Part shown: piece after piece, positions 1-64,000 of the stretch | Layout of the letters: every line of letters begins with the position of its first letter | How positions within the stretch are numbered: the first letter of the stretch is position 1 | Assembly (NCBI GenBank): GCA_038212275.1 | Contig: JBBQUR010000005.1 | Location: 160,001 to 224,000 of the forward strand | Reading direction: 5' to 3' | Length of the DNA stretch: 64,000 nt | From: Planctomycetota bacterium | GTDB taxonomy: Bacteria > Planctomycetota > B15-G4 | The notes under the pieces: generated by a model | What the model saw: only the letters and a program-made list of their open reading frames with translations | Told to the model about the DNA's origin: nothing | Database searches by the model: none | Position numbers and translations under genes: made by a program

Positions 1-1
1 C

Positions 2-2011
2 GGCCGGAACTTCACCAGCTCGGCCAACTTCGGCACGAATCGCTCGGAGAACATCGACCCGGGCGACGTGGACAACGACGGCGACATGGACGTCGGCGTG
101 GCCAACGGCGGTGACTTCGGCAAGGAGGCCAACCGCCTCTTCATCAACCTCGGCGGCCTGCAGGGCGGCACCGTGGGCCTGTTCACCGAGGAGACAGCGA
201 CGCGCTTCGCCGGCGTGACGCTCGACACCTCGCGCGACATCGAGTTCGTGGACGTGGACAACGACGCCGACCTCGACGTGTTCATCGCCAACCGCGGCAA
301 CCTGGTAAACGGCGGCGAGCCCAGCCGCTTCTACACCAACCTTGGCGGACTGCAGGGCGGCACGATCGGCTTCTTCCAGGAGGACACGAACCTGCGCTGG
401 GGCCAGCTCGTGGGCGTGCCGCTCGGCGATCAGGTGTTCGGCGGCAACGCCGGCCCCTTCCGCGAATACTCCTGCGATTGCGACTTCGCGGACCTCGATG
501 ACGACGGCGACAGCGATCTCTTCTTCAGCAGTTACGGGCCGGCCCTCAACGGGACGCGCGAGTCGCGCATCTTCCTGAACAGCGGATCCGGCGTGTTCGA
601 CGAGTTGTACCCGTGGGCCAACGCCGGAGCCGACATCAAGCTCCACACCTTCGACATGGATCTCGCGGACCTCGACGGCGACTTCGACATCGACATCTCG
701 ATGTCCAGCCGCGACAGCCAGGCGCGGCAGTACATCAACAATCTGTACAACCCGCTGAGCTCATCGCCATTCCAGGACACGACGCAGTGGGCGCTGCTCA
801 CGGGCCAACCGGGCGGCTCCGCCAGCGTGAACTACGAGACCGAGTACGCCGACGTGGACGGTGACGGCGACTTCGATCTCTGGATGCTGGACTACAACGG
901 CAACCTCGATCGCGTCTTCCGCAACGACGGATTCACACCGGGACAGGGCGCGCATTTCACCCAGATGAACGCCTGGCTCAAGGGCGACCCGAATGTGGAC
1001 GAGAACGAAATCGACTTCATCGACTACGACGGGGATGGCGACCTCGACGCCTTCATCGCCAACTTCAGCGGCACGAATTACATGTACCAGAGCGGGCTCG
1101 CGCAGGGCCTGCACTACGACACCGTGGGCCTGTTCCACCGCACGGGCCTGGCATCCGGACTCTCGCCCAATCCGGAACTCCCGTCTACCTTCAACGGTAA
1201 CACCACGCTCGACGCCGATGTCGCCGACATCGACAACGACGGCGACGATGACCTGCTGCTGTGCAACGACGCCAACCAGCAGAACTATCTCTTCCGCAAC
1301 GTGCTCGGCGTGCCCGATACGCATGCGCCGACCTTCTACAAGCTGACTGTCGTGCCGGCCAACGTGCCGAATGGCATCCCGCAGGTCGTGCACGCACAGA
1401 TCCGCGACAACACCAGTTACTACCTGACCAGCTTCTACCCGGCCGTGCTGCACTACTCGGTGAACAACGGCCCGGACGTGGCATTGCCGATGTTCGCTCA
1501 GGGCAGCATGCAGTTCCGCGGGGTCATTCCGGCGCAGACCGACGCCACCGTCTCCTACTACATCGAGTGCGCCGACCTCGCCGGCAACATCTCGGCCTGT
1601 GCCGTGATGTGCTACGAGCAGGGCGTCGCGCCGACGCCGTGGAGCAACCTCGGCTTCGGGCTCGCGGGAATCGCGGGCGTGCCGACGCTCACCGGCACCG
1701 GCTCGCTCGTCGCGCAGTGTCCGCTGACGCTCGACCTCGCGAATGCCAGGCCCGCAGCGCTCGCCGCGCTCTTTCTGTCGATCACGTCGACACCCGTGCC
1801 CTTCAAGGGCGGCATGCTGGCTGCCTTCCCGCCGCTCTCCGGCTTCCCGCTGCTGCTCTCGACCGGCGCCGGCACGCTGTCGCTGCCCGCGACGATGCCC
1901 TCCGGCACGAGCGGCCTCGGCCTCGAGCTTTTCCTCCAGTACGCCATCGCTGACGCGGCGGCCGTCAAGGGCGTCGCGCTGAGCAATGCGCTCAAGGGCG
2001 ACGTGCCGTAG
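2..2011 (+). CDS. FG-GAP/VCBS-type repeat exoprotein with conserved ~120-aa C-terminal domain (5' partial)
   Basis: Frame is open from base 2. Many DxDxDGDxD Ca-binding repeats (DVDNDGDMD, DLDDDGDSD, DLDGDFDID, DVDGDGDFD, DYDGDGDLD, DIDNDGDDD). C-terminus is homologous to that of the CDS ending at 50741. Confidence 0.85.
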   Translation, partial: GRNFTSSANFGTNRSENIDPGDVDNDGDMDVGVANGGDFGKEANRLFINLGGLQGGTVGLFTEETATRFAGVTLDTSRDIEFVDVDNDADLDVFIANRGNLVNGGEPSRFYTNLGGLQGGTIGFFQEDTNLRWGQLVGVPLGDQVFGGNAGPFREYSCDCDFADLDDDGDSDLFFSSYGPALNGTRESRIFLNSGSGVFDELYPWANAGADIKLHTFDMDLADLDGDFDIDISMSSRDSQARQYINNLYNPLSSSPFQDTTQWALLTGQPGGSASVNYETEYADVDGDGDFDLWMLDYNGNLDRVFRNDGFTPGQGAHFTQMNAWLKGDPNVDENEIDFIDYDGDGDLDAFIANFSGTNYMYQSGLAQGLHYDTVGLFHRTGLASGLSPNPELPSTFNGNTTLDADVADIDNDGDDDLLLCNDANQQNYLFRNVLGVPDTHAPTFYKLTVVPANVPNGIPQVVHAQIRDNTSYYLTSFYPAVLHYSVNNGPDVALPMFAQGSMQFRGVIPAQTDATVSYYIECADLAGNISACAVMCYEQGVAPTPWSNLGFGLAGIAGVPTLTGTGSLVAQCPLTLDLANARPAALAALFLSITSTPVPFKGGMLAAFPPLSGFPLLLSTGAGTLSLPATMPSGTSGLGLELFLQYAIADAAAVKGVALSNALKGDVP

Positions 2012-2106
2012 CGCCCGGCGAAGCAGCAGCTCGGCCGCCGCGCAGGATCCGCTCGTGCTCTCGTGCTAGGTCGTGGAGAATCCACGACTCGCACGGGAGA
2101 CCCGAC

Positions 2107-3189
2107 ATGAAGCCGACCGAACGCCTGCACCGCCTGGGCCAGAGCCTGTGGCTCGACAACATCTCGCGCGGCCTGCTCGATGACGGCAGCCTCGCGCGCA
2201 CGATCCGGGAGCTCTCGGTGACGGGGCTCACCTCCAATCCCACCATCTTCGAGCACGCGATCCGCGGCGGGCACTACGACGCCGCCATCCGCAGGAAGGC
2301 TGCGGCGGGCCTGCAGCCCGAGCCGCTGTTCTTCGAACTCGCGCTGGAGGACATCACGCGCGCCGCCGACTTGTTCCGGCCGGTGCATGAGGCGACCTGC
2401 GGGGTGGATGGGTGGGTCTCGCTCGAGTTGTCGCCCGACCTCGCCGACGACACGCAGGCCAGCATCTCCGCGGCCTACGACCTGCACACGCGCGCCGGGC
2501 GCAGCAACGTCTTCATCAAGATCCCGGGCACACCGGCCGGCATCCCGGCCATCGAGGAATCCATCTTTGCCGGCGTGCCGGTGAACGTGACGCTGCTGTT
2601 CTCGGCCGAGCAATACCTCGCCGCGGCCGGCGCCTACCTGCGCGGCATCGAGCGGCGCCTCGCGGCCGGACTCGACCCCGACGTGCGCTCCGTGGCCTCG
2701 CTCTTCGTGAGCCGCTGGGACACGGCCGTCGCAGACAAGGTGCCCGCCGCGCTGCGCGACCGGCTGGGCATCGCGATCGCGCGCCGCACCTACCGCGTGG
2801 CGCGCGAGCTGCACGAGAGCGACCGCTGGCTGGCGCTGCTCAATGCCGGAGCGCGAGCCCAGCGCGTGCTGTGGGCCAGCACCAGCACCAAGAGTGCCAG
2901 CGCACCCGACGTCCTTTACGTGGAGGCGCTGGCCGCGCCACACACCGTGAACACGATGCCGGACAAGACGCTGGCGGCCTTCGCCGACCACGGCTGCGTG
3001 GCCGCCCTCATGCCGCGCGACGGCGGCGACGCCGAGGCCGTTCTCGAACAATTCACGAAGGCCGGCGTGGACCTGTCCGCCCTGGCCGGCAAGTTGCAGC
3101 GCGACGGCGCCGCCTCCTTCGCCAGATCGTGGAAGGACCTGCTCGCCGGCATCGCGGAGCGCAGCGCCACGCTGGGCAGCGCGCACTGA
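2107..3189 (+). CDS. tal: transaldolase
   Basis: GQSLWLDNISR, GLTSNPTIF, NVFIKIPGT (Schiff-base Lys), VNVTLLFS and QRVLWASTSTK motifs; GGGAGA SD upstream. Confidence 0.95.
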   Translation: MKPTERLHRLGQSLWLDNISRGLLDDGSLARTIRELSVTGLTSNPTIFEHAIRGGHYDAAIRRKAAAGLQPEPLFFELALEDITRAADLFRPVHEATCGVDGWVSLELSPDLADDTQASISAAYDLHTRAGRSNVFIKIPGTPAGIPAIEESIFAGVPVNVTLLFSAEQYLAAAGAYLRGIERRLAAGLDPDVRSVASLFVSRWDTAVADKVPAALRDRLGIAIARRTYRVARELHESDRWLALLNAGARAQRVLWASTSTKSASAPDVLYVEALAAPHTVNTMPDKTLAAFADHGCVAALMPRDGGDAEAVLEQFTKAGVDLSALAGKLQRDGAASFARSWKDLLAGIAERSATLGSAH

Positions 3190-3346
3190 GCACTGAGCGT
3201 TGAGCCCTGAGCGTTGAGCCCTGAGCCCTGAGCCGTGAGCCCTGAGCCGTGAGCCGTGAGCCGTGAGCCGCGAGCCGCGAGCCGCGATGCGCCGCGATGC
3301 GCCGCGACGAGATGCGCCGCGCCGCGCTGCGCCGCGCCGCGATGCG
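3184..3346. repeat. drifting short tandem repeat array (7-bp TGAGCNN, then CGAGCCG, then GCGCC/GCGAT units)
   Basis: Read directly: cactgag cactgag cgttgag ccctgag ... ccgtgag ... ccgcgag ccgcgat gcgccgcgat. Begins on the tal stop codon. Confidence 0.9.
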
Positions 3347-3430
3347 GACGGACGGGTTCGTGCGCGGCGTGCTGCCGTGAGCTAGACAGCGGCGTTTTCG
3401 AAACGACATTTTCCAAGGCAGGAGATTCGC

Positions 3431-4180
3431 GTGGGCAAGCTGGGAGGCAAGGTGGCTGTGGTGACGGGTGCATCCAAGGGCATCGGCGCGGGCATCGCGA
3501 CGGCGCTCGGCGCGGCAGGCGCCTCGGTGGTCGTGAACTACTCGTCGAGCCGTGAAGGAGCCGACTCGGTCGTCGCGGCGCTCCGCGCGGCCGGCGGCAA
3601 AGCGCTCGCCGTGAAGGGCGACGTCTCGAAGTCGGCGGATGTGCGTCAGCTCTTCGCGGAGACCATCGCGGCCTTCGGCAGCCTCGACGTGCTCGTCAAC
3701 AACGCGGGCATCTACAAGTTCGCGCCGCTCGAGGAAGTGACCGAAGCTCACTTCCACCAGCACTTCGACGTCAATGTCCTCGGTCTGCTGCTCGCGACGC
3801 AGGAGGCGTGCCGGCACTTCGGACCCGCGGGCGGCAGCGTGATCAACATCAGTTCGGTGGTGAGCCGCAACGCGATGCCCGGCAGCTCGGTCTACTCGGC
3901 GACGAAGGCCGCGGTGGATTCGATCACGCGCGTTCTCGCCGCGGAACTCGGGCCGCGCAGGATCCGCGTCAACGCCATCAACCCGGGCGGCGTGGAGACC
4001 GAAGGCACGCGCACAGGCGGCATCGTCGGCAGCGACATGGAACGCATGATGGTGTCGCAGACCCCGCTGGGTCGCCTCGGACAGCCGGAGGACATCGCCT
4101 CCGTGGCGGTCTTCCTCGCATCATCCGATGCCGGCTGGATGACCGGCGAGTCGATGCTGGTCTCCGGCGGGCTGCGCTGA
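3431..4180 (+). CDS. SDR family oxidoreductase (glucose 1-dehydrogenase/FabG-like)
   Basis: TGASKGIG, NNAG and YSATK motifs; AGGAGA SD before GTG. Confidence 0.93.
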   Translation: MGKLGGKVAVVTGASKGIGAGIATALGAAGASVVVNYSSSREGADSVVAALRAAGGKALAVKGDVSKSADVRQLFAETIAAFGSLDVLVNNAGIYKFAPLEEVTEAHFHQHFDVNVLGLLLATQEACRHFGPAGGSVINISSVVSRNAMPGSSVYSATKAAVDSITRVLAAELGPRRIRVNAINPGGVETEGTRTGGIVGSDMERMMVSQTPLGRLGQPEDIASVAVFLASSDAGWMTGESMLVSGGLR

Positions 4181-4244
4181 CGGAGAGCCGCCTCGCCCCC
4201 GGATCACGTCCGATGCGACGGGCTCGTCCACGCCGCCGGTGGGT

Positions 4245-6788
4245 TCAGCGCGTGCGCGGGCGCGGACGCCGCTGCGGCGCCGCGGACAGCGGGTCCTCGG
4301 GCCAGGCGTGCCGCGGATAGCGGCGTGAGAGTTCGCGCCGCGTCTGCGGATAGACGTTTGCCCAGAAGCTGGCGAGATCGTCAGTGACCTGCTCGGCCCG
4401 GCCATTGGGTGCGAGCAGGTGCAGCAGCACCTTGACCTGCCCGCCGAGCACGCGCGGCGTTTCGCGCTGGCCGAACAGCTCCTGCATGCGCACGGCCAGC
4501 ACGGGCGCGCGCGCCGGGTCGTAGTCCAGTGCGGGATGGCTGCCGCTGGCCAGGACCAGGCGCTCGGGGGCGAGGCGCTCGAGTGCGGCACGCTGCGGCG
4601 GGTCGAGCGCGTCGCGCAGGCGGGCGGCCAGCGGCACGCGCTGAAGGTCTTCGAACGAGCGACAGTCGTCGCACAGGGACGGGAGCAGCGCGCGCAGCCC
4701 GTCGTCGTCGAAGGTCGGCAGCGAAAGGTCGGGGCGCTGCGCGGCCAGCCAGCGCAGGCGCGCGAGAAAGGCCTGCACGCCGGGTTCGCGCAGCGGCAGG
4801 GCCTCGGCCAGGCGCTCGGCGGCGGCAACGGCCAGGCACTGCGCGACCTCGTCGGCACCGGGCAGCGCGGCGGGCGACTCTTCCAGTGCGAGCTCCTCGA
4901 ACAGCACGCGGCGCACGGCGGCCACGCGCAGCGTGCGTGCGTCGAAGGCCGCTTCGGTGCACGTGACGAGGCGCGAGGGATCGAGCCACTCGCGGCGCAC
5001 CGCACTGGCCATCCGCGCCAGCGCATCGCCGCCCGAGCGCGCGTCGAGGTCAAGCGCGAGAAACAGCGGCGCATCGCGCACGGCGCTGCGCGGATCGAGC
5101 GTCACGCCGCGGCCGCCGGCCATCACGGCGCGCGGACTGCCGGGTTCGCGCCGGCGACACAGGCGGTCTGGGAAGGCCGCCAGCAGCGCGCGTCCCAGGG
5201 CTTCGGCGGCCACCTCGCGCGAGCCGCCGGTCTCCTGCAGCAGATCCAGCAATTGATCGCGCGCGCGCAGGATGCCGCGTGCGCCGGCCACGTGCAGCTC
5301 GCCCAGCTCGGAGTGGCGCACGCCGCGTGTCTCGAAGTCCTCCAGCGCAGCGACGCGATCGGACACGTCGCAGGCCGAGGCATGCGTGGCGCGGCGCGCA
5401 TGCGGTGGCTGCCGGCCACGCAGGAAGGGGTCGCGCTCGGCGAGCAACGCCGCGGCAAGCGCGGCCTGCCTCGCCACGCCGAGGGCCGCGCCCTCGAGGA
5501 GCAGGCGTGCCAGGCGCGGATGCACCGGCAGGCGCGCCATCGCGCGGCCGGCCGGCGTCAGGCCGCGCACGGCGGCGTCGGTCGCGCCGAGGCGCGACAG
5601 GAGCGTCAGCGCTTCGTCCAGCGCCGCGCGCGGCGGAGCCTGCAACCACGGGAAGGCGTGCACGTCGTGCTCGCCCCAGTCGAGCAGCTGCAGCACCGGG
5701 CCGGTGAGGTCCACGCGCAGCACCTCGGGCTGCTCGGCGGCGGGGCGCGCGCGGTGTTCGAGCTCGGTCCACAGCCGCACGCAGGTGCCCGGTTCGGTGC
5801 GGCCTGCGCGACCGGCGCGCTGCTCGGCCGAGGCGCGCGAGATCGGCACCAGCTCGAGGCGGTCGAGTCCCACGGCAGGGTCGAAGGACAAGCGCCGCTG
5901 CAGCCCGCTGTCCACCACGCCCGTGACGCCCTCGACGGTGACCGAGGTCTCGGCCACGTTGGTGGACAGGATGACGCGCCGTCGCGGCCCGCGCCGCAGC
6001 GCGTCGTCCTGGCGCTCGGGTGGCAGGTCGCCGTAGAGCTCGACGAGCTGCACGTCCGCGCGCGCGGCCAGCGGCGCGAGGTCCTCGGCGCAGCGGCGGA
6101 TCTCGCCCACGCCGGGCAGGAAGACGAGCACGTCGCCGCGCGTGGCCGCCAGCGCCTCGGTGACGCCCGCAGCCACGGCGCGCGACAGCGGCTCGTCACG
6201 CTCGCTGCGGCGCCAGCGCTGCTCGATGGGGAAGAGCCGCCCCTCGCACGTGAGCACAGGTGCGTCGCCGAGGAAGGCAGGCAGCGCGGACCCGAGGTCG
6301 CTGGCGGACATGGCCAGCAACCAGAGATCGGGGCGCGCCGCCTGCACGCGCCGGAGCAGGGCCAGCGAAAGGTCGCTGTCGAGGTGCCGCTCGTGGAATT
6401 CGTCCAGCACCACGGCGCCGGCGCGCGAGAGCAACGGGTTGTCCTGCAACCTGCGCACGAGCAGGCCTTCGGTCAACACCAGCAATCGCGTGCGCGGGCC
6501 CGCGCGTCGGTCGAAGCGCACGGCGTAGCCGACCTCGTCGCCGAGCCGCACGCCGCGCTCTTCGGCGATGCGCCGGGCGGCAGCGCGCGCGGCCAGGCGC
6601 CGCGGTTGCAGCACGAGCACGTCGCGCGCCTCGCCGCCTCGCGCGGCCAGCGCATCCATCAGCGCCGGCGGCACGCGCGTCGTCTTGCCCGAGCCGGTGG
6701 GCGCACGCAGCACCGCCGCGCCATGCGCTCCCAGCGCGGCCAGCAATGCGGGCACGACGGCGTCGACGGGCAGAGGCGTGATGGGCAC
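4245..6788 (-). CDS. hrpB: ATP-dependent RNA helicase HrpB
   Basis: APTGSGKTT, DEFHER, STNVAETS and QRAGRAGR motifs; HrpB C-terminus FWANVYPQTRRELSRRYPRHAWPEDP. Confidence 0.95.
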   Translation of the reverse strand: MPITPLPVDAVVPALLAALGAHGAAVLRAPTGSGKTTRVPPALMDALAARGGEARDVLVLQPRRLAARAAARRIAEERGVRLGDEVGYAVRFDRRAGPRTRLLVLTEGLLVRRLQDNPLLSRAGAVVLDEFHERHLDSDLSLALLRRVQAARPDLWLLAMSASDLGSALPAFLGDAPVLTCEGRLFPIEQRWRRSERDEPLSRAVAAGVTEALAATRGDVLVFLPGVGEIRRCAEDLAPLAARADVQLVELYGDLPPERQDDALRRGPRRRVILSTNVAETSVTVEGVTGVVDSGLQRRLSFDPAVGLDRLELVPISRASAEQRAGRAGRTEPGTCVRLWTELEHRARPAAEQPEVLRVDLTGPVLQLLDWGEHDVHAFPWLQAPPRAALDEALTLLSRLGATDAAVRGLTPAGRAMARLPVHPRLARLLLEGAALGVARQAALAAALLAERDPFLRGRQPPHARRATHASACDVSDRVAALEDFETRGVRHSELGELHVAGARGILRARDQLLDLLQETGGSREVAAEALGRALLAAFPDRLCRRREPGSPRAVMAGGRGVTLDPRSAVRDAPLFLALDLDARSGGDALARMASAVRREWLDPSRLVTCTEAAFDARTLRVAAVRRVLFEELALEESPAALPGADEVAQCLAVAAAERLAEALPLREPGVQAFLARLRWLAAQRPDLSLPTFDDDGLRALLPSLCDDCRSFEDLQRVPLAARLRDALDPPQRAALERLAPERLVLASGSHPALDYDPARAPVLAVRMQELFGQRETPRVLGGQVKVLLHLLAPNGRAEQVTDDLASFWANVYPQTRRELSRRYPRHAWPEDPLSAAPQRRPRPRTR

Positions 6789-6794
6789 GCGGCG

Positions 6795-6800
6795 AGGATA
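6795..6800 (-). promoter_or_regulatory. putative -10 box TATCCT, 6 nt before the hrpB GTG (leaderless)
   Basis: cgcTATCCTcgccgcGTG on the minus strand; no SD in the spacer. Confidence 0.5.
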
Positions 6801-6818
6801 GCGGGAGCGGGTGCGCCT

Positions 6819-7694
6819 CTAGCGAAGGCTCTCGATGAGCGCTTCACTCAGGTGCGCGTATTCCGCACCGATGGCTCCGCCTGCCTTGTGCGCAAGGGCG
6901 AGCGACTCGCTCGCTGCGGCAAGCGCGGCCTGCTTGTCGCCGAGCTTCGCGAGGATCAGCCCCTTGCGGTAGATGATCCAGAAGGCCTCGGGCTGTTCCT
7001 TGATCGCCTCGTCCATCCACGCGACGGCCTGCTTCAGGTCGAGGTCGTGCGCGTAATAGAACATTGCCGCATCGAGCCAGGGCTTTTTGCCCGTGCCTTC
7101 CATCGCCGTCCGGATCTGCGGCAGCAGCACCTTCACGACGTTGGTCTGCAGGGTGATCGGGACGCGCGTCCTGTCCCAGGTGATGTTCAGCGTGGCCGCG
7201 TCGTCGCTCACGTCCGACAACCCGATGGTCATGGTTTCCACGGCCTCCGGCAGCGCGACCGGCTTCACCTTGATGCGCACGAGATCGTTCTTCTCGTCGT
7301 AGGCATAGGAACCCCACTGGCCGTCGACCTTGTTCAGGATGACGGTCCACTCGTCCGCGCCGGGAATCGTGAACAGCGCGTACGAACCCGCCGGCACCTC
7401 GGCGCCGCCGAAGGCCACGTCGGTGCCGAAGCTGATCTTCGTCGCGGAGTTGGCGCCCGTGCGCCAGACCTCGCCGTAGGGCACGAGCCCGCCGAAGATC
7501 CTGCGGCCCTTGACGCCGGGGCGCGCATACACGACCTCGACGTCGGTCAGACCGACGCGTTCCTTCACCGTGGCGGGAGGACTGGCTTTGGGAAACTCGA
7601 GCTTGACGTCCTGGGGCGGCATCGCGCGCACCTCCGCGACGAGAAACGAACCGACGAAGGCGCAGAGCACGACGGGCAGGATGTTGATCTTCAT
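6819..7694 (-). CDS. DUF2911 domain secreted protein with TPR-like C-terminus
   Basis: Signal peptide; ASPPATVKERVGLTDVEVVYARPGVKGRRIFGGLVPYGEVWRTGAN is typical of DUF2911. Start chosen at ATG 7694. Confidence 0.85.
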   Translation of the reverse strand: MKINILPVVLCAFVGSFLVAEVRAMPPQDVKLEFPKASPPATVKERVGLTDVEVVYARPGVKGRRIFGGLVPYGEVWRTGANSATKISFGTDVAFGGAEVPAGSYALFTIPGADEWTVILNKVDGQWGSYAYDEKNDLVRIKVKPVALPEAVETMTIGLSDVSDDAATLNITWDRTRVPITLQTNVVKVLLPQIRTAMEGTGKKPWLDAAMFYYAHDLDLKQAVAWMDEAIKEQPEAFWIIYRKGLILAKLGDKQAALAAASESLALAHKAGGAIGAEYAHLSEALIESLR

Positions 7695-7702
7695 GGCCGC
7701 GA

Positions 7703-7708
7703 ATCCTA
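7703..7708 (-). promoter_or_regulatory. putative -10 box TAGGAT, 8 nt before ATG (leaderless)
   Basis: cgcTAGGATtcgcggccATG on the minus strand. Confidence 0.5.
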
Positions 7709-7727
7709 GCGACTGCCGGGCGTGACT

Positions 7728-7773
7728 GTCACGCACCGCCGTCACGCACCGCCGTCGCGCACCGCCGTCGCGC
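7728..7773. repeat. 13-bp tandem repeat GTC(A/G)CGCACCGCC x3.5
   Basis: gtcacgcaccgcc gtcacgcaccgcc gtcgcgcaccgcc gtcgcgc. Confidence 0.85.
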
Positions 7774-7830
7774 GCAGGTCAGTCCGGACGGCGCGTCACC
7801 CGTGCGTTGCGCGGGCCGCGATGGCGCCGG

Positions 7831-7861
7831 CTACCAGCCCTCTTCCTACCAGCCCTCTTCC
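7831..7861. repeat. 15-bp direct duplication CTACCAGCCCTCTTC x2 copying the gene 3' end and stop codon
   Basis: ctaccagccctcttc ctaccagccctcttc; the second copy holds the stop and last codons of the metallophosphoesterase. Confidence 0.85.
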
Positions 7862-8622
7862 AGGCGCAGCGCCAGCGCGAAGGGCAGGCCCTGCGTCGCG
7901 CGGATCGCGCGGGCCGTGGCATCGAGGTCATAGGCGACGCGCCGGAAGCTGACCAGGCGTCCGTCGAAGAGGGCGTACGACGCGCGCACGTCGCCGTCGC
8001 GCGGCTGGCCCACCGAGCCGACGTTCACGATGCAGCGCTCGCCGCGCGTGTCGAAGCGCCCGTCGCAGGCCGCAGGCGAGGTCCACGAGAAGTCCTCGCC
8101 GATGACGCCGGGCACGTGCGTGTGGCCGATGAAGCACGGGCGGTCGATAAGCTTGAAGGCCCGGGCAAGCTTCGGCGAGTAGTCGCGGCTGCGCGGCATC
8201 TGGTCGAGCGCGTCTTCCTGGAAGAGGTACTCGTCCAGCGGCTGGGCGGGCGAGCCGTGCACGAGCACCGCGGTCGGCTGGTCGCTGCGCTCCGGCAGGC
8301 TCGCGATGAACTGCAGCAGGTCGCTCGACGACGCGGCGGCGAGGTCCAGCTGGGCGCGCGTCCAGCGGATGGCGGCCGCGGCCATGGGATTGAAGCCGGT
8401 GGGGCCCTCCAGCACGGCCTGCTCGTGATTGCCGCGAATGAAGGCGCTTGCGCGTTCGCGCAGCATCTCCAGGCACGCCACGGGTTCAGGGCCGTAGCCG
8501 ACGACGTCGCCGAGGCACCACAGCTCGTCGGCGCCCTGTGTGCGGGCGTCGTCCAGCACCGCCTCCAGGGCGTGGCGATTGCCGTGCACGTCGCTGACGA
8601 TCGCGATGAGTCCCGGTGCCAT
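7846..8622 (-). CDS. metallophosphoesterase family protein (calcineurin-like)
   Basis: SDVHGN, GDVVGYGP, RGNHE, HGSP, GHTH and NVGSVGQPRDG motifs. Confidence 0.93.
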   Translation of the reverse strand: MAPGLIAIVSDVHGNRHALEAVLDDARTQGADELWCLGDVVGYGPEPVACLEMLRERASAFIRGNHEQAVLEGPTGFNPMAAAAIRWTRAQLDLAAASSSDLLQFIASLPERSDQPTAVLVHGSPAQPLDEYLFQEDALDQMPRSRDYSPKLARAFKLIDRPCFIGHTHVPGVIGEDFSWTSPAACDGRFDTRGERCIVNVGSVGQPRDGDVRASYALFDGRLVSFRRVAYDLDATARAIRATQGLPFALALRLEEGW

Positions 8623-8684
8623 GCTGCGGCAGCATCCGTATGCGCCGTGCAGCGGTCAATGCGTGCGGGCGGCGGGGCGCACTC

Positions 8685-9638
8685 TCACGATGGCGTGCCG
8701 AGCAGGGCGCCCATGTATCCGCTGATCGCGGCGCCCACATCGATGCCGGTCGTCCGGCTGATTCCGGACAGGCCCGGCGAGCTGTTGACCTCGAGCACCA
8801 GGGGGGACAGGTCCTCCACGAGCAGGTCCACGGCTGCCACGTGCAGTCCGAGAGCGCGCGCCGCCCGCAGCGCCAGCGCCGTTTCCGCGGAGGTCGCCTC
8901 GATGGCCGCGGCCTGCGCTCCGTAGCCGAGGTTGCCACGGCCGATGCCCGGCGCGGGCCGACGCTCCATGGCCGCGACGACAGCCTCGCCGACGATGAAG
9001 AGCCGCCGGTCGATGCCGCCGCCGAGGAATGGCTGCACGAGCACCGGCCCGCTGCCGTCCGCGAAGGCCGCGGCCCGGCGCTCCGCCTCCGCGCGGCCGA
9101 TGCCCACCGTCACGCCGCGGCCCGAGCTGCCGGCGGCCGGCTTGACCACGAAGAGCTGGCCGGGCCGCTCGGCGCCGGGAAGCGCGCCGAGAGACGTCGG
9201 ACCGTCTCGCACCACGCAGAGCGTGGGCGGCACCGGAATGCCGGCGGCCGCGAGCGCGGCGAGGCTCGCCGCCTTGTCGTGGGCGATGCGCAGGGCGCCG
9301 GCCGGATTGAGCACGCGCGCGCCGGCGCGCTCCCAGACGTCGAGGCCGAGCAGCAGCTCGGCGGGCGTGCCCGACGGCAGGCGCGGCAGGAGCACCGTCC
9401 GCGCGAGGGCCGTCGCGGTCGCCGCGGTTCGCGCAGGTGGTGGCTGCGCCGGATGCATCCAGCGTGCGCGCAGGCCGGCGCGCGCGCAGCAGGCCAGCAG
9501 GGCGGGCACGTCGGAAACCTCGCTGGCGCGGCACAGGATGAGGCACTCGCCGCCATCGTCCCGTCCGCCGCCACCCGCAGGATCTCCCGCCTCCGGGGCG
9601 GTCGCGGAGGTGGGTTTCGGACGCGGCTCTGTCACCAC
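8685..9638 (-). CDS. RimK-like ATP-grasp ligase
   Basis: HDKA, GIPVPPT, VVKPAAGSSGRGV, LVQPF, RGNL, AAVDLL and LEVNSSPG motifs. Start is uncertain. Confidence 0.8.
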   Translation of the reverse strand: MVTEPRPKPTSATAPEAGDPAGGGGRDDGGECLILCRASEVSDVPALLACCARAGLRARWMHPAQPPPARTAATATALARTVLLPRLPSGTPAELLLGLDVWERAGARVLNPAGALRIAHDKAASLAALAAAGIPVPPTLCVVRDGPTSLGALPGAERPGQLFVVKPAAGSSGRGVTVGIGRAEAERRAAAFADGSGPVLVQPFLGGGIDRRLFIVGEAVVAAMERRPAPGIGRGNLGYGAQAAAIEATSAETALALRAARALGLHVAAVDLLVEDLSPLVLEVNSSPGLSGISRTTGIDVGAAISGYMGALLGTPS

Positions 9639-9715
9639 CTCATCGTGCCGTCCGCGGGGTGCGCTGCGCTATCGTCAGCACCCGACCGCATCGCTCCCGA
9701 TCCGAGGTCCGTCGC

Positions 9716-10483
9716 GTGAACATCGCCGACCTGCCGCCGGCCGCCGCGCCGCACGCGTCCCGGGAGTTGCACGCGCCGCGCGCGTTGCGTCGGCTGCGCG
9801 TGCCCGGTCTCGCGCTCTTCGCGCTCTTCGCGCTGCTCGCGGCGTGCAGCGCGACCTACGAACGCGGCTACTACGCGCCGGCCGGCGCGAAGCCCGGCGA
9901 CACGCTGGCCAGCCAGCAGCAGGCCAGCCCCGACATCGTCGTCGATCTGGCATGTCAGGGCAGCTTCGTGAATCGCGCGAGCGGTCAGCAGGTTGCCAGC
10001 GTGTACGTGCAGCTCGAGATCACGCGACCACGATCCGGAGAGTTGCGCCTGCGCCGCGATGAGGTCGTCGTCGATGTGCAACTGGCCGACGGCGGGCCGC
10101 GGCTGTCACTGAAACTGTCCGAGGCCTGGTCACGGCGCGACCTGCTGACCGGGGACCTCGTGGTGCCGGCGTGGTCGCTGCGGCCGTTCGACCTCTTCTT
10201 CGACTCGCCGCTGCTGGTCGGCGAACCGCCGCCCTCCAGCGTGCTGCTGCGCTGGGAGGGCGAGGCCGCCGGCGAGCCGATCGACGGGCAGTGCCTCTTC
10301 CAGCGGATTCCCGCGAACGACCGTCTCCTGCCGGACGCGACGCCCATCAAGGACATGTCCTTCGGCATGCGCAATGGCTACTACCTTCCCGGCTGGGAAC
10401 ACCTGGGCACGCGCGGCCTGCGCCCCTCCACGGAGGAGCGCCTTCACTACCTGTTCCACGACCCGGCCACCTGGCAATGGTGA
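9716..10483 (+). CDS. hypothetical lipoprotein
   Basis: Hydrophobic stretch ending in lipobox LLAAC; stop overlaps the next ATG. Start is uncertain. Confidence 0.6.
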   Translation: MNIADLPPAAAPHASRELHAPRALRRLRVPGLALFALFALLAACSATYERGYYAPAGAKPGDTLASQQQASPDIVVDLACQGSFVNRASGQQVASVYVQLEITRPRSGELRLRRDEVVVDVQLADGGPRLSLKLSEAWSRRDLLTGDLVVPAWSLRPFDLFFDSPLLVGEPPPSSVLLRWEGEAAGEPIDGQCLFQRIPANDRLLPDATPIKDMSFGMRNGYYLPGWEHLGTRGLRPSTEERLHYLFHDPATWQW

Positions 10484-12528
10484 CGGCGCTGCGCATCGTC
10501 GCGTGGGTCGTGCTCGCGCTCTGCGCGATCGTCGGCGGGGCGTGGCTCGTGGCGGACTACAAGGCGACGGCCTGGTGCGACGACGCGCTCGCAGCTCTGC
10601 ACCTCACCGGCATCATCACGGCGGAGCACGCGAGCCTGCCGGCGCCCGACACGGTGCACATCCGGGGCGCCCGCCTGCACGACGAGGTGACAGGACTGGA
10701 AGTCGGGCACGTGGACGACGTGGTGCTGCGCCTGGCGGTGCCCGGTCTCGATGGCGTGGCGTCCGTGACGCCGCTGCTCTTCACGGGCCGTGGCGGAGGC
10801 GTGCTGCTCTCCCTCGATGGCGACACGCTCGTTCTCGCGCGCGCGATCGAGCTCATGCTCGATCACATCTTCGAGTCGCTCGACCTGAACGACCAGCCGG
10901 CCGCGTCGGAGCCCGCGCCGACGGCGACTCCCTCCGGCGGACGCCAGTTCCTGCCGCCGATGGTGTTTCTCGACATCGAGATCACGCTGCGTTCGCCGGG
11001 CCTGCCCGACTGGGTGATCCCCGACTCCAGCGCCTTCCTGCAACTGCGTCCCGACGGCATCTTCTCGGTGGACATCGACGTCGGCCGCGATGGAGGGCAC
11101 GTGCTGCTCGAATTCGGCGAGCATGGATTGAACCGCCTGCAGACACGGCAGCTCGCGATCAATCCCGTCTTTGCGCTGTTCCTGCCCGCCGAGCGCGAGA
11201 TGCTGACGACTCAGGTGGCGCCGGAGGGCCTGCTCGATCTCGACGCGAGCGGCTTCGACCAGAGCTTTCCGCTGGCGAGCGGCGTGCTGCGCGAGGGCAC
11301 GCTGCGGCCGCCGTCGGTGCCGTTCCCCGTCACCGAGGTGACGCTGCCGTTCGAACTGCGCGACGACCACGTGCGCGTCACCGGGGCCAACCTCTCGTTC
11401 GACGGCGGCGCGGCCGAGGCGAGCTTCGACTACGGACCCGACAAGCTGGTCTGGGACCTCGATGTCGTGAACGCCGACTTCCAAGCCACCTACGTGGAGC
11501 TGCTGCCCGACGACCTCGACCTCTCGTGGGTCCGGGCCGACGACGGCGGCAACGTCGAATTGCACCTGCACGTGGAGACGACGCACGGCAACGAGACAGC
11601 CGCGTCGACCTCGACGCTGAGCGGCTGGGGCGGAATCCTCGTGAACCGGCTGTACTTCGGGCCCACTCAATTCGAGGTGGAGGACATGGTCAGCCGCTTC
11701 GACCTCAGCGACGGGAAGCTCATCTTCCAGAACGCCAGCGGTCACTGCGCCGCGGGCGTCCTCTCGATGAAGGGCAGCCTGGACCTGGACACCGGCGAGA
11801 TCGACGGCAGCGCGTCCGTCTTCGACGTGGACATCGCGCGCATGCGCCGCGCGCTGGACGCGGAGGCGCCGGCAGCCCTCGCGGATGCCGAGGATCCGAC
11901 CACGCGCTCCCTGAGCGGCTGGCTGCAGGGCGACGTGACCTACAAGGGCAGCATCGGCGACCCGAGGCTTGCCACGGGCCGCGGCCAGTTCTCCGTGCGC
12001 GGCGGCAGCCTCTGGCGCGTGCCGGTGCTCGACGCGATCCTCGATGCGCTGCGGATGGCGCCTCCCGGAGGCGACGAGCGCCAGCGGGTCGCGGTCGCCT
12101 TCGACATCGACGGCCGGCGCTACATCGTGCGCGTGTTCAAGCTCGAGTCGCAATTCCTCTCGCTCGTCGGCGATGGCAAGGTCAATCGCGATGGCACGCT
12201 CGAGATCGACATCGTGCCGATCAAGGTGCCGCTGGGATACGTCGGCGACCTCATCGAGTACATCCAGTCGCAGGTGGTGAGGATCGAGCTGCGCGGCACG
12301 ATGACGGATCCGAAGGTCAGCGTCGTGCCGGTGCAGGTGGTCACGAAGAACGTCGGCCGATTCTGGGACTGGCTCGGCGGCATGTTCAGCTCGGAGCCGG
12401 AACCGGCGAGCCCGCCGTTCGAGCCGCTGCCGCCGCTGCACGAGGAGCCCGCGAGCGACGCGCCTGCCCCGGAGCCGCCTGCGGGCGATGCGAGTCCGGC
12501 GCCTGACGGCGCGTCCGCCGCGCACTGA
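10477..12528 (+). CDS. AsmA-like (repeated beta-groove) envelope protein
   Basis: N-terminal TM helix, beta-rich body, AsmA-like C-terminus (LSLVGDGKV...IELRGTMTDPKV) and Pro-rich tail. Confidence 0.7.
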   Translation: MVTALRIVAWVVLALCAIVGGAWLVADYKATAWCDDALAALHLTGIITAEHASLPAPDTVHIRGARLHDEVTGLEVGHVDDVVLRLAVPGLDGVASVTPLLFTGRGGGVLLSLDGDTLVLARAIELMLDHIFESLDLNDQPAASEPAPTATPSGGRQFLPPMVFLDIEITLRSPGLPDWVIPDSSAFLQLRPDGIFSVDIDVGRDGGHVLLEFGEHGLNRLQTRQLAINPVFALFLPAEREMLTTQVAPEGLLDLDASGFDQSFPLASGVLREGTLRPPSVPFPVTEVTLPFELRDDHVRVTGANLSFDGGAAEASFDYGPDKLVWDLDVVNADFQATYVELLPDDLDLSWVRADDGGNVELHLHVETTHGNETAASTSTLSGWGGILVNRLYFGPTQFEVEDMVSRFDLSDGKLIFQNASGHCAAGVLSMKGSLDLDTGEIDGSASVFDVDIARMRRALDAEAPAALADAEDPTTRSLSGWLQGDVTYKGSIGDPRLATGRGQFSVRGGSLWRVPVLDAILDALRMAPPGGDERQRVAVAFDIDGRRYIVRVFKLESQFLSLVGDGKVNRDGTLEIDIVPIKVPLGYVGDLIEYIQSQVVRIELRGTMTDPKVSVVPVQVVTKNVGRFWDWLGGMFSSEPEPASPPFEPLPPLHEEPASDAPAPEPPAGDASPAPDGASAAH

Positions 12529-12544
12529 CCGCAGCCGGCGGCGT

Positions 12545-13945
12545 TCAGGCCCGGACGGCGGCCCGCCCGGCGACGAGCTCGGTCATCAGGCTCTCGTAGC
12601 GGCCCGCCGACTGGCTCCAGCTCACGTCCACCGCCATGCCGCGGCGCATCAGGGCGGGGGCGCGGCCGTCCTGCACGGCCTTCAGGCCGCGGAAGATCGC
12701 GGAGAAGAGCGCGGCCGGCGTGGGCCGGTCGAACTGGAAGCCGAAGCCCGTGTCGGGGTGCTCGTCCGCGTCGATGACCGTGTCGGCGAGGCCGCCGGTG
12801 CGGCGCACCACGGGCAGCGTGCCGTAGTGCATGCCGATGAGCTGGATGAGCCCGCACGGCTCGAAGCGCGAGGGCATGAGCACGAGGTCGCAGCCCGCCA
12901 TGATGCGGTGCGCGAGGCCCTCGTCGAAGCCGATGCGCACGCCGACGTGGCGGCCCGACACGGCGCGGAAGCTGGCCTCGATGCGCGCGTCGCCCTGGCC
13001 GAGCACCGCGAGATCCGCGAGCGCCGTGACCTCCGGCATGATCGCGCGCAGCAGGTCGAAGCCCTTCTGCTCCGTGAGCCGGCTGACGATGCCGATGAGC
13101 GGGCGGCGCGCGTCCTGCACCAGCGACATCTCGCGCAGCAGCGCCGTGCGGCAGGCGTCCTTGCCGGCCAGTTCCCGGTCGCCGTACTGCGCGGCGAGGT
13201 AGGGATCGTTGGCCGGGTTCCACGTGCGCGTGTCGATGCCGTTGACGATGCCGTGAAGCGTGTCGCCCCGGTCGCGCACCTGGGTCTGCAGGCCGCACCC
13301 ATGCTCGGTGTCGCGGATCTCGTGGGCGTAGGTCGGGCTCACTGCCACGACGGCGTCTGCGGAGATGAGCGCGCCCTTGAGCGAGTTCGCGCGGCCGTAC
13401 CAGTCGAGCCGGTCGCGGCTCTCGGTGGGGAGGTGCGCGGCCGCCAGGTCCTTCCACGCGTGGATGCCCTGGTAGGCCATGTTGTGGATGGTGAGCAGCA
13501 CGGGCGGACCGTTCCTGCCCAGCAGCATCGACGCGGTGAGCGCCGCATGGTGGTCGTGGAGCTGCAGCACGTCGCAGCGCGGTGCGAGCCAGTCGGCGGC
13601 CACGCGCGACAGCAGCGCGTAGCGATAGGCCTCGTCGCGCGCATCGGCGTCGTCGTAGGGCCCGCGGCCGGCGACGAGCGGATCGTCGATGAGGACGACG
13701 TGCAGCTTGCCGATGCGACCGCGCCGCAGGGGCACGCGGCGCTGCATGCCGTCGAAGAAGACGGAGGCCGCGTCGTCCTGGAAGCCGGCGAGCTGGTCGA
13801 TGCGCATGCTCGAGTAGCCGGGCAGCAGCACGGTGACCTCGTGGCCGCGCGCGGCCAGCTCCGCGGAGAGCGCGCTGGCCACGTCGCCGAGTCCGCCGAC
13901 CTTGGCCAGCGGGGCCATTTCGGCCGTGACGACACCGATCTTCAT
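12545..13945 (-). CDS. glgA: glycogen synthase
   Basis: KVGGLGDV, TIHNMAYQG, VSPTYA, GIVNGID, SRLTEQKG, MPSRFEPCGL and RTGGLADTV motifs. Confidence 0.95.
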   Translation of the reverse strand: MKIGVVTAEMAPLAKVGGLGDVASALSAELAARGHEVTVLLPGYSSMRIDQLAGFQDDAASVFFDGMQRRVPLRRGRIGKLHVVLIDDPLVAGRGPYDDADARDEAYRYALLSRVAADWLAPRCDVLQLHDHHAALTASMLLGRNGPPVLLTIHNMAYQGIHAWKDLAAAHLPTESRDRLDWYGRANSLKGALISADAVVAVSPTYAHEIRDTEHGCGLQTQVRDRGDTLHGIVNGIDTRTWNPANDPYLAAQYGDRELAGKDACRTALLREMSLVQDARRPLIGIVSRLTEQKGFDLLRAIMPEVTALADLAVLGQGDARIEASFRAVSGRHVGVRIGFDEGLAHRIMAGCDLVLMPSRFEPCGLIQLIGMHYGTLPVVRRTGGLADTVIDADEHPDTGFGFQFDRPTPAALFSAIFRGLKAVQDGRAPALMRRGMAVDVSWSQSAGRYESLMTELVAGRAAVRA

Positions 13946-14087
13946 GCCGCGTTCCTCGTCCGGCTGCCGATGCCGCGGGGAGCGCTTGCCCTCAGCGGCC
14001 GTCCTCGCGAGCGGGCCCGGAAGAACGCATCGAAGCACAGGCCCGGGGACGCGTCAATCCGCGCGCGAGGGCGTGCTGCTCCGCAGC

Positions 14088-14390
14088 TCAGAGGCTGCCG
14101 TCGCGCATCAGTGCAAGCGCGCGCGCGACGCCGACGGCATGCGCCGGATCGATCAACTCGTCCAGCAGGTCGCCCGCGCACGGCGGCCGGGAGCCCGTCC
14201 ACGGCGCGAGCGCCAGCGCGGTCATGTCGCCGTGCCGCGCCGGATGGGCCACCATCATGACGCGACGACTGTGCTGCTCGAAGATGGCGTACAGGCGATG
14301 CCCGTCGGAGAGCTGCACGCCGGCCGAGATGGCGAATCCGAGGGTCGCCAGCGGGTTGATCAGCCCCCTGGTGATGGTGGCGGCGGTCAT
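14088..14390 (-). CDS. hypothetical protein (100 aa)
   Basis: Protein-like composition in an otherwise empty interval, AAGGA upstream of ATG; no family recognised. Confidence 0.4.
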   Translation of the reverse strand: MTAATITRGLINPLATLGFAISAGVQLSDGHRLYAIFEQHSRRVMMVAHPARHGDMTALALAPWTGSRPPCAGDLLDELIDPAHAVGVARALALMRDGSL

Positions 14391-14590
14391 GTCGGCTGTC
14401 CTTGAACGGGCCCTGCGGGATGCAAGGCGCGGCCCGGACGGGGCGCGGAATTGGGCCCTGACAGGGTGCCTGCGCTGCATCCGGCCGGCACTCGCGCTGG
14501 CAGTTCGGACCGTTTTGCCTTACAATCATCGGGATCGCGCACGGCTGACAAAAGTCGTCTTCGCGAACCGGTCCAGCGCTGGAGAATCAC

Positions 14591-15007
14591 ATGGCCAAGC
14601 CGCGCAACTTTCTCTTCGTCTGCAAGGGAAACGATGCCCGCAGCCAGATGGCCGAAGGTTTCGCCCGGGCGCTCGCGACGGGCACCGTGAACGTCTACAG
14701 CGCCGGCGTCCAGCCCCGCGGCCTCAATCAGCATGCGATCGACGTGATGGCCGAGCTCGGCATCGACATCACCTGCCAGGTGCCGCACGACTTCAAGAGC
14801 ATCCCGGTCACCAAGATCGACACGATCATCACGCTCAGCTCGGATGCCGATCCGCTGCCCAAGCTGGCCACGCGCAAGATCACGCAGATTCACTGGCCGC
14901 TGAACGACCCGACCACCGCCACCGGCAGCGATGCCGAGGTCAAGAAGGCCTTCCGCGCCGTCCGCGACGAGATCCGCAACCGCGTCCAGGTGCTGCTCGT
15001 CGGCTGA
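14591..15007 (+). CDS. LMW protein-tyrosine phosphatase / ArsC-like protein
   Basis: P-loop CKGNDARSQMAEGF, YSAG and HWPLNDP motifs; GGAGA SD. Lacks the downstream resolving Cys pair. Confidence 0.88.
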   Translation: MAKPRNFLFVCKGNDARSQMAEGFARALATGTVNVYSAGVQPRGLNQHAIDVMAELGIDITCQVPHDFKSIPVTKIDTIITLSSDADPLPKLATRKITQIHWPLNDPTTATGSDAEVKKAFRAVRDEIRNRVQVLLVG

Positions 15008-15008
15008 G

Positions 15009-15635
15009 TCAGTGCGGCGCGGCGCCCTGCGCCTCCAGAGCCGCCCGCGCGGCGGCCAGGTCCTCGGGCGTGTCCAGGTCGCGCACGAGCCACGCGTTGT
15101 CGCTCGGCACGGCCAGCACGCGCGAGGGGTCGCTGCGGACGACGCGATGGCCCGGCTCGTCGGCGCCCAATGCGAGGAACTCGGCGGCCAGCTCCCGCTC
15201 GAAGAGCGCCGGGTGCCCGCGGCGGCCGTCGACGACCGGCACGGCGATGCGCTGTCCGGCGGCGCGGCGCGCGAAGGCTGCGAGCAGCGCCGCCAGGTCC
15301 TCGGCGCGCAGCAGCGGGTGATCGACGGTGTGCAGCGCGAAGCATGCGCCCGCGCCCGGACCCGCGGCGAGCCCGGCGCGGATCGAGCTGGTCTGCCCGC
15401 GATCGGGGTCCGGGTTGAGGACGATCTCCACGCCGGCCAGCGCGTCGGCCGGCAGCCTCGCGCGCGCCTCCTCGGCGCCGTGGCCGAGCACCACGCGCAG
15501 CTCGTCGGCGCCGCCCGCACGCAGCGCGGCCAGGCAGCACTCCAGCGCGGTGCGCCCGCCGAGGTCGAGCAGCGCCTTGGGCGTTCCCATGCGCCGTCCA
15601 CGACCGGCAGCGAGCAGCAGCGCGAGCATCGTCAC
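15009..15635 (-). CDS. MocA/MobA-like NTP transferase (molybdenum cofactor cytidylyltransferase family)
   Basis: LAAGRGRRMGTPKALL, NPDPDRGQTSSI, GHPALF and DLDTPED motifs; GGAGG SD. Confidence 0.88.
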   Translation of the reverse strand: MTMLALLLAAGRGRRMGTPKALLDLGGRTALECCLAALRAGGADELRVVLGHGAEEARARLPADALAGVEIVLNPDPDRGQTSSIRAGLAAGPGAGACFALHTVDHPLLRAEDLAALLAAFARRAAGQRIAVPVVDGRRGHPALFERELAAEFLALGADEPGHRVVRSDPSRVLAVPSDNAWLVRDLDTPEDLAAARAALEAQGAAPH

Positions 15636-15663
15636 GTCCTCCGCGGGGGGCTCGGCGCCGGGT

Positions 15664-17367
15664 TCAGGCCGTCTCGAGCAGTGCGCGCGGACTCAGGCTC
15701 AGCGTGCGCAGGCGACGGGTGTTCACGATGACCATGACCAGCGCGACGAGCGCGAGGCCCACGACGATCCAGGGCTTGTCCTCGAGCATGACATGCACGA
15801 AGACCATGATGCCGATGACCGGCGTCACCATGAGAAGCATCGCGAAGTTCGATCCGGACTGGCTGGTGCGGAAGGTGCGCGTGAACGGCAGCGCGTCGGC
15901 CGACAGGCTGCGCGCGATCCAGAGCGTGACCGCCAGCACGCTCAGCGTGGAAAAGGCCATGTCCTCGATGCGCAGGCCGCCGAAAAACAACCCGGTGCAG
16001 AGGTAGAGCGCCAGATACCACGGCAGCAGGAAGGCGAAGCACAGCGCCTTGACCGCACCGCAGACCAGCATCCCGTACTGCTCCACCGGTGCGACGGAGT
16101 AGATCCACGCGGCCGCGGGCGTGTCGCTGAAGCGGATGATGTGCAGGATCGAGAGCGAGTACACGACAGGCAGGTAGGCGCACATCAGCGCGCCCTGCTG
16201 CGAGCCGTCGCCGTGGCGCGCCGAGGTCCCGAAGTAGGCCATCATGATCACGGGCATGGCGAGCATCGGGTAGACGCGCTGGCGGAATTGCCGTTCGCGC
16301 GCGGCGAGGCCGAGAAACAGGTCGAAGCCCGCGCGCTCGAGGCCCGGGCGCGCGAGCCTGCGGCCGAGCCGACGCAGCGGGCCGGGGCGGTCGGAGACAG
16401 GCGGGCCGCCGCCTTCATCCATCGCCGCCAGGCGCTGCAGCAGGTTGCTGCCTGCGAGGCGCAGCACCGCCAGCCCGAGCAGTGCAGGCACCGCGAGCGC
16501 CAGTGCCATCAGGCCGAGGTGCAGCGTGGACGGTTCCGGCGCCGTCGCGGTGGCGAGCGCTGCGAACCAGTACGGCGGAAGCAGCAGCTGCGCCATGTGC
16601 TCGCCCCGCAGCCACTCGCTCACGCTGGGCGACTGCAGCAGCCCGATGAGCAGGTAGTAGCCGCCGAAGGTGACGAGGCTGGCGGCGATCTGCGCGAAGA
16701 GCACCGCGTTGCGCACGCGCTCGGGATGCGTGACCCGCAGCAGCAGCGCGAACACGGCGGTGATCGCGAGCAGCGTGGTGAGCGCCGCGAGGCCAGCCGC
16801 CGCCGCGAACAGCGGCAGCCACGTCGCTGCCGGGAAGAGGAAGGCGCCGACGATCCAGGTGGGAGAGGCGAAACTCGCCGCGATCAGGCCCGTGTAGAGC
16901 AGCGCATGCCCCGTGCGCGCCAGCAGCAGCGTGCGCGGCGAGACCGGCAGCGCGCCGAGGATGGTCACGTCCGCCGGCGCGAGCAGCAGGTCCACCAGGT
17001 CCGTGACGAGCGCCATGCCGAGCAGGACGAACAGCATCGCGCAGGCCAGCGCCGTGAGCGCCCGCGCGTCGTGCAGCTGCATGCCGAACAGGGCGAGGAG
17101 CCAGCCGAAGACGTGGTTCAGTCCGCAGGTCAGCGCCAGGCCGCTGGCGGAGACCTTGTTGGGGTTCTTGAGCCCGCCGACGCGCAGGTCGAGGCGCAGC
17201 TTCACGCGCAGGATCGCGAGGAAGGCCGTGCGATCCGCGCCCATCCACCCGGCCACGACGGCCAGCGGTTCGGACAGCGCGCACAGCACCCGCAGCGGCC
17301 TGCCGTCCGGCCGCACGGTGTCCGAGGGAGGCTCGTTCGCCCGCCGGCTGCCGAACAGCGCGCTCAC
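15664..17367 (-). CDS. multi-pass membrane protein, putative ABC exporter permease
   Basis: About 12 hydrophobic segments and an LPVSPRTLLLAR motif; coupled (GTGA overlap) to the upstream ABC ATPase. Confidence 0.75.
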   Translation of the reverse strand: MSALFGSRRANEPPSDTVRPDGRPLRVLCALSEPLAVVAGWMGADRTAFLAILRVKLRLDLRVGGLKNPNKVSASGLALTCGLNHVFGWLLALFGMQLHDARALTALACAMLFVLLGMALVTDLVDLLLAPADVTILGALPVSPRTLLLARTGHALLYTGLIAASFASPTWIVGAFLFPAATWLPLFAAAAGLAALTTLLAITAVFALLLRVTHPERVRNAVLFAQIAASLVTFGGYYLLIGLLQSPSVSEWLRGEHMAQLLLPPYWFAALATATAPEPSTLHLGLMALALAVPALLGLAVLRLAGSNLLQRLAAMDEGGGPPVSDRPGPLRRLGRRLARPGLERAGFDLFLGLAARERQFRQRVYPMLAMPVIMMAYFGTSARHGDGSQQGALMCAYLPVVYSLSILHIIRFSDTPAAAWIYSVAPVEQYGMLVCGAVKALCFAFLLPWYLALYLCTGLFFGGLRIEDMAFSTLSVLAVTLWIARSLSADALPFTRTFRTSQSGSNFAMLLMVTPVIGIMVFVHVMLEDKPWIVVGLALVALVMVIVNTRRLRTLSLSPRALLETA

Positions 17368-18173
17368 GAGGCCGCGCTCCGGCCGTCGTCCATGGCCTGC
17401 AGGATGCGGTCCACCGCCGCGGCCTCGCCGCCCGAGCCGGTCAGCTCGGCGAAGATCGCCTCGAGCGAGCCGCCGTGGCGCGCGGCCGAGAGCTCCTCGA
17501 AGGAACCGTTCGCGACGATGCGGCCGTCGGCGAGGATCGCGATGCGGTCGCAGACGCGCTCCACGACGTCCATCATGTGCGAGCAGTAGAAGACCGTGCG
17601 GCCGCGATCCGCGAGCGAGCGGATGAGCGTCTTGACGAGGATCGTCGCCGCCACGTCGAGCCCGGAGAGCGGCTCGTCGAGGAACACGATCTCCGGCGCG
17701 TGCAGCAGCGCCGAGGACAGCAGGATCTTCTGGCGCATGCCCTTGGAGAGCGAGCCGAGGCGCGAGCCGAAGCGTCCGTCCAGCCCGAAGGCCGAGAGAT
17801 ATTCGTGCGCGCGGTGCAGCGCCAGCTCGTCGGACAGGCCGTGCAGGCGGCCGACGAGCTCGAAGAACTCGCGCGCCGAGAGCGCGTCGTACAGCTGCGC
17901 GTTCTCCGGCACGTAGCCGATGCGGCGCTTGACCTCCAGCGGCTGGCGGCGCACGTCCAGGCCGCAGACGCGCACGTCGCCTTCGAAGTCGCCGAGCAAG
18001 CCGGTGAGGATGCGGATGGTCGTGCTCTTGCCCGCGCCGTTCGCGCCGAGGTAGCCGAGCACCTGGCCGGGCCGCACGTCGAGGTCGATGCCGCGCAGCA
18101 CCTCGCGTCCGGCGAACTGCTTGCGCAGGCCGCGCACCTCGACCGAGGACGCGACGCTGTCGGGATGTTCCAA
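17364..18173 (-). CDS. ABC transporter ATP-binding protein
   Basis: GANGAGKST, LSKGMRQK, FLDEP and SH motifs. Start placed at TTG 18173 (GGAGG SD); ATG 18197 is an alternative. Confidence 0.92.
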   Translation of the reverse strand: MEHPDSVASSVEVRGLRKQFAGREVLRGIDLDVRPGQVLGYLGANGAGKSTTIRILTGLLGDFEGDVRVCGLDVRRQPLEVKRRIGYVPENAQLYDALSAREFFELVGRLHGLSDELALHRAHEYLSAFGLDGRFGSRLGSLSKGMRQKILLSSALLHAPEIVFLDEPLSGLDVAATILVKTLIRSLADRGRTVFYCSHMMDVVERVCDRIAILADGRIVANGSFEELSAARHGGSLEAIFAELTGSGGEAAAVDRILQAMDDGRSAAS

Positions 18174-18281
18174 GCCGGGTTCCTCCGAGGGGTGCATGGT
18201 ACCGGGCGGAGGCGCGCGCCCGGGCCGCCGGCTGTGGCAGACTCGCGCCTGCATGCCAACCCGCGGCGAAGCGTCGTCTCC

Positions 18282-19730
18282 ATGAGTCTCTCGCGCCGCG
18301 TCAGCCTCAACACGGCCGGGCAGATCGGGGGGCGCCTCTACAGCTCCGCGCTGGCCTTCGTGATCACCGCGCTGCTGCTGCCGCGCTGGCTGGGCGAGCA
18401 CGACTTCGGCGTGTTCGCCTTTCACCTCACGCTCTACCAGCTGCTCAACAACGTGCTCGATTTCGGCGCGGGCACGATCGTCGTGCGCGAGGCGAGCCGC
18501 GACCGCACGCGTGCCGGCCGGCTCATCGGCATGCTCATCGAGCTCAAGGCGCTCTTCGCGGCAGCGGGCGTCGTGCTGCTGGTCGGCTTCGCCCTCGGCT
18601 TCGAAGGCGCGGGGCTGCGCGGTCTGCTGCTGAGCCTCGCCGCCCTGCACCTGCTGGCGTACGCGCCCTCGGGCGCCGCGGCGATCTTCGCCGTGGACAT
18701 GGCCTTTTTCCGCTCGATCCTCGCGGGTGCGACCGGCCAGACGGTCTGGCTGCTGGGCACCGTGTCGCTGCTGGTCGCCGACGTGCGCGAGCCTGCCGGC
18801 TACCTGCTCGCCTTCGGCGCCGGCGTCGTGGTCAACGGCGTGCTGTGCTACGTGTGGGCGCGCCGTCGCGTGGACATCGTCTTCGAGGCAACGGGGGCCG
18901 AACGCCGCGTGCTCTGGAACGAGGCCTGGCCGGCGGGCGTGTCCATGGCGATGGCCTCGGTCTACTTCTACGTGGACGCGATCATGCTGCGCCCGATGCT
19001 CGGCGCGGAAGCCGTCGCGCACTACAGCGCGGCTTACCGCCTCATGATCTTCGTGCTCATGGTGCCGGTGTTGTTCAGTCAGGTCGTGTTCCCCGTCTTC
19101 TCGCGCCTCTGGGGCGGCGGCGCGCCGCGACTCGCGCCGTTCTTCCAGCGCACGCTGCAATTCCTCGGTTCGCTCGGCGTGCTGTTTCCCGCGCTCGTGT
19201 GGCTGGTCTCGCGCGACCTGCTGCGCCTGATCTATCCGCCCGGATACGAGGTGGCCGCGCGCACGCTCACCGTCCTCTCGCTGGCGATCGCACTGGTGTT
19301 CGTCACGTATCCGCACGTGCTCACGCTGCTCGCCTCGGGCCACCAGCGGCTCATGATGCGCATCTCGATCGCGGGCGCGGCGCTGAACATCGTGCTGAAT
19401 CTGCTGGCCATTCCGTCGCTTGGCATCGAAGGCGCCGCCTGGACCACCGTGGCCACCGAAGCCTTCGTCTTCGTGAGCGCGGCCCTCTGCGTGCGCCGCC
19501 GGACCGGGCTGCAGCTCCGCGTGCGGCCGCTGCTGCGTGCACTCGTCTGCGCGGTGCTTGCGGCGGGCACGCTGGCCCTGCTGCTCGCGCAGATCGATCC
19601 GGAGCGCTTCGCGCTGCGCGTGCTGGCCGGTCTCGTCGTCGGCGCGGTGGCCGCGTTCGCCACGGGCGTGCTGCCGCCTCGCCTCGGCACCGACGACGGG
19701 CTCGGCGCCGTGCCGGAAGGCGCGCCATGA
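18282..19730 (+). CDS. oligosaccharide flippase (Wzx/PST, MOP superfamily)
   Basis: About 12-14 TM segments; RWLGEHDFG, DFGAGTIVVRE, YSAAYRL and NLLAIPSLGIEGAAWTT motifs. Confidence 0.88.
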   Translation: MSLSRRVSLNTAGQIGGRLYSSALAFVITALLLPRWLGEHDFGVFAFHLTLYQLLNNVLDFGAGTIVVREASRDRTRAGRLIGMLIELKALFAAAGVVLLVGFALGFEGAGLRGLLLSLAALHLLAYAPSGAAAIFAVDMAFFRSILAGATGQTVWLLGTVSLLVADVREPAGYLLAFGAGVVVNGVLCYVWARRRVDIVFEATGAERRVLWNEAWPAGVSMAMASVYFYVDAIMLRPMLGAEAVAHYSAAYRLMIFVLMVPVLFSQVVFPVFSRLWGGGAPRLAPFFQRTLQFLGSLGVLFPALVWLVSRDLLRLIYPPGYEVAARTLTVLSLAIALVFVTYPHVLTLLASGHQRLMMRISIAGAALNIVLNLLAIPSLGIEGAAWTTVATEAFVFVSAALCVRRRTGLQLRVRPLLRALVCAVLAAGTLALLLAQIDPERFALRVLAGLVVGAVAAFATGVLPPRLGTDDGLGAVPEGAP

Positions 19731-20863
19731 GAGTCGGCCTCGATGCGCGACCGGCCCTTTTCTCGCGGACCGGGATCGGCCGCGCCGCACGTGAGTTGTT
19801 CATCGCGCTGTCGGCCCGGGCCGACATGCAGGTGCTCGGCTACGGCGCCGCGTGGCGCCGGCCGCGCGCCGAGGCCGGCCTGCCGGGCGTGCGCACGCCG
19901 CGTATCCCGGCCCGCCTTCAAGCCGCACTGGCGCCGCTGGGCTTCGGCGTGGAGACGCTGCTGGGCCCGCTCGACATCTTTCATCACACGGACCTCGTGT
20001 ACGCGCCGGTGCGCCGCGCGCGGGAGGTCATGTCGCTGCACGACCTCACCTTCCTGCACGGCCAGGGCTGGCATGACGCAGCGTTCACGGAGCGCGTCGA
20101 GCCGCGCGTGCGCCGCGCCGCCGCACGAGCCGCCGCGATCTTCGTGCCCTGCGAACGCGTGCGCGACGACGTGCTGGCGCGCCGCGTCGCGCCGGCGGAG
20201 CGCGTGCACGTCGTGCCGCTCGGCTGCGATCACGTGGACGCCACGCGGCGCTCCGACGATGCGGCGGCGCTGAGCCGTCTCCGCGCACGCGCCGGCCTGC
20301 CCGCGGACGCCGGCCCGCTCGTCCTGCTGCCCGGCACGCGCGAGCCGCGCAAGAATCAGCTCGCGCTGCTGCAGGCCTTCGTCGACCTGCCGCGCGGCAC
20401 GCCGGGTTGCCTGCTCTTCGTCGGGCCGCGAGGCTGGGGCTGCGCGGAGCTGGAGGCCACGCTCGCGGAAGGCCGCCGGCCCGCGCATGTCGGCGTGCTC
20501 GGAGAGGTGCCCGAGGAGGAGCTCGCCGTGCTGCTGCGTGGCGCGGATGTGGTGGCGTATCCGAGCCTCGCGGAGGGTTTCGGTCTGCCCGTCGCGGAGG
20601 CGCTGCATTGCGGCCGTGCCGTGCTCACCACGCGCGCCACGCCGATGGCCGACTACGGCGGCGACGCCGTGCTGGCCGTGGACGGCCACGACGTCGGCGC
20701 CCTGCGCGACGGCCTCCGCCAACTCCTCGGTGATGCCACGCTGCGCGCCGCGCTGGGTGCTGCGGGCCGGCGACGCGTCGAGAGGCTGACGTGGGCGCGC
20801 GCGGCCGAAGCGACGCACGCCATCTATCAGCACGTCGGCGGAAACGTAGACTCCGCGCGATGA
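19727..20863 (+). CDS. glycosyltransferase family 4
   Basis: TGIGR, LHDL, PRKN and YPSLAEGFGLPVAEA motifs; ATGA coupling to the flippase. Confidence 0.92.
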   Translation: MRVGLDARPALFSRTGIGRAARELFIALSARADMQVLGYGAAWRRPRAEAGLPGVRTPRIPARLQAALAPLGFGVETLLGPLDIFHHTDLVYAPVRRAREVMSLHDLTFLHGQGWHDAAFTERVEPRVRRAAARAAAIFVPCERVRDDVLARRVAPAERVHVVPLGCDHVDATRRSDDAAALSRLRARAGLPADAGPLVLLPGTREPRKNQLALLQAFVDLPRGTPGCLLFVGPRGWGCAELEATLAEGRRPAHVGVLGEVPEEELAVLLRGADVVAYPSLAEGFGLPVAEALHCGRAVLTTRATPMADYGGDAVLAVDGHDVGALRDGLRQLLGDATLRAALGAAGRRRVERLTWARAAEATHAIYQHVGGNVDSAR

Positions 20864-23604
20864 CCGCCCCGAAGTCCCTTGTCCTGCCGCTGCTGCTCCT
20901 GCTCCTGCTCGCGTGGAGCGGGTCGGGTTGCGGCGATGCTTCGGCGCCGCTCGCGCCCGGCGCCACGGCCCCGACGCCGCCGCCTTCGCCCGGCAACGAG
21001 CATGAAGCAACCGCGCCGCGCGAGGGCGACCTGCGCGCCTGGGACTATCCGTCGATGGCGTGCCGCGCCAACGGCGATGCGTGGCTTGCCTGCGTGCACT
21101 GGGAGGCCGGCACGGACAGCCTCGCGTTGCGTCTCTCGTCCCGGACCGCGGCCGACGAGACGCTCGTCTACACGTCGCCGACGCGCGTGCTCGGCACCGC
21201 GCTCGCCGTGGACGAGGCCGACGCCCTGCACCTCGTCTGGTCCGAGGCCGTCGCGGACGGCTGGGCCCTGCGCACGCTCGTGATCGCCGCACCGGATCGC
21301 GAGGGCGAGCTGGGCACGCCGGGCGCGCCGGTCACGCTGCTGTCGGTGCCCGGCGCGAGGCTGCTGTGGCCCGTGCTCGCAGCGGACGGCCAGCACGCGC
21401 TGCTGCTCACCTGTCTCTCGCTGGACGGCACCGGCCCCGCGGTGCTCGCGCTCGGCCGCCTGCCCGGCGGGCCGTGGAGCGCAGCGGTGGACGTGAGCAC
21501 GAATCGCCACTCGCACTGGTCGCCGTCGGCAACGTCCACGGGCCCCGGGCGCTTCGCCATCGCGTGGGATGGCGCGACCGACGGCGACTACGACATCTAC
21601 CTCGCGGAGTGCCGGCTCGGCACCGATGGCAGGCCCTCCGTGCTCACGCGGCAACGCCTCACCGACACGCCGCGCCGCGAGTCCCATCCCTCGCTGGCCT
21701 TCGATGGCGAGCGCCTCTACGTGGCGTACGACGTTGCGGCCGAGCACTGGGGCCGCGAGGGCTCCGTGAACAAGCTGGAAGAAGCGCTGCACGCCGGGCG
21801 CCAGGTCGAGATCGTCGCGGTGCAGGACGGACAGGTGGCGCCGCTGGGCGTGCAGCCGAGCGTGGGCATGAACGACGTGCTCGCGCGCAATTGGGAACTC
21901 CCGAAGCTGGCCATCGAGAGCACCGGCAACCTCGTGCTCTTCTTCCGCGGTCTGCCGCTGCCGCTGGAATTCGATGACCCGGAGGACCCGGCCTTCCAGA
22001 AGGTCGCGCAGGCGAAGGCGGGCGGGCTTGGCTGGCGCACCTCCATCTGGTTCGCGTACATGACCCGCTTCGATGGCGCCACGTGGCATCTCGCCGACAA
22101 GCATCACTTCGGCATCCCGGGGGGCGACGGTCGCGCCGATGCAGGCATCGCCTGCACGCGCCTGCCGGGAGGCGGCATGGCCTATGCGGTGGTGGGCGAC
22201 GATCGCGCGGCGCCGGCGTCGGCGAAGTCCACCGAGGGGCTCTCACCCGAACAGCTCCGCATGCGCCAGCTCGAAAGCGTCGACTGGTGGCGGCCCGTCT
22301 CGAGCATGCCGACCACGGTGACCACCGGCATCCTGCGCAAGGACGCGCAGGCCGCGCCGTTTGCGCTGGGCCCCGCGCGCGCGCTGCCCGACCTGCCCGC
22401 GGCGGCGCCCGGCGACGCGGCCGCGCTGCCGACGCGCCTCGGGCCCGACGGCGCGCGGCTCTCGCTCGCGCTCGGAGACCTGCACCGCCACACCGACCTC
22501 TCGCGCTGCTCGTCCAACTGGGACGGCCCCTTCGACGACGCGCTGCGCTACGCCTACGACGTGGCGCCGCTGCAGTTCCTCGCCATCACGGACCACTTCG
22601 AGCACATGACCGCGTACGACTGGTGGCGCAGCGCGAGCTGGGCCGACGCCTACGACAGCCCCGGCCGCATGGTGGACCTGCGCGCCTACGAGCGCTCCGA
22701 GCCCTCCACCGGTCACCGCAACGTCATCGCGCGCGGCGACAACCCGCCGCTCGTGGCCTATCGCGGCGTGTACGACCGCGAGCGCGACGCGTCGACCACC
22801 GGCAAGGACGCCGACCTGTGGCCGCTGCTCGACGAGCACGACGTGCTCACGATTCCGCACACGCCGGCAGGGATGTTTCCTTCCAATCCGTCGACGCTCG
22901 CCTGGGGCAGCTTCGACCCGCGCTTCGATCGCCTCGTCGAGGTCTTCCAGAGCTATCGCGGCAACTCGGAGGCCATCGACGCGCCGCGCGCCATTCCCGG
23001 GCTGAACCCGCGCCGTTACGCGCTGCCGAACCTGGACCTCGGCATGCACTTCGGCTTCATCGCCTCGAGCGACCACCAGACCAGCGACGGCGCCTTCGCC
23101 GGCGCCTGGGTCGGAGAGCTCACGCGGGAGGGCGTCTTCGATGCGCTGCACGCGCGGCGGACCTTCGCCTCCACGGTGCGCGCGTCGCTGTGGACCGAGT
23201 GGAACGGCGTGCCGATGGGCACCTCCGCCGCCGCGCCGGCCGGCGTGGACTCCGGCTTCGTCGTCGAAGTGGACGGCTTCGGCCGTGCGCTGTCCGCGCT
23301 CGAACTCATCGTCGACGGCACGGTGTCGGAGCAGCGCGCGGTGCACGGCAGCACGGCGCGCGAAGGCTTCGAGCTGGCCGTGCCGCCGGTCGGCAGCCGC
23401 TTCGCCTATGTCCGCGTGCGTTTCGCAGACGGCGAGCTGATGTGGAGCAGCCCCGTGCGCCTGTCCGCCGACGGCAGTCAAGGCGCGGACGGCCTCTCGG
23501 GTGCGCAGATCTCGCAGCAGCACGGCGACGTGTGGAGTCAGCAGGCATCGGGCGCCTCGCCGGCGTCGCCCGCGACGTCGCCTGCGCCAGCCGGGCCGCG
23601 CTGA
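20860..23604 (+). CDS. lipoprotein with N-terminal propeller-like region and PHP-fold (CehA/McbA/DUF3604-like) metallohydrolase domain
   Basis: Signal peptide ending SGC; GDLHRHTDLS, AITDH, GHRN, IPH and SSDH metal-binding motifs; WSSPV near the end. Confidence 0.75.
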   Translation: MTAPKSLVLPLLLLLLLAWSGSGCGDASAPLAPGATAPTPPPSPGNEHEATAPREGDLRAWDYPSMACRANGDAWLACVHWEAGTDSLALRLSSRTAADETLVYTSPTRVLGTALAVDEADALHLVWSEAVADGWALRTLVIAAPDREGELGTPGAPVTLLSVPGARLLWPVLAADGQHALLLTCLSLDGTGPAVLALGRLPGGPWSAAVDVSTNRHSHWSPSATSTGPGRFAIAWDGATDGDYDIYLAECRLGTDGRPSVLTRQRLTDTPRRESHPSLAFDGERLYVAYDVAAEHWGREGSVNKLEEALHAGRQVEIVAVQDGQVAPLGVQPSVGMNDVLARNWELPKLAIESTGNLVLFFRGLPLPLEFDDPEDPAFQKVAQAKAGGLGWRTSIWFAYMTRFDGATWHLADKHHFGIPGGDGRADAGIACTRLPGGGMAYAVVGDDRAAPASAKSTEGLSPEQLRMRQLESVDWWRPVSSMPTTVTTGILRKDAQAAPFALGPARALPDLPAAAPGDAAALPTRLGPDGARLSLALGDLHRHTDLSRCSSNWDGPFDDALRYAYDVAPLQFLAITDHFEHMTAYDWWRSASWADAYDSPGRMVDLRAYERSEPSTGHRNVIARGDNPPLVAYRGVYDRERDASTTGKDADLWPLLDEHDVLTIPHTPAGMFPSNPSTLAWGSFDPRFDRLVEVFQSYRGNSEAIDAPRAIPGLNPRRYALPNLDLGMHFGFIASSDHQTSDGAFAGAWVGELTREGVFDALHARRTFASTVRASLWTEWNGVPMGTSAAAPAGVDSGFVVEVDGFGRALSALELIVDGTVSEQRAVHGSTAREGFELAVPPVGSRFAYVRVRFADGELMWSSPVRLSADGSQGADGLSGAQISQQHGDVWSQQASGASPASPATSPAPAGPR

Positions 23605-23609
23605 GCGCC

Positions 23610-24758
23610 GTGCGCATCGCCCTGGACGTCAGCCTGCTGGATCGGGCGGAGCCGACCGGAGTCGAGCGCGGGCTGGCCACGCTGCGCGAGGCGCTGCTGG
23701 GCTGCGGCCCGGCGCTGCAGCTCGTGCAGCTCTCCGCACCGCCGTCGCTGCCCGTGGCGCTGTGGCGCGAGACCACGTTGCCCACGCTGCTCGCGGGCCA
23801 TCGCATCGATGTCTATCACTCGCCCGTGGCGGCCGTGCCGCTGCGCGCGGGTTGTGCCGTCGTGGCGACGCTGCACGAGCTGCCGTGGGCGTCGTCGGAT
23901 GCGGCGGCACGCGCGACCGGGGACGGCCGCTGGACGCATCGCGCGCGCACCGCGCTCGCCGTCGCCGTCGCGACGCGGCTGGTCTGCGTCTCGGAGCGCA
24001 CGCGCGAGCACCTGCTGGCGCGCCACCCGGAGGCCGCGCCGCGCGCGGTCGTCATTCCGCACGCGGTCGATGCACGCTTCAAGCCGGCGGCGCCCGACAG
24101 CGACGAGGCGCGCGAGGACGAGACGCTGCGTGCACGCCTGGGGCTCGGCGCCGACGGGCGCGCGCCGTTGCTGCTCGCCGTCGGTCGCCTGCGCCGCAAG
24201 AAGAATCTCGCCGCGCTGCTCGAGGCCGTCGCCGCGGCGCGGGCTCCGGCCGGCATGCGCCTCGTGCTTGCCGGTCCCGACGGCGATGCCTCCGACGCGC
24301 TGGCCGCACGCGCGCGTCGTGCGGATCTCGCGGGCCGCGTGCTCTTCCCCGGTGCGGTGGACGACCGGACGCTGCTCGCGCTGTACCGCGGCGCGACGGC
24401 CGTCGCCTTTCCGTCGCTCTTCGAGGGTTTCGGCCTGCCCGTGCTCGAGGCCATGGCCTGCGGCGTGCCCGTGCTGGCCAGTGAAGAAGGTGCGGCACCC
24501 GAGGTGCGCGGGCAGGCCGTGGAGCTGTGCCGGGCAGGAGATCCCGCTTCGCTTGCCGCCACGCTGCAGCAGCTGCTGAACTCGCCGGCTCGTCGCGCCG
24601 AACTCGTCGCGCGCGGGCGGCTCCACGTGGTGCGCTTCAACGGCGAGGCGCTGGCGCGCGCGCACCTCGCCCTCTACGCGGATGGCATCGAGGCGTACGC
24701 CCGGCGTCGGCCGTCCGACGCGCGCAGCGGCCGCGATGCCGGAGGCGCGACGCGATGA
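23610..24758 (+). CDS. glycosyltransferase family 4
   Basis: TGVER, TLHE, RKKN and FPSLFEGFGLPVLEAMACG motifs. Confidence 0.92.
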   Translation: MRIALDVSLLDRAEPTGVERGLATLREALLGCGPALQLVQLSAPPSLPVALWRETTLPTLLAGHRIDVYHSPVAAVPLRAGCAVVATLHELPWASSDAAARATGDGRWTHRARTALAVAVATRLVCVSERTREHLLARHPEAAPRAVVIPHAVDARFKPAAPDSDEAREDETLRARLGLGADGRAPLLLAVGRLRRKKNLAALLEAVAAARAPAGMRLVLAGPDGDASDALAARARRADLAGRVLFPGAVDDRTLLALYRGATAVAFPSLFEGFGLPVLEAMACGVPVLASEEGAAPEVRGQAVELCRAGDPASLAATLQQLLNSPARRAELVARGRLHVVRFNGEALARAHLALYADGIEAYARRRPSDARSGRDAGGATR

Positions 24759-25906
24759 GCGCGCGTGCTGCGCAGCCCGTCGTGCTCGTCGACGCGACGA
24801 TGCTCGATGGGGGCCACAGCGGCGCGGCCACGCGGCTCGCGGCGCTCGGGGCCGCGCACGCCGCGCGCGGCGCGGTGGATGTGCTGCACCTCGTGCGACC
24901 CGGCGTCGACGCGCTGCCAGGCCTGCGCTGCCTGCCCTTCACGGGCATGCACACGCCGCTGCGTCGCGCGCTGGCGGGCCGCCGCATCGATGCGGAACTC
25001 GTGCGTCACGGCGGGGCGGTCTGGGCCGCCGCCGCGCTGCCGCTGCCGTCCGTGCGCGCCGCGCCGATGAGCGTCACGCTGCACGACCTGCGCTTCCTGC
25101 AGGAGGGCGAGGACGTGTCGCTGGCGCGCAGGTTGTGGGGCCGGCGCCGCCTCGCGCCGAACGTGGCGCGCGCGGCGGCCGTCATCGCGGTGTCGCGCTT
25201 CACGGCGGGAGAGCTGGCGCGGCACGCGGTGTGCGACGCCACCCGCGTGCACGTGATTCCCAATGCCGGCAGCCCCGGACTGCAGCGCGTGGACGACCCG
25301 CAGGTGATCACCGCGCTGCGCCGCCGCATGGACTGGAACGCGCGCTACGTGCTGGCTGTCGGCCCGCTGGCGCGGCACAAGCGCCCGCTCTTTCTGCTCG
25401 AGGCGCTGGCCGCCGCGCGCGCACGCCCCGGCGGCAGCGACCTCGGGCTCGTGCTGGCGGGGCATGCCGAGCCCGAGGCTGCACGGATCTTCGCGCGCCG
25501 CGCGACGGAACTCGGCGTGCAGGGCTGCGTGCGGTTGACGGGAGATCTCGACGACGCGCGCCTCTCCGCCGTGCTCTCCGGCGCCGACGCGCTGCTGCTC
25601 GCTTCCGAGTGCGAGGGCTTCGCGATCCCCGTCGTCGACGCGCAGCGCTTCGGCGTGCCGGTCGTCGCGGTGGCGGCGGGGGCCGTGCCCGAGGTGGCCG
25701 GCGCGGGCGCCTGGTTGCTGCCGCCGGGTGATGCGGCGGCCGTGGGCGCCGCGATCGTGGAAGCCGTCAGTCCCGGTGCGGAACGTGAGCGCCGGCTGGC
25801 GCTGGGTCGCGAGCACTCTGCCCGCTGGTCGTGGGATCGCTCGGCCGGACAACTGGAGACGCTGTGGTTGCGGCTGGCGTCGGAGCGAGCCGCGCGCGGG
25901 GCCTGA
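24755..25906 (+). CDS. glycosyltransferase family 4
   Basis: TLHDL, AVSRFT, RHKR, EGFAIPVVDAQRFG and WSWDRSA motifs; ATGA coupling. Confidence 0.88.
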   Translation: MSARAAQPVVLVDATMLDGGHSGAATRLAALGAAHAARGAVDVLHLVRPGVDALPGLRCLPFTGMHTPLRRALAGRRIDAELVRHGGAVWAAAALPLPSVRAAPMSVTLHDLRFLQEGEDVSLARRLWGRRRLAPNVARAAAVIAVSRFTAGELARHAVCDATRVHVIPNAGSPGLQRVDDPQVITALRRRMDWNARYVLAVGPLARHKRPLFLLEALAAARARPGGSDLGLVLAGHAEPEAARIFARRATELGVQGCVRLTGDLDDARLSAVLSGADALLLASECEGFAIPVVDAQRFGVPVVAVAAGAVPEVAGAGAWLLPPGDAAAVGAAIVEAVSPGAERERRLALGREHSARWSWDRSAGQLETLWLRLASERAARGA

Positions 25907-26354
25907 GCGCGCCGAGGTCGCGCGTGTCGAGCACCGAGGCGTCGGCTCCGGAGAGCAACCACGTGCTGGCGGGAAGCTCGGCGTCGCCGGCATCCACGGC
26001 AAGGATCGCGAGGTCGGCGAGGCCGTCGCCGTCGGCGTCGGGCATTTCCTGCAGCACGACGAAGATCGAGCCCGTGGCCGCGCGTTCCGGATGGTCGAGC
26101 GGATCCGTGGCGAAGGGCGAGTCGGCTGCGACGAGGGGACCACCGGCTGCCTCGCCCGTCGAGTTGATGATCACGACGCTGTTGTTGTCGTCGTCATCAT
26201 CATGGTCGTGGTTGCCCGAGCTGTAGGCGAAGGAGCATCCGCCGCCGAGGACCTGCGAGAGCGCGAGCCCGAGCAGCAGCGTGATCCATGCGGCGCGGCG
26301 TCCGTGTGTCGGCGAGGACGCCTCTGCGCGGCTGGCGAAGAGCGCGATATCCAT
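25767..26354 (-). CDS. hypothetical lipoprotein with acidic stretch and a single FG-GAP-like Ca-binding motif
   Basis: GGAGA SD, hydrophobic segment ending GGGC, HDHDDDDDNN and DADGDGLADLAI. The 3' end overlaps the convergent GT4 by 140 bp. Confidence 0.55.
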   Translation of the reverse strand: MDIALFASRAEASSPTHGRRAAWITLLLGLALSQVLGGGCSFAYSSGNHDHDDDDDNNSVVIINSTGEAAGGPLVAADSPFATDPLDHPERAATGSIFVVLQEMPDADGDGLADLAILAVDAGDAELPASTWLLSGADASVLDTRDLGALRPRARLAPTPAATTASPVVRPSDPTTSGQSARDPAPAGAHVPHRD

Positions 26355-26503
26355 GGTGAGTCTCCCGTCGTGAGCCAGAGGGCCCGTGTGCTCGCTGAGG
26401 ATAGCGCCGATCGCCTCTCCGGTGGGCAGTTCACCCGGGGCAGTTCATCGGGTTGGGCAAGTGAACAGGTCGGCTGCAGGGGAAAGGTGCCGCGGGCGGA
26501 ACT

Positions 26504-27145
26504 TCAGCCGATCAGGCCGACGAGCCAGGCCACGCCGGCCATCAGGGCGGCGGCGATCAGCAGCACGCCGAGCGTCACGGCCAGACGCTGGCCGGTGGGA
26601 AGTTGCGAGAGGTCCGCGTTGAGCAGGCCGCGCCGCGCCTCGACCTTGCGGAACTGGAGCTCCCGTCTGCGCTGCGTCAATGCTGGCGCTTCGGACTCCC
26701 TGGCCGCCGCAGCGCCGCCGCGGCCCTCGCGGCCCTCGCGGAGCGATGTCGTGCCAGCGACGGTGCCCGCCGCAGCGGCTGATGCCATGCGTGAGGCCGT
26801 GCTTGATGCTGCGCCTGATGCGCCGCCCGATGCGCCGCCTGATGCGCCGCCTGATGCGGCGCCCGGGGCGGGCCGCGCGCAGAGCGTGAACTTCACGCGG
26901 CCGAGGATCAGCTCGTCGCCGTCGCGCAGCAGGGAGCGCTCCACCTTCCGGCCGCCGACGCCGACGACGCCCTCGCCCAGGGCTTCGATGCGCAGCGTGC
27001 CCGCGCTGCCCTCGCTGAGCCGGGCGTGTTGCGCGATCACGGACTCGTGCGGCACACGCACGTCGGCATCGGGACCGCTTCCGAGCACCGCCGGAAGGCT
27101 CGCGATGCCGAGCTGCTGTCCGCGCGCCGTCATGAGGACCCACAT
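26504..27145 (-). CDS. FHA-like domain protein with ASGG-repeat linker and C-terminal TM helix
   Basis: VLGSGPDADVRVPHESVIAQHARL...LRDGDELILG matches the FHA fold; TAGGCT box 8 nt before ATG. Confidence 0.72.
   Translation of the reverse strand: MWVLMTARGQQLGIASLPAVLGSGPDADVRVPHESVIAQHARLSEGSAGTLRIEALGEGVVGVGGRKVERSLLRDGDELILGRVKFTLCARPAPGAASGGASGGASGGASGAASSTASRMASAAAAGTVAGTTSLREGREGRGGAAAARESEAPALTQRRRELQFRKVEARRGLLNADLSQLPTGQRLAVTLGVLLIAAALMAGVAWLVGLIG
26806..26864. repeat. 12-bp coding tandem repeat (GATGCGCCGCCT-like x5; ASGG linker)
   Basis: gatgctgcgcct gatgcgccgccc gatgcgccgcct gatgcgccgcct gatgcggcgcc. Confidence 0.8.
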
Positions 27146-27153
27146 GCGGGCGC

Positions 27154-27280
27154 AGCCTAACAGGGCCGTGCCGGGAGTCCCTGCGCCGATCGTCCGCCGG
27201 ACCCGGCTGCGAGCAGGGAGCCTTGATGCATCGCGGACGGCCACGTCGGGCGCGCAACGCCGCGCGCCGGCAGCTAGACT
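27154..27280. promoter_or_regulatory. divergent pair of putative leaderless -10 boxes (TAGGCT minus at 27154-27159; TAGACT plus at 27275-27280)
   Basis: The boxes lie 8 and 9 nt before the ATGs of the FHA and ABC genes; neither spacer has an SD. Confidence 0.5.
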
Positions 27281-27289
27281 CGGCCCCGC

Positions 27290-28012
27290 ATGCCTCTGCT
27301 GGAAGCTCGCCGGATCGGCCACACCTACCTGCGCTTCCCCGCGCGCAGGCTCGTCTCGCTGCACGGCGTGGATCTCGTCGTCGAGCGCGGCGAATGCTGG
27401 GGGCTCATCGGTCCCAACGGCTCGGGCAAGTCCACGCTGCTGCGCATTGCGGCGGGACTTGCGGAGCCGCACGCAGGGTCCGTGACCGTCTGCGGCGAGC
27501 GCGCCGGCAGTCGCGCGGCGCACCGGCGCGTGGGCTTCGTGCCGGAGGCCGTGCGCTGGCCGGCGGCGCTGCGCGCCGTCGACGTGCTGCTCGAACTGGC
27601 GTCGCTGTCCGGGCTGCGCGATGCCGGCGCGCGCGTGGATCGCGTCGCCCGGCTGACCGGCCTGCAGGGCCTGCTGGCGCGACGGCTCGGCACGCTGTCG
27701 CTGGGACAGGCGCGACGCGTCGTGCTGGCGCAGGCGCTGCTCGACGAGCCCGAGCTGCTCCTGCTCGACGAACCCTTCTCCGGCCTGGACTCGCTGGTGA
27801 TCATGGACCTGGCCGAGCACCTGCGGGCGCGCCTCGCCGCGGGCGCGGGCGTCGTGCTGGCGAGCCACCGACTGGAGGATTTCACGGCGCTGGCGACGCA
27901 CGTGCTCGTGCTGCGCGCGGGCCAGGTGGTGGCTGCCGGGCCCGCCGCCGAGGTCCTGGCTGGCAGCGACGCGCGCGAAGGTCTGTCCGCCCTGCTCGGC
28001 AGCTCCGCCTGA
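27290..28012 (+). CDS. ABC transporter ATP-binding protein
   Basis: GPNGSGKST, LSLGQARR, LLDEP and SH motifs. Confidence 0.92.
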   Translation: MPLLEARRIGHTYLRFPARRLVSLHGVDLVVERGECWGLIGPNGSGKSTLLRIAAGLAEPHAGSVTVCGERAGSRAAHRRVGFVPEAVRWPAALRAVDVLLELASLSGLRDAGARVDRVARLTGLQGLLARRLGTLSLGQARRVVLAQALLDEPELLLLDEPFSGLDSLVIMDLAEHLRARLAAGAGVVLASHRLEDFTALATHVLVLRAGQVVAAGPAAEVLAGSDAREGLSALLGSSA

Positions 28013-28956
28013 TGCTCGGTGGGGTGCTCATCATCGCGGTGGGAACCGTGCGGCGCATGCTCAGCTGGCCTGCGCTGGCCGTCGCGGTGCTCGCGGGCGC
28101 CGGTGCGGGTCTGGCGCTGACGGGTCTGGCGCAGACGGGCCTGCCGGCGACGTCGATGCTGCCGGCGGCCTACAGCGGCCTGGTGCGCGTGCTCGCGGCC
28201 GTGCTCGTGCTGCCGCTCGCGGCCTCGGTGCCCACGGCCGAGCGCGCCGGCGGTTACGAACAACTGGTCGCCCTGCGCCCGATCGCGTCGTGGGCGTGGG
28301 TGGCGGGGCGCGTGATCGGAAGCGTGCTGGGCATGGCGACGCTCGTGCTGCTGCTCGGCCACTGCACGCGCTGGGTGGCCGGCGGCATCGAGGTGCCCGA
28401 CACCGTCGCGGGGCAGCGCATGGCAACCGAGGTCACCGACCCGATGTGGCGCTTCGCATTGCCGGCGGGGCGGCGCGGGCCGTTCGACCTGCAGCTCCAG
28501 GTCTTCGCGCGCTACCCCGGCAGCCAGCCGCTCCGCATCCACGTGACGCGCGGCGACGGCGTGCTGTCGCTCGCGCCGACCGTGTACAGCCGGCCGCAGC
28601 TCACGGTGCCGCTGCCGGATCTGTGGCCCGAGCGCGGCGACCTCTTCGTCACGCTGCACCCGGGTCCGAACCTGGTGCTCGGCGAGGCGCCGCCGCAACT
28701 CGGTGTCGGCACCATGCCGCTGAGCCGGGCGGACCTGCCTCTGCCGACGGCCGCTGCGGCCGGCCTGCTCCTCGCGCTGCTCACGGCCCTGGCCGCCGCG
28801 TGCGCCTTTCATTTCGAGACGGCGTGCCTGGCGGGCCTGACCGCGCTGGCGGTCGAGCTGCCGCCCGGGCCTCTGCCATGGCTCGCGGCCATCGCGCTGC
28901 TGCTGGTCATCGCCACGCTGGGCACCGCGCTGCAACGCCGGTCCGCAATGCCGTGA
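28012..28956 (+). CDS. putative ABC-2 type permease with extracytoplasmic insert
   Basis: TM segments and ERAGGYEQLVALRPI (ABC-2-like motif); TGATG coupling to the ATPase. Confidence 0.65.
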   Translation: MLGGVLIIAVGTVRRMLSWPALAVAVLAGAGAGLALTGLAQTGLPATSMLPAAYSGLVRVLAAVLVLPLAASVPTAERAGGYEQLVALRPIASWAWVAGRVIGSVLGMATLVLLLGHCTRWVAGGIEVPDTVAGQRMATEVTDPMWRFALPAGRRGPFDLQLQVFARYPGSQPLRIHVTRGDGVLSLAPTVYSRPQLTVPLPDLWPERGDLFVTLHPGPNLVLGEAPPQLGVGTMPLSRADLPLPTAAAAGLLLALLTALAAACAFHFETACLAGLTALAVELPPGPLPWLAAIALLLVIATLGTALQRRSAMP

Positions 28957-29849
28957 GTCACCGCATGCCGCAACTCGTCGCCGCGCTGCTGCTGCTGGCC
29001 TCGTCGGCGTGGCTGGCGCACGCGGCGCCGTCGCTCGGCCCGTCGCGCGGCGACGCGCACCCGTCCGGCGGGGAGACACGCGCCGTGGGCGACGCCGCGC
29101 GTGACGAGGAGCCGCTGGCCCGCGCACTGCAGCCGCTCGGGCCGGTGCGCGCGCTCATCAGCTCGGCGCTGTGGGTCCGACTGCTGCACGACCAGATGTC
29201 CGGCGACTCCGACGAGGCCGCCGCGCTGGCGCGCGCGCTGCTCACGCTGCACCCGGCGCTGAGCACGGTGCGCGAATACCTCGCCGGTCAGCTGCTCGTC
29301 ACGGAGGCGCCGCGGGCGCCTGACCGGGCGCGCCACGATGCGCTCGTGGCGACGGGGCTCACGCTGTTCGAGGAAGGGCTGCTGCTGCCCGGCGGCGAGA
29401 GACTTCACGCCCCGTTCGGCCGCACGCTCGCCGTGCAGACCATGGTGGACGGCCTCTTCGCGCCCGCTGCCGAGCGGGTGCTGGGCGAGATGCCGGAGGA
29501 GCGCGCGTTGCGGGAACTGCTGGCCAGCGGTCCGCAGGGCTTCGATCGCTGGCTGGCCGCCAACCTGGCCCTCGAGCGCGGGCTGCTCGCCTGGCAACTC
29601 GACGGCGACCGCGCGGCGGCGTCGCGCGATCTGGAGCTCGCGCGCTCGCTGCTGCCCCGCTCGGACGCGGACGCGGTCGCGTCGGGTGCCGCGTCGCCCG
29701 GGGCCGACGCAGATGAGATCATGGAGCGCGCCGCTGCACTGCTTGCGCCGTTGCAGGAGGCGCTTCAGTCCGGCCAGCGACCGTCGCGACAGTCACCATC
29801 CGATCAGCCACCCTCCGATCAGCCAGCTGGCGAGCTGCCCCCGCGATGA
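28953..29849 (+). CDS. hypothetical exported or membrane-anchored helical protein
   Basis: Signal-like N-terminus and GTGA coupling; LGPVRALISSALWVRL segment; SDQP-repeat tail. Confidence 0.6.
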   Translation: MSHRMPQLVAALLLLASSAWLAHAAPSLGPSRGDAHPSGGETRAVGDAARDEEPLARALQPLGPVRALISSALWVRLLHDQMSGDSDEAAALARALLTLHPALSTVREYLAGQLLVTEAPRAPDRARHDALVATGLTLFEEGLLLPGGERLHAPFGRTLAVQTMVDGLFAPAAERVLGEMPEERALRELLASGPQGFDRWLAANLALERGLLAWQLDGDRAAASRDLELARSLLPRSDADAVASGAASPGADADEIMERAAALLAPLQEALQSGQRPSRQSPSDQPPSDQPAGELPPR

Positions 29850-29856
29850 CCCCACG

Positions 29857-31674
29857 ATGACAAGCCGCCTGCTGCTCCTCGCCATCCTGCTGGGCGTGCT
29901 CGCCCGGATCGTCGTCGCCACGCAGCACGTCCATCCCCGCGGGGATGTGCTGCTCGATGCGGGCGTCGCGGCGAGCCTTGCACAGGGGAGTGGTTTCCAT
30001 GCCGGCTTCGAGCGCGGCACGTCGCTGGTCGAGGGCGACGGCCCCGTGCCGCAGCAGGACCTGGCGGACCAGCACCCGCCGCTCTGGCCGCTGCTGGGCG
30101 CGGCCGCCAGCGTGGTGACCGGCTCGGCCTTCAGCGGGCTGAAGCTGATGTCGCTGCTGTGCGGTCTCCTCGTGCTGGTGCTCGTGTGGCGGCAGGCGGA
30201 TCGGCTCACCGAGGGCATCAACGGCGCGCCGGACGGTCTGCCCGCGCTGGCCTGCGCGCTCGTCGCGTGGTCCTTCGTGGCCATCGATGCCAGCGGCAAC
30301 GGTTCGCTCTACGCCGCGCAGGCCTGCGTCGTGCTGCTGCTCATGGAGTTTCTGGCGGCGGAGAAGCCGAGCGCGCTGCGCCTCGGACTGCTGCTCGGCG
30401 CGGCGTGGTTGCTCAACTACCAGGCGCTCGTGCTGCTGCCGGTGCCGCTGGCCGTGCTGCTGCTGGCGCCGCCGGGCGGCTCACGCGGCCGCGCCCTGCT
30501 CACCGGTTGCGGCGCGCTGGCCGTCGCGGCGGCCGTGCAGCTGCCGTGGTGGTGGCGCAACGTGCAGGAGTTCGGCTCGCCCTTCCACAGCATGAATGCG
30601 CTGTACGTGCTGAGCGCTGCAGGCGTGCAACCTCTGGCCGGCGTCGTGGACGGTGTGCCCGTCGCGCGCTTTCCCGACATGTCGCTGCTGCAGGCCATGT
30701 GGCGCGGTGCCGGCGGCTGGGTGCCTGGCAACGTGCTCTACGTGTTCGGCAGCGGCCTGCTGCTCTGGCCCGGGCTGTTCGGCCTGACGCTGGCGGGCCT
30801 GCCGCTGCTCGCGCTGGGTGGCGTGCGCCGCGCCGACCGCCGGCTGCTCACCGCGATGCTCTGCCTGGGCGCGTTGCTCGCGATCGCGCTTGCGTGGCCG
30901 GGCATGAAGCTGCGCTACCTCGTGGCCTGCACGCCGCTCGTCGTGCTGCTCGGCGTGCGCATGCTGGCCGTCGTGCCGACGCGCGCTGAGCGCTGGCTGG
31001 CGCTGCTGGCCGTGCTGGGCTGGGTGGCGCTGCTGCTCGGCACGCTGGGCGACCTGACCGGCAGCGAATCGGCGCCGCGCCCGGAGCGCTGGAAACTCAT
31101 GGCGGGCGGCGGCGCGGTCTTCCTGGTGCTGCCGCTGCTGCTGCGGCACACGCAGCTGGCGGGCCGGGGCCTGAGAGTCGCACTCTGCAGCGGCGTGCTC
31201 GCGATGCCGGCGCTGGCCGTGCTGTCCCTGTGGCCGTGGCCGCACACCGCGTATCACTCGGCGGTGCTGGTGCCCGACGTGTACGGCCAGCAGAAGGAAC
31301 AAGTCGATGCCCGCGCGGCGGCGACGGCCGCGGCGGCTCGGCCGGCACTGGTCGAAGCCGTCCGGACGATGCGCGAGGGCGGACAAAGCGATGCCGCGCT
31401 GGCCGGGCCGCTCGAGCTGCTGGCCTTCGGCGAGCTGCCGCTTGTCAGCCTGCCCTTCGGCGCGGGCAGCACGATCGGTGACGAGGCGCTGGCCGCGCTC
31501 ATCGATGCCGGACGCGTCCGTGCGGTCTTCACGTTTTCGCGCCAGGGCTGGCCCGAGGGACTGCAGGTCGGCGAGACCTGGCTGTCGGGACGCCTGCTCG
31601 TCACGGGGACGTGGGCGCCGAAGGACGACCCGCCCGGCATGACGGGCGCCATGCTGTCGGTGGTCGCACGCTGA
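29857..31674 (+). CDS. GT-C superfamily (ArnT/PMT-like) membrane glycosyltransferase
   Basis: Multi-TM; GD in the first loop, HPPLWPLL, PWWWRNVQEFGSP and RYL motifs. Confidence 0.65.
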   Translation: MTSRLLLLAILLGVLARIVVATQHVHPRGDVLLDAGVAASLAQGSGFHAGFERGTSLVEGDGPVPQQDLADQHPPLWPLLGAAASVVTGSAFSGLKLMSLLCGLLVLVLVWRQADRLTEGINGAPDGLPALACALVAWSFVAIDASGNGSLYAAQACVVLLLMEFLAAEKPSALRLGLLLGAAWLLNYQALVLLPVPLAVLLLAPPGGSRGRALLTGCGALAVAAAVQLPWWWRNVQEFGSPFHSMNALYVLSAAGVQPLAGVVDGVPVARFPDMSLLQAMWRGAGGWVPGNVLYVFGSGLLLWPGLFGLTLAGLPLLALGGVRRADRRLLTAMLCLGALLAIALAWPGMKLRYLVACTPLVVLLGVRMLAVVPTRAERWLALLAVLGWVALLLGTLGDLTGSESAPRPERWKLMAGGGAVFLVLPLLLRHTQLAGRGLRVALCSGVLAMPALAVLSLWPWPHTAYHSAVLVPDVYGQQKEQVDARAAATAAAARPALVEAVRTMREGGQSDAALAGPLELLAFGELPLVSLPFGAGSTIGDEALAALIDAGRVRAVFTFSRQGWPEGLQVGETWLSGRLLVTGTWAPKDDPPGMTGAMLSVVAR

Positions 31675-33779
31675 TGATGCCGCTCCTGCTGGCGTGGTTG
31701 GTGCTGGTGCCGCTGCTGCCGCTGTTGCCCATCGACACCAACCTGGCGTGGTATCTGCACCTGGCGCTCGTGGCCGGGCTCAGCGCGGTCGCTCTGTGGC
31801 GGCTGCTGGCCGCCCGCGCACCCGGGGCGGCTGCGACGCACGGAGCGCAGCCGCTCGCGGCGGCGTTCGGCCCGCTGCGCCTGGGATTGCCCGGGGTCAG
31901 CATTGGTCTTGCCGTGCTCTCGCTGGGACTGGCGATCGGCTTCGCGCGACGCGAGGCACCGGTGCAGGAGATGCTCGTCGCGGCTCTGACCGGGATCGCG
32001 CACGCGGCCTTCTTCCTGCTGTGCCTCGGCCTGCTGCCCGATGCGGACGCCGATCCGGCGAGCGTGCGCCGCACGCGCCTGTGGCTGGCGACCGCGCTCG
32101 GGCTGCTGCTCGCCGGGCAGTTGGTGGCAGTCCTGCTCGAGGGGCAGCTCTTCGATCCGCTGCATCGGCCCGACGGCACGCTCGGCAACCCGAACGTGCT
32201 GGGCACCTTGATCGGCGCCACGATGCTGGCGCTCATCGGCCTGCTCGCGTTGCGCGGGGCGCGCCTGCTCTTTCTGCTGCCGCTACTGCCCTTTCTGCTC
32301 TTGTCCCGGTCGCGTGGCGCCGTGGCGGCCACCGGCCTGACGCTGCTGTTGCTCGCGGTGCACTGGAGATTGCGCGCGCTGCTCGTCGCGCTGGGGGTGC
32401 TCGTGGTGCTGGTGGTGATCGTGCCGAACCCGCTGCGCGAGCGGGTGGCGAACCTGGAATCGGAGCACGACTTCTCCCGGCCGTTCCTCTGGCAGAGCGC
32501 CATCGAGCGCAGCGCGGAGCGGCCGCTGGGCATCGGCCCGGGCATGAATCGCTATGAATTTCTCGCGCACGCCTTCGACGCGGAGCACCCGTGGCTGCTG
32601 CATCAGCGGCGCGGCATCGGACTGACGCACAACGTGTTCACCACGCTCTGGCTGGAATGGGGCTGGCTGGCGGGCGCTTCGCTGCTGGTGCTCACCGTCT
32701 TCGTGGCGCGACGCCTGCTGCGCACCCGGCTGCGCGATGACGACCCGCTGGCCCTGGGCTCGGCGCTTGGCGCCTGCGTGCTCTTCCTCGAGTTGCAGGT
32801 GGACGGCATCGAGCAGAACCCCGTCGCCTTCTCGGTCTTCCTGCTGCTGCTGGCGGCGGCGTTCACGCGGATGCGGCATCGCGGACAGGAGCGCGGCATG
32901 GCGCTGCCGCGGCCGCTGGCGGCAGCCGGTCTGCTGGCGATCGGGCTCACGCTCGTGGCGGGGGCCGGCTGGCGCGCGGTGGAGGTCTCGCGGCTGCGCG
33001 ATGCGCAGGCTCTCGTGGCGGAGTTCGAGGTAGCCCATGCCCCGGCGGGAGCCGGCGACGGCAAGGCCGCTGCACCCGCGAGCGCGGGCGGGGGGCCCGC
33101 GGTCGAGACGGTCCGGGAGGCGCTGAATGCGGCCGAGCGCGTGCTGCCCCGCGACGCGGACAGCTCGCTGGCGCGCTTCCTCTTCGAGCGCAATCGCGTG
33201 CTGCGGCTGGCCGACCAGCAGCTGGCCGATGCCGCGATGCGCAAGCAGCGCGATGCGGTGATCGCGGACGCCACGGCCCAGGCCTTTGCAGCGCTCGCGC
33301 GGGCGCGCAACGCCGACGGCCTGGACCCGGAGCTGCCCGAGCTGGGCGCGCAGTTCGCCTTGCAGCGCTTCTACAAGCTGGGCCGGGCGCCCGACGACCT
33401 GGCGACGTATCTGCAGCTCAAGCAGGCCGCGCTGGCCCTCGATCCCCTGGATGTCGACGGGCGCTGGGACCTCGCCCAGGAGGCTCAGCGAAATCACCAG
33501 GTCGCTCTGGCGGAGAGGGAGCAGGCGGCGGTCTTCGCGCTGGAGCCCGACTACGCCCACGTCTGGTACGTCCTGGCCCGGCTGGCCCAGGCGGGCGGAG
33601 ACCGGGAGCGCAGCCTGTACTGCTATGTCCGGGCGGCCGAGGCGGTGCTGAACTGCCAGATCAAGGTCCGGATCGCCAACCCGGCCAGCCAGGTCTTCTT
33701 TCAGCGCAATCTGGATCAGGTGGACCTGGTCGAGGTGTGGAAGCGGGTCTGGGACCTGCGGCGGGAACTGTACTTCTAG
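31674..33779 (+). CDS. O-antigen ligase-like (Wzy_C) protein with C-terminal TPR-like region
   Basis: GTLGNPNVLG, SRSRGA, PLGIGPG and THN...WLEWG motifs; helical C-terminus. Confidence 0.82.
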   Translation: MMPLLLAWLVLVPLLPLLPIDTNLAWYLHLALVAGLSAVALWRLLAARAPGAAATHGAQPLAAAFGPLRLGLPGVSIGLAVLSLGLAIGFARREAPVQEMLVAALTGIAHAAFFLLCLGLLPDADADPASVRRTRLWLATALGLLLAGQLVAVLLEGQLFDPLHRPDGTLGNPNVLGTLIGATMLALIGLLALRGARLLFLLPLLPFLLLSRSRGAVAATGLTLLLLAVHWRLRALLVALGVLVVLVVIVPNPLRERVANLESEHDFSRPFLWQSAIERSAERPLGIGPGMNRYEFLAHAFDAEHPWLLHQRRGIGLTHNVFTTLWLEWGWLAGASLLVLTVFVARRLLRTRLRDDDPLALGSALGACVLFLELQVDGIEQNPVAFSVFLLLLAAAFTRMRHRGQERGMALPRPLAAAGLLAIGLTLVAGAGWRAVEVSRLRDAQALVAEFEVAHAPAGAGDGKAAAPASAGGGPAVETVREALNAAERVLPRDADSSLARFLFERNRVLRLADQQLADAAMRKQRDAVIADATAQAFAALARARNADGLDPELPELGAQFALQRFYKLGRAPDDLATYLQLKQAALALDPLDVDGRWDLAQEAQRNHQVALAEREQAAVFALEPDYAHVWYVLARLAQAGGDRERSLYCYVRAAEAVLNCQIKVRIANPASQVFFQRNLDQVDLVEVWKRVWDLRRELYF

Positions 33780-33808
33780 GGGGGGTGCCCGTATCCTCTC
33801 CCCCTTTT
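33778..33808 (+). terminator. possible intrinsic terminator after the O-antigen-ligase-like gene
   Basis: AGGGGGGG...CTCCCCCT stem (one G-U) followed by a short T run; weak. Confidence 0.3.
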
Positions 33809-33851
33809 GCCAGCCCCTTTCAGTTCCTGAACCCGCGGGACCCCACCGTTC

Positions 33852-35903
33852 ATGGACAGCCTCCTCACCGAGCAGACGTCGCTCTACGCGGCACTCGCCG
33901 CGCTGCTCTTCGCCTTCCTGCTCTCGGCCAAGATCGCCAGGCTTCCGGCCGGCGACGAGAAGATGCAGAAGATCGCCCTCGCGATCCGTACCGGCGCCAA
34001 GGCCTTCCTGACCACCGAGTACAAGGTCATCGCGGCCTTCGTCGCGGTCATCGCGACGGCGCTGTACTTCCTGGGGGCCCCGGACGACGCGGGGAGGACT
34101 CCGATCTGCTTCGTCGCCGGCGCCTTCTGCTCGGCGCTCGCGGGCTGGCTGGGCATGAACACCGCGACGCACGCCAACGTGCGCACGACCGCCGCGGCGC
34201 GGACCAGCCTCAAGGACGCGCTCGACGTGGCCTTCAGCTCAGGCATGGTCATGGGTCTATGCGTCGTCGGCCTCGGGCTCGGCGGCGTGACCGTGCTCTA
34301 TCTCGTCTATCACGATCCGCGGCCGCTCTTCGGTTTCGGCTTCGGCGCGTCCTCGATCGCGCTCTTCGCGCGCGTCGGCGGCGGTATCTTCACCAAGGCG
34401 GCTGACGTCGGCGCGGACCTGGTCGGCAAGGTCGAGGCGGGCATCCCCGAGGACGACCCGCGCAACCCGGCCGTCGTGGCCGACAACGTGGGCGACAACG
34501 TCGGCGACGTGGCGGGCATGGGCGCGGACCTCTTCGAGTCCTACGTGGGCTCGATCGTCGCCACCATGGCCATCGGCGCGGTGATCGTCTCCAAGTCGCC
34601 GGGGCTCAACTCGGACATCGTGCTGCTGCCGCTCTACCTGTCGGCCTTCGGCATCGTCGGTTCGCTCGTCGGGCGCTTCTTCGTGAAGACCAATGACGAG
34701 GGCAAGCTCAACTCGGCGCTGTTCCGCGGCCTCGTCGTGGCCTCCATCGTGTTCATCGGGCTGGCCTGGTTCTTCATGCAGAAGCTGTCGCTGAGCTTCA
34801 CGAACCTCGCCGGCAAGAGCGTCGACGGCATGGACATCTTCTGGTCCGTGGTGACCGGCCTGGCGCTCGGCGTCACGGTGGGCAAGATCACGGAGTACTA
34901 CACGTCCGAGAAGGGCAAGCCGGTCCGCAAGATCGCGGAGCAGAGCCAGACGGGCGCGGCCACGAACCTGATCGCCGGACTCGCGACGGGCATGACCAGC
35001 ACGTGGGCGCCGGTGTGCCTCATCGCGCTCGCGGTCGTGCTCGCCTACAACTTCGCGGGCCTCTACGGCATCTCGATCGCCGCGGTCGGCATGCTCTCCA
35101 CCCTGGGCATCTCGCTGGGTGTCGACGCGTACGGCCCCGTGGCCGACAACGCGGGCGGCATCGCCGAGATGAGCCACTGCCCGCCGGACGTGCGCAAGCG
35201 CACGGACAGCCTGGACGCGGCCGGAAACACGACGGCCGCCATCGGCAAGGGCTTCGCCATCGGTTCGGCCGCGCTCACCGCGCTGGCTCTCTTCCAGGGC
35301 TACGCCACGCAGGTCGGCGTGCTGCGCGGCGAGCCGCTCTCGCTGGATCTCACGCGTCCGGACGTCATCGCCGGCGCGCTCATCGGCGCGATGCTGCCCT
35401 TCCTCTTCAGCTCCATGTGCATGACGGCGGTCGGACGCGCGGCGTTCAAGATCGTCGAAGAGGTGCGCCGCCAGTTCAAGACCATCAAGGGCCTCATGGA
35501 AGGCACGGCGGAGCCGGACACGGCACGTTGCGTGGCCATCGCGACGCAGTCCGCCATCCGCGAGATGATCGTGCCGGGCCTGCTCGCCGTCGCCATTCCG
35601 GTGGCTGTCGGTGCGCTGTGGTCGGCCGAGGCGCTGGGCGGCCTGCTCGCCGGCGCGACGCTCTCCGGCGTCATGATGGCCATCTTCATGGCCAACGCCG
35701 GCGGTGCGTGGGACAACGCCAAGAAGCACATCGAGGCGGGCGCGTACGGCGGCAAGGGCAGCGCGACGCACAAGGCGGCCGTCGTGGGCGACACCGTCGG
35801 CGATCCCTTCAAGGACACGGCCGGCCCCGCGATGAACATCCTCATCAAGCTCATGTGCATCGTGGCCGTCGTCGCTGCGCCGATCATCTTTGGCAAGCAC
35901 TAA
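33852..35903 (+). CDS. hppA: membrane-bound pyrophosphatase, K+-dependent, probably Na+-translocating
   Basis: [52 protein letters not shown] (Ala indicates the K+-dependent type) and [11 protein letters not shown] motifs. Confidence 0.96.
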
Positions 35904-36515
35904 GCGCTCGTCGGCAGGCGGCAGCAAGGGGCCCGCGGGCGGCGCAGCACCGGCACGTCCCGATGTGGACCGCGAGCAGGGGCAGCTCTGCGCACGCGTG
36001 GCGCTGGACCGTCAGGCCCGTGAAGTGCGCCTGCTCTTCGTCGGCGAGCTGCTGGGCATCGCCGAGTATTTCGTGCTGGCGACGGTGCACAACCGGCGGC
36101 AGGCGCGCGCCATCCGCGACGCCACGCGCGAGGCGCTGAAGGCCGCAGGCTACGGCCCGCCGATGGCCAGCAGCGAGGATCCGGACGGACGCTGGTCGCT
36201 CTACGACTGGGGCGTCGTGGTGCTGCACCTCTTCGATGACGAGGGCCGCCGGCACTTCGACCTCGACGGCCTGTGGGCCGGCGCGGAGGAGGTCCCGTTC
36301 AAGGACTCACCGTCAGGCGCGACAGCCGAGAGCAAGGCGCACCACGCTCCCGCGGAAGCCGCCGAATCCGCGGAGGCCGCTGAGCCTGAGTCGCCTGCAG
36401 CCTCCGCAGCTCCCGCACGAGGCGCGAAGGCCGCGAAGGCCGCGAAATCGATCAAGGCCGTGAAGCCGAAGCCCGCGCGGGCGCCGCGCACAAAGCCCGG
36501 ACGCGGCCACTCGCG

Positions 36516-36519
<4 letters not shown>
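35890..36519 (+). CDS. rsfS: ribosome silencing factor with Ala/Lys/Pro-rich tail
   Basis: IAEYFVLAT...[20 protein letters not shown] and [10 protein letters not shown] match Iojap/RsfS. Start is uncertain. Confidence 0.8.
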
Positions 36520-37367
<848 letters not shown>

Positions 37368-37443
37368 GGGACGGCGGTCGGGCGGTCGGGCGGCCCGCGG
37401 CTCCGGCTTCATGCCGCCCGCCCGTGCGGACGAAAAGGGCAGC

Positions 37444-39156
37444 ATGGATCCCGACGCGAGCATCGCCTGGCACGAGTGGAGCGATGAACTGCTCGCCGTG
37501 GCGCGCGAGGAGCGCCGGCCGGTGCTGCTCTCGCTGGTGGCGGGCTGGGGCCGCTTCTGCCGCGCGATGGACGAGACCACGTGGGCCGACCCGGCCGTGA
37601 TCGCCGCCGTGACGGAGCATGCGCTCGCGGTGCGCGTGGACAAGGACGCGCGCCCCGACATCGAGGCGCGCTACGGCCAGGGAGGCTGGCCCGGCACCGT
37701 GATCCTCGGCCCCGAGGGCGAGGTGCTCGCGGGCGGCACCTTCTTCGATGCGCCGACCCTCGTCGCGCTGCTGGGCGATGCCGCGCGCCGCCTGCGCACC
37801 GAGGGCCCCGGCTGGGAGCCCTCGCGCGTGCCGCCGCGGCAGCCGAGCGGCCGGCTGGACGACACGATCCTGCCCGCCATCGAGCAATCGCTGCTGCAGC
37901 ACTTCGACAGCCGGCACGGCGGCTTCGGCACCGGCCAGAAATTCCCGCACCCGGAGGCGCTGGACTTCGCGCTGCTGCGCCAGGCCGAGCACGGCAGCCC
38001 GCGTTTGCGCGAGGTCATCGAGAAGACGCTCTCGCACATGGCCGAGGGCGGCCTGGCCGACCCGGTGGACGGCGGCTTCTTCCGCTTCTGCGCCAGTCGC
38101 GACTGGCGCTCGCCGCACACCGAGAAGCTGCTCGAGGCGAATGCCGGCCTGGCCCGCAACTACCTCGAGGCCGGCCAGCTCATGCAGCGCAGCGACTTCC
38201 TCGAGCAGGGGGCGCGCACGACCGAGGCGCTGCTCGCGCTCTTCCTCGACCGCGACGCCGGACTCTTCCACGCCAGCCTCGATGCCGACGACGAGTACTA
38301 CGCGCAGGACGCCGCGGGACGGCGGACGCGCGCCGCGCCCCTGCGCGACGGGCGTTTCCTCGCCGATGCCAACGCGCGTGCGATCTCCGCGCTGCTCAAG
38401 GCCGGCGCCGTGCTGCGCCGGCCGGAGTTCACGCAGGCCGCGCTGGCCGTCTCGTCCGCCCTGCTGGAGCGTCTCTGGCGGCCGGGGCGCGGCATGTTGC
38501 ACGGAGACGACGGCGCCGGCCGACGCCTCCCCGGCCTGCTGCGCGATCAGGCCGAGACCGCCCGCGCGCTGCTGCACCTGCTGCAGTACACGGATGACCG
38601 GCGCATGCTGCCCGCGCTGCAGGACCTGCTGCAGGCGATTGCCGGCGAACTCGCGAACGCGTCGGCGGGGGCCGGCTCGGGGAGGGCGGCCGCGCCGCGC
38701 GAGGCCGACATCCTCGATGGCGCGGTGGCCGCCGAGGCGCTGCTGCGTGGCGCGCTCTGCTTCGGCCGCCCGGCGTGGGAGCAGCTCGCGCGCGAGGCGC
38801 TGTCGCGCCACACGGGCGACTTCCGCCGCTCCGGCTACGCGATGGCGGCCTGGGGGCGCAGCGTGGAGCTGGTGCTGCACCCGCCGCTGCACATCCTCGT
38901 GCTGGGCCGCGACGACGACCCGGCCACGCTGGCGCTGTTCCGCGCAGCCAACGGCACCTACCTGCCGAGCCGCGTCGTGCAGCGCCTCGACCCGGTGGCG
39001 GACGCAGAGCAGGTGGCGCGCTTCGAACTGCCCGTGCGCGACGAGGCCGTCGCCTACGTCTGCCTCGCGCACGACTGCGCGGCGGAACATCGCGACCCCG
39101 CGACGCTGTGGGCCGCGCTTGCGGCCGCCAACGCGCGGCGCCTGCAGCAGGGTTGA
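37444..39156 (+). CDS. YyaL/DUF255 thioredoxin-domain plus alpha/alpha-barrel protein
   Basis: IAWHEW, VRVDKDARPDI, GGWP, GGFG..KFP, DPVDGGFFRF and PHTEKLL motifs. Confidence 0.88.
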   Translation: MDPDASIAWHEWSDELLAVAREERRPVLLSLVAGWGRFCRAMDETTWADPAVIAAVTEHALAVRVDKDARPDIEARYGQGGWPGTVILGPEGEVLAGGTFFDAPTLVALLGDAARRLRTEGPGWEPSRVPPRQPSGRLDDTILPAIEQSLLQHFDSRHGGFGTGQKFPHPEALDFALLRQAEHGSPRLREVIEKTLSHMAEGGLADPVDGGFFRFCASRDWRSPHTEKLLEANAGLARNYLEAGQLMQRSDFLEQGARTTEALLALFLDRDAGLFHASLDADDEYYAQDAAGRRTRAAPLRDGRFLADANARAISALLKAGAVLRRPEFTQAALAVSSALLERLWRPGRGMLHGDDGAGRRLPGLLRDQAETARALLHLLQYTDDRRMLPALQDLLQAIAGELANASAGAGSGRAAAPREADILDGAVAAEALLRGALCFGRPAWEQLAREALSRHTGDFRRSGYAMAAWGRSVELVLHPPLHILVLGRDDDPATLALFRAANGTYLPSRVVQRLDPVADAEQVARFELPVRDEAVAYVCLAHDCAAEHRDPATLWAALAAANARRLQQG

Positions 39157-39175
39157 GCGGGCAGCCGCCCTCCGG

Positions 39176-41524
39176 TCAGTTGGCCTTCGACTTCGGCGCG
39201 AGCAGGACCTCGCGTCCCACGAGGTACAGGGCCAGCATGATGGCGACGAAGGGGAGGCAGGACAGCAGGTCCGCGTTCGGACCCTCGACGAAGGGATTGC
39301 TCTTCGAGATCGCCTCGAGCTTGTCGTTGAACTCCTGCATGAAGGGCACGCCGGCCATGAAGGCGATGAGAATGCCGGCGATCGCGCCGCCCGCGATGTA
39401 GCCGGAGGCCATGAGCACGCCGGGGCTCTTGTCGCCCTCGGCGACGAGCTGGTCCTCGGTCATGTCCTTGCCGCGGTGCTTCTTGCGGATGTATTTGTCG
39501 ACGAGCCAGCGGATCATGCCGCCCAGGAAGATGGGGCTGGACGAGGAGAGCGGCAGGTACACGCCGACGGCGAAGGCCAGCGACGAGATGCCCGACATCT
39601 CCAGCGTGAGCGCGATCATCACGCCCAGCAGCACGAGGCCCCACGGGAGCTGCCGGTTCAGGATGCCCTTGATGATGTAGGACATCAGGGTGGCCTTCGG
39701 CGCGTCGAACTTCGTGACCTTGTGCAGGCCGTCCGCGGTGTAGTGATGCGTGCCGTTGATGCCCGGGTCCACGAGGAACTGCGGGGTGCCCGAGTCGTCC
39801 ACGAGATACTTCACGGCCGTCGCGCCGTTCGACTCCACGTCCTGGTGGACGAGGTAGTCGCGGCCCTCGTAGCTCTCGCGGGTCGTCATCGAGGCGACGT
39901 CGAAGTGCAGGTCGGCGGGCCAGTTCTCGACGGAGGTCAGCGTCTCGGTGCCGTTGACGGTCACGGGCTCCTGGCTGATGCGGGGGACGAACACGGTGGC
40001 GGACGTGTTGAGCGTGAGCAGGATGGGCCCGAGCACGAGCGCGGAGGCCAGGGCGCCGAGGAGGATCGCGATCTGCTGGGCGCCCGGCGTCGCGCCGACG
40101 AGGAAGCCCGTCTTCAGGTCCTGCGAGGTCGTGCCGCCGTTGCTGGACGCGATGCACACGATGGCGCCGATCGAGAGCGCGGTGACGTAGTAGGCGGAGC
40201 CCGTCCAGCCGATGGCGAGGAAGGCCAGGCAGGTGACGAGCAGCGTCGCGACCGTCATCCCCGAGATGGGGTTGGAGGACGAACCGATCTCGCCGGTCAG
40301 CCGCGAGGACACTGTGACGAACAGGAAGCCCAGCACCACGATGAGGATCGAGGCGACGATGCGCGCCATCGCGCCCGTGCCGCCGACGTAGAGCGGGTCG
40401 GCCACCGCGATCACGGCGACCAGCGCGAAGCACCCGGCGAGCACGACCTTCATCGAGAGGTCGCGGTCCGTGCGGAGCTGGCCGACGCGTGCCGCCGCGC
40501 CGCCACGGAAATCCTTGAGGCCCTCGCGCAGTCCGTGCCAGATCGTCGGCATGGAGCGCAGCAGGCTGATGATGCCGCCCGCGGCCACCGCGCCGGCGCC
40601 GATGTACAGGATGTAGGCCGAGCGGATCTGGCCCGGCGACATGTCCTTGATGAGGCGCGTCGTCTCGGGCGCGAGCGGCGCGAGCAGGCCCTCGCCGAAG
40701 AACTTGATGGCCGGGATGAGCACCAGGTAGGCGAGCACGCCGCCGGCGCACATGATCGACGCGATGCGCGGCCCGATGATGTAACCCACGCCGAGCAGCT
40801 CCGGCGAGATCTCCGCCGACACCGAACCGGCCGCGAAGGGCTTTCCGAAGATCTTCTCCGGCGTGTCCTTCCAGCCGCGGAAGGCGACATTCAGCGCCTT
40901 GTAGACCAGGCCGATGCCGAAGCCCGCGAAGATCGTCTTGGCGCTGGTGGCCTGGCCGCCAAGCTTGGCGATCTCGGCCCTGGCGGACGCGGAGGCTGCG
41001 GCGACGGACTCCTCGGACGCGCCCGCCTTCAGCACCTCGGCGCAGGCGGTGCCTTCCGGGTACTTGAGAATGCCGTGCTGCTGCACGATGAGCGCGCGAC
41101 GCAGCGGAATCATCATGAGGATGCCGAGCAGGCCGCCGAGCACCCCGACGAGCAGGACGCGCGTCACCTCGAGGTCGAAGCCCAGGATCATGATGGCCGG
41201 CATCGTGACGCCGATGCCGAAGGCGATGGACTCGCCGGCCGAGCCGGCCGTCTGCACGATGTTGTTCTCGAGGATCGTGGCGTCCTTGAAGCCGAACTTC
41301 GAGAACAGCCGGAACAGCGTGATCGAGATGACGGCCACCGGGATGGAGGCGCTCACGGTCAGGCCGACCTTCAGCACGAGGTAGAGCGAGGACGCTCCGA
41401 AGACCATGCCGAGCAGCGTGCCGACGACCAGCGGCATGAGCGTCAGCTCGCGCATGTTGGTCGTCGCGGGGATGTAGGAGTCGAACCCCTTGTCGCGCGT
41501 CACGGGAGGCTGCGATCCGGTCAT
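39176..41524 (-). CDS. OPT family oligopeptide transporter
   Basis: YLVLKVGLTVSASIP, ENNIVQT, YPEGTACAEVL, SNPISG, SQDLKTGFLVGATP and APKATLM motifs. Confidence 0.95.
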   Translation of the reverse strand: MTGSQPPVTRDKGFDSYIPATTNMRELTLMPLVVGTLLGMVFGASSLYLVLKVGLTVSASIPVAVISITLFRLFSKFGFKDATILENNIVQTAGSAGESIAFGIGVTMPAIMILGFDLEVTRVLLVGVLGGLLGILMMIPLRRALIVQQHGILKYPEGTACAEVLKAGASEESVAAASASARAEIAKLGGQATSAKTIFAGFGIGLVYKALNVAFRGWKDTPEKIFGKPFAAGSVSAEISPELLGVGYIIGPRIASIMCAGGVLAYLVLIPAIKFFGEGLLAPLAPETTRLIKDMSPGQIRSAYILYIGAGAVAAGGIISLLRSMPTIWHGLREGLKDFRGGAAARVGQLRTDRDLSMKVVLAGCFALVAVIAVADPLYVGGTGAMARIVASILIVVLGFLFVTVSSRLTGEIGSSSNPISGMTVATLLVTCLAFLAIGWTGSAYYVTALSIGAIVCIASSNGGTTSQDLKTGFLVGATPGAQQIAILLGALASALVLGPILLTLNTSATVFVPRISQEPVTVNGTETLTSVENWPADLHFDVASMTTRESYEGRDYLVHQDVESNGATAVKYLVDDSGTPQFLVDPGINGTHHYTADGLHKVTKFDAPKATLMSYIIKGILNRQLPWGLVLLGVMIALTLEMSGISSLAFAVGVYLPLSSSSPIFLGGMIRWLVDKYIRKKHRGKDMTEDQLVAEGDKSPGVLMASGYIAGGAIAGILIAFMAGVPFMQEFNDKLEAISKSNPFVEGPNADLLSCLPFVAIMLALYLVGREVLLAPKSKAN

Positions 41525-41822
41525 CTGGGAACCTCCGCTGAGGGGCCGTTCCGTCTGTGGGAGGCCTCGCTGCCCGAGGCCGCCTCACGACCGGAAGCTG
41601 CGTGACTCATGGGGCAGGACGGTATCCGCGGCCAAGGGTCGCCACAACCTCGAAGCTGTCGACGGCCGCCCGACGGCGGGCCGGGGGGCTCACTTCGTCG
41701 TGTGCCGGCCCGCCTCCCGGCGCCTTCGGCCGGGCGGCTGCAGCCGGCGTTCGGGCTCGCGGTGCAACAGGCGGCGGATTCGACGATACAGGTCCGCTCC
41801 TACCCTTCCACGGAGAGAAACC

Positions 41823-42365
41823 ATGCGCATGACCACACCCCTCATCACGCTCGCGCTCGGCGGCCTGCTCGTCGGCGCCACGCTGCTTGCCCAGGACGCC
41901 GGTATGGAGATGCCACATCCCACCGCGGAGCACGCGATGCTCAAGGAGCGCGTCGGCACCTGGGATGCGGCCTTCAAGATGCAGATGGGTCCCGGACAGG
42001 AAGCCCAGGACAAGGGCACGATGACCTACTCGATGCTCGGCGACTTCTGGCTCGTCGGCGACTACGCGGGCCACTTCATGGGCAGCCCCTTCAGCGGCCA
42101 CGAAATGACGACCTTCGATCCGGCCACCAAGCAGCTCGTGACTTACTGGTTCGACTCCATGAGCCCGGCCGCCACGGTGTCGAAGGGCAGCTGGGATGCC
42201 GCGACGAAGACGGCGACTCAGGTGTCGGTCGAGGTCGACCCGATGTCGGGCGTGAAGAACACCCTCAGGACCGTGCTCTCCGACGCGAACACCATGAAGT
42301 TCTCGTCCACGCCGGAAGGCGCGCCTGCACCGATGATGGAGATCACGTACACGCGCAGGAAGTGA
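41823..42365 (+). CDS. DUF1579 family secreted protein
   Basis: Signal peptide; PTAEHAML...VGTWD, FSGHEMTTFD, WFDSM and MMEITYTR motifs; GGAGAG SD. Confidence 0.82.
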   Translation: MRMTTPLITLALGGLLVGATLLAQDAGMEMPHPTAEHAMLKERVGTWDAAFKMQMGPGQEAQDKGTMTYSMLGDFWLVGDYAGHFMGSPFSGHEMTTFDPATKQLVTYWFDSMSPAATVSKGSWDAATKTATQVSVEVDPMSGVKNTLRTVLSDANTMKFSSTPEGAPAPMMEITYTRRK

Positions 42366-42370
42366 GGGCA

Positions 42371-42430
42371 TCGCGCGACCAGCTCGCGCGACCAGCTCGG
42401 ACGATCACGTCGGACGATCACGTCGCGCGA
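42371..42430. repeat. two adjacent 13-bp duplications bounded by palindromic TCGCGCGA
   Basis: tcgcgcgaccagc x2, tcggacgatcacg x2, tcgcgcga; lies between convergent genes. Confidence 0.8.
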
Positions 42431-42441
42431 TCGGCGCGCCG

Positions 42442-43965
42442 TCAGACGCCGTATCGCGCGAGGTAGCCGTCCAGGTCGAACTTGCGGGCCGTGTTCGCGC
42501 TGCTCATCCAGCGCACCGTGCCGAAGGCGGTGCGCTCCGGCGCCCAGGGGCGGTCGTAGCGGCCGAAGCACCAGAAGATGCCGCTGCAGCTGTTGGGGTC
42601 GCGGCCGTCCAGTGCCCAGCGATTGTTCAGCTCGAGCAACCACTGCGCCGCCTGCCGCGGCGACTTCGTCCACTCGATGACCTTCTTGCCCCAGAGCATG
42701 CGCAGGTAGTTGTGGATGCGACCCTCGGTCAGCAACTGCCGCTGCGCCGCGTTCCACAGCGGATCGTGCGTTGCGGCCGCGGTGAATTGCTCCAGCGTGT
42801 AGACGCGTTCACGCTGGTCGGTGGCGTGCTTGTCCAGCGTGGCGCGGGCCCAGTCCGGCAGGCTCTCGTAGGTGTCGAAGTCGGGCCGCTGCCAGGCCAT
42901 GTTGAAACCCAGTTCGCGCCACGTGACCAGCTCGTCGATGAAGGCCTCTGCATCGGGTGACAGGCCCCAGAAGCCCTCGCGCTTGCCGTCCGTGCGCGGC
43001 CCGAGCTTCGTGATCGACCAGCTCTCGTGTCGCGCCAGCGCCGCGAAGACCGCGTGCACCGAGACGTGCCCGAAGTGCAACCACGGCGAGAGTCCGCTGG
43101 CGACGTCCGCGTCCGGCTCGCTGCGTTCCGCCGCGTAGCGCGACAGCTTGCGCGCCAGGAAGTCCTTCACGGCCGCGCCGGCGGCGGCGCTACCGCCGCG
43201 CGTCGCGACAACGCCCACCGAGTGGTCGATGGGCAGCGCCGCCAGATCGGCTGCCGCCGCCGCGCGCCCCTCGGGCGTGCCGCGATCGCTCTCGTCGTGC
43301 AGCAGCGTGAAGGACGCGGCGGGCCAGCGTTCGCGCAGCGACAGCGAGAGGTCGTCGAGGCCGAAGTCGGGGAGCTGCACGCCGGCGAGCGGCTCGGGCA
43401 GCGGCATGGCGCGCAGATGGATGGGCAGCGTCTTCTGCAGCACGCGGCGGAAGGCGTAGGCCGTGGGTGACACCGTGGTCGCGGCACGCAGCGGCAGCAG
43501 GCCGTTGCCGTCCACGGTTTCCAGGCGCACGTCGAGCCGCGCCGCGGCGGCCGCCACCATGCGCGGGAGGAAGAAGCACGGATACTCGTCCGTGACGACG
43601 ACGCAGGCGCGCGCGGCGAGCGCTTCCAGCAGGCCCTTGCCCGCGCCGCGCGCCGGTTCCACGTACGGCAGATAGGTCACGGGCAGCTTCGCGAAGCGCC
43701 AGCCGTTCTCGGCCATGCCGTCGAGCACGAAGCGATGCAGCCGGTCGCTGGCCCAGCGGTAGTCGCAGCGCAGGGGCTCGAACACCAGCAGCGGGCGATC
43801 CAGCCGCCGCGCCCACTCCACCGCGCGCTGCAGCCCGAAGTTCCAGGTGGTGCGCCGCGCCGCGATCATCCAGTACAGGACGTAGTCGCGGTCTTCGCGC
43901 ACGGGACGGTCGTGCGGAGTCCCCAGGCGGATCGCGGGGACGGTCGGAGCGGTCAGCGCGCGCAT
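42442..43965 (-). CDS. phr: deoxyribodipyrimidine photolyase (class II CPD-like)
   Basis: YVLYWM, SGLSPWLHFGH, THDPLWNAAQ, IHNYLRMLWGKK, LDGRDPN and DRPW motifs; start supported by TATGCT 7 nt upstream. Confidence 0.9.
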   Translation of the reverse strand: MRALTAPTVPAIRLGTPHDRPVREDRDYVLYWMIAARRTTWNFGLQRAVEWARRLDRPLLVFEPLRCDYRWASDRLHRFVLDGMAENGWRFAKLPVTYLPYVEPARGAGKGLLEALAARACVVVTDEYPCFFLPRMVAAAAARLDVRLETVDGNGLLPLRAATTVSPTAYAFRRVLQKTLPIHLRAMPLPEPLAGVQLPDFGLDDLSLSLRERWPAASFTLLHDESDRGTPEGRAAAAADLAALPIDHSVGVVATRGGSAAAGAAVKDFLARKLSRYAAERSEPDADVASGLSPWLHFGHVSVHAVFAALARHESWSITKLGPRTDGKREGFWGLSPDAEAFIDELVTWRELGFNMAWQRPDFDTYESLPDWARATLDKHATDQRERVYTLEQFTAAATHDPLWNAAQRQLLTEGRIHNYLRMLWGKKVIEWTKSPRQAAQWLLELNNRWALDGRDPNSCSGIFWCFGRYDRPWAPERTAFGTVRWMSSANTARKFDLDGYLARYGV

Positions 43966-43972
43966 CGCGGCG

Positions 43973-43978
43973 AGCATA
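43973..43978 (-). promoter_or_regulatory. putative -10 box TATGCT, 7 nt before the photolyase ATG
   Basis: cgcTATGCTcgccgcgATG on the minus strand. Confidence 0.5.
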
Positions 43979-44014
43979 GCGCGGCGCTGCGGACGCGTGC
44001 TATCGAGGGGCGCC

Positions 44015-44521
44015 ATGTTCGCTCCGCCACGCTTCCGCCTGCTGCGCGAACAGGTCATCCGGCGACCGCTGCCCGAGGTCTTCGCCTTCTTCGCGGACGC
44101 GGCCAATCTGCAGGCCATCACGCCGGAATTCCTGGACTTCCGCATCGTGACGCCGCTGCCCATCGCGATGCGCGAAGGCGAACTCATCGACTACCGGCTG
44201 CGATTGTGCGGCGTGCCTTTCAGCTGGCGCACCCGCATCGAAACCTGGGAGCCGGGCGCGCACTTCACGGACAGGCAGGTCCGCGGTCCCTATGTGCTGT
44301 GGCATCATCAGCACGAGTTCCACGAGACGGACGGGGGCACGCGCATGATCGACACGGTGGACTACCAGCTGCCGTTCGGGCCGCTCGGGCATGCGACGCA
44401 TGCCGTGTTCGTGCGTGCGGCGCTGGCGCGCATCTTCGACCACCGGGCCCGGCGCATCGAAGAGCTGCTTGCGCCGGCGGATCACCTGCCACGTCCGGCT
44501 CGTGCAGCGGGAGCCCCGTGA
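44015..44521 (+). CDS. SRPBCC family protein
   Basis: VFAFFADAANLQAITP, FTDRQVRGPY..WHHQHEF and RIFDHR motifs. Confidence 0.88.
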   Translation: MFAPPRFRLLREQVIRRPLPEVFAFFADAANLQAITPEFLDFRIVTPLPIAMREGELIDYRLRLCGVPFSWRTRIETWEPGAHFTDRQVRGPYVLWHHQHEFHETDGGTRMIDTVDYQLPFGPLGHATHAVFVRAALARIFDHRARRIEELLAPADHLPRPARAAGAP

Positions 44522-46035
44522 CGGCGCCGCGTCCGCTCGTGCTGGTCACCGGCTCCACCGGGTACGTCGGCGGGAGGCTCGTGCCGCGCTTGCTCGAACG
44601 CGGCTTCGCCGTGCGCGTGCTCGTGCGCGACCCGGCTCGCCTCGACGCCGGCCGCTGGCCGGGTGTGCAGGTCGTGTGCGGCGACGTGCTCGATCCCGCG
44701 ACCCTGGGCCGCGCGTTCGTCGGCTGCCGGCAGGCCTTCTATCTCATCCACGCGATGGCCGCCGGCGAGGAGGGCTTCGCCGAGCGCGATCGCCGCGCTG
44801 CGCAATCCTTCGGTGCTGCTGCGGCGGCCGCCGGCGTCTCGCGCCTCATCTATCTCGGCGGGCTCGGGGATCCGGACTCCGCGCTGTCACCGCACCTTGC
44901 CAGCCGCCAGCAGACGGGCGCAGCGCTGGCGGAGGCGGGTGTGCCGGTGCTCGAACTGCGCGCGGCTGTCATCGTGGGCTCGGGCAGCATCTCGTTCGAG
45001 ATGGTGCGTTACCTCGTGGAGCGCGTGCCGGTGCTCATCGCTCCGCGCTGGACGGCCACGCGCTGCCAGCCGATCGCCATCAGGGACGTGCTGCACTACC
45101 TGATCGCGGCCGCGGAGTTGCCCGACGCGGACGTCGGCAACGGCCGCATCGTGGAGATCGGCGGCGCCGACGTGCTGACCTACGGCGAGATGCTGCTGCG
45201 CTGTGCGCGTGCGCGCGGCCTGCGCCGCTGGCTGATTCACGTGCCGGTGCTCACGCCCCGGCTCTCGTCGCTGTGGGTGGACCTGGTCACGCCCATTCCC
45301 GCGGCGCTTGCACGTCCGCTCATCGAGGGGCTTCGCACCGAGGTCGTCGTGCGCGGCAACGACGCACGCACACTGTTTCCCGGGATCGATCCGGTGGACT
45401 ACGACGAGGCCGTGCGCCGGGCCCTGCAACGCCAGGGCGCCGGCGGGCTGGAGACGGTGTGGTCCGGCAGCCGCAGCTCGGCCTTCGATCGCTCACCGGC
45501 TCCGGTGGAGACGGCGCAGCGCGAAGGGCTCATCATCGAGAGGCGCGAAGTGCGCGTGGCGGCCGACGCGGAGCGCGTCTTCAAGGTCTTCACGGGACTT
45601 GGCGGCGATCGCGGCTGGCTCTGCGCCGACGCGCTGTGGAATCTGCGCGGCATCATCGACCGGCTCGTGGGCGGGCCGGGCATGCGGCGCGGGCGGCGCG
45701 ACCCCGACGAGCTGCGCGCCGGCGATGCCTGCGATTTCTGGCGCGTGCTGTCCGTGGAGCGCGGCAGGCACGTGCGCCTCGGCGCGGAGATGAAGCTGCC
45801 CGGCCGCGCGTGGCTCGAGTTCTCCGTGGAGCCCGTGGAATCCGTGGAGCCGACGGACCACGACTCGTCGGGAGGCGGCGCCGCCCCGGCCTCCCGCCTG
45901 CGCACGACGGCCATCTTCGAGCCGCGCGGCCTGCCGGGCCTGCTCTACTGGTACGGCCTGCTGCCGTTCCACAAGCTCATCTTCTCCGGCATGGTGGCCG
46001 CGATCGCGCGCCTCGCCGAGGCCCCCGGACCTTAG
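44518..46035 (+). CDS. NAD(P)-binding SDR-like oxidoreductase with DUF2867 domain (YbjT-like)
   Basis: TGSTGYVGGRL, IYLGGL, SPHLASR, GSGSISFEM, CQPIAIRDVL, AEMKLPGRAWLEF and PRGLPGLLYWY motifs. Confidence 0.9.
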   Translation: MTAPRPLVLVTGSTGYVGGRLVPRLLERGFAVRVLVRDPARLDAGRWPGVQVVCGDVLDPATLGRAFVGCRQAFYLIHAMAAGEEGFAERDRRAAQSFGAAAAAAGVSRLIYLGGLGDPDSALSPHLASRQQTGAALAEAGVPVLELRAAVIVGSGSISFEMVRYLVERVPVLIAPRWTATRCQPIAIRDVLHYLIAAAELPDADVGNGRIVEIGGADVLTYGEMLLRCARARGLRRWLIHVPVLTPRLSSLWVDLVTPIPAALARPLIEGLRTEVVVRGNDARTLFPGIDPVDYDEAVRRALQRQGAGGLETVWSGSRSSAFDRSPAPVETAQREGLIIERREVRVAADAERVFKVFTGLGGDRGWLCADALWNLRGIIDRLVGGPGMRRGRRDPDELRAGDACDFWRVLSVERGRHVRLGAEMKLPGRAWLEFSVEPVESVEPTDHDSSGGGAAPASRLRTTAIFEPRGLPGLLYWYGLLPFHKLIFSGMVAAIARLAEAPGP

Positions 46036-46099
46036 TCCGGCAAGCGCGGCGTTAGTCCGGCAAGCGCGGCGTCGATCCGGCAGGCGCGGCGTCGGTCCG
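46032..46099. repeat. 20-bp tandem repeat TTAGTCCGGCAAGCGCGGCG x2 plus a diverged third copy and a partial fourth
   Basis: Read directly; the first unit contains the stop codon of the YbjT-like gene. Confidence 0.88.
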
Positions 46100-46106
46100 A
46101 TAAATG

Positions 46107-46534
46107 GAGGGCGTGAGGTGATCAGTCCATCGATCCGGCGAGGGATCGGGTCATCGCGATCGAGAATGTGGCCGCCGCACCGAAGACTGGGGAACCACCA
46201 CTGGATGTCCTGAGTGTCTGGCGACCGAGGGACCTGCAATGACCTTGTCTGGAGGTGACCTGTCTGGAGGCAGGTCGGAGCCGAACGATGTCCAGATCAC
46301 ACTCACGCCCTCTCTGTGCAAGACGCGCTGATGCCGAGGATGTAACCGTGCTGTGAGGGGAACAGCACGGCGCCCAGAAACCTGTGCAGTCATGCGAGGT
46401 TGCGCGGCGCGCGGCAGGAATTGTTTCGCGCGCAACGGACGTGGGCGGCAGACATCGAGTCTGGAACATGCGGCGCGGAAGACCCGGTGCGCGACATGTG
46501 AAAGGCGTCACGCATCGCGCGATACATCAGAGAG
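46107..46534 (-). ncRNA. putative structured non-coding RNA (206-nt rod plus multi-hairpin domain), family unassigned
   Basis: Nested inverted repeats 46107-46139/46280-46312, 46149-46161/46231-46244, 46170-46176/46220-46226 and 46178-46187/46207-46216, plus further hairpins to 46534. Five C-A mismatches on plus become G-U pairs on minus. No convincing ORF. Confidence 0.55.
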
Positions 46535-46558
46535 TTTCAGTGGATCGCGCGGTCCTGC

Positions 46559-47656
46559 TCAGCGCACGCGGCGACGACGATTGCGCACGTAGTCCACCAG
46601 CACGAAGGGCTGCAGCCGATCCGGCGCGGAGAAGTAGGCGCGGCCCTTGTTGGTGGCGGTGAAGCGCTCCACGAACTCCACCAGCGCCGGGTCGCTGGTG
46701 AGCATGAAGGTGGTGATGGGGATGCCCTGGCGCCGGCACGCGGCGGCTTCGTCGAGGGTCTTGTTGACCACGCGCTCATCAAGTCCGAAGGAGTTCTTGT
46801 AGATCAGGCCGCCTTCTTCCGTGAGCGCCGACGGCTTGCCGTCCGTGAGCATGAAGATCTGGCGATTGCCCTGCTTCTTGCGGCGCAGGATCTGCCGCGC
46901 GAGCTGCAGCCCGGCGCGCGTGTTGGTGTGGAATGGACCGACGCCGATGTATGGAAGCTCGTCGAGCGGCACCTCCCAGGCCTCGTCGCCGAAGAGCACG
47001 ACGTGCAGGTCGTCCTTCGGGTAGCGCGTGGTGATGAGCTCCGCGAGCGCCAGCGCCACCTGCTTGGCCGGCGTGATGCGGTCCTCGCCGTAGAGAATCA
47101 TGCTGTGGCTCACGTCGACCATGAGCACCGTCGCGCAGGACGAGAGCTGCTCGGTCTCGTGCACGCGCAGGTCGCGCTCCTCGATGGAGAGTTCGTCGGG
47201 GCCGGTGCGGCGCAGCGCCTCGGTCAGCGTGCCCGCGTTGTCGAGCAGGCCCAGCGCGTCGCCGAACTCCCAGGGCCGAGTCTCGGGCAGGCGCTCGGTG
47301 CCGGTGCCGGTGGCCGTGCTGCGATGATCGCCGGCCTGCCCGCCGGGGAGCCCCGCGAAGACCGCATCCAGCGAGGAGGTGCGCAGCAGCCGCTCGCCGC
47401 TGGGGGCCAGGCGCACCATGCCGGAGCGGTCCTCCGCGATGAGTTTCTCGCCGAGCAGTTGCTTGCGGACGTCCTCCAGCGTGAGGTCCGCGTCAAAGAG
47501 GTTGTGGCGCCGGCCGAGCTGCCCCAACCACTCCATGGCCTGCTCCGCGTCGCCGTTCGTGCGCAGCAGCAGCTCGAGGAACAGCCGCCGCAGCATGTCC
47601 ATGCGCTGCTCGCGCCGGCGGGCCTGCGGGTCGAAGCGTGAGTAGCGGACGTCCAT
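46559..47656 (-). CDS. VWA domain-containing protein (partner type of MoxR/chelatase-like AAA+ ATPases)
   Basis: MIDAS DVSHS, HTNT and MLTDGKPS motifs; TAGGAT box 11 nt before ATG. Confidence 0.9.
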   Translation of the reverse strand: MDVRYSRFDPQARRREQRMDMLRRLFLELLLRTNGDAEQAMEWLGQLGRRHNLFDADLTLEDVRKQLLGEKLIAEDRSGMVRLAPSGERLLRTSSLDAVFAGLPGGQAGDHRSTATGTGTERLPETRPWEFGDALGLLDNAGTLTEALRRTGPDELSIEERDLRVHETEQLSSCATVLMVDVSHSMILYGEDRITPAKQVALALAELITTRYPKDDLHVVLFGDEAWEVPLDELPYIGVGPFHTNTRAGLQLARQILRRKKQGNRQIFMLTDGKPSALTEEGGLIYKNSFGLDERVVNKTLDEAAACRRQGIPITTFMLTSDPALVEFVERFTATNKGRAYFSAPDRLQPFVLVDYVRNRRRRVR

Positions 47657-47801
47657 CGGTGCGACCCATCCTAGCGCGGCCGATCGGTTCCGCCGGAGGG
47701 CAGGCACGCGCGTCGGCGTTTCCGGATCCTCTTCATGGGCGGGCCCGATGCCTGCCGTCGCGACTCCGCCCGCGCCGCCGCCGTCCCATGGAGTGCCGCC
47801 C

Positions 47802-50741
47802 GTGTCCCGCTGCCGCCCATGCTCCTGCTTCATGGCCCTGTTTCCGACGCTGCTCGCCCTGCTGTTCGTGGGGCGGCCCGCGGCCGGCCAGGTGCCGCTG
47901 CTCACTTACCACGGCAATTCCAACGGCGCGGAGTTCGGCACCGCACTCGCCTACGCCGAAGGCATCCAGGGCAAGTTCGTGCCGTACATCCTCGTGGGTT
48001 GCCCGGAGGACGACAGCGTCGGCGAGGATGCCGGCCGAGTCGACGTCTACAACAGTGGCGACGGCTCGCTCGTGCGCACGCACTACGGCGCGGCCACTGG
48101 CGACCGCTTCGGCACCGCGTTGGTCGGCCTCCAGGATCTGGACGGCGACGGGCATGGCGACTACGCGATCGGCGCGCCCTTCGCGGACAGCCACGGCACC
48201 GACTCCGGGCAGGTGAAGGTGTACTGCGGCACCGACGGCCATCTGATCGCCACGATCAACGGCCTGGCCGCCGGCGACCGTTTCGGCTCCGCCATGGGCA
48301 ACCTCGGGCTCATCAAGCTCAGCCCGTCGGACCCCGAGGGCCTGCCGAGTCTGGCCATCGGCGCGCCGTATGCCGACGGTCCGGCCGGCGCCGACACGGG
48401 TGCGGTCTTCTTCCGCATCGCCGACGGAAGCCTGATTCCGGGCGTGCTGCCCGAGAAGCGGGGCGTGCAGGCGGCCGAGCACTACGGCAGTGCGATCGAC
48501 GGGCGCCTTGACGCGTTGGTCATCGGCGCGCCCGACTACAACGGCCTCGCGGGCACCGACTCGGGTCGGTACGAGGCGTGGACCGTGTACGGACTCGGTA
48601 GCTCGGGGACGTTCGAGTTCGAGGTGCGCGGCACCGCGCCGAACGCGCATCTCGGCACCGCCGTCGCCATCGTCGACTGGCCGAAGCCGATCGCGACCCT
48701 CTATTCCGTCTACGCGGCGGGCGCGCCGGGCGGAACCTCGCCGTACGTGACGATCGACGCGATCAACACGCTGCTGGGCCAGCCGCCGCAGTCGCACCTG
48801 ACGACGCTCGTCGGTACGGGTGGCTTCGGCTCGGCCGTCGCCAGCACGGGCGCCTCTCTCGGCGGCGGTTCCCTCATCGCCATCGGCGCCCCGGACTTCG
48901 TGGTCGGCGGCACCTCCAAGGGCCGCGTCTGGATCTACGAGTACGGCACCTTCCTCAAGGCGGTGGACGGCGAGGTCACGGGCGAGCGCTTCGGCGCGAC
49001 GATCGCGGGACAGTTCGTGTACCCGGCGGTGTACCCGTACTCGTGGGATCACTTCCTCATCGGCGCGCCGCAGTCGGACGGCACGGTGCCGGACGCGGGC
49101 CGGGTCGTGCAGAACCACGTCGGCGACCTGCAGTTCGAGCTGCCGGCGCCGCCAACCTTCGGCGACGCCGCGGGCAGCGCCGTGGCTGGCGTCGGCGACA
49201 TCGACGGCGATGGCGTGCCCGACGTGCTCGTCGGCAGCCCGGACGACGATGTCCCGGCCTCGTTCCCGATCGTCAGTGAACGCATCGACTGCGGGAGTGC
49301 CAGGGTGCTGTCCGGCGCGACCGGCGCGGTGCTGCGCACGCACCTCGGCGGCTCCGACGGCGATCACCTCGGCGCATCGGTCGCGGCGCTGGGCGACATC
49401 AACCTCGATGGCACCACCGACTACGTGATCGGCGCACCGCAGTTCGACAACACGAGCACCACCGCCGGCTACGCGATCGTGGTGTCCGGCAAGACGGGCT
49501 CCACGCTGTTCACGCTGAACGGCTTCTTCAACTCCGGCGAGTTCGGCGCGGCGGTCGGCGGCGGCAGCGACGTGAACGGCGATGGCAGACCCGACATCCT
49601 GGTCGGCTCGCCAGGCACCTCCAACGGCAACGTGACCGCGTACTCGGGCATCAACGGCGCCTCGCTCGGCGTCGTCAACGGCGCGAACGCCGGCGACCGC
49701 TTCGGCGCCGCGGTCGCGGGCCTCGGCGCGGACCTCGACGGCGACGGCAAGCAGGAGTACGTCGTCGGCGCGCCGGGCTTCGACGGTCTCGGCGGCGCCG
49801 ACAGCGGGCGCGCCTACCTGATGAAGAGCGTCGTCTCGCTGTTGACGATCAACGCCGCGAGCGGTTTCCATGCGAACGATCACCTGGGCACGGCGGTCGC
49901 GGCCGCGGGCGACGTGAACAAGGACGGCAAGGCCGACTACCTCGTCGGCATTCCCGAGTACGACAGCCCGGCCACGGACGCCGGCCGCGTGCAGCTCCTC
50001 TCGGGCGTCGCCGGCTTGCCCACGCAGCTCGCGACGGTCTCGGGCCTCGGCGCCAACGACCGCTTCGGCAGCTCACTCACCGCCCTCGGCGACGTGAACC
50101 ACGACGGCTGGCTCGACTGGGCCGCCGGCGCGCGCGAGCTCGACCCGTTCCTGCCGGGCAACGGCTACGTGCGCATCATGTCCGGCAAGGACAACACGCA
50201 GCTTCTGCTCATCGCGGGCTCAGTGAGCGAGACCTTCGGCGCCGCGATCGCGGATGCCGGCGACGTGGATGGCGACGGCACGCGCGACCTGCTGGTCGGC
50301 GGCCCGTACGACAACAGCTTCGGGTACCACTCGGGCGCCGCGCACGTCGTCTCGCTCGCCACCGGCGCGCCGGTCTGGACCGACCTGGGCTTCGCGCTGG
50401 CCGGCACGCCGGGCCTGCCGTCGCTGGTGGGCACCGGCAGTCTGGTGGCCGGAACCGCCGGCGCGCTCACGCTCTCGAACGCGAAGGCCTCTTCGCTCGC
50501 GTACGTGTTCGTCGCGCTGTCCGCTGCGCCGACGCCGTTCAAGGGCGGCACGCTGGTGCCGATCCCGCCGCTGCTGACGCTCGTGCTGGGCACCAACGCG
50601 TCGGGCGGCCTGACGCTGCCGTGGGCCGCGTGGCCCGCGGGCCTCTCGGGCCTGGACCTGTACTTCCAGGAAGCGATCCAGGACGCCGCCGCGGTGAAGG
50701 GTGCCGCGCTGAGCAACGCGCTGCGCGCCGACGTGCCGTGA
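47802..50741 (+). CDS. integrin-alpha/FG-GAP repeat exoprotein with conserved ~120-aa C-terminal domain
   Basis: Signal peptide; more than 10 FG...DxxGDG...GAP repeats; GGAG SD before GTG 47802 (ATG 47832 is an alternative). C-terminus is homologous to that of CDS 2..2011. Confidence 0.9.
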   Translation: MSRCRPCSCFMALFPTLLALLFVGRPAAGQVPLLTYHGNSNGAEFGTALAYAEGIQGKFVPYILVGCPEDDSVGEDAGRVDVYNSGDGSLVRTHYGAATGDRFGTALVGLQDLDGDGHGDYAIGAPFADSHGTDSGQVKVYCGTDGHLIATINGLAAGDRFGSAMGNLGLIKLSPSDPEGLPSLAIGAPYADGPAGADTGAVFFRIADGSLIPGVLPEKRGVQAAEHYGSAIDGRLDALVIGAPDYNGLAGTDSGRYEAWTVYGLGSSGTFEFEVRGTAPNAHLGTAVAIVDWPKPIATLYSVYAAGAPGGTSPYVTIDAINTLLGQPPQSHLTTLVGTGGFGSAVASTGASLGGGSLIAIGAPDFVVGGTSKGRVWIYEYGTFLKAVDGEVTGERFGATIAGQFVYPAVYPYSWDHFLIGAPQSDGTVPDAGRVVQNHVGDLQFELPAPPTFGDAAGSAVAGVGDIDGDGVPDVLVGSPDDDVPASFPIVSERIDCGSARVLSGATGAVLRTHLGGSDGDHLGASVAALGDINLDGTTDYVIGAPQFDNTSTTAGYAIVVSGKTGSTLFTLNGFFNSGEFGAAVGGGSDVNGDGRPDILVGSPGTSNGNVTAYSGINGASLGVVNGANAGDRFGAAVAGLGADLDGDGKQEYVVGAPGFDGLGGADSGRAYLMKSVVSLLTINAASGFHANDHLGTAVAAAGDVNKDGKADYLVGIPEYDSPATDAGRVQLLSGVAGLPTQLATVSGLGANDRFGSSLTALGDVNHDGWLDWAAGARELDPFLPGNGYVRIMSGKDNTQLLLIAGSVSETFGAAIADAGDVDGDGTRDLLVGGPYDNSFGYHSGAAHVVSLATGAPVWTDLGFALAGTPGLPSLVGTGSLVAGTAGALTLSNAKASSLAYVFVALSAAPTPFKGGTLVPIPPLLTLVLGTNASGGLTLPWAAWPAGLSGLDLYFQEAIQDAAAVKGAALSNALRADVP

Positions 50742-50818
50742 GGCTGGAGCCGCCGACCGTGTCCGTGCGCGACCGCGCTGTCGTCGTCGCGTTCGGGCTG
50801 CCGGTGACAGGGAAAGCG

Positions 50819-51045
50819 ATGGGGAAAGCCGAAACGCCGGGGAAAACGTCGGTGAAAACGACGGGGAAAACGCCCGCCGCGATCCTGGCGCTGCTGGAAT
50901 CGGACCCGGGCCTGTCGCTCCCGGAGTTGGCTGAGCGCCTGGGCAAGTCTCCGCGCGCCATCGAGCGCGCCGTGAAGAAGCCCCGCGAGTCCGGCCGCCT
51001 GGAGCGCATCGGCCCCGCCAAGGGTGGCCGCTGGCACGTGATCGA

Positions 51046-51049
<4 letters not shown>
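50819..51049 (+). CDS. stand-alone winged HTH, probably the C-terminal remnant of a Fic/RecG-like regulator
   Basis: GKT-type linker repeats followed by ILALL..DPGLSLPELAERLGKSPRAIERAV...LERIGPAKGGRWHV. Confidence 0.6.
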
Positions 51050-52276
<1,227 letters not shown>

Positions 52277-52368
52277 GCCGGATACGACTCGTGCCTGGTC
52301 AACCTTGCATCGTCGGCCGACCGGCGTGACTCCGCAGGAATCCTCGGGGCGCCCACGCTGGGGCGACC

Positions 52369-52411
52369 CAGTCCCTGAATCCCGCAGCCCCGCAGTCCCT
52401 CAGTCCCGCAG
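52369..52411. repeat. 8-bp tandem repeat CAGTCCC(G/T)-like x5 spanning the AAA+ ATPase stop codon
   Basis: cagtccct gaatcccg cagccccg cagtccct cagtcccg cag. Confidence 0.75.
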
Positions 52412-54137
52412 GCTCTTCGCCATGTCGTCGAAGACGTCCTTGTAGATGCGGCCGCCGATCAGCTCGTCCTTGGCGACGAGCGAGTTCAGGTAGAGGCCTT
52501 CGAGGACCAGCTCCATCACGGCGGCGAGTTCTTCGTCGGTCTTGCTGGGCAGGTGGCGGTCCGCGACGTCGCGCAGACCCGGCACGGCGTCGAGCAGCGC
52601 GAAGAACTCGCGCGCGGGCAGCTCGTCGGAGAGGTCGAGCGTCCCGCCCTTGCGGAACCAGCGCAGGATGGGCTTGTAGGCCGAGTCTTCCTCGGGCGCA
52701 TCGAGGCTGCCGCTCGGGGCGGGGCCGTCGGGGCCGCGGCCCTTCGCCGAGCCGCCCTTGCCACCGCTTCCGCGCTCGGCGCCTGCGCGTCCGCCTCTCT
52801 CGCTGCTGCCACCGGCTGCGGAGTCTCCGGGTGCGCCGCCACGAGGTCGCGCATCGCTGCGACCCGTCACCGCGAGCGCATCGGGGAAGTGCCGCGCGAA
52901 GACGGTCTTCAGCGCGTGGCCCACGAGGTGCAGTGCCACGGCCGCGGGGCCCTCGCGCTCGCCTTCGTAGACCAGCTCGATCTTGCCGGTGATGGCCGGC
53001 GTCGCGGCGACGAGGTCGGCGACGCGAGCGACGGCGTGGCTCTCGTGCGCGAGGATCGCGCGGCGCTCGGCGCCCGAGACGAGGTTCTCCATGAGCGCGA
53101 TGGTGACGCGCGCGGAGACGCCGCTGTTCTGGTCCACGAACTCGTTGGCGCGCGCCGCGAAGGCCACGTCTTCCACCGCGTCCTTCAACCACTCGGGGAC
53201 GGTCACCACGACGGTGTCGCGGGCGTCGCCGGCATCGCCACTGCCGGCCACGCCGCCGGCCGCTCCGCGCGCCTCGCCGCCCGCGCCCTGCGGCACGGAG
53301 CGATCCACCCACGCCTCCTGCGCGGTGATCGCGCGGCCTTCGGCCAGCGTGCGCGGATAGTGCGTGAGGATCTGGCTCGAGATGCGGTCGCGCAGCGGCG
53401 TGATGATGCTGCCGCGGTTGGTGTAGTCCTCGGGATTGGCGCTGAAGACCAGCGCGAGGTCCAGCGGCAGGCGCACGGGGAAGCCGCGGATCTGCACGTC
53501 GCCCTCTTCCAGGATGTTCAGCAGGCCCACCTGGATGCGCGCCTGCAGGTCGGGCAGCTCGTTGATCGCGAAGATGCCGCGGTTGGTGCGCGGGATGATG
53601 CCGTAGTGGATGACCTCGGGGTCCGCGAAGGAGAGCTTGCGCGTCGCGGCCTTGATCGGGTCGATGTCGCCGATGAGGTCGGCGACGGTCACGTCGGGCG
53701 TCGCGAGCTTCTCGCGGTAGCGCTCCTCGCGCGGCCACCACGCGACGGGCAGGTCGTCGCCCATTTCCGCGTGGCGGCGCCGGCACGCGGCGCAGATCGG
53801 CGCGAGCGGGTCGTCGTTGAGTTCGCAGCCGGCGACGACGGGCACGGCGTCGTCCAGCAGCGCGGGCAGCGCGCGCAGCAGGCGCGTCTTGGCCTGGCCG
53901 CGCAGGCCCAGCAGGATGAAGTCGTGGCCGGAGAGAATGGCCTTCTGCACCTGCGGGACCACCGTGCGGTCGTAGCCGATGAGCCCGGGGAAGACGCTCT
54001 CGCCGCGGCGGAGCTTGTCGATGAGGTTCTCGCGCAGCTCCTGCTTCACGGGCCGGCTCTTCCAGCCGGACGCCTTGAGGGCGCCGAGGGTCCCGGCGCG
54101 CGAGTGGGGCTTCAAGCGGACCTCATGCGGACTGAGC

Positions 54138-54148
<11 letters not shown>
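52400..54148 (-). CDS. magnesium chelatase-like / MoxR-type AAA+ ATPase
   Basis: Walker [29 protein letters not shown] and [22 protein letters not shown] motifs; TTG 54114 is an alternative start. Confidence 0.9.
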
Positions 54149-55292
<1,144 letters not shown>

Positions 55293-55429
55293 GACTGCCT
55301 TGTCGGATGCTCGAAGGGCGCGCCTGAACGGCTGGCCACTCTAGCCCCGCTTTCCCGCTTTCGCCGCATCGTTGCCGCGAAGGCGACGGCAGACCGCAGA
55401 ACTCCGGCGGCCGGGGCGCGGCCGGCTGC

Positions 55430-55435
55430 TAGGCT
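55430..55435 (+). promoter_or_regulatory. putative -10 box TAGGCT, 7 nt before the methyltransferase GTG
   Basis: tgcTAGGCTcggccccGTG. Confidence 0.5.
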
Positions 55436-55442
55436 CGGCCCC

Positions 55443-56513
55443 GTGATCAAGTATCTGGGCAGCAAGCGCCGGCTCGTGGAGGCCATCGTGGCCCTGGTGG
55501 CCGGCGTGGACGGCGCGCGCTCCGTGCTGGACCTGTTCTCGGGCACCTCGCGCGTCGGCCACGCGCTGAAGTCCGCGGGCTTCCGCGTGCTGGCCAACGA
55601 CCACAATGCCTACGCGCAGGTCCTGGCGCGCTGCTACGTGCAGGCCGACCGGGAGGACGTGCTGCACGCGGCGGAGCAGCTCGTCGCCGAGTTCAATGCG
55701 CTGCCGGGCGCGCCGGGCTGGTTCACGGAGACGTATTGCGAGCGCTCGCGCTTCTTCCAGCCGGCCAACGGCGCACGCATCGAGGCGGTGCGCGAGGCCA
55801 TCGCGCGCAAGTCGCTCCCGCCGGAGCTGGAGGCCGTGCTGCTCGTCGCGCTCATGGAGGCCGCCGACCGCGTGGACAGCACCACCGGCGTGCAGATGGC
55901 CTACCTCAAGGCCTGGGCGCCGCGCGCCGGCCAGCCTCTGCGCCTGCGCATGCCCGAGGTCCTGCCGCGCGCGGCCGGTGGCAAGGGCGAGGCTCATGGG
56001 CTGGACGCGGTGGAGGCCGCCGGTCGCCTCGCCGCGGACGTGGCCTATCTCGATCCGCCGTACAACCAGCACAGCTATCTCGGCAACTACCACGTCTGGG
56101 AGACGCTCGTGCGCTGGGACCGGCCGCCGGTCTACGGCGTGGCCTGCAAGCGCGAGGACTGCCGCACGCGTCAGAGCGTGTTCAACTCGCGCCCGCGCTT
56201 TGCCGGCGTCATGCGGCGCGTCATCGAGAGCGTGGAGGCGCGCGTGCTCATCGTCTCCTTCAACGACGAGGGCTGGCTTCCACGCGACGAGCTGGAGGCG
56301 CTGCTTGCGAGCCGCGGGCCGGTGACGGTGATCGCGCACGATCATCCGCGCTACATCGGCGCTCAGATCGGCATCTACAATCCGCAGGGCGAGAAGGTGG
56401 GCCGCATCGGCCACCTGCGCAACACCGAATACCTTTACGTGGTCGGCACGGAGGGCGTCCCGCGCGGCATGGAGTCCGCAGCCGGGGTGCTCCCGCTTCG
56501 CACGGGGAGCTGA
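55443..56513 (+). CDS. DNA adenine methyltransferase (D12/FokI-like, alpha motif order), orphan
   Basis: IKYLGSKRRL, DLFSGT (SAM binding), YLDPPYN (catalytic) and EYLY motifs. Confidence 0.9.
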   Translation: MIKYLGSKRRLVEAIVALVAGVDGARSVLDLFSGTSRVGHALKSAGFRVLANDHNAYAQVLARCYVQADREDVLHAAEQLVAEFNALPGAPGWFTETYCERSRFFQPANGARIEAVREAIARKSLPPELEAVLLVALMEAADRVDSTTGVQMAYLKAWAPRAGQPLRLRMPEVLPRAAGGKGEAHGLDAVEAAGRLAADVAYLDPPYNQHSYLGNYHVWETLVRWDRPPVYGVACKREDCRTRQSVFNSRPRFAGVMRRVIESVEARVLIVSFNDEGWLPRDELEALLASRGPVTVIAHDHPRYIGAQIGIYNPQGEKVGRIGHLRNTEYLYVVGTEGVPRGMESAAGVLPLRTGS

Positions 56514-56519
56514 GAGGCG

Positions 56520-57893
56520 ATGGAGACGGGGACGGTCGTCGTGCTGGTCGTGCTTGCCGCCGCCGTGGGCGCGCTGGCCTGCCTGGTCTGGGCGCGGCAG
56601 CGGGCCGCCGCGCAGCGCGAGCAGGATCGCGCGGAGCATGCCGCGGAGTTGCAGCGCGTTCAGGCCGGACACGCGATGGCGCTGGCCGAGGCGAACGCCG
56701 CGCGTGAGCGGGTGCGCGACGAGCTGACGGGCACGGCGGCCCTGCTCACCGAGGCGCGCGTCAAGCTGGAGACGTGGCAGGCGGCGCAGGCCACCGAGGC
56801 GGAGCTGCGCAAGAACGTCGAGAACCAGTTCGAGGCGCTCGCGGCCAAGGTCGTCGCCGCGCAGAGCGAGGAATTCCTGAAGAGCGCCGGCGCGACACTG
56901 GAGCAGCGCAGTGCGGCCATCGCCGCCTCGCTCGCGCCGTTCAAGGAGCAGCTCGACAAGCTGGCGGCTGGCACGCAGGCGCTGGAGACCAAGCGCGAGG
57001 GCGCCTACGGCGAGATCCGGCAGCACCTGACGAACCTCGCGCAGACCACGCAGTCGCTGCAGGCGAGCAGCACGACGCTGCTGACGGCCCTGCGCACGGG
57101 CAGCAGCGCGCGCGGCCGCTGGGGCGAGATGCAGCTTCAGAACATCGCCGAGCTGGCCGGCATGACGAAGCACTGCGACTTCGAGACGCAGGTGGTGCTC
57201 AAGGACGGCAGCCGCCCCGACATGATCGTCAAGCTGCCCGGCGCGGAGGGGCAGATCCCGGTAGATGCCAAGGTGCCGATGGACGCCTACCTGCGCGCGC
57301 TGGAGGCCGCCGACCCCGCGGTGCGGGCGGCCGAGCTGCTCGCGCACGCTGCCGCGCTGCGCAAACACGTGCTCGACCTCGGCCGACGCGACTACGCCGC
57401 GGCGCTCGGCGCACGCGTGGACTACACCGTGCTCTTCGTCCCGGGCGAGCCGATCCTGGCCGCGGCCTTCGAGGCGGCGCCCGAATTGCAGGCCGAGGCG
57501 ATGGAGCGGCGCGTGCTCATCGCGACGCCCGTCACGCTGGTCGCGCTGCTGCGCACGGTGGCGCTCTACTGGCGCCAGCAGAACCTCGCGGAGAACGCCC
57601 ACGTGCTGTGGGACGAGGCGCGCGAGTTCCACAAGCGCGTCACGGTCTTCTTCGGGCACATCGACGGACTCGGGCGCGCGCTCGACTCGGCCATCGACAA
57701 GTACAACAAGGCCGTGGGCAGCTACGAGAAGAAGGTGCTGCCGCAGGGCCGCCGGCTCGAGGAACTCGCGCCTCCGGCCAGCGACGACGGCCGCCTGCCG
57801 GAGCTCGAGCCGCTCGAGGAGCAGGTGCGCACGCTCGCGCCGGCCCGCCGCGATGCCGGCAGCGCCGACGACGTCAGCCTGGAGGCTCGCTGA
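56520..57893 (+). CDS. rmuC: DNA recombination protein RmuC
   Basis: N-terminal TM and coiled coil; RGRWGEMQL, RPDMIVKLP, VDAKVP, LFVPGE and ATPVTL motifs. Confidence 0.95.
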   Translation: METGTVVVLVVLAAAVGALACLVWARQRAAAQREQDRAEHAAELQRVQAGHAMALAEANAARERVRDELTGTAALLTEARVKLETWQAAQATEAELRKNVENQFEALAAKVVAAQSEEFLKSAGATLEQRSAAIAASLAPFKEQLDKLAAGTQALETKREGAYGEIRQHLTNLAQTTQSLQASSTTLLTALRTGSSARGRWGEMQLQNIAELAGMTKHCDFETQVVLKDGSRPDMIVKLPGAEGQIPVDAKVPMDAYLRALEAADPAVRAAELLAHAAALRKHVLDLGRRDYAAALGARVDYTVLFVPGEPILAAAFEAAPELQAEAMERRVLIATPVTLVALLRTVALYWRQQNLAENAHVLWDEAREFHKRVTVFFGHIDGLGRALDSAIDKYNKAVGSYEKKVLPQGRRLEELAPPASDDGRLPELEPLEEQVRTLAPARRDAGSADDVSLEAR

Positions 57894-57895
57894 GC

Positions 57896-58432
57896 ATGCT
57901 GCGACGGCTGGTGCTGATCGTCGTGTTGCTGGGTGCGCTCGTGGGGTTGGCCGCGGTGTGGGGCGGCACGCTGCCGGTGGGCCACCGCGCCGCCGTGTCC
58001 GCGCACATCTCCCGCACGCCGGATGTGGTGTTCGACGCGCTCGCGGATTTCCAGGGCTCGCTTGCCTGGCGCAGCGACATCACGGGCATCGAGCGCGTTG
58101 CCGACCGCGACGGCAAGCCCGTGTGGATCGAGCAGGGCTCGCACGGTCCGCTGCCGCTGGAGGTCACCGCCAGCGAGCCGCCGCACCGGCTCCTGCTCAC
58201 GATCCTTCCCGGCGCGGATCTGCCCTTCGAGGGCGCGTGGACGTTCCTGCTGGCGCCGGAGGCCGAAGGCACGCGGCTCACGGTGGTGGAGGAAGGCCGT
58301 GTCCCCAGCCCGCTGTTCCGTGCGCTGGGCAAGCTCTTCTTCGACGAGCACGCAACGATGCGCACGTACGTGCAGGAACTCGGCCGTCATTTCGGCGAAG
58401 TGACCGTGGTGGCCGAGGTGCCCGCACCCTGA
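57896..58432 (+). CDS. SRPBCC/polyketide cyclase family protein
   Basis: N-terminal TM; LPVGH, WRSDI and FEGAWTF...GTRLTVVEEG..PLFR motifs. Confidence 0.82.
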   Translation: MLRRLVLIVVLLGALVGLAAVWGGTLPVGHRAAVSAHISRTPDVVFDALADFQGSLAWRSDITGIERVADRDGKPVWIEQGSHGPLPLEVTASEPPHRLLLTILPGADLPFEGAWTFLLAPEAEGTRLTVVEEGRVPSPLFRALGKLFFDEHATMRTYVQELGRHFGEVTVVAEVPAP

Positions 58433-58435
58433 CGC

Positions 58436-61400
58436 TCAGGGCAGCGTGAGCGTCGCGGCGTTCTTCGCGTTGGCCGACTGGTTGTAGAAGAAGTCCGGCG
58501 TGTCGCCGCCGAAGCCGATGAAGAAGGCGTCGGCCGTGGCGGTGCTGCCGATGTAGGCCGGGCTGAGCGTGAGCATTGTCGGCGCGGCGGGGGTGTAGGG
58601 CCCCAGCGTGAACGTCGCCACGCCGGCGGCATTCGTGCGCTGCGTGGGGAAGAAGTCGGCGCCGCCGAGGTCGCCGGCCCAGAGCGCGCGCACCGGCGCA
58701 TCGTTCACCGGGAGGCCGGCGTGATCCACGACGGTGATCGTGCCCGTCACGGTGAAGGGCCCGCTGCCCGAGGTCTGCAGCGTGATGTCGGCGACGTGAT
58801 AGAGCGGCGGCTCCGTCGTGAAGCTGCCTTCCGCGATGCCCGCGTTGCCGCTGCGATCCGTCGCCGTGACGCGCCAGAAGAGCAGCGTGCGCGCGGGCAG
58901 GTCGGTGAGGATGACGTCGTGCTCCGAGCGCAGCGCGACGTCGGCCACGGCGGGAAGCGTGTAGTTGCCGGCGGCGAGGCCCAGCTCCACGAGCAGCATC
59001 GCCGGCTCGTCGCAGGCCGCGTGCAGCGTGGCCGTGTCGGTGAAGACGTCGAGCGCCGACGCGGTCAGGAACTGCGGCGCCGTCGTATCGCCTGGCAGCG
59101 TGGCATTGCCGACCAGCGGGTTGCCGCCCGCCAGCAGCTCGACGCTGTCGGCGAAGCCGTCGCGGTCGGTGTCTGCGCTGTCCGGGCTGGTTCCGGTGCC
59201 CCGCTCGATGCCGTCCGGGATGCCGTCCTCGTCGCGGTCGATGCCCAGGCGCACGGCCATGCCGGGCGGCACGCAGGTGAAGGTCGCGAGCATCTTGCCC
59301 GTGGTGATCGCACCCACGATGGGGCCGCGCGGGATCCAGCGGCCGGTGTCGGTCTGGTAGCGGAACTCCTGGCTGAGCGGGTCGAAGCCGAAGCGCAGGC
59401 CCACCGGCACGCGGGCGCCGCCGGGCAGCAGCAGCTGCGTCTTGCCGATGAGCTCCACGGCGGGCGGCGACAGCTCGGCCTGGCCTTCCGCGAGATCGAG
59501 CCAGTCGTACAGGCCCGAGTAGTCGCTCGCGTCGGCGCTGAACTGCTGGCCGACAAGCGGCGAGAGGCCCGTGTCCCAGCCGCGCACGAAGGTGGCGATG
59601 GCGTCGCGATCAGCGGCCGTCAGCAACGGGAAAGCCGGTGCGCCGTTGGGCGGCACGAAGTCCAGGAATTCGTCGAGGCCGTTCAGCGCGCCGTCGTGCA
59701 GCGTGCCGAAGCCGGTGAGCGTGGGGAACTCCTTCTCGTAGGTGCCGCGGAGCTGCGCGGTGTTGAAGAGCTGGCCCTCGCCGTCGAAGTTCACCGTCGC
59801 CTGCGAGCCCGTGAAGTCCGTGCCGTCGGTGAAGTTGCCCTTGTGGCAGTCGATGCAGGTCACGTTGCCTGGAATGGCGTTGTTGTATTCCTTGCCCGGC
59901 ACGAGCGGGTTCATGCCGAAGAGGTCGCGGCCCGTCGCGGCGATGCCGGTGTAGACGCGGTCCTTCGGTTCGTGCGGGTTGGGCGGCCAGGTCAGCGAGC
60001 GCACGAAGCTGGAGAACTCCTGCATGTCGCCGGCGCTGATGCCGCTGCCGCCGAGCAGGCCCTCGAAGGCGCCGCGGAACAACTGCAGGAATCGGCGATC
60101 GCCGCGCCAGTGCAGCGGCACCGCGCCGCCGCTGTCCAGACCGCGCAGCGACTGCGTGGTCATCGGGCCCTTGAGCGGGTGCGTCATGATCGAGGTCTTC
60201 AGCGCGAGCTTCGCGCTGTCGAAGCCGAGCGTGCCGGTCATCGCGTCGTCGTAGAAGTAGCCGAGCGCGCCCTGTGGATTGCCGAGGTCCCACGCGAGCT
60301 GATCCATGTGCCCGAAGACGTGGCACGACGCGCAGCTGAAGTTGCCCGTGCCGGCGCCGGTGACGGCGCTCGCGTCGTAGAGGTGACGCCGGCCGACGGC
60401 CACGCCCTGCGGCTCGGGGTCCACGGCCAGTGCGCGCGGCCGGCCGACCGGTGTCAGCGTGGCGCCGAGGTCGAACGCGACCAGCCGCTTGTCGCCGCGC
60501 GTGAAAACGTAGAGCAGCGCGTGCTCGTCGTCCACGGCGAGCCCGGTCGGCAGCGAGCCGACGGAGACTTCCTGCAGCAGCTGGCCGGTGGCGGCGTCGA
60601 GCACGAGCAGCGTGTCGTCGCCGAGGCAGGCGACGAAGGCGCGCGCTCCGGACGCGCCGGTGCTGAAGGCGATGGCGACGGGCTGGGCGTGCTGAGCGGT
60701 CGTCGTCGGCGGCGCGAGCACGATGCGCTGCAGCAGTGCACCGCCCGGCGCCATGATGGAGATTGCATTGTCGAAGGCCGCGCCCGAGAGCACCGGCTCG
60801 AAGCGCGTGCGGTTGTGCGCGAGCTGAGCGGCGACCCACAGCGCGCCGGTCACCGGGTTGCGCTCCAGCGCCAGCAGCGTGCTGCCCGCGTCGGTGGAGA
60901 GCGCCGGCAGCAGCGCGCCGGTGGCCGGGTCGATGCCGATCACGTCGCGGTCGGCCAGCTGCGGCACGAAGCCGGGATACTCGCTGTCGAAGACGATGCG
61001 CGAGGTCTGCGGGATGGCCCAGCCGAACACGCCGAAGTTCTGGTTGAGCCACGCGAGCGTGGAGAGCTGCGGCAGCGTCAGCACGGCATTCGTCGCGAAG
61101 GGCAGGTCAAAGGCATCCAGCGTCAGCTGGCTCAGCCCGAGCGTGGCGGTCTGCGACACGTCCAGCACGGTGGTGTGGTTGCCGGAGTTCTGCGGGATGA
61201 CCCACACGGCGCCGTCGGCCTCGGCCAGGGCGCGCGGCTTGTGGCCCGGCACCGCCACGCGCTGCAGCACCGCGTACGGCGGCGAGGCGGAGGCGATGAC
61301 CACGGCGTTCTCGACGAAGCTGCCCGGCTCGGTGAACGAGTCGGCCTGCGCGGAGCGGGCCGTGGCGACGAAGAGCCTGTCGCCGATGACCAGCACGTCC

Positions 61401-61840
61401 TGCGGTTCATCGCCGATCGCGATCGTGTGCGTGACGACGTGGTTGAGCGTGTCCACGACGGAGATGCTGTCGGAGAGCAGGTTGGCGACGAAGAGCGTGT
61501 GCGGCCGGCCGGGGTGCAGCGTCATCGACACCGGCTCGAGGCCGGTGAACACGGCGCCGGTGTTGCGCAACTGCGGCACGCCGTCGCGGCCGATGTTCGT
61601 GTCCCAGATTTCCACGCGGTGGTCGGGCGTGTTCAGCACGAAGAGCTGGCTGCCGTCGGGCGAGAGCCGCAGCGCGTGCACCGCGCCCGACTCGAAGTTG
61701 GGGAAGGGCGCAGTGGCCATCGACTCCACGGCGCCGTCCTGCGCGGTGGCCGCCGGGAGCAGGCTGAGCGTGGCGGCGAGGGCAAGCGCCAGGGAGGTCA
61801 ACGGGAGCCGCAGCGACGGGCCGGCGGGGCGATGGATCAT
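58436..61840 (-). CDS. secreted YVTN/YncE beta-propeller fused to a di-heme cytochrome c peroxidase-like domain, TSP3-like Ca repeats and FN3/Ig-like domains
   Basis: Signal peptide; [14 protein letters not shown] and GLEPVS propeller motifs; two CxxCH (CASCH, CIDCH); TQSLRGL and [17 protein letters not shown]...DTDRDG; GGAG SD. Confidence 0.85.
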
Positions 61841-61900
61841 GGCGGCACTCCAGTGGCTTGGCTGCGTCACGCGCAGGCAGCGTGGGCGGGGTCGCGGGCG

Positions 61901-61981
61901 CGTGTGGCCCGTGTGGTGCGTGTGGTGCGTGTGGCCCGTGTGGCCCGTGTGGCTCGTGTGGCTCGTGTGGCTCGTGTGGCG
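61901..61981. repeat. 9-bp tandem repeat CGTGTGGNN x9
   Basis: cgtgtggcc, cgtgtggtg x2, cgtgtggcc x2, cgtgtggct x3, cgtgtggcg. Confidence 0.92.
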
Positions 61982-62026
61982 GGGCATTCTAACGCCCGCG
62001 GGTCGATGGGTCGTCAGGGCGCGGAC

Positions 62027-64000
62027 TCAGCTTGCTGCGGGCAGGATCCATTCCGCACAGAGGACGACCGTGTTGTACAGGGCGTGCGCCAGCATCGGCG
62101 CGAGCAGCATGCCCGTGGCGTCGTAGGCCAGCGCGGCGGCGATGCCGAGGCCGAGCACCGGCAGGAAGGAGACCGGCCCGTGGCACATGGCGAACAGCCC
62201 CGCGCTGCCGAGCACGGCCGGCCAGCGCCCGAGGGTTCGCCGCAGGCCGCCGAAGATGAGCCCGCGGAAAATGAACTCCTCGAACACGGGCGCAGCCAGG
62301 ATGGCCAGCGGCGTGATCCACCCGGCCATGTCGACGAAGGCGACGGCATGCTGCTGCAGCAGCTCCTGCAGCGCGGGAATGCGCTGCGCGACGGCGAGGT
62401 AGCCGACGCCGCACACCGCGGCACCCGCGCCGGCCAGCAGCCCGATGCCGGCCGCGCGCGCCTTGCGCGGCCCGAAGTACGCCGGCACGCCGAGCGACTT
62501 CAGCTTCGCGAAGGCGATGATCATCGCGAAGTACGTGACCGCGCCGGAGACGGCGAAGGCGATGAAGATGGCCGGGCCGATCGCGACGCGGTCGGTGCTC
62601 ATGACGGCCAGCATCACGACGCCCTGCAGCACGAAGAAGAGCAGCGCCGCCACCAGGCCGTCGGCCAGCGACACGTGCGCGGGCGGCTTCGCGGTGGGGT
62701 CGAGCAGGTAGGGGAGTCGGTCGCGGACCTTCTGCCAGAGCGCGAAGGCCAGCGACGCGCAGAGCAGCATGAGCGTGAGCCGCTGCCAGAGCGAGGCCGA
62801 GTAGATCGCGTACGTGTACAGCGACGCCAGCAGCATGAAGAGGTATGCCGAGCTGCCGCGCACGCGTCGCTGCACCTCCTGCGAGAGCGGGTCGCTGCCG
62901 AGGACGCCGATGCACACCGCCAGCGTGGCGTAGACCGGCACGCCAAGCAGCACGACCGCCAGCAGCGACGCCGTCTCGCCGGTGAGCCCGCCGCGCAGGA
63001 AGAAGGCGAACATCGCCAGCGGGTAGATGAGCGTGATGAGGCCCCACAGGCGCGCCTTCTGGCGCAGCAGCACGTCGAGCGGGACGGGGACGGTGTACAG
63101 GATCCAGAGCGCGTGGCCCTCGGAGTTGAGCGTCTGGAAGGCCGAGAACATGAGCACGTAGGCCGCGAGTCCGAAGGCCATGGCGGCGAGGTGCGCCGGC
63201 TCCTCGCCGAGCGTGTCGAGCAACCGCGCATTGAAGAAGAACTGCGCGCCGATGATCACGACGGGCAGCACGAGCGTCTGCACGAGGAAGTTGCGATCGC
63301 GCAGCAGCAGCTTGATCTCGCGAGCCTGAATGGCCGTGAGCCAGCGGCGTGCGCCGGTCCGAGCGACGGGCCTCGGGGCGCTGCGCGCCGACTCGCGGCC
63401 GCCGTGGGCGACGATGCCCCGCGAGAGCAGGTGCTCGACGCCGAGCATGATGAGGGTCACGACGACGCCGACCTGCGCGAGCAGCAGTCCGCCGGGCAGC
63501 AGCGCGGCGCGTGCGTCGCGCGCGGCGAGCACGTCGATGATCAGGCCCGTGGGCAACCAGTGGACGGCGGCGGGAAGCGAACGCGCCCAGCGAAGCACGA
63601 AGGAGTCGGGCGAGATGCTCGCCGACAGCGCCAGGTAGAACATGGCCAGTCCGACGATGGCGAGCACCGCCTGCAGGTTGCGCAGGCCTCCGGGCTGCAG
63701 CCGCACGCGGACGCCGGTGTCCACCGCGAGTCGCAGGGCGCCGAGCAGCAGCAGCAGCGGCAGCGCGAGCGCCAGCCCGATGAGCGGCGCCACCCAGCCG
63801 GCACCGCGCTGCCAGGCGAGTACGGCGAGAAACGGCACCATGAAAAGCACGGCCGACGGATTGATGAAGGTGCGCTCGAGCAGCCGCACGCCGAGCAGCG
63901 TGCGCCGCGGAATCGGCAGCGTGACCAGCCACTCCATGTCCCACTCGGCCGCGGCCAGCTCCTTGGCGCCGAGGCTCATGGCCAGCGACGCCACCGCGAT
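62027..64000 (-). CDS. ABC-permease-like membrane protein fused to a CPBP (CAAX/Abi) intramembrane glutamic protease (5' partial)
   Basis: Frame is open from the window end; many TMs; C-terminal EEFIFRG, FAMCH and HALYN CPBP motifs. Confidence 0.85.
   Translation of the reverse strand: MAVASLAMSLGAKELAAAEWDMEWLVTLPIPRRTLLGVRLLERTFINPSAVLFMVPFLAVLAWQRGAGWVAPLIGLALALPLLLLLGALRLAVDTGVRVRLQPGGLRNLQAVLAIVGLAMFYLALSASISPDSFVLRWARSLPAAVHWLPTGLIIDVLAARDARAALLPGGLLLAQVGVVVTLIMLGVEHLLSRGIVAHGGRESARSAPRPVARTGARRWLTAIQAREIKLLLRDRNFLVQTLVLPVVIIGAQFFFNARLLDTLGEEPAHLAAMAFGLAAYVLMFSAFQTLNSEGHALWILYTVPVPLDVLLRQKARLWGLITLIYPLAMFAFFLRGGLTGETASLLAVVLLGVPVYATLAVCIGVLGSDPLSQEVQRRVRGSSAYLFMLLASLYTYAIYSASLWQRLTLMLLCASLAFALWQKVRDRLPYLLDPTAKPPAHVSLADGLVAALLFFVLQGVVMLAVMSTDRVAIGPAIFIAFAVSGAVTYFAMIIAFAKLKSLGVPAYFGPRKARAAGIGLLAGAGAAVCGVGYLAVAQRIPALQELLQQHAVAFVDMAGWITPLAILAAPVFEEFIFRGLIFGGLRRTLGRWPAVLGSAGLFAMCHGPVSFLPVLGLGIAAALAYDATGMLLAPMLAHALYNTVVLCAEWILPAAS

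Follow-up and report, generated by a model that had tools for sequence, protein, structure and literature searches.

A module of about 120 residues, carried at one terminus by 4.5% of the predicted proteins of a planctomycete genome, forms a large, unnamed family of Ig-like predicted fold, and we propose that it is an uncleaved, non-covalent docking module of the cell envelope, a reading to which we give a probability of about one half. The module (hereafter, the domain) was noticed on two proteins of the window, i.e., the whole stretch of 64,000 nucleotides analysed here, which belongs to the genome designated G000 (its contigs bear C-numbers). Under the proposed mechanism, Sec-exported proteins would be held at the cell envelope by the domain in one group of Planctomycetota classes, and the domain would take the terminal place that belongs to a dockerin-like module in other planctomycetes.

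The two copies in the window

The two window copies (Table 1) end at the stop codon and are 54.4% identical over 125 columns (tblastn, E = 5.8e-33), with 66% identity of the DNA; the parts upstream of them do not align (best blastp E = 0.11). Both halves of the initial observation, a common C-terminal domain (recovered here as sequences of 123 and 121 residues) and differing upstream regions, are thus borne out. Pfam assigns FG-GAP_3 to the first passenger and both FG-GAP and FG-GAP_3 to the second, and gives no match in the domain region, for which NCBIfam has none either. The first protein has 706 residues in total, with its start 109 bases upstream of the window (C5:159891) and a Sec-type signal peptide; the second has 969 residues and a predicted signal-peptide cleavage site before Gln. 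Among the 120 homologues of the first passenger that were listed, 119 also end in the domain and the remaining one, which is shorter, stops before it; ten of their 11 organism labels are Planctomycetota, and the other, Cytophagaceae, is attached to a 2.4-kb contig. The atlas clusters likewise point to Planctomycetota.

Just past copy 2 lie short forward-strand ORFs (window 51225-52442), which, judging by a motif, we take to resemble pieces of subunit R of a type I restriction system. Further on, the reverse strand (window 58439-61987) encodes a secreted protein of 1183 residues without the domain, the predicted start of which holds a His/Thr-rich repeat and may be a start miscall; its homologue in G156 (L264:5987-8812, 32% identity), a 2.6-Mb carrier genome of another class of which 2,568,485 of about 2,584,000 bases were read, ends in the domain.

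Table 1. Positions of the domain copies, their passengers and further loci named in the text (positions are those of the window unless a genome is named)
Feature	Position	Strand	Basis
Copy 1 of the domain, 123 aa + stop	1640..2011 (coding 1640-2008, stop 2009-2011)	+	translation, tblastn, HMM, structure prediction
Copy 2 of the domain, 121 aa + stop	50376..50741 (coding 50376-50738)	+	translation, tblastn
Passenger 1, in-window part, FG-GAP_3 (VCBS-like) repeat protein	1..1639	+	Pfam
Passenger 2, signal peptide + FG-GAP propeller repeats	47832..50375	+	Pfam, signal-peptide heuristic
Operon: two large atypical secretins, ExbB/ExbD-like, TPR, PilM/N-like	G000 C6:123441-138050 (L293); L167 (G156)		
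Giant Big_5/propeller lipoprotein, 1499 and about 950 aa	G000 C14:70580-75076 (L290); L153:1-2907 (G156)	- (G000)	
Secreted 704-aa protein, no Pfam family	G000 C4:219145-221256 (L296); L210:1028-3247 (G156)		
Pilin/type II-like operon, giant 1727-aa pseudopilin-like protein (1779-aa ORF in G156)	G000 C22:33417-48578 (L294); L237 (G156)		

A large family confined to one group of classes

An iterated HMM finds the domain on 155 of the 3438 predicted G000 proteins and on none in the reversed proteome, so the count is not a product of chance; an HMM iterated on the six-frame ORFs of the same genome gave 135 matches, 130 of them within 4 residues of the stop. The bodies that bear the domain are unrelated, with 127 passengers falling into 67 clusters, and it appears to be an optional add-on, since there are pairs of paralogues of which one has it and the other does not (e.g., neighbouring genes of 46% identity). 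The true number of carriers in G000 is probably above 155, and a pooled HMM gives 158. At four places (C2:25661, C28:20124, C7:24059 and C15:87242) a domain copy is split from its passenger by a frame change, these being broken genes or assembly errors. Five secreted proteins (C8:181124, C6:116357, C15:98219, C14:122237 and C1:221393) have tails that resemble short divergent copies and lie at or below the HMM threshold.

Beyond G000, the domain was found in all 41 relatives, in all 30 genomes of the class and in 49 of 201 genomes of the phylum Planctomycetota (45 of them with at least four matches), where its distribution is near all-or-none by family. None of 50 outside genomes, sampled as loci from a transaldolase query and mostly of other phyla with three labelled Planctomycetia, has it. 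The restriction to a lineage that the earlier note had suspected therefore holds over these samples, and the HMM search that it proposed returned many matches, in G000 on unrelated and mostly signal-peptide-bearing proteins. At E <= 0.001 the profile matches 12,973 clusters at 50% identity, the best 150 of which all end in the domain, and the atlas clusters among the matches consist of hypothetical proteins only. A cultured strain, Engelhardtia mirabilis, also carries it (P0334, E = 3.7e-38), on a homologue of the hydrolase with an N-terminal copy described below.

Family status and predicted fold

Searches with 71 aligned members against Pfam and NCBIfam at E <= 0.1 gave no credible match (one to three stray single-member rows), in agreement with the initial failure to assign a named family, and a PDB sequence search yielded nothing beyond two weak rows (E = 0.26 and 0.81). 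Searches of the literature, supplements aside, brought up no account of the domain, and term searches in the accessible text of 10.1101/817700, PMC11032199 and 10.64898/2026.10.26.761892 gave nothing on it. AlphaFold2 models the domain as an all-beta, helix-free, Ig-like sandwich with high confidence (pLDDT 97.0, pTM 0.89), as the original analogy with a beta-sandwich would have it; the prediction for copy 1 adds to the sandwich an arm at the N-terminus and a PFKGG hairpin. The best structural neighbours are macroglobulin/Ig-like (7s62 at Z 8.3, with 101 residues aligned at rmsd 3.0; 2pn5 and 8s3o at Z 8.2). These scores are close to background for folds of this type, Z >= 8 being reached by 5 of 48161 chains and Z >= 5 by 519. 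Neither a T9SS CTD nor a cohesin chain stands among the best 50 rows, a list too generic to exclude either, and Foldseek returned nothing at E <= 0.001, with the HBP35 protein of P. gingivalis at rank 39 (E = 0.035).

Charged residues make up 7% of the domain against 15% of the passengers and 21% of other proteins; its median pI is 5.2 and its strand faces are rich in Thr, Ser and Val. Gln100 is invariant in 134 sequences, Gly78, Pro15, Pro87, Gly10, Gly5, Asp105 and Gly57 are at least 90% conserved, and conservation is strong at Ser/Thr115-Asn116 and in the PFKGG hairpin; the 12 residues that precede the domain hold no conserved motif. Mean-field couplings, a weak analysis of 399 sequences (effective number 298) made from the alignment alone, rank G57-K110, A12-P38 and L8-V109 third, seventh and eighth, and include the weaker pairs L23-G120, N3-N116 and W1-V24 (the last at rank 60 of 60). 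From this small alignment, it would appear that the N-terminal arm packs on the last hairpin, and that this hairpin and the loop of the arm come together with the PFKGG tip; the weaker couplings would place both termini at the end opposite the PFKGG tip.

Placement at either end

Of the 155 copies in G000, 145 are C-terminal (141 outright, and four on short ORFs that end in the domain), eight are N-terminal and two are internal, one of these doubtfully so. The corresponding search of G156, iterated without a reversed control, grew from 13 matches in the first round to 28 at the end: 19 carriers have the domain at the C-terminus, six directly after the signal peptide and three in other non-terminal positions. 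The N-terminal arrangement is exemplified by an MBL-fold hydrolase (C7:48390), 70 of whose best 120 homologues likewise have the domain N-terminally, where it directly follows the signal peptide and is separated from the catalytic part by 3-12 residues; because so many homologues share it, this placement is no assembly artefact. On a quick tree of 181 copies, from which G000 copies scoring worse than E = 1e-7 and sequences shorter than 95 residues were left out, the 17 non-C-terminal rows entail nine changes, at least two of which are forced by well-supported branches, and the hydrolase copy nests among C-terminal copies, the tree being poorly resolved. Thus, the domain is terminal and not strictly C-terminal, and the idea of a strictly C-terminal signal has to be given up. 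If the N-terminal arm folds back, as predicted, both termini would leave from one end of the sandwich, and this would explain how a passenger can be carried at either end.

As to the outcomes named beforehand as counting against a sorting or anchoring module, i.e., a match to a named family, confinement to a few full-length paralogues, or frequent internal or cytoplasmic copies, none was encountered.

Cargo, export signals and a membrane-bound carrier

Signal peptides, lipoboxes and genes were called by heuristics of our own, and by the permissive one for signal peptides 108 of 126 carriers are positive as against 1153 of 2834 other proteins, in line with the early view of the carriers as signal-peptide proteins. 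Lipoproteins avoid the domain: it occurs on one of 117 lipoprotein-like proteins, with a false lipobox, and on 109 of 661 SPI-like ones (p = 1.6e-7), 43 carriers falling in neither class. Gln follows the predicted cleavage site in 80 of 106 carriers versus 171 of 649 other exported-looking G000 proteins, an enrichment that recalls the Q-rule of Bacteroidota as it stands in the accessible part of PMC5837995. A search of G000 for the glutaminyl cyclase PF05096 found none.

The passengers, as sampled by scanning 74 of 150 representatives, include FG-GAP, Rax2/DUF5122, SBBP, NHL and PD40 propellers, beta-helices, PKD, GSDH, nuclease, CBM96 and Peptidase_C25, and many are without a family. Peptidase_C25 was considered as a PorU-like sortase and rejected, being a passenger elsewhere (2 of the 74) and not detected when two C25 homologues were run against G000 by blastp. 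Three G000 carriers have the CxxCH motifs of c-type cytochromes, one being a nine-haem protein and another a di-haem peroxidase; cytochrome c maturation is periplasmic, and the cargo therefore matures and folds in the periplasm. The nine-haem protein (L302, C25:40935-43262, reverse strand), which has MtrC-like and Big_9 matches and ends in the domain, is a possible surface electron-transfer protein.

A carrier of a different kind is a polytopic GT-C protein (PMT_2; L289, C20:72880-75138), which ends in a full copy of the domain (E = 3e-32) joined through a long Gly/Ala linker. The same ending is found in seven of its nine homologues, and the remaining two are shorter. Hydropathy (10 segments by threshold and an 11th inferred) and the positive-inside rule together suggest that its tail is periplasmic. 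Such a tail suits a docking module reaching across the periplasm well, but an export tag forcing outer-membrane translocation poorly. The fusion may serve to glycosylate domain-bearing proteins or an envelope lipid.

Exchange with a dockerin-like module

In the same slot of the MBL-fold hydrolase family, 27 of the best 120 homologues have a dockerin-like module where the 70 have the domain; none has both, and 23 (two of them fragments) have neither. Of 28 candidates scanned among the 50 homologues without the domain, 23 match NF041540 at E <= 0.01, eight of these over the cut-off, and all four homologues labelled Phycisphaerae have the dockerin-like module. A comparable picture is offered by passenger 2: among five dockerin-rich genomes searched, two have homologues, and in all four distinct genes the aligned part is followed immediately by a terminal dockerin-like module (three called by HMM, one by reading the sequence). 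The four homologues of C8:181124, the G000 protein with a marginal domain copy (tail E = 0.002), found in one dockerin-rich genome, likewise all have dockerin-like ends.

At the level of genomes, NF041540 is found in nine of the 201 of the phylum; the seven with at least two matches are all without the domain, and only one of the 49 domain-positive genomes has a match, a single one. Because the lineages compared are not independent, the exchange speaks for equivalence of the slot, not of the mechanism. The function of the dockerin-like module of Phycisphaerae is itself only hypothesised, a cohesin-dockerin surface complex having been proposed for freshwater members according to the part of PMC6461901 available, and this module, too, could be a targeting tag. 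As for the domain acting as a cohesin, it has no Pfam match, and a dockerin HMM from nine sequences found nothing in G000 or G156 at E < 1e-4.

Secretion machinery and the search for partners

None of the 71 members matches the T9SS CTD models (PF18962 and TIGR04183, type A; TIGR04131, type B) at E <= 0.1. PorV (NF033709) was not found in G000, which is 91% complete, under a working control, nor over the cut-off in five other carrier genomes, where one 43-residue match (E = 3.6e-5) was seen. Models of SprA, PorP/SprF, Por_Secre_tail and Peptidase_C25 had no matches in G000, their controls being silent too. Secretins are represented in G000 by eight matches; the genome also has one operon of canonical type II make-up and an atypical two-secretin/ExbBD/TPR operon (Table 1), the first secretin of which is 35% identical in G156; by its gene content, the latter operon would be an energised outer-membrane machine of unassigned role.

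Partners were sought among the 1033 best-hit pairs of G000 and G156, 96 of which look exported (66 were scanned in Pfam), and three unknown proteins from this intersection were profiled over the 201 genomes of the phylum. A giant lipoprotein with Big_5-like domains, a YncE-type propeller and a terminal S-[FY]-[FY]-x-Q, often in tandem copies, has matches at E <= 1e-15 in 42 of the 45 genomes rich in the domain and in none of 152 domain-negative ones; it is a candidate surface scaffold or a plain clade marker, the best-fitting partner lead and no more. The 704-residue secreted protein, the gene of which lies, in G000 and G156 alike, beside the type II secretion operon and a gene resembling a tRNA synthetase, is present in 44 of the 45 domain-rich genomes plus 11 domain-negative ones. 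A 503-residue secreted protein of the pilin/type II-like operon is spread wider than the domain (90 of 201). Phylogenetic profiling, put forward originally as a route to co-occurring export machinery, thus returned clade-wide signals for all three unknowns and singled out neither a translocon nor any other partner; the gene neighbourhoods of atypical carriers held no shared machinery.

Docking module, export tag or scaffold

As a docking module, the domain would engage the outer membrane through its far end, where the PFKGG hairpin, the last hairpin and the arm loop would form a hydrophobic tip, the target of which may be lipid directly or a membrane-bound receptor, alternatives that we weigh about equally. 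Binding could begin in the periplasm, because the inner-membrane GT-C enzyme has its full copy on a long flexible linker.

A less probable but serious alternative makes the domain a folded tag for export that an outer-membrane translocon (a type II system, one of the atypical secretin operons or an undescribed machine) would recognise in the periplasm, so that folded cargo is routed to the surface or the medium, as by the T9SS CTD. The predominance of C-terminal copies in G000 and the excess of Gln at mature N-termini, as in Bacteroidota, are what such a tag would lead one to expect, as are the three c-type cytochromes, cargo that folds in the periplasm, and the presence of secretins together with the type II and two-secretin operons. 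The cargo is also of the right kind, FG-GAP, SBBP, DUF5122, PKD, GSDH, beta-helix and Peptidase_C25 being typical T9SS cargo classes. However, copies at the N-terminus are frequent and of more than one origin, a polytopic membrane enzyme with a conserved full copy could not be translocated whole, and profiling brought out no translocon gene. T9SS cargo, according to the accessible parts of PMC4804311 and PMC11285876, bears Ig-like tags of low identity that are cut in a sequence-independent manner; since the T9SS tags share these features, the fold, the type of passenger and the missing cleavage motif do not separate an anchor from an export tag. Of the two roles that the earlier note had left side by side, surface attachment fits the evidence better than a secretion signal. 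The choice between anchor and export tag is decidable by experiment, because the cultured Engelhardtia mirabilis carries the domain.

It is improbable that the domain instead associates with itself into a lattice or scaffold (S-layer-like or periplasmic), with the passengers displayed by co-assembly and the GT-C copy recruiting substrates by the same contact. The low charge, the Thr/Ser/Val-rich strand faces and the very high copy number would be in keeping with this, and S-layer chains do occur low in the fold lists (8cka; 7ptp at Z 6.5), at the level of any Ig fold; but every one of the 155 carriers in G000 has a single copy, the genome has no tandem-domain scaffold protein, and the short copies that stand alone have the look of broken genes or miscalled starts. 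The reading of the domain as a true but divergent T9SS CTD, with an unrecognised T9SS behind it, suggested by the Ig-like sandwich, the mostly C-terminal position and the similar cargo, is already largely refuted by the failure of the CTD models, PorV and C25 searches reported above and by the N-terminal copies, which, along with the polytopic carrier, also tell against the T9SS-like signal first invoked by analogy.

A broader and tentative extension, which we regard as possible though doubtful, is that the deep-branching Planctomycetota clade that includes Engelhardtia mirabilis runs an undescribed protein-targeting system, made up of an Ig-like tag usable at either end and a lineage-specific envelope receptor machine, the receptor being perhaps the clade-restricted giant Big_5/propeller lipoprotein or an atypical secretin operon. 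Were this so, up to about 5% of the proteome would be delivered to the surface, and Phycisphaerae would attain the same end via a dockerin-like tag. The domain makes the exported proteome of entire uncultured classes directly readable, and its exchange with the dockerin-like module ties two unexplained terminal modules to a single question, namely how secreted enzymes and adhesins are held or routed in planctomycetes without a T9SS.

Comparison with known systems

By known sequence families, the domain is not a T9SS CTD, a dockerin or a short sorting signal. With the macroglobulin/Ig-like domains of alpha-2-macroglobulin and complement it shares the topology of the beta-sandwich, but the identity is only 9-15% and its residues 1-8 are not covered, and no functional inference is drawn from the likeness. 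The LPxTG/sortase and PEP-CTERM/exosortase signals consist of a motif, a transmembrane helix and a basic tail; like the domain, they are terminal tags common to many exported proteins of one genome. In contrast to them, the domain is a folded all-beta module devoid of a helix, with a median net charge of -2 and no NCBIfam match, and its early separation from these signals stands.

The Bacteroidota T9SS CTD is closer in kind: it is an Ig-like sandwich, as is predicted for the domain with generic Ig neighbours, both stand on proteins with a Sec/SPI signal peptide, both occur on unrelated enzymes and adhesins with low identity among copies, and Gln is common at the mature N-terminus in both. The CTD, as set out in the available portion of PMC11285876, is a compact Ig-like 3+4 sandwich of 70-100 residues, C-terminal and generally cut by PorU, whereas the domain has 121-123 residues with an extra arm and hairpin, stands at either end and is also found on a membrane enzyme; it has no sequence match to the CTD, and PorV was not found alongside it.

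The GC-type dockerin (NCBIfam NF041540; compare Dockerin_1, PF00404) of Phycisphaerae differs in being a module of about 60 residues with calcium-loop motifs, whereas the domain is a 121-residue all-beta sandwich without them, and neither dockerin model matches any of the 71 members; of the two, it is the dockerin for which a cohesin partner has been proposed (PMC6461901, available part). Yet in each case one terminal module is borne by very many secreted proteins per genome (dockerin candidates number 200 or more in each of four genomes), the passengers and the slot, at either end, are the same, and the two modules exclude each other at the level of genomes. To judge from these sequence comparisons, it is the dockerin-type terminal module of Phycisphaerae that the domain would appear to work most like.

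Follow-up and report, generated by a model that had tools for sequence, protein, structure and literature searches.

RybB, MicA and MicL of enterobacteria are sigma-E-dependent sRNAs of ~70-90 nt that depend on Hfq, carry their seeds at the 5' end and target the mRNAs of outer-membrane proteins. In Gram-positive bacteria, RsaE/RoxS and the streptococcal csRNAs are C-rich sRNAs of 90-150 nt whose motifs lie in small hairpin loops and pair with Shine-Dalgarno regions. The 6S RNA (SsrS, RF00013) folds its ~200 nt into a closing stem, a large central bubble and a terminal stem-loop. OmrA and OmrB repress their own activator, OmpR, as stated in the excerpted text of two reports (PMC2588501, PMC5175337).

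The element described here belongs to the genome of a Planctomycetota bacterium (hereafter G000; 4.65 Mb, 40 contigs, 91% complete), and it was found within a 64,000-nt stretch of that genome that was analysed as a whole and that we call the window. Like RybB, MicA and MicL, its RNA is associated with an ECF sigma promoter and is proposed to cause translational repression that feeds back on the sigma response. Unlike them, it has the shape of a rod, 200 nt long, in which the C-rich motifs are internal; it comes from a genome in which no Hfq gene was found, and the sigma mRNA itself is the target proposed for it. As is described for OmrA and OmrB in the excerpts cited above, the RNA would repress the mRNA of its activating regulator, but according to those excerpts the two sRNAs are under a two-component system rather than an ECF sigma factor, and their sequence and structure are unrelated to those of our element. 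With RsaE/RoxS and the csRNAs it shares C-rich motifs that are unpaired, complement the Shine-Dalgarno sequence and often come in several copies, in a setting without strict Hfq dependence. In contrast to these RNAs, however, its motifs are located in the central bubble of a long rod, and it has no sequence similarity to them and no Rfam match.

A first-pass annotation of the window, made from its sequence, had described a rod-shaped element of 206 nt on the minus strand and had proposed that it is a divergent 6S RNA or an unclassified structured ncRNA. RNAfold of the minus strand yields one rod with the coordinates and stems that had been claimed. The main features of the RNA, for which we now know five members including the window copy, are the following.

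46107 to 46312, minus strand: 206-nt gene for a small RNA that folds as a rod (closing stem, central bubble, terminal stem, apical loop), recognised by its fold z-score, homologues and covariation
46265 to 46270 and 46250 to 46255 (span 46250 to 46270), minus strand: two unpaired CCUCCA motifs in the 5' strand of the bubble, anti-Shine-Dalgarno-like and invariant in 5/5 members
46257 to 46276, minus strand: small hairpin with the first CCUCCA in its loop, present in the window subtype only
46140 to 46145, minus strand: unpaired UCCCUC in the 3' strand of the bubble, invariant in 5/5 members
46185 to 46209, minus strand: apical stem-loop, GACAUsCAGUGGUGGkUCCCnnGUC, where the RNA is most conserved (4 variable positions among 5 members)

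In the numbering of the RNA, the closing stem comprises nucleotides 1-33/174-206, the bubble 34-68/165-173 and the terminal stem 69-164. The outer stem of 17 bp with one bulge appears in the RNAfold structure as 11+6 pairs with a bulged U, and the CAUCG/CGAUG and UUCGGC/GCCGGA stems, the small hairpin and the inner stems are all present as well. Other details of the first-pass annotation needed amendment. The 4x4 loop with tandem G-A/A-G is not kept by the homologues; G-U pairs do occur on the minus strand, but the model structure has 6 of them rather than five; and the statement that the element occupies the only long non-coding gap is inexact, because a crude GC3 map shows other uncovered stretches, such as 15729-16273.

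The fold is far more stable than expected from its composition. Across 46107-46312 the minus strand has a minimum free energy (MFE) of -99.4 kcal/mol, compared with -75.8±4.7 kcal/mol for 200 dinucleotide shuffles (z -5.06), none of which is as good (0/200). When the same comparison was run on the plus strand, the element reached -95.4 kcal/mol and a z-score of -3.00, a value that 2/200 shuffles equal.

Homologues were sought with a first covariance model (R1) that was built from the window copy alone. This model found one homologue in a related genus (genome G006, G006:C187:11258-11453, locus L121; 43 bits, E 2.8e-6), whose sense strand also folds as a rod (z -4.02) and does so at -102.7 kcal/mol vs -90.5 for the antisense strand, or ~12 kcal/mol better. 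The apical block common to the window and G006 was then used as a scan pattern and led to three metagenome contigs (L131, L132 and L133), all of which are true members, with full-length scores of 126-160 bits. The four homologues in all (one from a genome and three from metagenome contigs) score 126-186 bits. The members fall into two subtypes. The first, with the small hairpin, consists of the window copy and L133, which on its own has a fold z-score of -5.14 and whose hairpin shows one compensatory change relative to that of the window copy (GACCUG/CAGGUC vs GAUCUG/CAGAUC). The second, which we call the G006 type, consists of L121, L131 and L132 and is devoid of the small hairpin.

Covariation among the five members matches the proposed rod. 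In the alignment, 92.4% of the cells are standard pairs, compared with 82.5±1.2 in shuffles, and 20 pairs are changed on both sides vs 9.9±1.9 in 500 shuffles, none of which reaches 20 (0/500). Slid controls, in which the partner is shifted by 1-3 columns, give 0-3 doubly changed pairs. RNAalifold likewise recovers the rod, with 20 compensatory pairs from the model-fitted alignment and 10 from a structure-blind MAFFT alignment. In this way the MFE structure, the consensus structures and covariation in 5 members all bear out the earlier claim of a rod with a central bubble and a 6S-like architecture.

The RNA is also conserved above its surroundings. The window copy and L133 are 81% identical in the RNA and 56-58% identical in the flanking spacers, and L121 and L131 are 94% identical in the RNA compared with 68% in the adjoining DUF481 gene. 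Indels among the members are not multiples of three, and so we recognise no conserved open reading frame. The conserved unpaired blocks are four: the two CCUCCA motifs, UCCCUC, the apical block, and the termini (5' GrGnGCGUG and 3' CACGCCCyC). The CCUCCA motifs resemble the anti-Shine-Dalgarno sequence; the 16S rRNA of the same genome ends in ...GGAUCACCUCCUUUCU. Both strands of the bubble are pyrimidine-rich and have no mutual pairing in the 5 members, from which it follows that the bubble is open in all of them.

The strand from which the RNA is read can be deduced from the same alignment. G-U cells number 38 vs 8 A-C cells in the modelled orientation, in line with the earlier suggestion of selection on an RNA rather than a DNA palindrome, and this asymmetry, together with the better folding of the L121 sense strand, shows that the element is an RNA read from the minus strand and not a DNA palindrome. 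These data leave little room for a relic of a DNA palindrome without function, such as a decayed MITE or hairpin repeat, or for a long bidirectional terminator, a reading that we regard as highly improbable. It would account for the convergent orientation of the flanking genes, for ends that are 17-bp inverted repeats and for the z-score of -3.0 on the plus strand. Against it stand the strand asymmetry and the compensatory changes in 20 pairs, the conserved unpaired blocks, a promoter motif at a fixed distance (see below) and the different gene context of the G006 subtype. Moreover, a consensus scan at the locus found no terminator-like site. Finally, the first-pass annotation had noted that many dispersed copies would speak for a MITE; G000 contains a single full-length copy, and the other 23 BLAST matches of the element in this genome are 15-36 nt long with E>=0.4, so that a MITE or other dispersed repeat is excluded.

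An alternative in which the plus strand is functional, as a GGAGG/GGA-rich sponge of the CsrA/RsmA type, also has some features in its favour, given that this strand would expose two copies of UGGAGG, one of GAGGGA and, within the apical loop of the window copy, CUGGAUGU. Nevertheless, the G-U asymmetry favours the minus strand, where the promoter motif also resides, and the apical GGA is not kept, being GCA in the G006 type. In addition, no Hfq gene and no CsrA gene (PF02599) was found in G000 at its 91% completeness, which fits a self-stabilised RNA and argues against a plus-strand CsrA sponge. We therefore give this alternative very little credence. Taken together, the observations establish a real, conserved rod with covarying stems that is encoded in a single copy, has its sense on the minus strand and is conserved above the flanking spacers.

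Public sequencing runs contain further traces of the element. Parts of it are covered by contigs from activated sludge (X2), compost RNA (X3), an estuary (X5) and a soil metatranscriptome (X7). Each aligned piece shows 1-3 differences, and the flanks diverge. Runs X4, X6 and X8, whose word shares are small, were set aside and support no statement about habitat. In X2, 4 differences fall within the 283 nt of the element region, compared with 12 within 122 nt of the adjoining coding stretch. The X7 contig, with a word depth of 200, ends at 46113, where it is joined directly to an adapter-like tail that we take to be an Illumina adapter, and beyond 46209 it continues with L133-like sequence. The X3 contig extends to 46333 and so reaches 21 nt upstream of the proposed start of transcription at the 5' end of the rod; this overhang fits read-through or library DNA and argues against a sharp start. 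The element is hence present in two RNA libraries (X3 and X7), the contigs being informative about presence and not about strand, ends or level.

Known RNA families do not include this element. With Rfam 15 at gathering scores there are 0 matches in the whole window, and a search of the 701-nt region around the element at E<=10 returned five noise matches (10-15 bits, E 3.2-8.3), none of them 6S. The RNA is thus outside RF00013 and every other Rfam 15 family. In the full-text literature outside subscription journals, we found no paper on this RNA and no characterised planctomycete regulatory RNA. We conclude that the element represents a previously undescribed RNA family. Of the two options offered by the first-pass annotation, an unclassified minus-strand ncRNA is what the covariation, the G-U asymmetry, the conservation above the spacers and the RNA-library contigs favour, while membership in the 6S family is not supported.

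Two observations speak against membership in the 6S family. First, the element has no RF00013 match at E<=10. Second, the genome carries a separate 6S candidate: the best RF00013 match in G000 is on another contig (C22:73960-74123) and scores 34.8 bits, which is below the gathering score of 46.4 bits. RF00013 matches occur in 10/16 genomes of the family (in 5 cases above the cut-off), and both protein genes that flank the C22 candidate are common to all 9 other loci (tblastn E<=1.5e-53). This synteny implies that the housekeeping 6S RNA is accounted for elsewhere, and the element is not the 6S RNA of the cell.

A functional rather than a familial relationship to 6S RNA is a separate matter. 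The element could be a second, stress-induced 6S-type RNA that acts as a polymerase decoy, with an open bubble that mimics a melted promoter and sequesters the housekeeping or the ECF holoenzyme. Its layout of closing stem, large central bubble and terminal stem-loop in ~200 nt is that of 6S RNA, whose proportions resemble those of the rod. The pyrimidine-rich, unpairable bubble strands, open in all 5 members, would suit a decoy, as would the apparent abundance in an RNA library that the word depth of soil run X7 suggests. Some bacteria are known to possess two 6S RNAs, according to the excerpted text of one report (PMC3753640). The element differs from 6S RNA in lacking a covariance-model match, in having a syntenic canonical 6S elsewhere in its own genome, in its ECF-type promoter and in its very narrow distribution (2/42 genomes). 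Its invariant, anti-Shine-Dalgarno-like bubble motifs also exactly complement ribosome-binding sequences, for which a pure mimic of shape has no need. We judge the decoy reading to be unlikely.

The distribution of the RNA was assessed with successive models. Searches with R1, R2 and R3 detected it in 2/61, 2/16 and 2/42 genomes, respectively, with nothing beyond G000 and G006; the 16 genomes constitute the family, and the 42 constitute the order as well as the whole class available for search. Because these searches score only part of the first-look candidates in each genome, weak members may have been missed. BLAST of the gap that contains the element against 40 relatives retrieved only a 20-nt tandem repeat and no rod, and a BLAST comparison of the element with 400 further genomes of the phylum yielded only matches of 20-56 nt (E 3.7e-5 to 0.01), none of them full-length. 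An exact 22-nt pattern had 0 matches in a first metagenome scan. The apical pattern with 1 mismatch matched 8 of 401 phylum genomes, and its reversed control matched 19 genomes (20 places); the matches are at chance level and none was accepted. Four of the loci from this BLAST comparison (L100, L101, L109 and L119) and the eight apical-pattern loci were rejected, the best of them reaching 14 bits (E 0.12) with model R2. The RNA family is therefore narrow: its known carriers are two genera within a single family of uncultured Planctomycetota, and further members come from metagenomes.

The element is situated in a 523-nt gap between convergent genes, of which the plus-strand NmrA/DUF2867 gene ends at 46035 and the minus-strand VWA gene at 46559. 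On the upstream side of the RNA the following features are relevant.

46559 to 47905, minus strand: gene for a VWA-domain protein, the upstream neighbour (Pfam VWA_2, E 6e-9); the same neighbour is present in L133, a link of synteny only
46346 to 46370, minus strand: hairpin of 9 bp, located after the VWA gene and ahead of the promoter, whose -35 element it overlaps; read from the sequence and not kept in L133
46342 to 46347, minus strand: -35-like element GGTTAC, an ECF-type motif at a fixed distance from the rod in 5/5 members
46320 to 46325, minus strand: -10-like element CGTCTT, which ends 7 nt ahead of the 5' end of the rod; motif present in 5/5 members

The hairpin at 46346-46370 is possibly the terminator of the VWA gene. 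In both the window and L133, the order is VWA gene, RNA and convergent NmrA/DUF2867 gene, and in L121 and L131 a DUF481 gene is followed by the RNA. Synteny is therefore found within each subtype and not between subtypes. Relatives of the VWA neighbour come almost entirely from metagenome-assembled genomes labelled Planctomycetota, to which Saltatorellus ferox can be added. A connection with Ro60 and Y RNAs was considered and rejected: the neighbour has a VWA_2 domain only, its closest NCBIfam match is chelatase-like and it has no TROVE domain; as to Y RNA membership, the element has no Rfam match and model R3 found the RNA at 0 of 80 VWA loci from other genomes.

The promoter elements give the first indication of how the RNA may be controlled. 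A CGTC -10 element together with a 16-nt spacer is a hallmark of ECF sigma promoters, and GTTA[CT]-N16-CGTC[AT]T is present in 5/5 members, ending 6-7 nt before the 5' end of the rod. The estuary contig X5, whose upstream flank has diverged, also retains CGTCTT. From the position of GGTTAC-N16-CGTCTT, we infer that transcription would start at the first base of the rod (46312). Two results weigh against the reading that we favour below: the consensus scan saw neither a terminator nor a sigma-70 promoter at the locus, and the rod, which is followed by UUUAU and AUUU in the window copy and L133, has no U-tract behind it in the G006 subtype.

The same motif points to a particular sigma factor. 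In G000, the loose form of the motif occurs at 38 sites and the strict form at 10, and there are 39 sigma-70-family domain matches. The loose motif is found upstream of 1 of these 39 matches, where 0.08 sites are expected. This site is located ~50 nt upstream of the start of a protein of 549 aa (G000:C2:79170-80816) that has ECF-type region 2 and region 4 followed by a C-terminal TPR extension, and that matches TIGR02937 (sigma70-ECF) with 51.5 bits against a cut-off of 42.9. Full-length orthologues of the protein exist in 12 genomes of the family; our first regular expression detected the motif at 9/12 of their loci, and GTTA[CGT]-N16-CGTC detected it at 12/12. The motif at the sigma gene is probably the sigma factor's own autoregulated promoter, and the RNA seems to be switched on by an ECF sigma factor, presumably this one in view of the shared motif. 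A scan of G000 for a regulon with the loose motif revealed no clear regulon; most of the 38 sites are probably intragenic.

Complementarity then connects the RNA with the mRNA of the same sigma factor. The sigma leader of G000 and G006, the only two RNA-bearing genomes, contains ...UCUCCUGAGGGAGGAGAUGGAGGGCAG..., and its GAGGGA and UGGAGG segments are exact complements of the unpaired UCCCUC and CCUCCA of the RNA. Likewise, the bubble of the G006 type, CCCUCCAUCCUCC, is complementary to GGAGGA(GA)UGGAGGG. The pattern GGAGGA-N0-3-TGGAGGG has two sites in G006, which are the ribosome-binding region of the sigma gene and the antisense of the RNA gene, and one site in G000, which is the sigma leader; its reversed control gave 1 and 0 matches. 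In G000, GAGGGA-N0-12-TGGAGG has 3 sites, of which the sigma leader is one, and TGGAGG-N0-1-CAGGT (the complement of ACCUG.CCUCCA in the window copy of the RNA) has 6 sites that include the leader and the antisense of the RNA. When each subtype was paired with 12 orthologous leaders, the best duplex was the one with the leader of its own genome in both cases, at -38.3 kcal/mol (next -34.3) and -28.1 kcal/mol (next -24.6). The RNA hence offers what is expected of a trans-acting sRNA, namely a conserved unpaired seed complementary to the translation-initiation region of the sigma mRNA, a link that was noticed after the fact.

Several results temper the assignment of this target. CCUCC fits any strong Shine-Dalgarno site, many other ribosome-binding regions carry UCUGGAGG or GAGGGAUC, and lists of candidate targets of the Shine-Dalgarno type are long and unspecific. 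When duplexfold was used naively to rank sites across the whole genome for a 42-nt query, the sigma leader came 529th of 50,698 prefiltered windows, and the ranking did not discriminate. For the window subtype, extended pairing with the leader requires that the small hairpin opens. A similar ribosome-binding site, GGAGGGCAGGU, is present in genome G012, which does not have the RNA. Indeed, the RNA, found in 2/16 genomes of the family, has a much narrower distribution than the sigma factor, of which it is consequently not an obligatory partner. A rigid rod of 200 nt is also atypical of seed-pairing small RNAs, which weighs against a base-pairing reading.

With these reservations, we tentatively favour the hypothesis that the element is an ECF-dependent, trans-acting small RNA whose bubble seeds repress GGAGG-type ribosome-binding sites, above all the one that serves its own sigma factor, although in our estimation this falls somewhat short of an even chance. 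An RNA of ~200 nt would be transcribed independently from the minus strand, from an ECF-type promoter whose motif also precedes the sigma gene. Long helices would keep the pyrimidine-rich central bubble open, so that two CCUCCA motifs and one UCCCUC motif are displayed in an anti-Shine-Dalgarno-like manner. These motifs could pair with GGAGG-type ribosome-binding sites and block the initiation of translation, the best-supported target being the leader of the ECF sigma mRNA (GAGGGAGGAGAUGGAGGG). If the sigma factor makes the RNA and the RNA lowers the synthesis of the sigma factor, the outcome would be negative feedback. The existence of the RNA is solidly supported, and the mechanism, a proposal drawn from sequence comparison, is plausible.

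Not every conserved part of the RNA has a place in this scheme. The apical loop, CAGUGGUGG, is strongly conserved and lies outside the proposed mechanism, and a search by eye for complementarity between this loop and the sigma leader found nothing convincing. Extended helices are typical of protein-bound RNAs, and it is conceivable that the element is a protein-binding or sponge RNA in which the apical loop and the C/U-rich bubble dock a protein or G-rich RNAs, with any mRNA pairing being incidental. The fact that the most conserved segment, the apical GACAUsCAGUGGUGGkUCCC, has no proposed mRNA partner would then be explained, as would the extended helices and the three repeated C-rich motifs. 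We nonetheless consider this explanation rather unlikely, because no conserved neighbour presents itself as the partner (the subtypes follow either a VWA or a DUF481 gene, and 0 of 80 VWA loci of other genomes hold the RNA), Hfq and CsrA were not found and the VWA neighbour has no TROVE/Ro60 domain.

A more elaborate scheme would combine decoy and antisense functions. The RNA might be a stress-induced, 6S-like device for sigma-factor competition, in which an ECF-induced mimic of the promoter bubble docks into the RNA polymerase holoenzyme while also titrating the site at which ribosomes bind the sigma mRNA. We think this combination quite improbable, but if it were true, such a dual brake on transcription and translation would be of a kind undescribed in any phylum.

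Returning to the feedback hypothesis that we favour, the element constitutes a testable RNA family with a defined structure and strand, a specific candidate target and a promoter motif that ties it to a single ECF sigma factor. Such factors are numerous in the G000 genome, which has 39 domain matches of the sigma-70 family. A genuine feedback loop would extend ECF signalling by a post-transcriptional layer, of which no case is known in this phylum, and the long rod with its open bubble would be a new way to present anti-Shine-Dalgarno seeds in a genome in which Hfq was not found. The general impact is moderate given that the family is confined to two genera and metagenome relatives.

A minor observation concerns the DNA on the other side of the rod.

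46035 to 46099, unstranded: 20-nt tandem repeat of 3.2 copies (TRF score 102), directly 3' of the RNA and outside the rod

Four other genomes contain similar 20-mers, and so does contig C8 of the same genome (G000:C8).

The 6S RNA of the genome from which the window derives (G000) probably lies on another contig, C22, where the covariance model finds the following candidate.

G000:C22:73960-74123 (= L016:1501-1664), plus strand: 6S RNA candidate, outside the window, matching RF00013 with 34.8 bits

This score falls under the Rfam gathering score for 6S RNA (46.4), and the locus is syntenic with RF00013 matches in nine other genomes of the family, five of which are above the cut-off. 6S RNA in this lineage is under-called by the Rfam model.

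Within the 206-nt rod-shaped RNA, the apical loop (window 46185-46209) contains an invariant GGUGG that is complementary to the sequence of the central bubble that adjoins the second CCUCC (46250-46258). At this place in the bubble, the alignment shows UCACC for the window, CCACC for a metagenomic copy of the same subtype (L133), and CCAUC for the type found in the related genome G006; the variation opposite GGUGG is therefore compatible with wobble pairs. Judged from complementarity, the apical loop and the bubble could form a tertiary or dimer contact.

In its promoter, the -35 element is overlapped by a hairpin that shows no conservation in L133.

Window 46346-46370: 9-bp hairpin on the 3' side of the VWA gene, CCGUGCUGU / ACAGCACGG

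A promoter akin to that of the RNA precedes an ECF sigma gene on contig C2.

G000:C2:79095-80816 (L143:296-2020): sigma factor of the ECF type whose C-terminus carries a TPR extension

The promoter, GTTA[CGT]-N16-CGTC, is kept at all 12 of the 12 orthologous ECF sigma loci, and in both G000 and G006 the sigma leader carries a hairpin, UCUCCU-GAGGG-AGGAGA, just 5' of the ribosome-binding site. Anecdotally, another ribosome-binding site, GGGAGGGAUCG, near position 68710 of G000:C10 (plus strand), is complementary to the 3' bubble sequence of the RNA, CGAUCCCUC; the gene to which it belongs is directly 3' of another ECF sigma gene (domain C10:68238-68441). Upstream of the G006-type RNA, a DUF481 protein (L121:485-1399, plus strand) has weak N-terminal matches to Hfq_1 (E = 0.004) and LSM (E = 0.0085), each under its own cut-off.

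Directly 3' of the RNA is a short repeat array whose first base is the final stop-codon base of the NmrA/DUF2867 gene.

Window 46035-46099: 3.2 tandem copies of a 20-nt unit with the consensus GTCCGGCAAGCGCGGCGTCG

Four other genomes of the order contain similar 20-mers, as does the interval G000:C8:118270-118317, and the unit may be a short dispersed repeat.

A crude map gives three further stretches of the window that lack a long high-GC3 frame (15729-16273, 16655-16897 and 3187-3385), within which Rfam at gathering scores yields no match. Between 47733 and 50741, both strands carry long, overlapping frames.

Window 47748-50741, plus strand: FG-GAP repeat protein, 997 aa
Window 47733-49883, minus strand: open frame of 716 aa without a Pfam family

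The minus-strand frame is probably a shadow ORF that reflects high GC content.

Follow-up and report, generated by a model that had tools for sequence, protein, structure and literature searches.

The interval at positions 46310-46534 of the window (the whole 64,000-nt stretch of DNA that was analysed, which is contig C5 of a 4.65-Mb genome bin with 70% GC) had been flagged as a second folded domain, with mutually exclusive pairings, of a switch-like RNA that also includes an adjacent 206-nt rod. Our analysis instead points to a probable succession of a gene tail, a hairpin, an ECF-type promoter and the start of the rod, rather than to a second domain of the rod RNA or a switch (Table 1). The flagged interval itself is ordinary, and the new, interesting object is the putatively sigma-linked rod.

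Table 1. Features of the locus and of the candidate sigma factor gene (window positions unless another contig is named)
Feature	Coordinates	Strand	Remarks
DUF2867/NAD-binding gene	ends at 46035	+	3' end faces the gap
Rod, structured small RNA of 206 nt	46107..46312	-	only 3 nt overlap the flagged interval
-10-like element CGTC	46322..46325	-	16 nt after GTTAC and 9 nt from the start of the rod
-35-like element GGTTAC	46342..46347	-	GTTA[CT] invariant in the three rod loci
Alternative helix CTCTCTG/CAGAGAG	46310-16/46528-34		
P1, 3' strand	46318..46328	-	overlaps the -10-like element and the stretch from there to the rod
Closing stem CTGATG/CATCAG	46328-33/46525-30		
Perfect 9-bp hairpin CCGTGCTGT/ACAGCACGG	46346-54/46362-70		
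The same hairpin as a whole, -13.9 kcal/mol	46346..46370	-	runs two bases into the start of the -35-like element
3' untranslated tail of the VWA gene, variable and CG-rich	46371..46558	-	bulk of the "second domain"
Pair GTTGCGCG/CGCGCAAC	46399-06/46429-36		
Pair CAGAC/GTCTG	46449-53/46459-63		
Hairpin CAGAC-UCGAU-GUCUG formed by this pair	46449..46463	-	p 0.95-1.00 in all contexts
13-bp helix GCGCGACATGTGA/TCACGCATCGCGC	46489-01/46508-20		
P1, 5' strand	46547..46558	-	starts at the first base after the VWA stop codon
VWA-domain gene (Rv0959-like), 365 codons plus stop	46559..47656	-	Pfam VWA_2, E 6e-09
ECF-type sigma gene, 549 aa, sigma regions 2 and 4, TPR C-terminal extension	G000:C2:79095-80816, including the motif		locus L040:296-2020

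The interval lies within a 523-nt non-coding gap (46036-46558) that separates two converging genes, and the stop codon of the VWA gene (46559-46561) directly abuts the spacer. The start of this gene (47656) was picked from the sequence and the codon-phase GC; its atlas neighbours carry PF27098 plus VWA_2, and orthologues are present in 17 of the 42 genomes of the order, its own genome counted. Across the gap, the codon-phase GC signal is absent, and the GC content is 60-65%, compared with 71-75% in the flanks. No tRNA or tmRNA genes were detected in the window, and an Rfam search of 45500-47200 with E values up to 10 yielded three chance-level matches only, namely, ar45 (17.5 bits against a cut-off of 40), S15-Halobacteria (15.4 against 49) and mir-275 (15.1 against 56). 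A repeat of a 20-nt unit (3.2 copies, 88% matches; 46035-46099) begins at the last base of the stop codon of the DUF2867 gene and has weak look-alikes at C8:118270-118317 of the same genome and in four related genomes.

The conserved element of the locus is the rod, a real conserved structured RNA with a fold z-score of -6.05 on the minus strand, to which G-U pairs and the lower z-scores point as the sense strand. Homologues are available from three loci: the window, the syntenic metagenome contig L024, which was found with a 20-mer from the conserved part, and genome G006, which represents another genus of the same family. In L024, the VWA gene is 88.8% identical and the DUF2867 gene 78% identical to their counterparts in the window, and the rod is exactly 206 nt long. 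The rod of G006 was matched by a covariance model of two rods with 31.1 bits (E 7e-5 per genome). Pairwise identity of the rods is 83% (169/203) between the window and L024 and 52% (95/184) between the window and G006. In the model-fitted alignment of the three sequences, 95.5% of the cells are paired and 16 of the 61 pairs are changed on both sides, a compensatory count that was reached by 0 of 500 shuffles and compares with 0-3 in slid controls; an independent RNAalifold consensus contains 19 such pairs among 66. The shape is that of one long irregular hairpin with a large asymmetric central bubble, and the letters conserved in all three sequences are C-rich, with CCUCC occurring twice, UCCCUC, and UCCC near the apex. 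A tandem duplication of 15-16 nt inside the rod (46240-46270) gives rise to the pair of CCUCCAGACA motifs in the central bubble; L024 retains both copies, and G006 two CCUCC motifs. As a guess at targets, the complement of CCUCCAGACA was counted in the genome and occurs twice, against 2.3 expected. A coding role of the rod was considered and rejected, with the 15-codon frame in its core being broken by 1-nt indels in L024.

The rod has a different environment in G006, where it follows a DUF481 gene after ~100 nt. A VWA neighbour, which the initial annotation proposed to look for in homologues along with both domains, is retained in L024 but absent in G006, and the spacer of G006 is unrelated in sequence and not unusually stable (z -0.98). 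Homologues conserving only the 206-nt rod had been named as the finding that would speak against a two-domain element, and G006 is a homologue of precisely this kind. Behind the G006 rod, ~250 nt without a codon-phase signal and with 73-81% GC (L028:1697-1950, G006:C187) are followed by a probably convergent reading frame.

Other searches did not extend this set. DNA comparison with 40 other genomes of the order gave weak matches confined to the 20-nt repeats (query positions 3-62), and the DNA behind 16 VWA orthologues of the order showed no similarity to the spacer, most of these orthologues having a gene directly downstream. A first rod model (R1) run against 42 genomes produced one good match, G006, along with weak ones at ~20 bits that were not accepted, and a second model (R2) run against 16 + 40 genomes added nothing convincing. 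Pattern scans of the genome contigs gave 0 matches and, with a second, degenerate pattern, only the G006 stretch. The second metagenome match, L025, has only the 20-mer in common with the window, and Rfam searches of the loci L024 and L028, which carry the rod homologues, gave no match at E values up to 0.1. In another genus, the first ~160 nt behind a VWA orthologue (L009; G010:C55) hold a different, long, nearly perfect GC-rich inverted repeat with no similarity to the rod.

All six complementary pairs reported for the flagged interval are present at the positions given in Table 1. The GCGCGACATGTGA/TCACGCATCGCGC helix indeed contains two G-U pairs on the minus strand, although these are not its only irregularities, one A.C mismatch being present too. 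Folding no more stable than that of shuffles was to have disqualified the element; in fact, the interval beats 200 dinucleotide shuffles on both strands, with z -4.38 on the minus strand (0/200 as stable) and z -3.04 on the plus strand (1/200). Among 28 windows of 225 nt taken from non-coding-like sequence of this genome, the best-strand z-score averages -0.47 (sd 0.90, minimum -2.04), and none reaches -3. Much of this excess stability owes to long-range closure and is modest once the region of the promoter-like motif described below is left out: cut at the motif, 46346-46558 on the minus strand has z -2.66 (2/200 shuffles), and the matching piece of L024 has z -1.86 (10/200). The strand evidence had been described as mixed; the minus (VWA) strand is favoured by the fold z-scores, which are lower on this strand in the window and equal -3.10 for the sense strand against -1.11 in L024, and by G-U pairs, the kept pairs including some that would be C.A on the plus strand.

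Partition functions were computed on both strands in three sequence contexts (46310-46534, 46100-46560 and 46036-46570). The 9-bp hairpin at 46346-46370 and the CAGAC/GTCTG pair form with p 0.95-1.00 in every context and on both strands. In the proposed register, GTTGCGCG/CGCGCAAC has p 0.00, the 13-bp helix at 46489-46520 has a mean p of at most 0.07, and the closing stem CTGATG/CATCAG, which was thought to enclose all of the hairpins, has p 0.00 in every context. The alternative helix CTCTCTG/CAGAGAG attains p 0.98-0.99 only if the sequence is cut at 46310-46534; it drops to 0.00 in 46100-46560 and to 0.47 (minus) and 0.03 (plus) in 46036-46570, so that its proposed competition with the closing stem and the rod end does not carry over to the natural context, where p is 0.00-0.47. 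Folding of the wider region thus upholds two solid hairpins but makes the enclosing and competing helices hinge on the cut point. The tail contains CGCGCG at a density of 16 per kb, 4.5x the genome-wide 3.6 per kb, and self-complementary words such as TCGCGCGA recur in the spacers of both the window and L024. The "mutually exclusive pairings" would arise because a tail so rich in self-complementary CG-rich words lets many helix registers compete.

Comparison with L024 leads to a similar division. Between the two loci, the spacer has diverged far beyond synonymous sites, with 76% identity (153/201) at the four-fold sites of the VWA gene and only two colinear blocks in the spacer (46416-46399 and 46348-46321), the former being the single colinear conserved block of the tail, into which L024 has a 30-nt insertion. 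L024 keeps 8 of the 9 pairs of the 9-bp hairpin, with the changes C-G to A-U, U-A to U-G and G-C to G-U in the minus-strand RNA, and its counterpart hairpin has 10 bp and -15.2 kcal/mol. These pair counts come from aligned columns of a plain MAFFT alignment, which at this low identity may mis-register helices and did so for P1 (see below); L024 further retains 4 of 5 pairs of CAGAC/GUCUG, three of them changed on both sides, 5 of 8 pairs of GTTGCGCG/CGCGCAAC, 5 of 13 pairs of the 13-bp helix, 2 of 6 of the closing stem and 2 of 7 of the alternative helix. Of the six pairings, only the 9-bp hairpin and CAGAC/GUCUG are both robust and retained by L024. L024 likewise has a structured spacer separating its VWA gene from the rod, in which the enclosing helices are not kept. 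What it has in common with the supposed second domain amounts to two colinear blocks and two hairpins, and one ~430-nt switch-like RNA is not supported, the competing helices not being conserved in L024 and having no counterpart in G006.

The robust 9-bp hairpin is a GC-rich stem-loop, as in an intrinsic terminator. It has no U tract behind it, UUACAUCC coming next, and scans found 0 U-tailed terminators (consensus scan of 45800-46800) and 0 sigma-70-type promoters. It probably serves to terminate or insulate VWA transcription.

Immediately downstream of this hairpin on the minus strand lies the motif GTTA[CT]-N16-CGTC, separated from the rod by 9 nt in both the window and L024 and by 8 nt in G006. 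The 16 nt between its two elements vary, and their spacing is exactly 16 in all 12 instances. The motif occurs at 11 sites on both strands of the 4.65-Mb genome; with A/T required at the sixth position, there are 6 sites, against 13 for the reversed control. One copy is located 75 nt before an ECF sigma gene (G000:C2:79170-80816), the product of which matches TIGR02937 with 51.5 bits (cut-off 42.9) as well as Sigma70_r2/r4 and TPR. Full-length orthologues of this sigma factor are encoded in 12 genomes of the family, and the strict motif stands upstream of nine of them, eight at -61 to -89 and the ninth at -225, these distances being relative to estimated starts and the estimate for the ninth being poor. 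From the genome-wide frequency, ~0.005 chance matches would be expected in 12 x 380 nt. For the sigma orthologues of G010, G007 and G005, the upstream search turned up no motif. None of the motif-bearing sigma orthologues has a rod behind it, and among the 24 loci examined, no rods were found behind other motif sites; G006 carries the motif at three sites genome-wide, two of which are those before the sigma gene and the rod.

Autoregulation is usual among ECF sigma factors and offers the standard route to their promoters (PMC7826278). Given that these factors usually drive their own genes and that the motif precedes the sigma orthologues, we infer that GTTA[CT]-N16-CGTC is the promoter used by the C2:79170-80816 sigma factor and that the rod belongs to its regulon, with a predicted transcription start at about 46312-46316; the rod itself begins 8-9 nt past CGTC. 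Further intergenic copies precede genes at G000:C19:63474 (L041), G010:C45:29545-29569 (L083), G000:C27:59273 and C34:126; behind these copies are a gene for a 553-aa repeat protein, a G010 frame with similar repeats, and a transposase-like gene on two contigs. The DxDGDG-type repeats of the 553-aa protein were judged by eye to be FG-GAP/VCBS-like. Such genes are possible further members of the regulon.

The order of elements that we favour can be read along the minus strand. The VWA transcript would end in a CG-rich, hairpin-prone and fast-evolving tail, from 46558 to ~46371, followed by the 9-bp hairpin (46370-46346), which would stop or insulate VWA transcription. An ECF-type promoter would come next, with GGTTAC at 46347-46342, 16 nt, and CGTC at 46325-46322, and the rod would begin 9 nt farther on. 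The rod, extending from 46312 to ~46107-46113, would be the functional product, a small RNA of ~200 nt made when the C2:79170-80816 ECF sigma factor with its TPR tail is active. The rod is most likely its own transcript because a conserved, fixed-spacing motif of the ECF type stands between the supposed domain and the rod. With respect to the VWA gene, the initial annotation was correct as to adjacency and strand; the co-transcription that it considered possible may occur by read-through, although the rod's putative promoter argues for a transcript of its own.

Public sequencing runs, among them X4, X5 and X8, contain small shares of the stretch in several habitats, and four others were compared with the window. 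Sludge DNA (X2) contains a near-identical strain, and a further DNA run (X6) holds one near-identical piece, on the VWA gene only. The compost RNA library X3 contributed one contig of 154 nt (46180-46333, depth 4) that extends 21 nt upstream of the rod, across the -10-like element. In the soil metatranscriptome X7, the rod contig has a depth of 200.4, compared with 2-6 for the other X7 pieces on the window, and the rod RNA is abundant in this soil RNA library. The X3 and X7 contigs, being derived from RNA libraries, show presence, with strand and RNA ends less certain. The X7 contig comprises 287 letters, of which 23 are adapter-like and meet the match exactly at 46113, 97 match 46113-46209 with 2 differences, and 167 more follow. 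The first 30 of these 167 are colinear with 46210-46239 but diverged (18/30 identical). The 167 letters would equal the 103 remaining nucleotides of the rod plus 64 letters, the latter figure being, as we assume, the length of the full Illumina index adapter, which would fit a molecule of ~200 nt; the 167 letters may also be upstream RNA. No RNA-library contigs were found on 46334-46558, although contigs cannot prove absence.

One property of the spacer is unexplained by a pure promoter reading. When the 16 nt after the upstream stop codon were paired with the 16 nt before the rod, the resulting helix, P1, scored -19.9 kcal/mol in the window (p 0.002 against random genomic 16-mers), -22.1 kcal/mol in L024 (p 0.0037) and -17.8 kcal/mol in G006 (p 0.019), G006 alone being a fresh test, the length and place of the paired segments having been set after the folds of the window and L024. 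None of the internal spacer windows paired as well (0/198 in the window, 0/237 in L024 and 0/53 in G006). P1 belongs to the MFE fold of the window, contains G-U pairs, and has its start 0 nt from the stop codon in the window and in G006 and 4 nt from it in L024, behind two unrelated upstream genes. The sense-strand z-scores of the full spacer, -4.4 in the window and -3.1 in L024, are owed to P1.

These observations are accommodated by a doubtful but possible alternative, one long RNA in which read-through from the VWA gene produces a P1-closed tail domain followed by the rod, a stable species of 200-265 nt being cut from the 3' UTR; in that case, either GTTAY and CGUC would be motifs of the RNA or the promoter and read-through would coexist. 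The presence of P1 in all three homologues, right after the stop codons of unrelated genes, and the sense-strand stability bias in the window and L024 favour such an RNA, as do the X3 contig reaching 46333, the X7 contig running 167 letters past 46209, and the location of the rod, in both genera, between a same-strand gene upstream and a probably convergent gene downstream. However, the same motif with the same spacing before 9 of the 12 sigma orthologues, where the rod is missing, is hard to explain as an RNA motif of the rod element. Furthermore, the spacer ranges from ~100 to 285 nt with almost no common sequence, its stability without the motif region is only -2.66 (window) and -1.86 (L024), with -0.98 for the spacer of G006, and the p-values of P1 are modest and partly post hoc. 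P1 also admits a more specific and rather improbable interpretation, a translation-sensing 3' UTR device in which a ribosome at the stop codon would open P1, thereby gating the folding, processing or decay of a pool of rod that is independent of the sigma factor. On this interpretation, P1 (46558-47 with 46328-18) would close the tail into one domain on read-through VWA transcripts, and the device would have been kept behind two unrelated genes in two genera.

At the other extreme, nothing functional may exist beyond the promoter, so that the hairpins of 46348-46558 would be by-products of a CG-rich, indel-prone spacer and P1 a coincidence of GC-rich ends. The 4.5x enrichment of CGCGCG in the tail, the recurrence of words such as TCGCGCGA in the spacers of both species, the dependence of helix choice on the cut, and a divergence far past that of synonymous sites would all be expected on this account, which we nevertheless regard as unlikely because the 9-bp hairpin and CAGAC/GUCUG are kept in L024 through two-sided changes, 0 of 28 background windows reach z -3, and P1 beats all internal windows in three sequences. 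Least probable is a decayed mobile element, such as a MITE with the rod arms as terminal inverted repeats, or a coding remnant or pseudogene. Although the GC content of the gap is below that of its flanks, the rod ends form an imperfect inverted repeat and the rod follows a different gene in each of the two genera, the element is single-copy in the genome and matches none of 72,556 plasmid and 50,697 phage records, the codon-phase signal is absent, one-nucleotide indels fall inside the most conserved core, the differences between the arms are compensatory with G-U pairs on one strand, and the depth in the RNA library is high.

With the sigma-dependent small RNA as the preferred reading, the closest known arrangement is that of the ECF-sigma-dependent small RNAs of enterobacteria. 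MicA, RybB and MicL of E. coli and MicV of Vibrio are likewise encoded by small RNA genes with an ECF-type sigma promoter motif, and MicL is made from within or behind another gene (PMC4102768 and PMC6694218). The motif of the rod also stands before the sigma factor's own gene, and the rod would thus be the non-coding arm of the regulon. The rod has neither a sequence nor an Rfam relation to these RNAs and, at ~200 nt and with the shape of one long irregular hairpin, is unlike short Hfq-type sRNAs, which have a seed and a U-tailed terminator; it also differs in the TPR tail of its candidate sigma factor and in coming from the phylum Planctomycetota.

Small RNAs derived from 3' UTRs that have their own promoter make up the "type I" class. 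Similar to these, the rod directly follows a coding gene on the same strand, has a putative promoter after that gene, and uses the end of a transcription unit. Unlike in this class, ~210 nt of variable structured tail and a hairpin intervene between the stop codon and the rod promoter, and the upstream gene differs between genera. As for riboswitches and attenuators, competing helices are computationally present in the flagged interval but are not conserved, and there is neither a downstream same-strand gene, the next gene being convergent, nor an Rfam match.

The supposed switch-like domain would hold a signal of gene control after all, namely, a putative promoter linking a new, abundant and structured small RNA of an uncultured planctomycete lineage to a single ECF sigma factor. 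No small RNA of Planctomycetota tied to a sigma factor is described in Rfam or in the titles and abstract openings searched, and the matches listed for Planctomycetes small RNA or 6S RNA include nothing relevant at that level. If the link is true, it provides a sigma factor whose motif, GTTAY-N16-CGTC, is defined, a few genes that are candidates for its regulon, and a non-coding regulon output that can be seen in soil, compost and sludge data, and makes sigma-controlled sRNA regulation testable in a phylum hardly studied for such regulation. The locus also exposes a failure mode of fold-based annotation: CG-rich spacers in 70% GC genomes yield many cut-dependent "competing helices".

In size, abundance and shape (~200 nt, with a long hairpin and a large central bubble), the rod is similar to 6S RNA (RF00013) and likewise to the 6S-like RNA Ms1. 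Identification of the rod as 6S RNA was rejected, given that RF00013 gave no match at E 10 in 45500-47200 nor at E 0.1 in L024 and L028; the conserved letters of the rod are C-rich (CCUCC twice, UCCCUC and UCCC), unlike those of 6S RNA. Elsewhere in the genome, a full-length RF00013 candidate is located on the plus strand at G000:C22:73960-74123 (L026:1501-1664), with 34.8 bits against a cut-off of 46.4, and is probably the divergent 6S RNA of this lineage.
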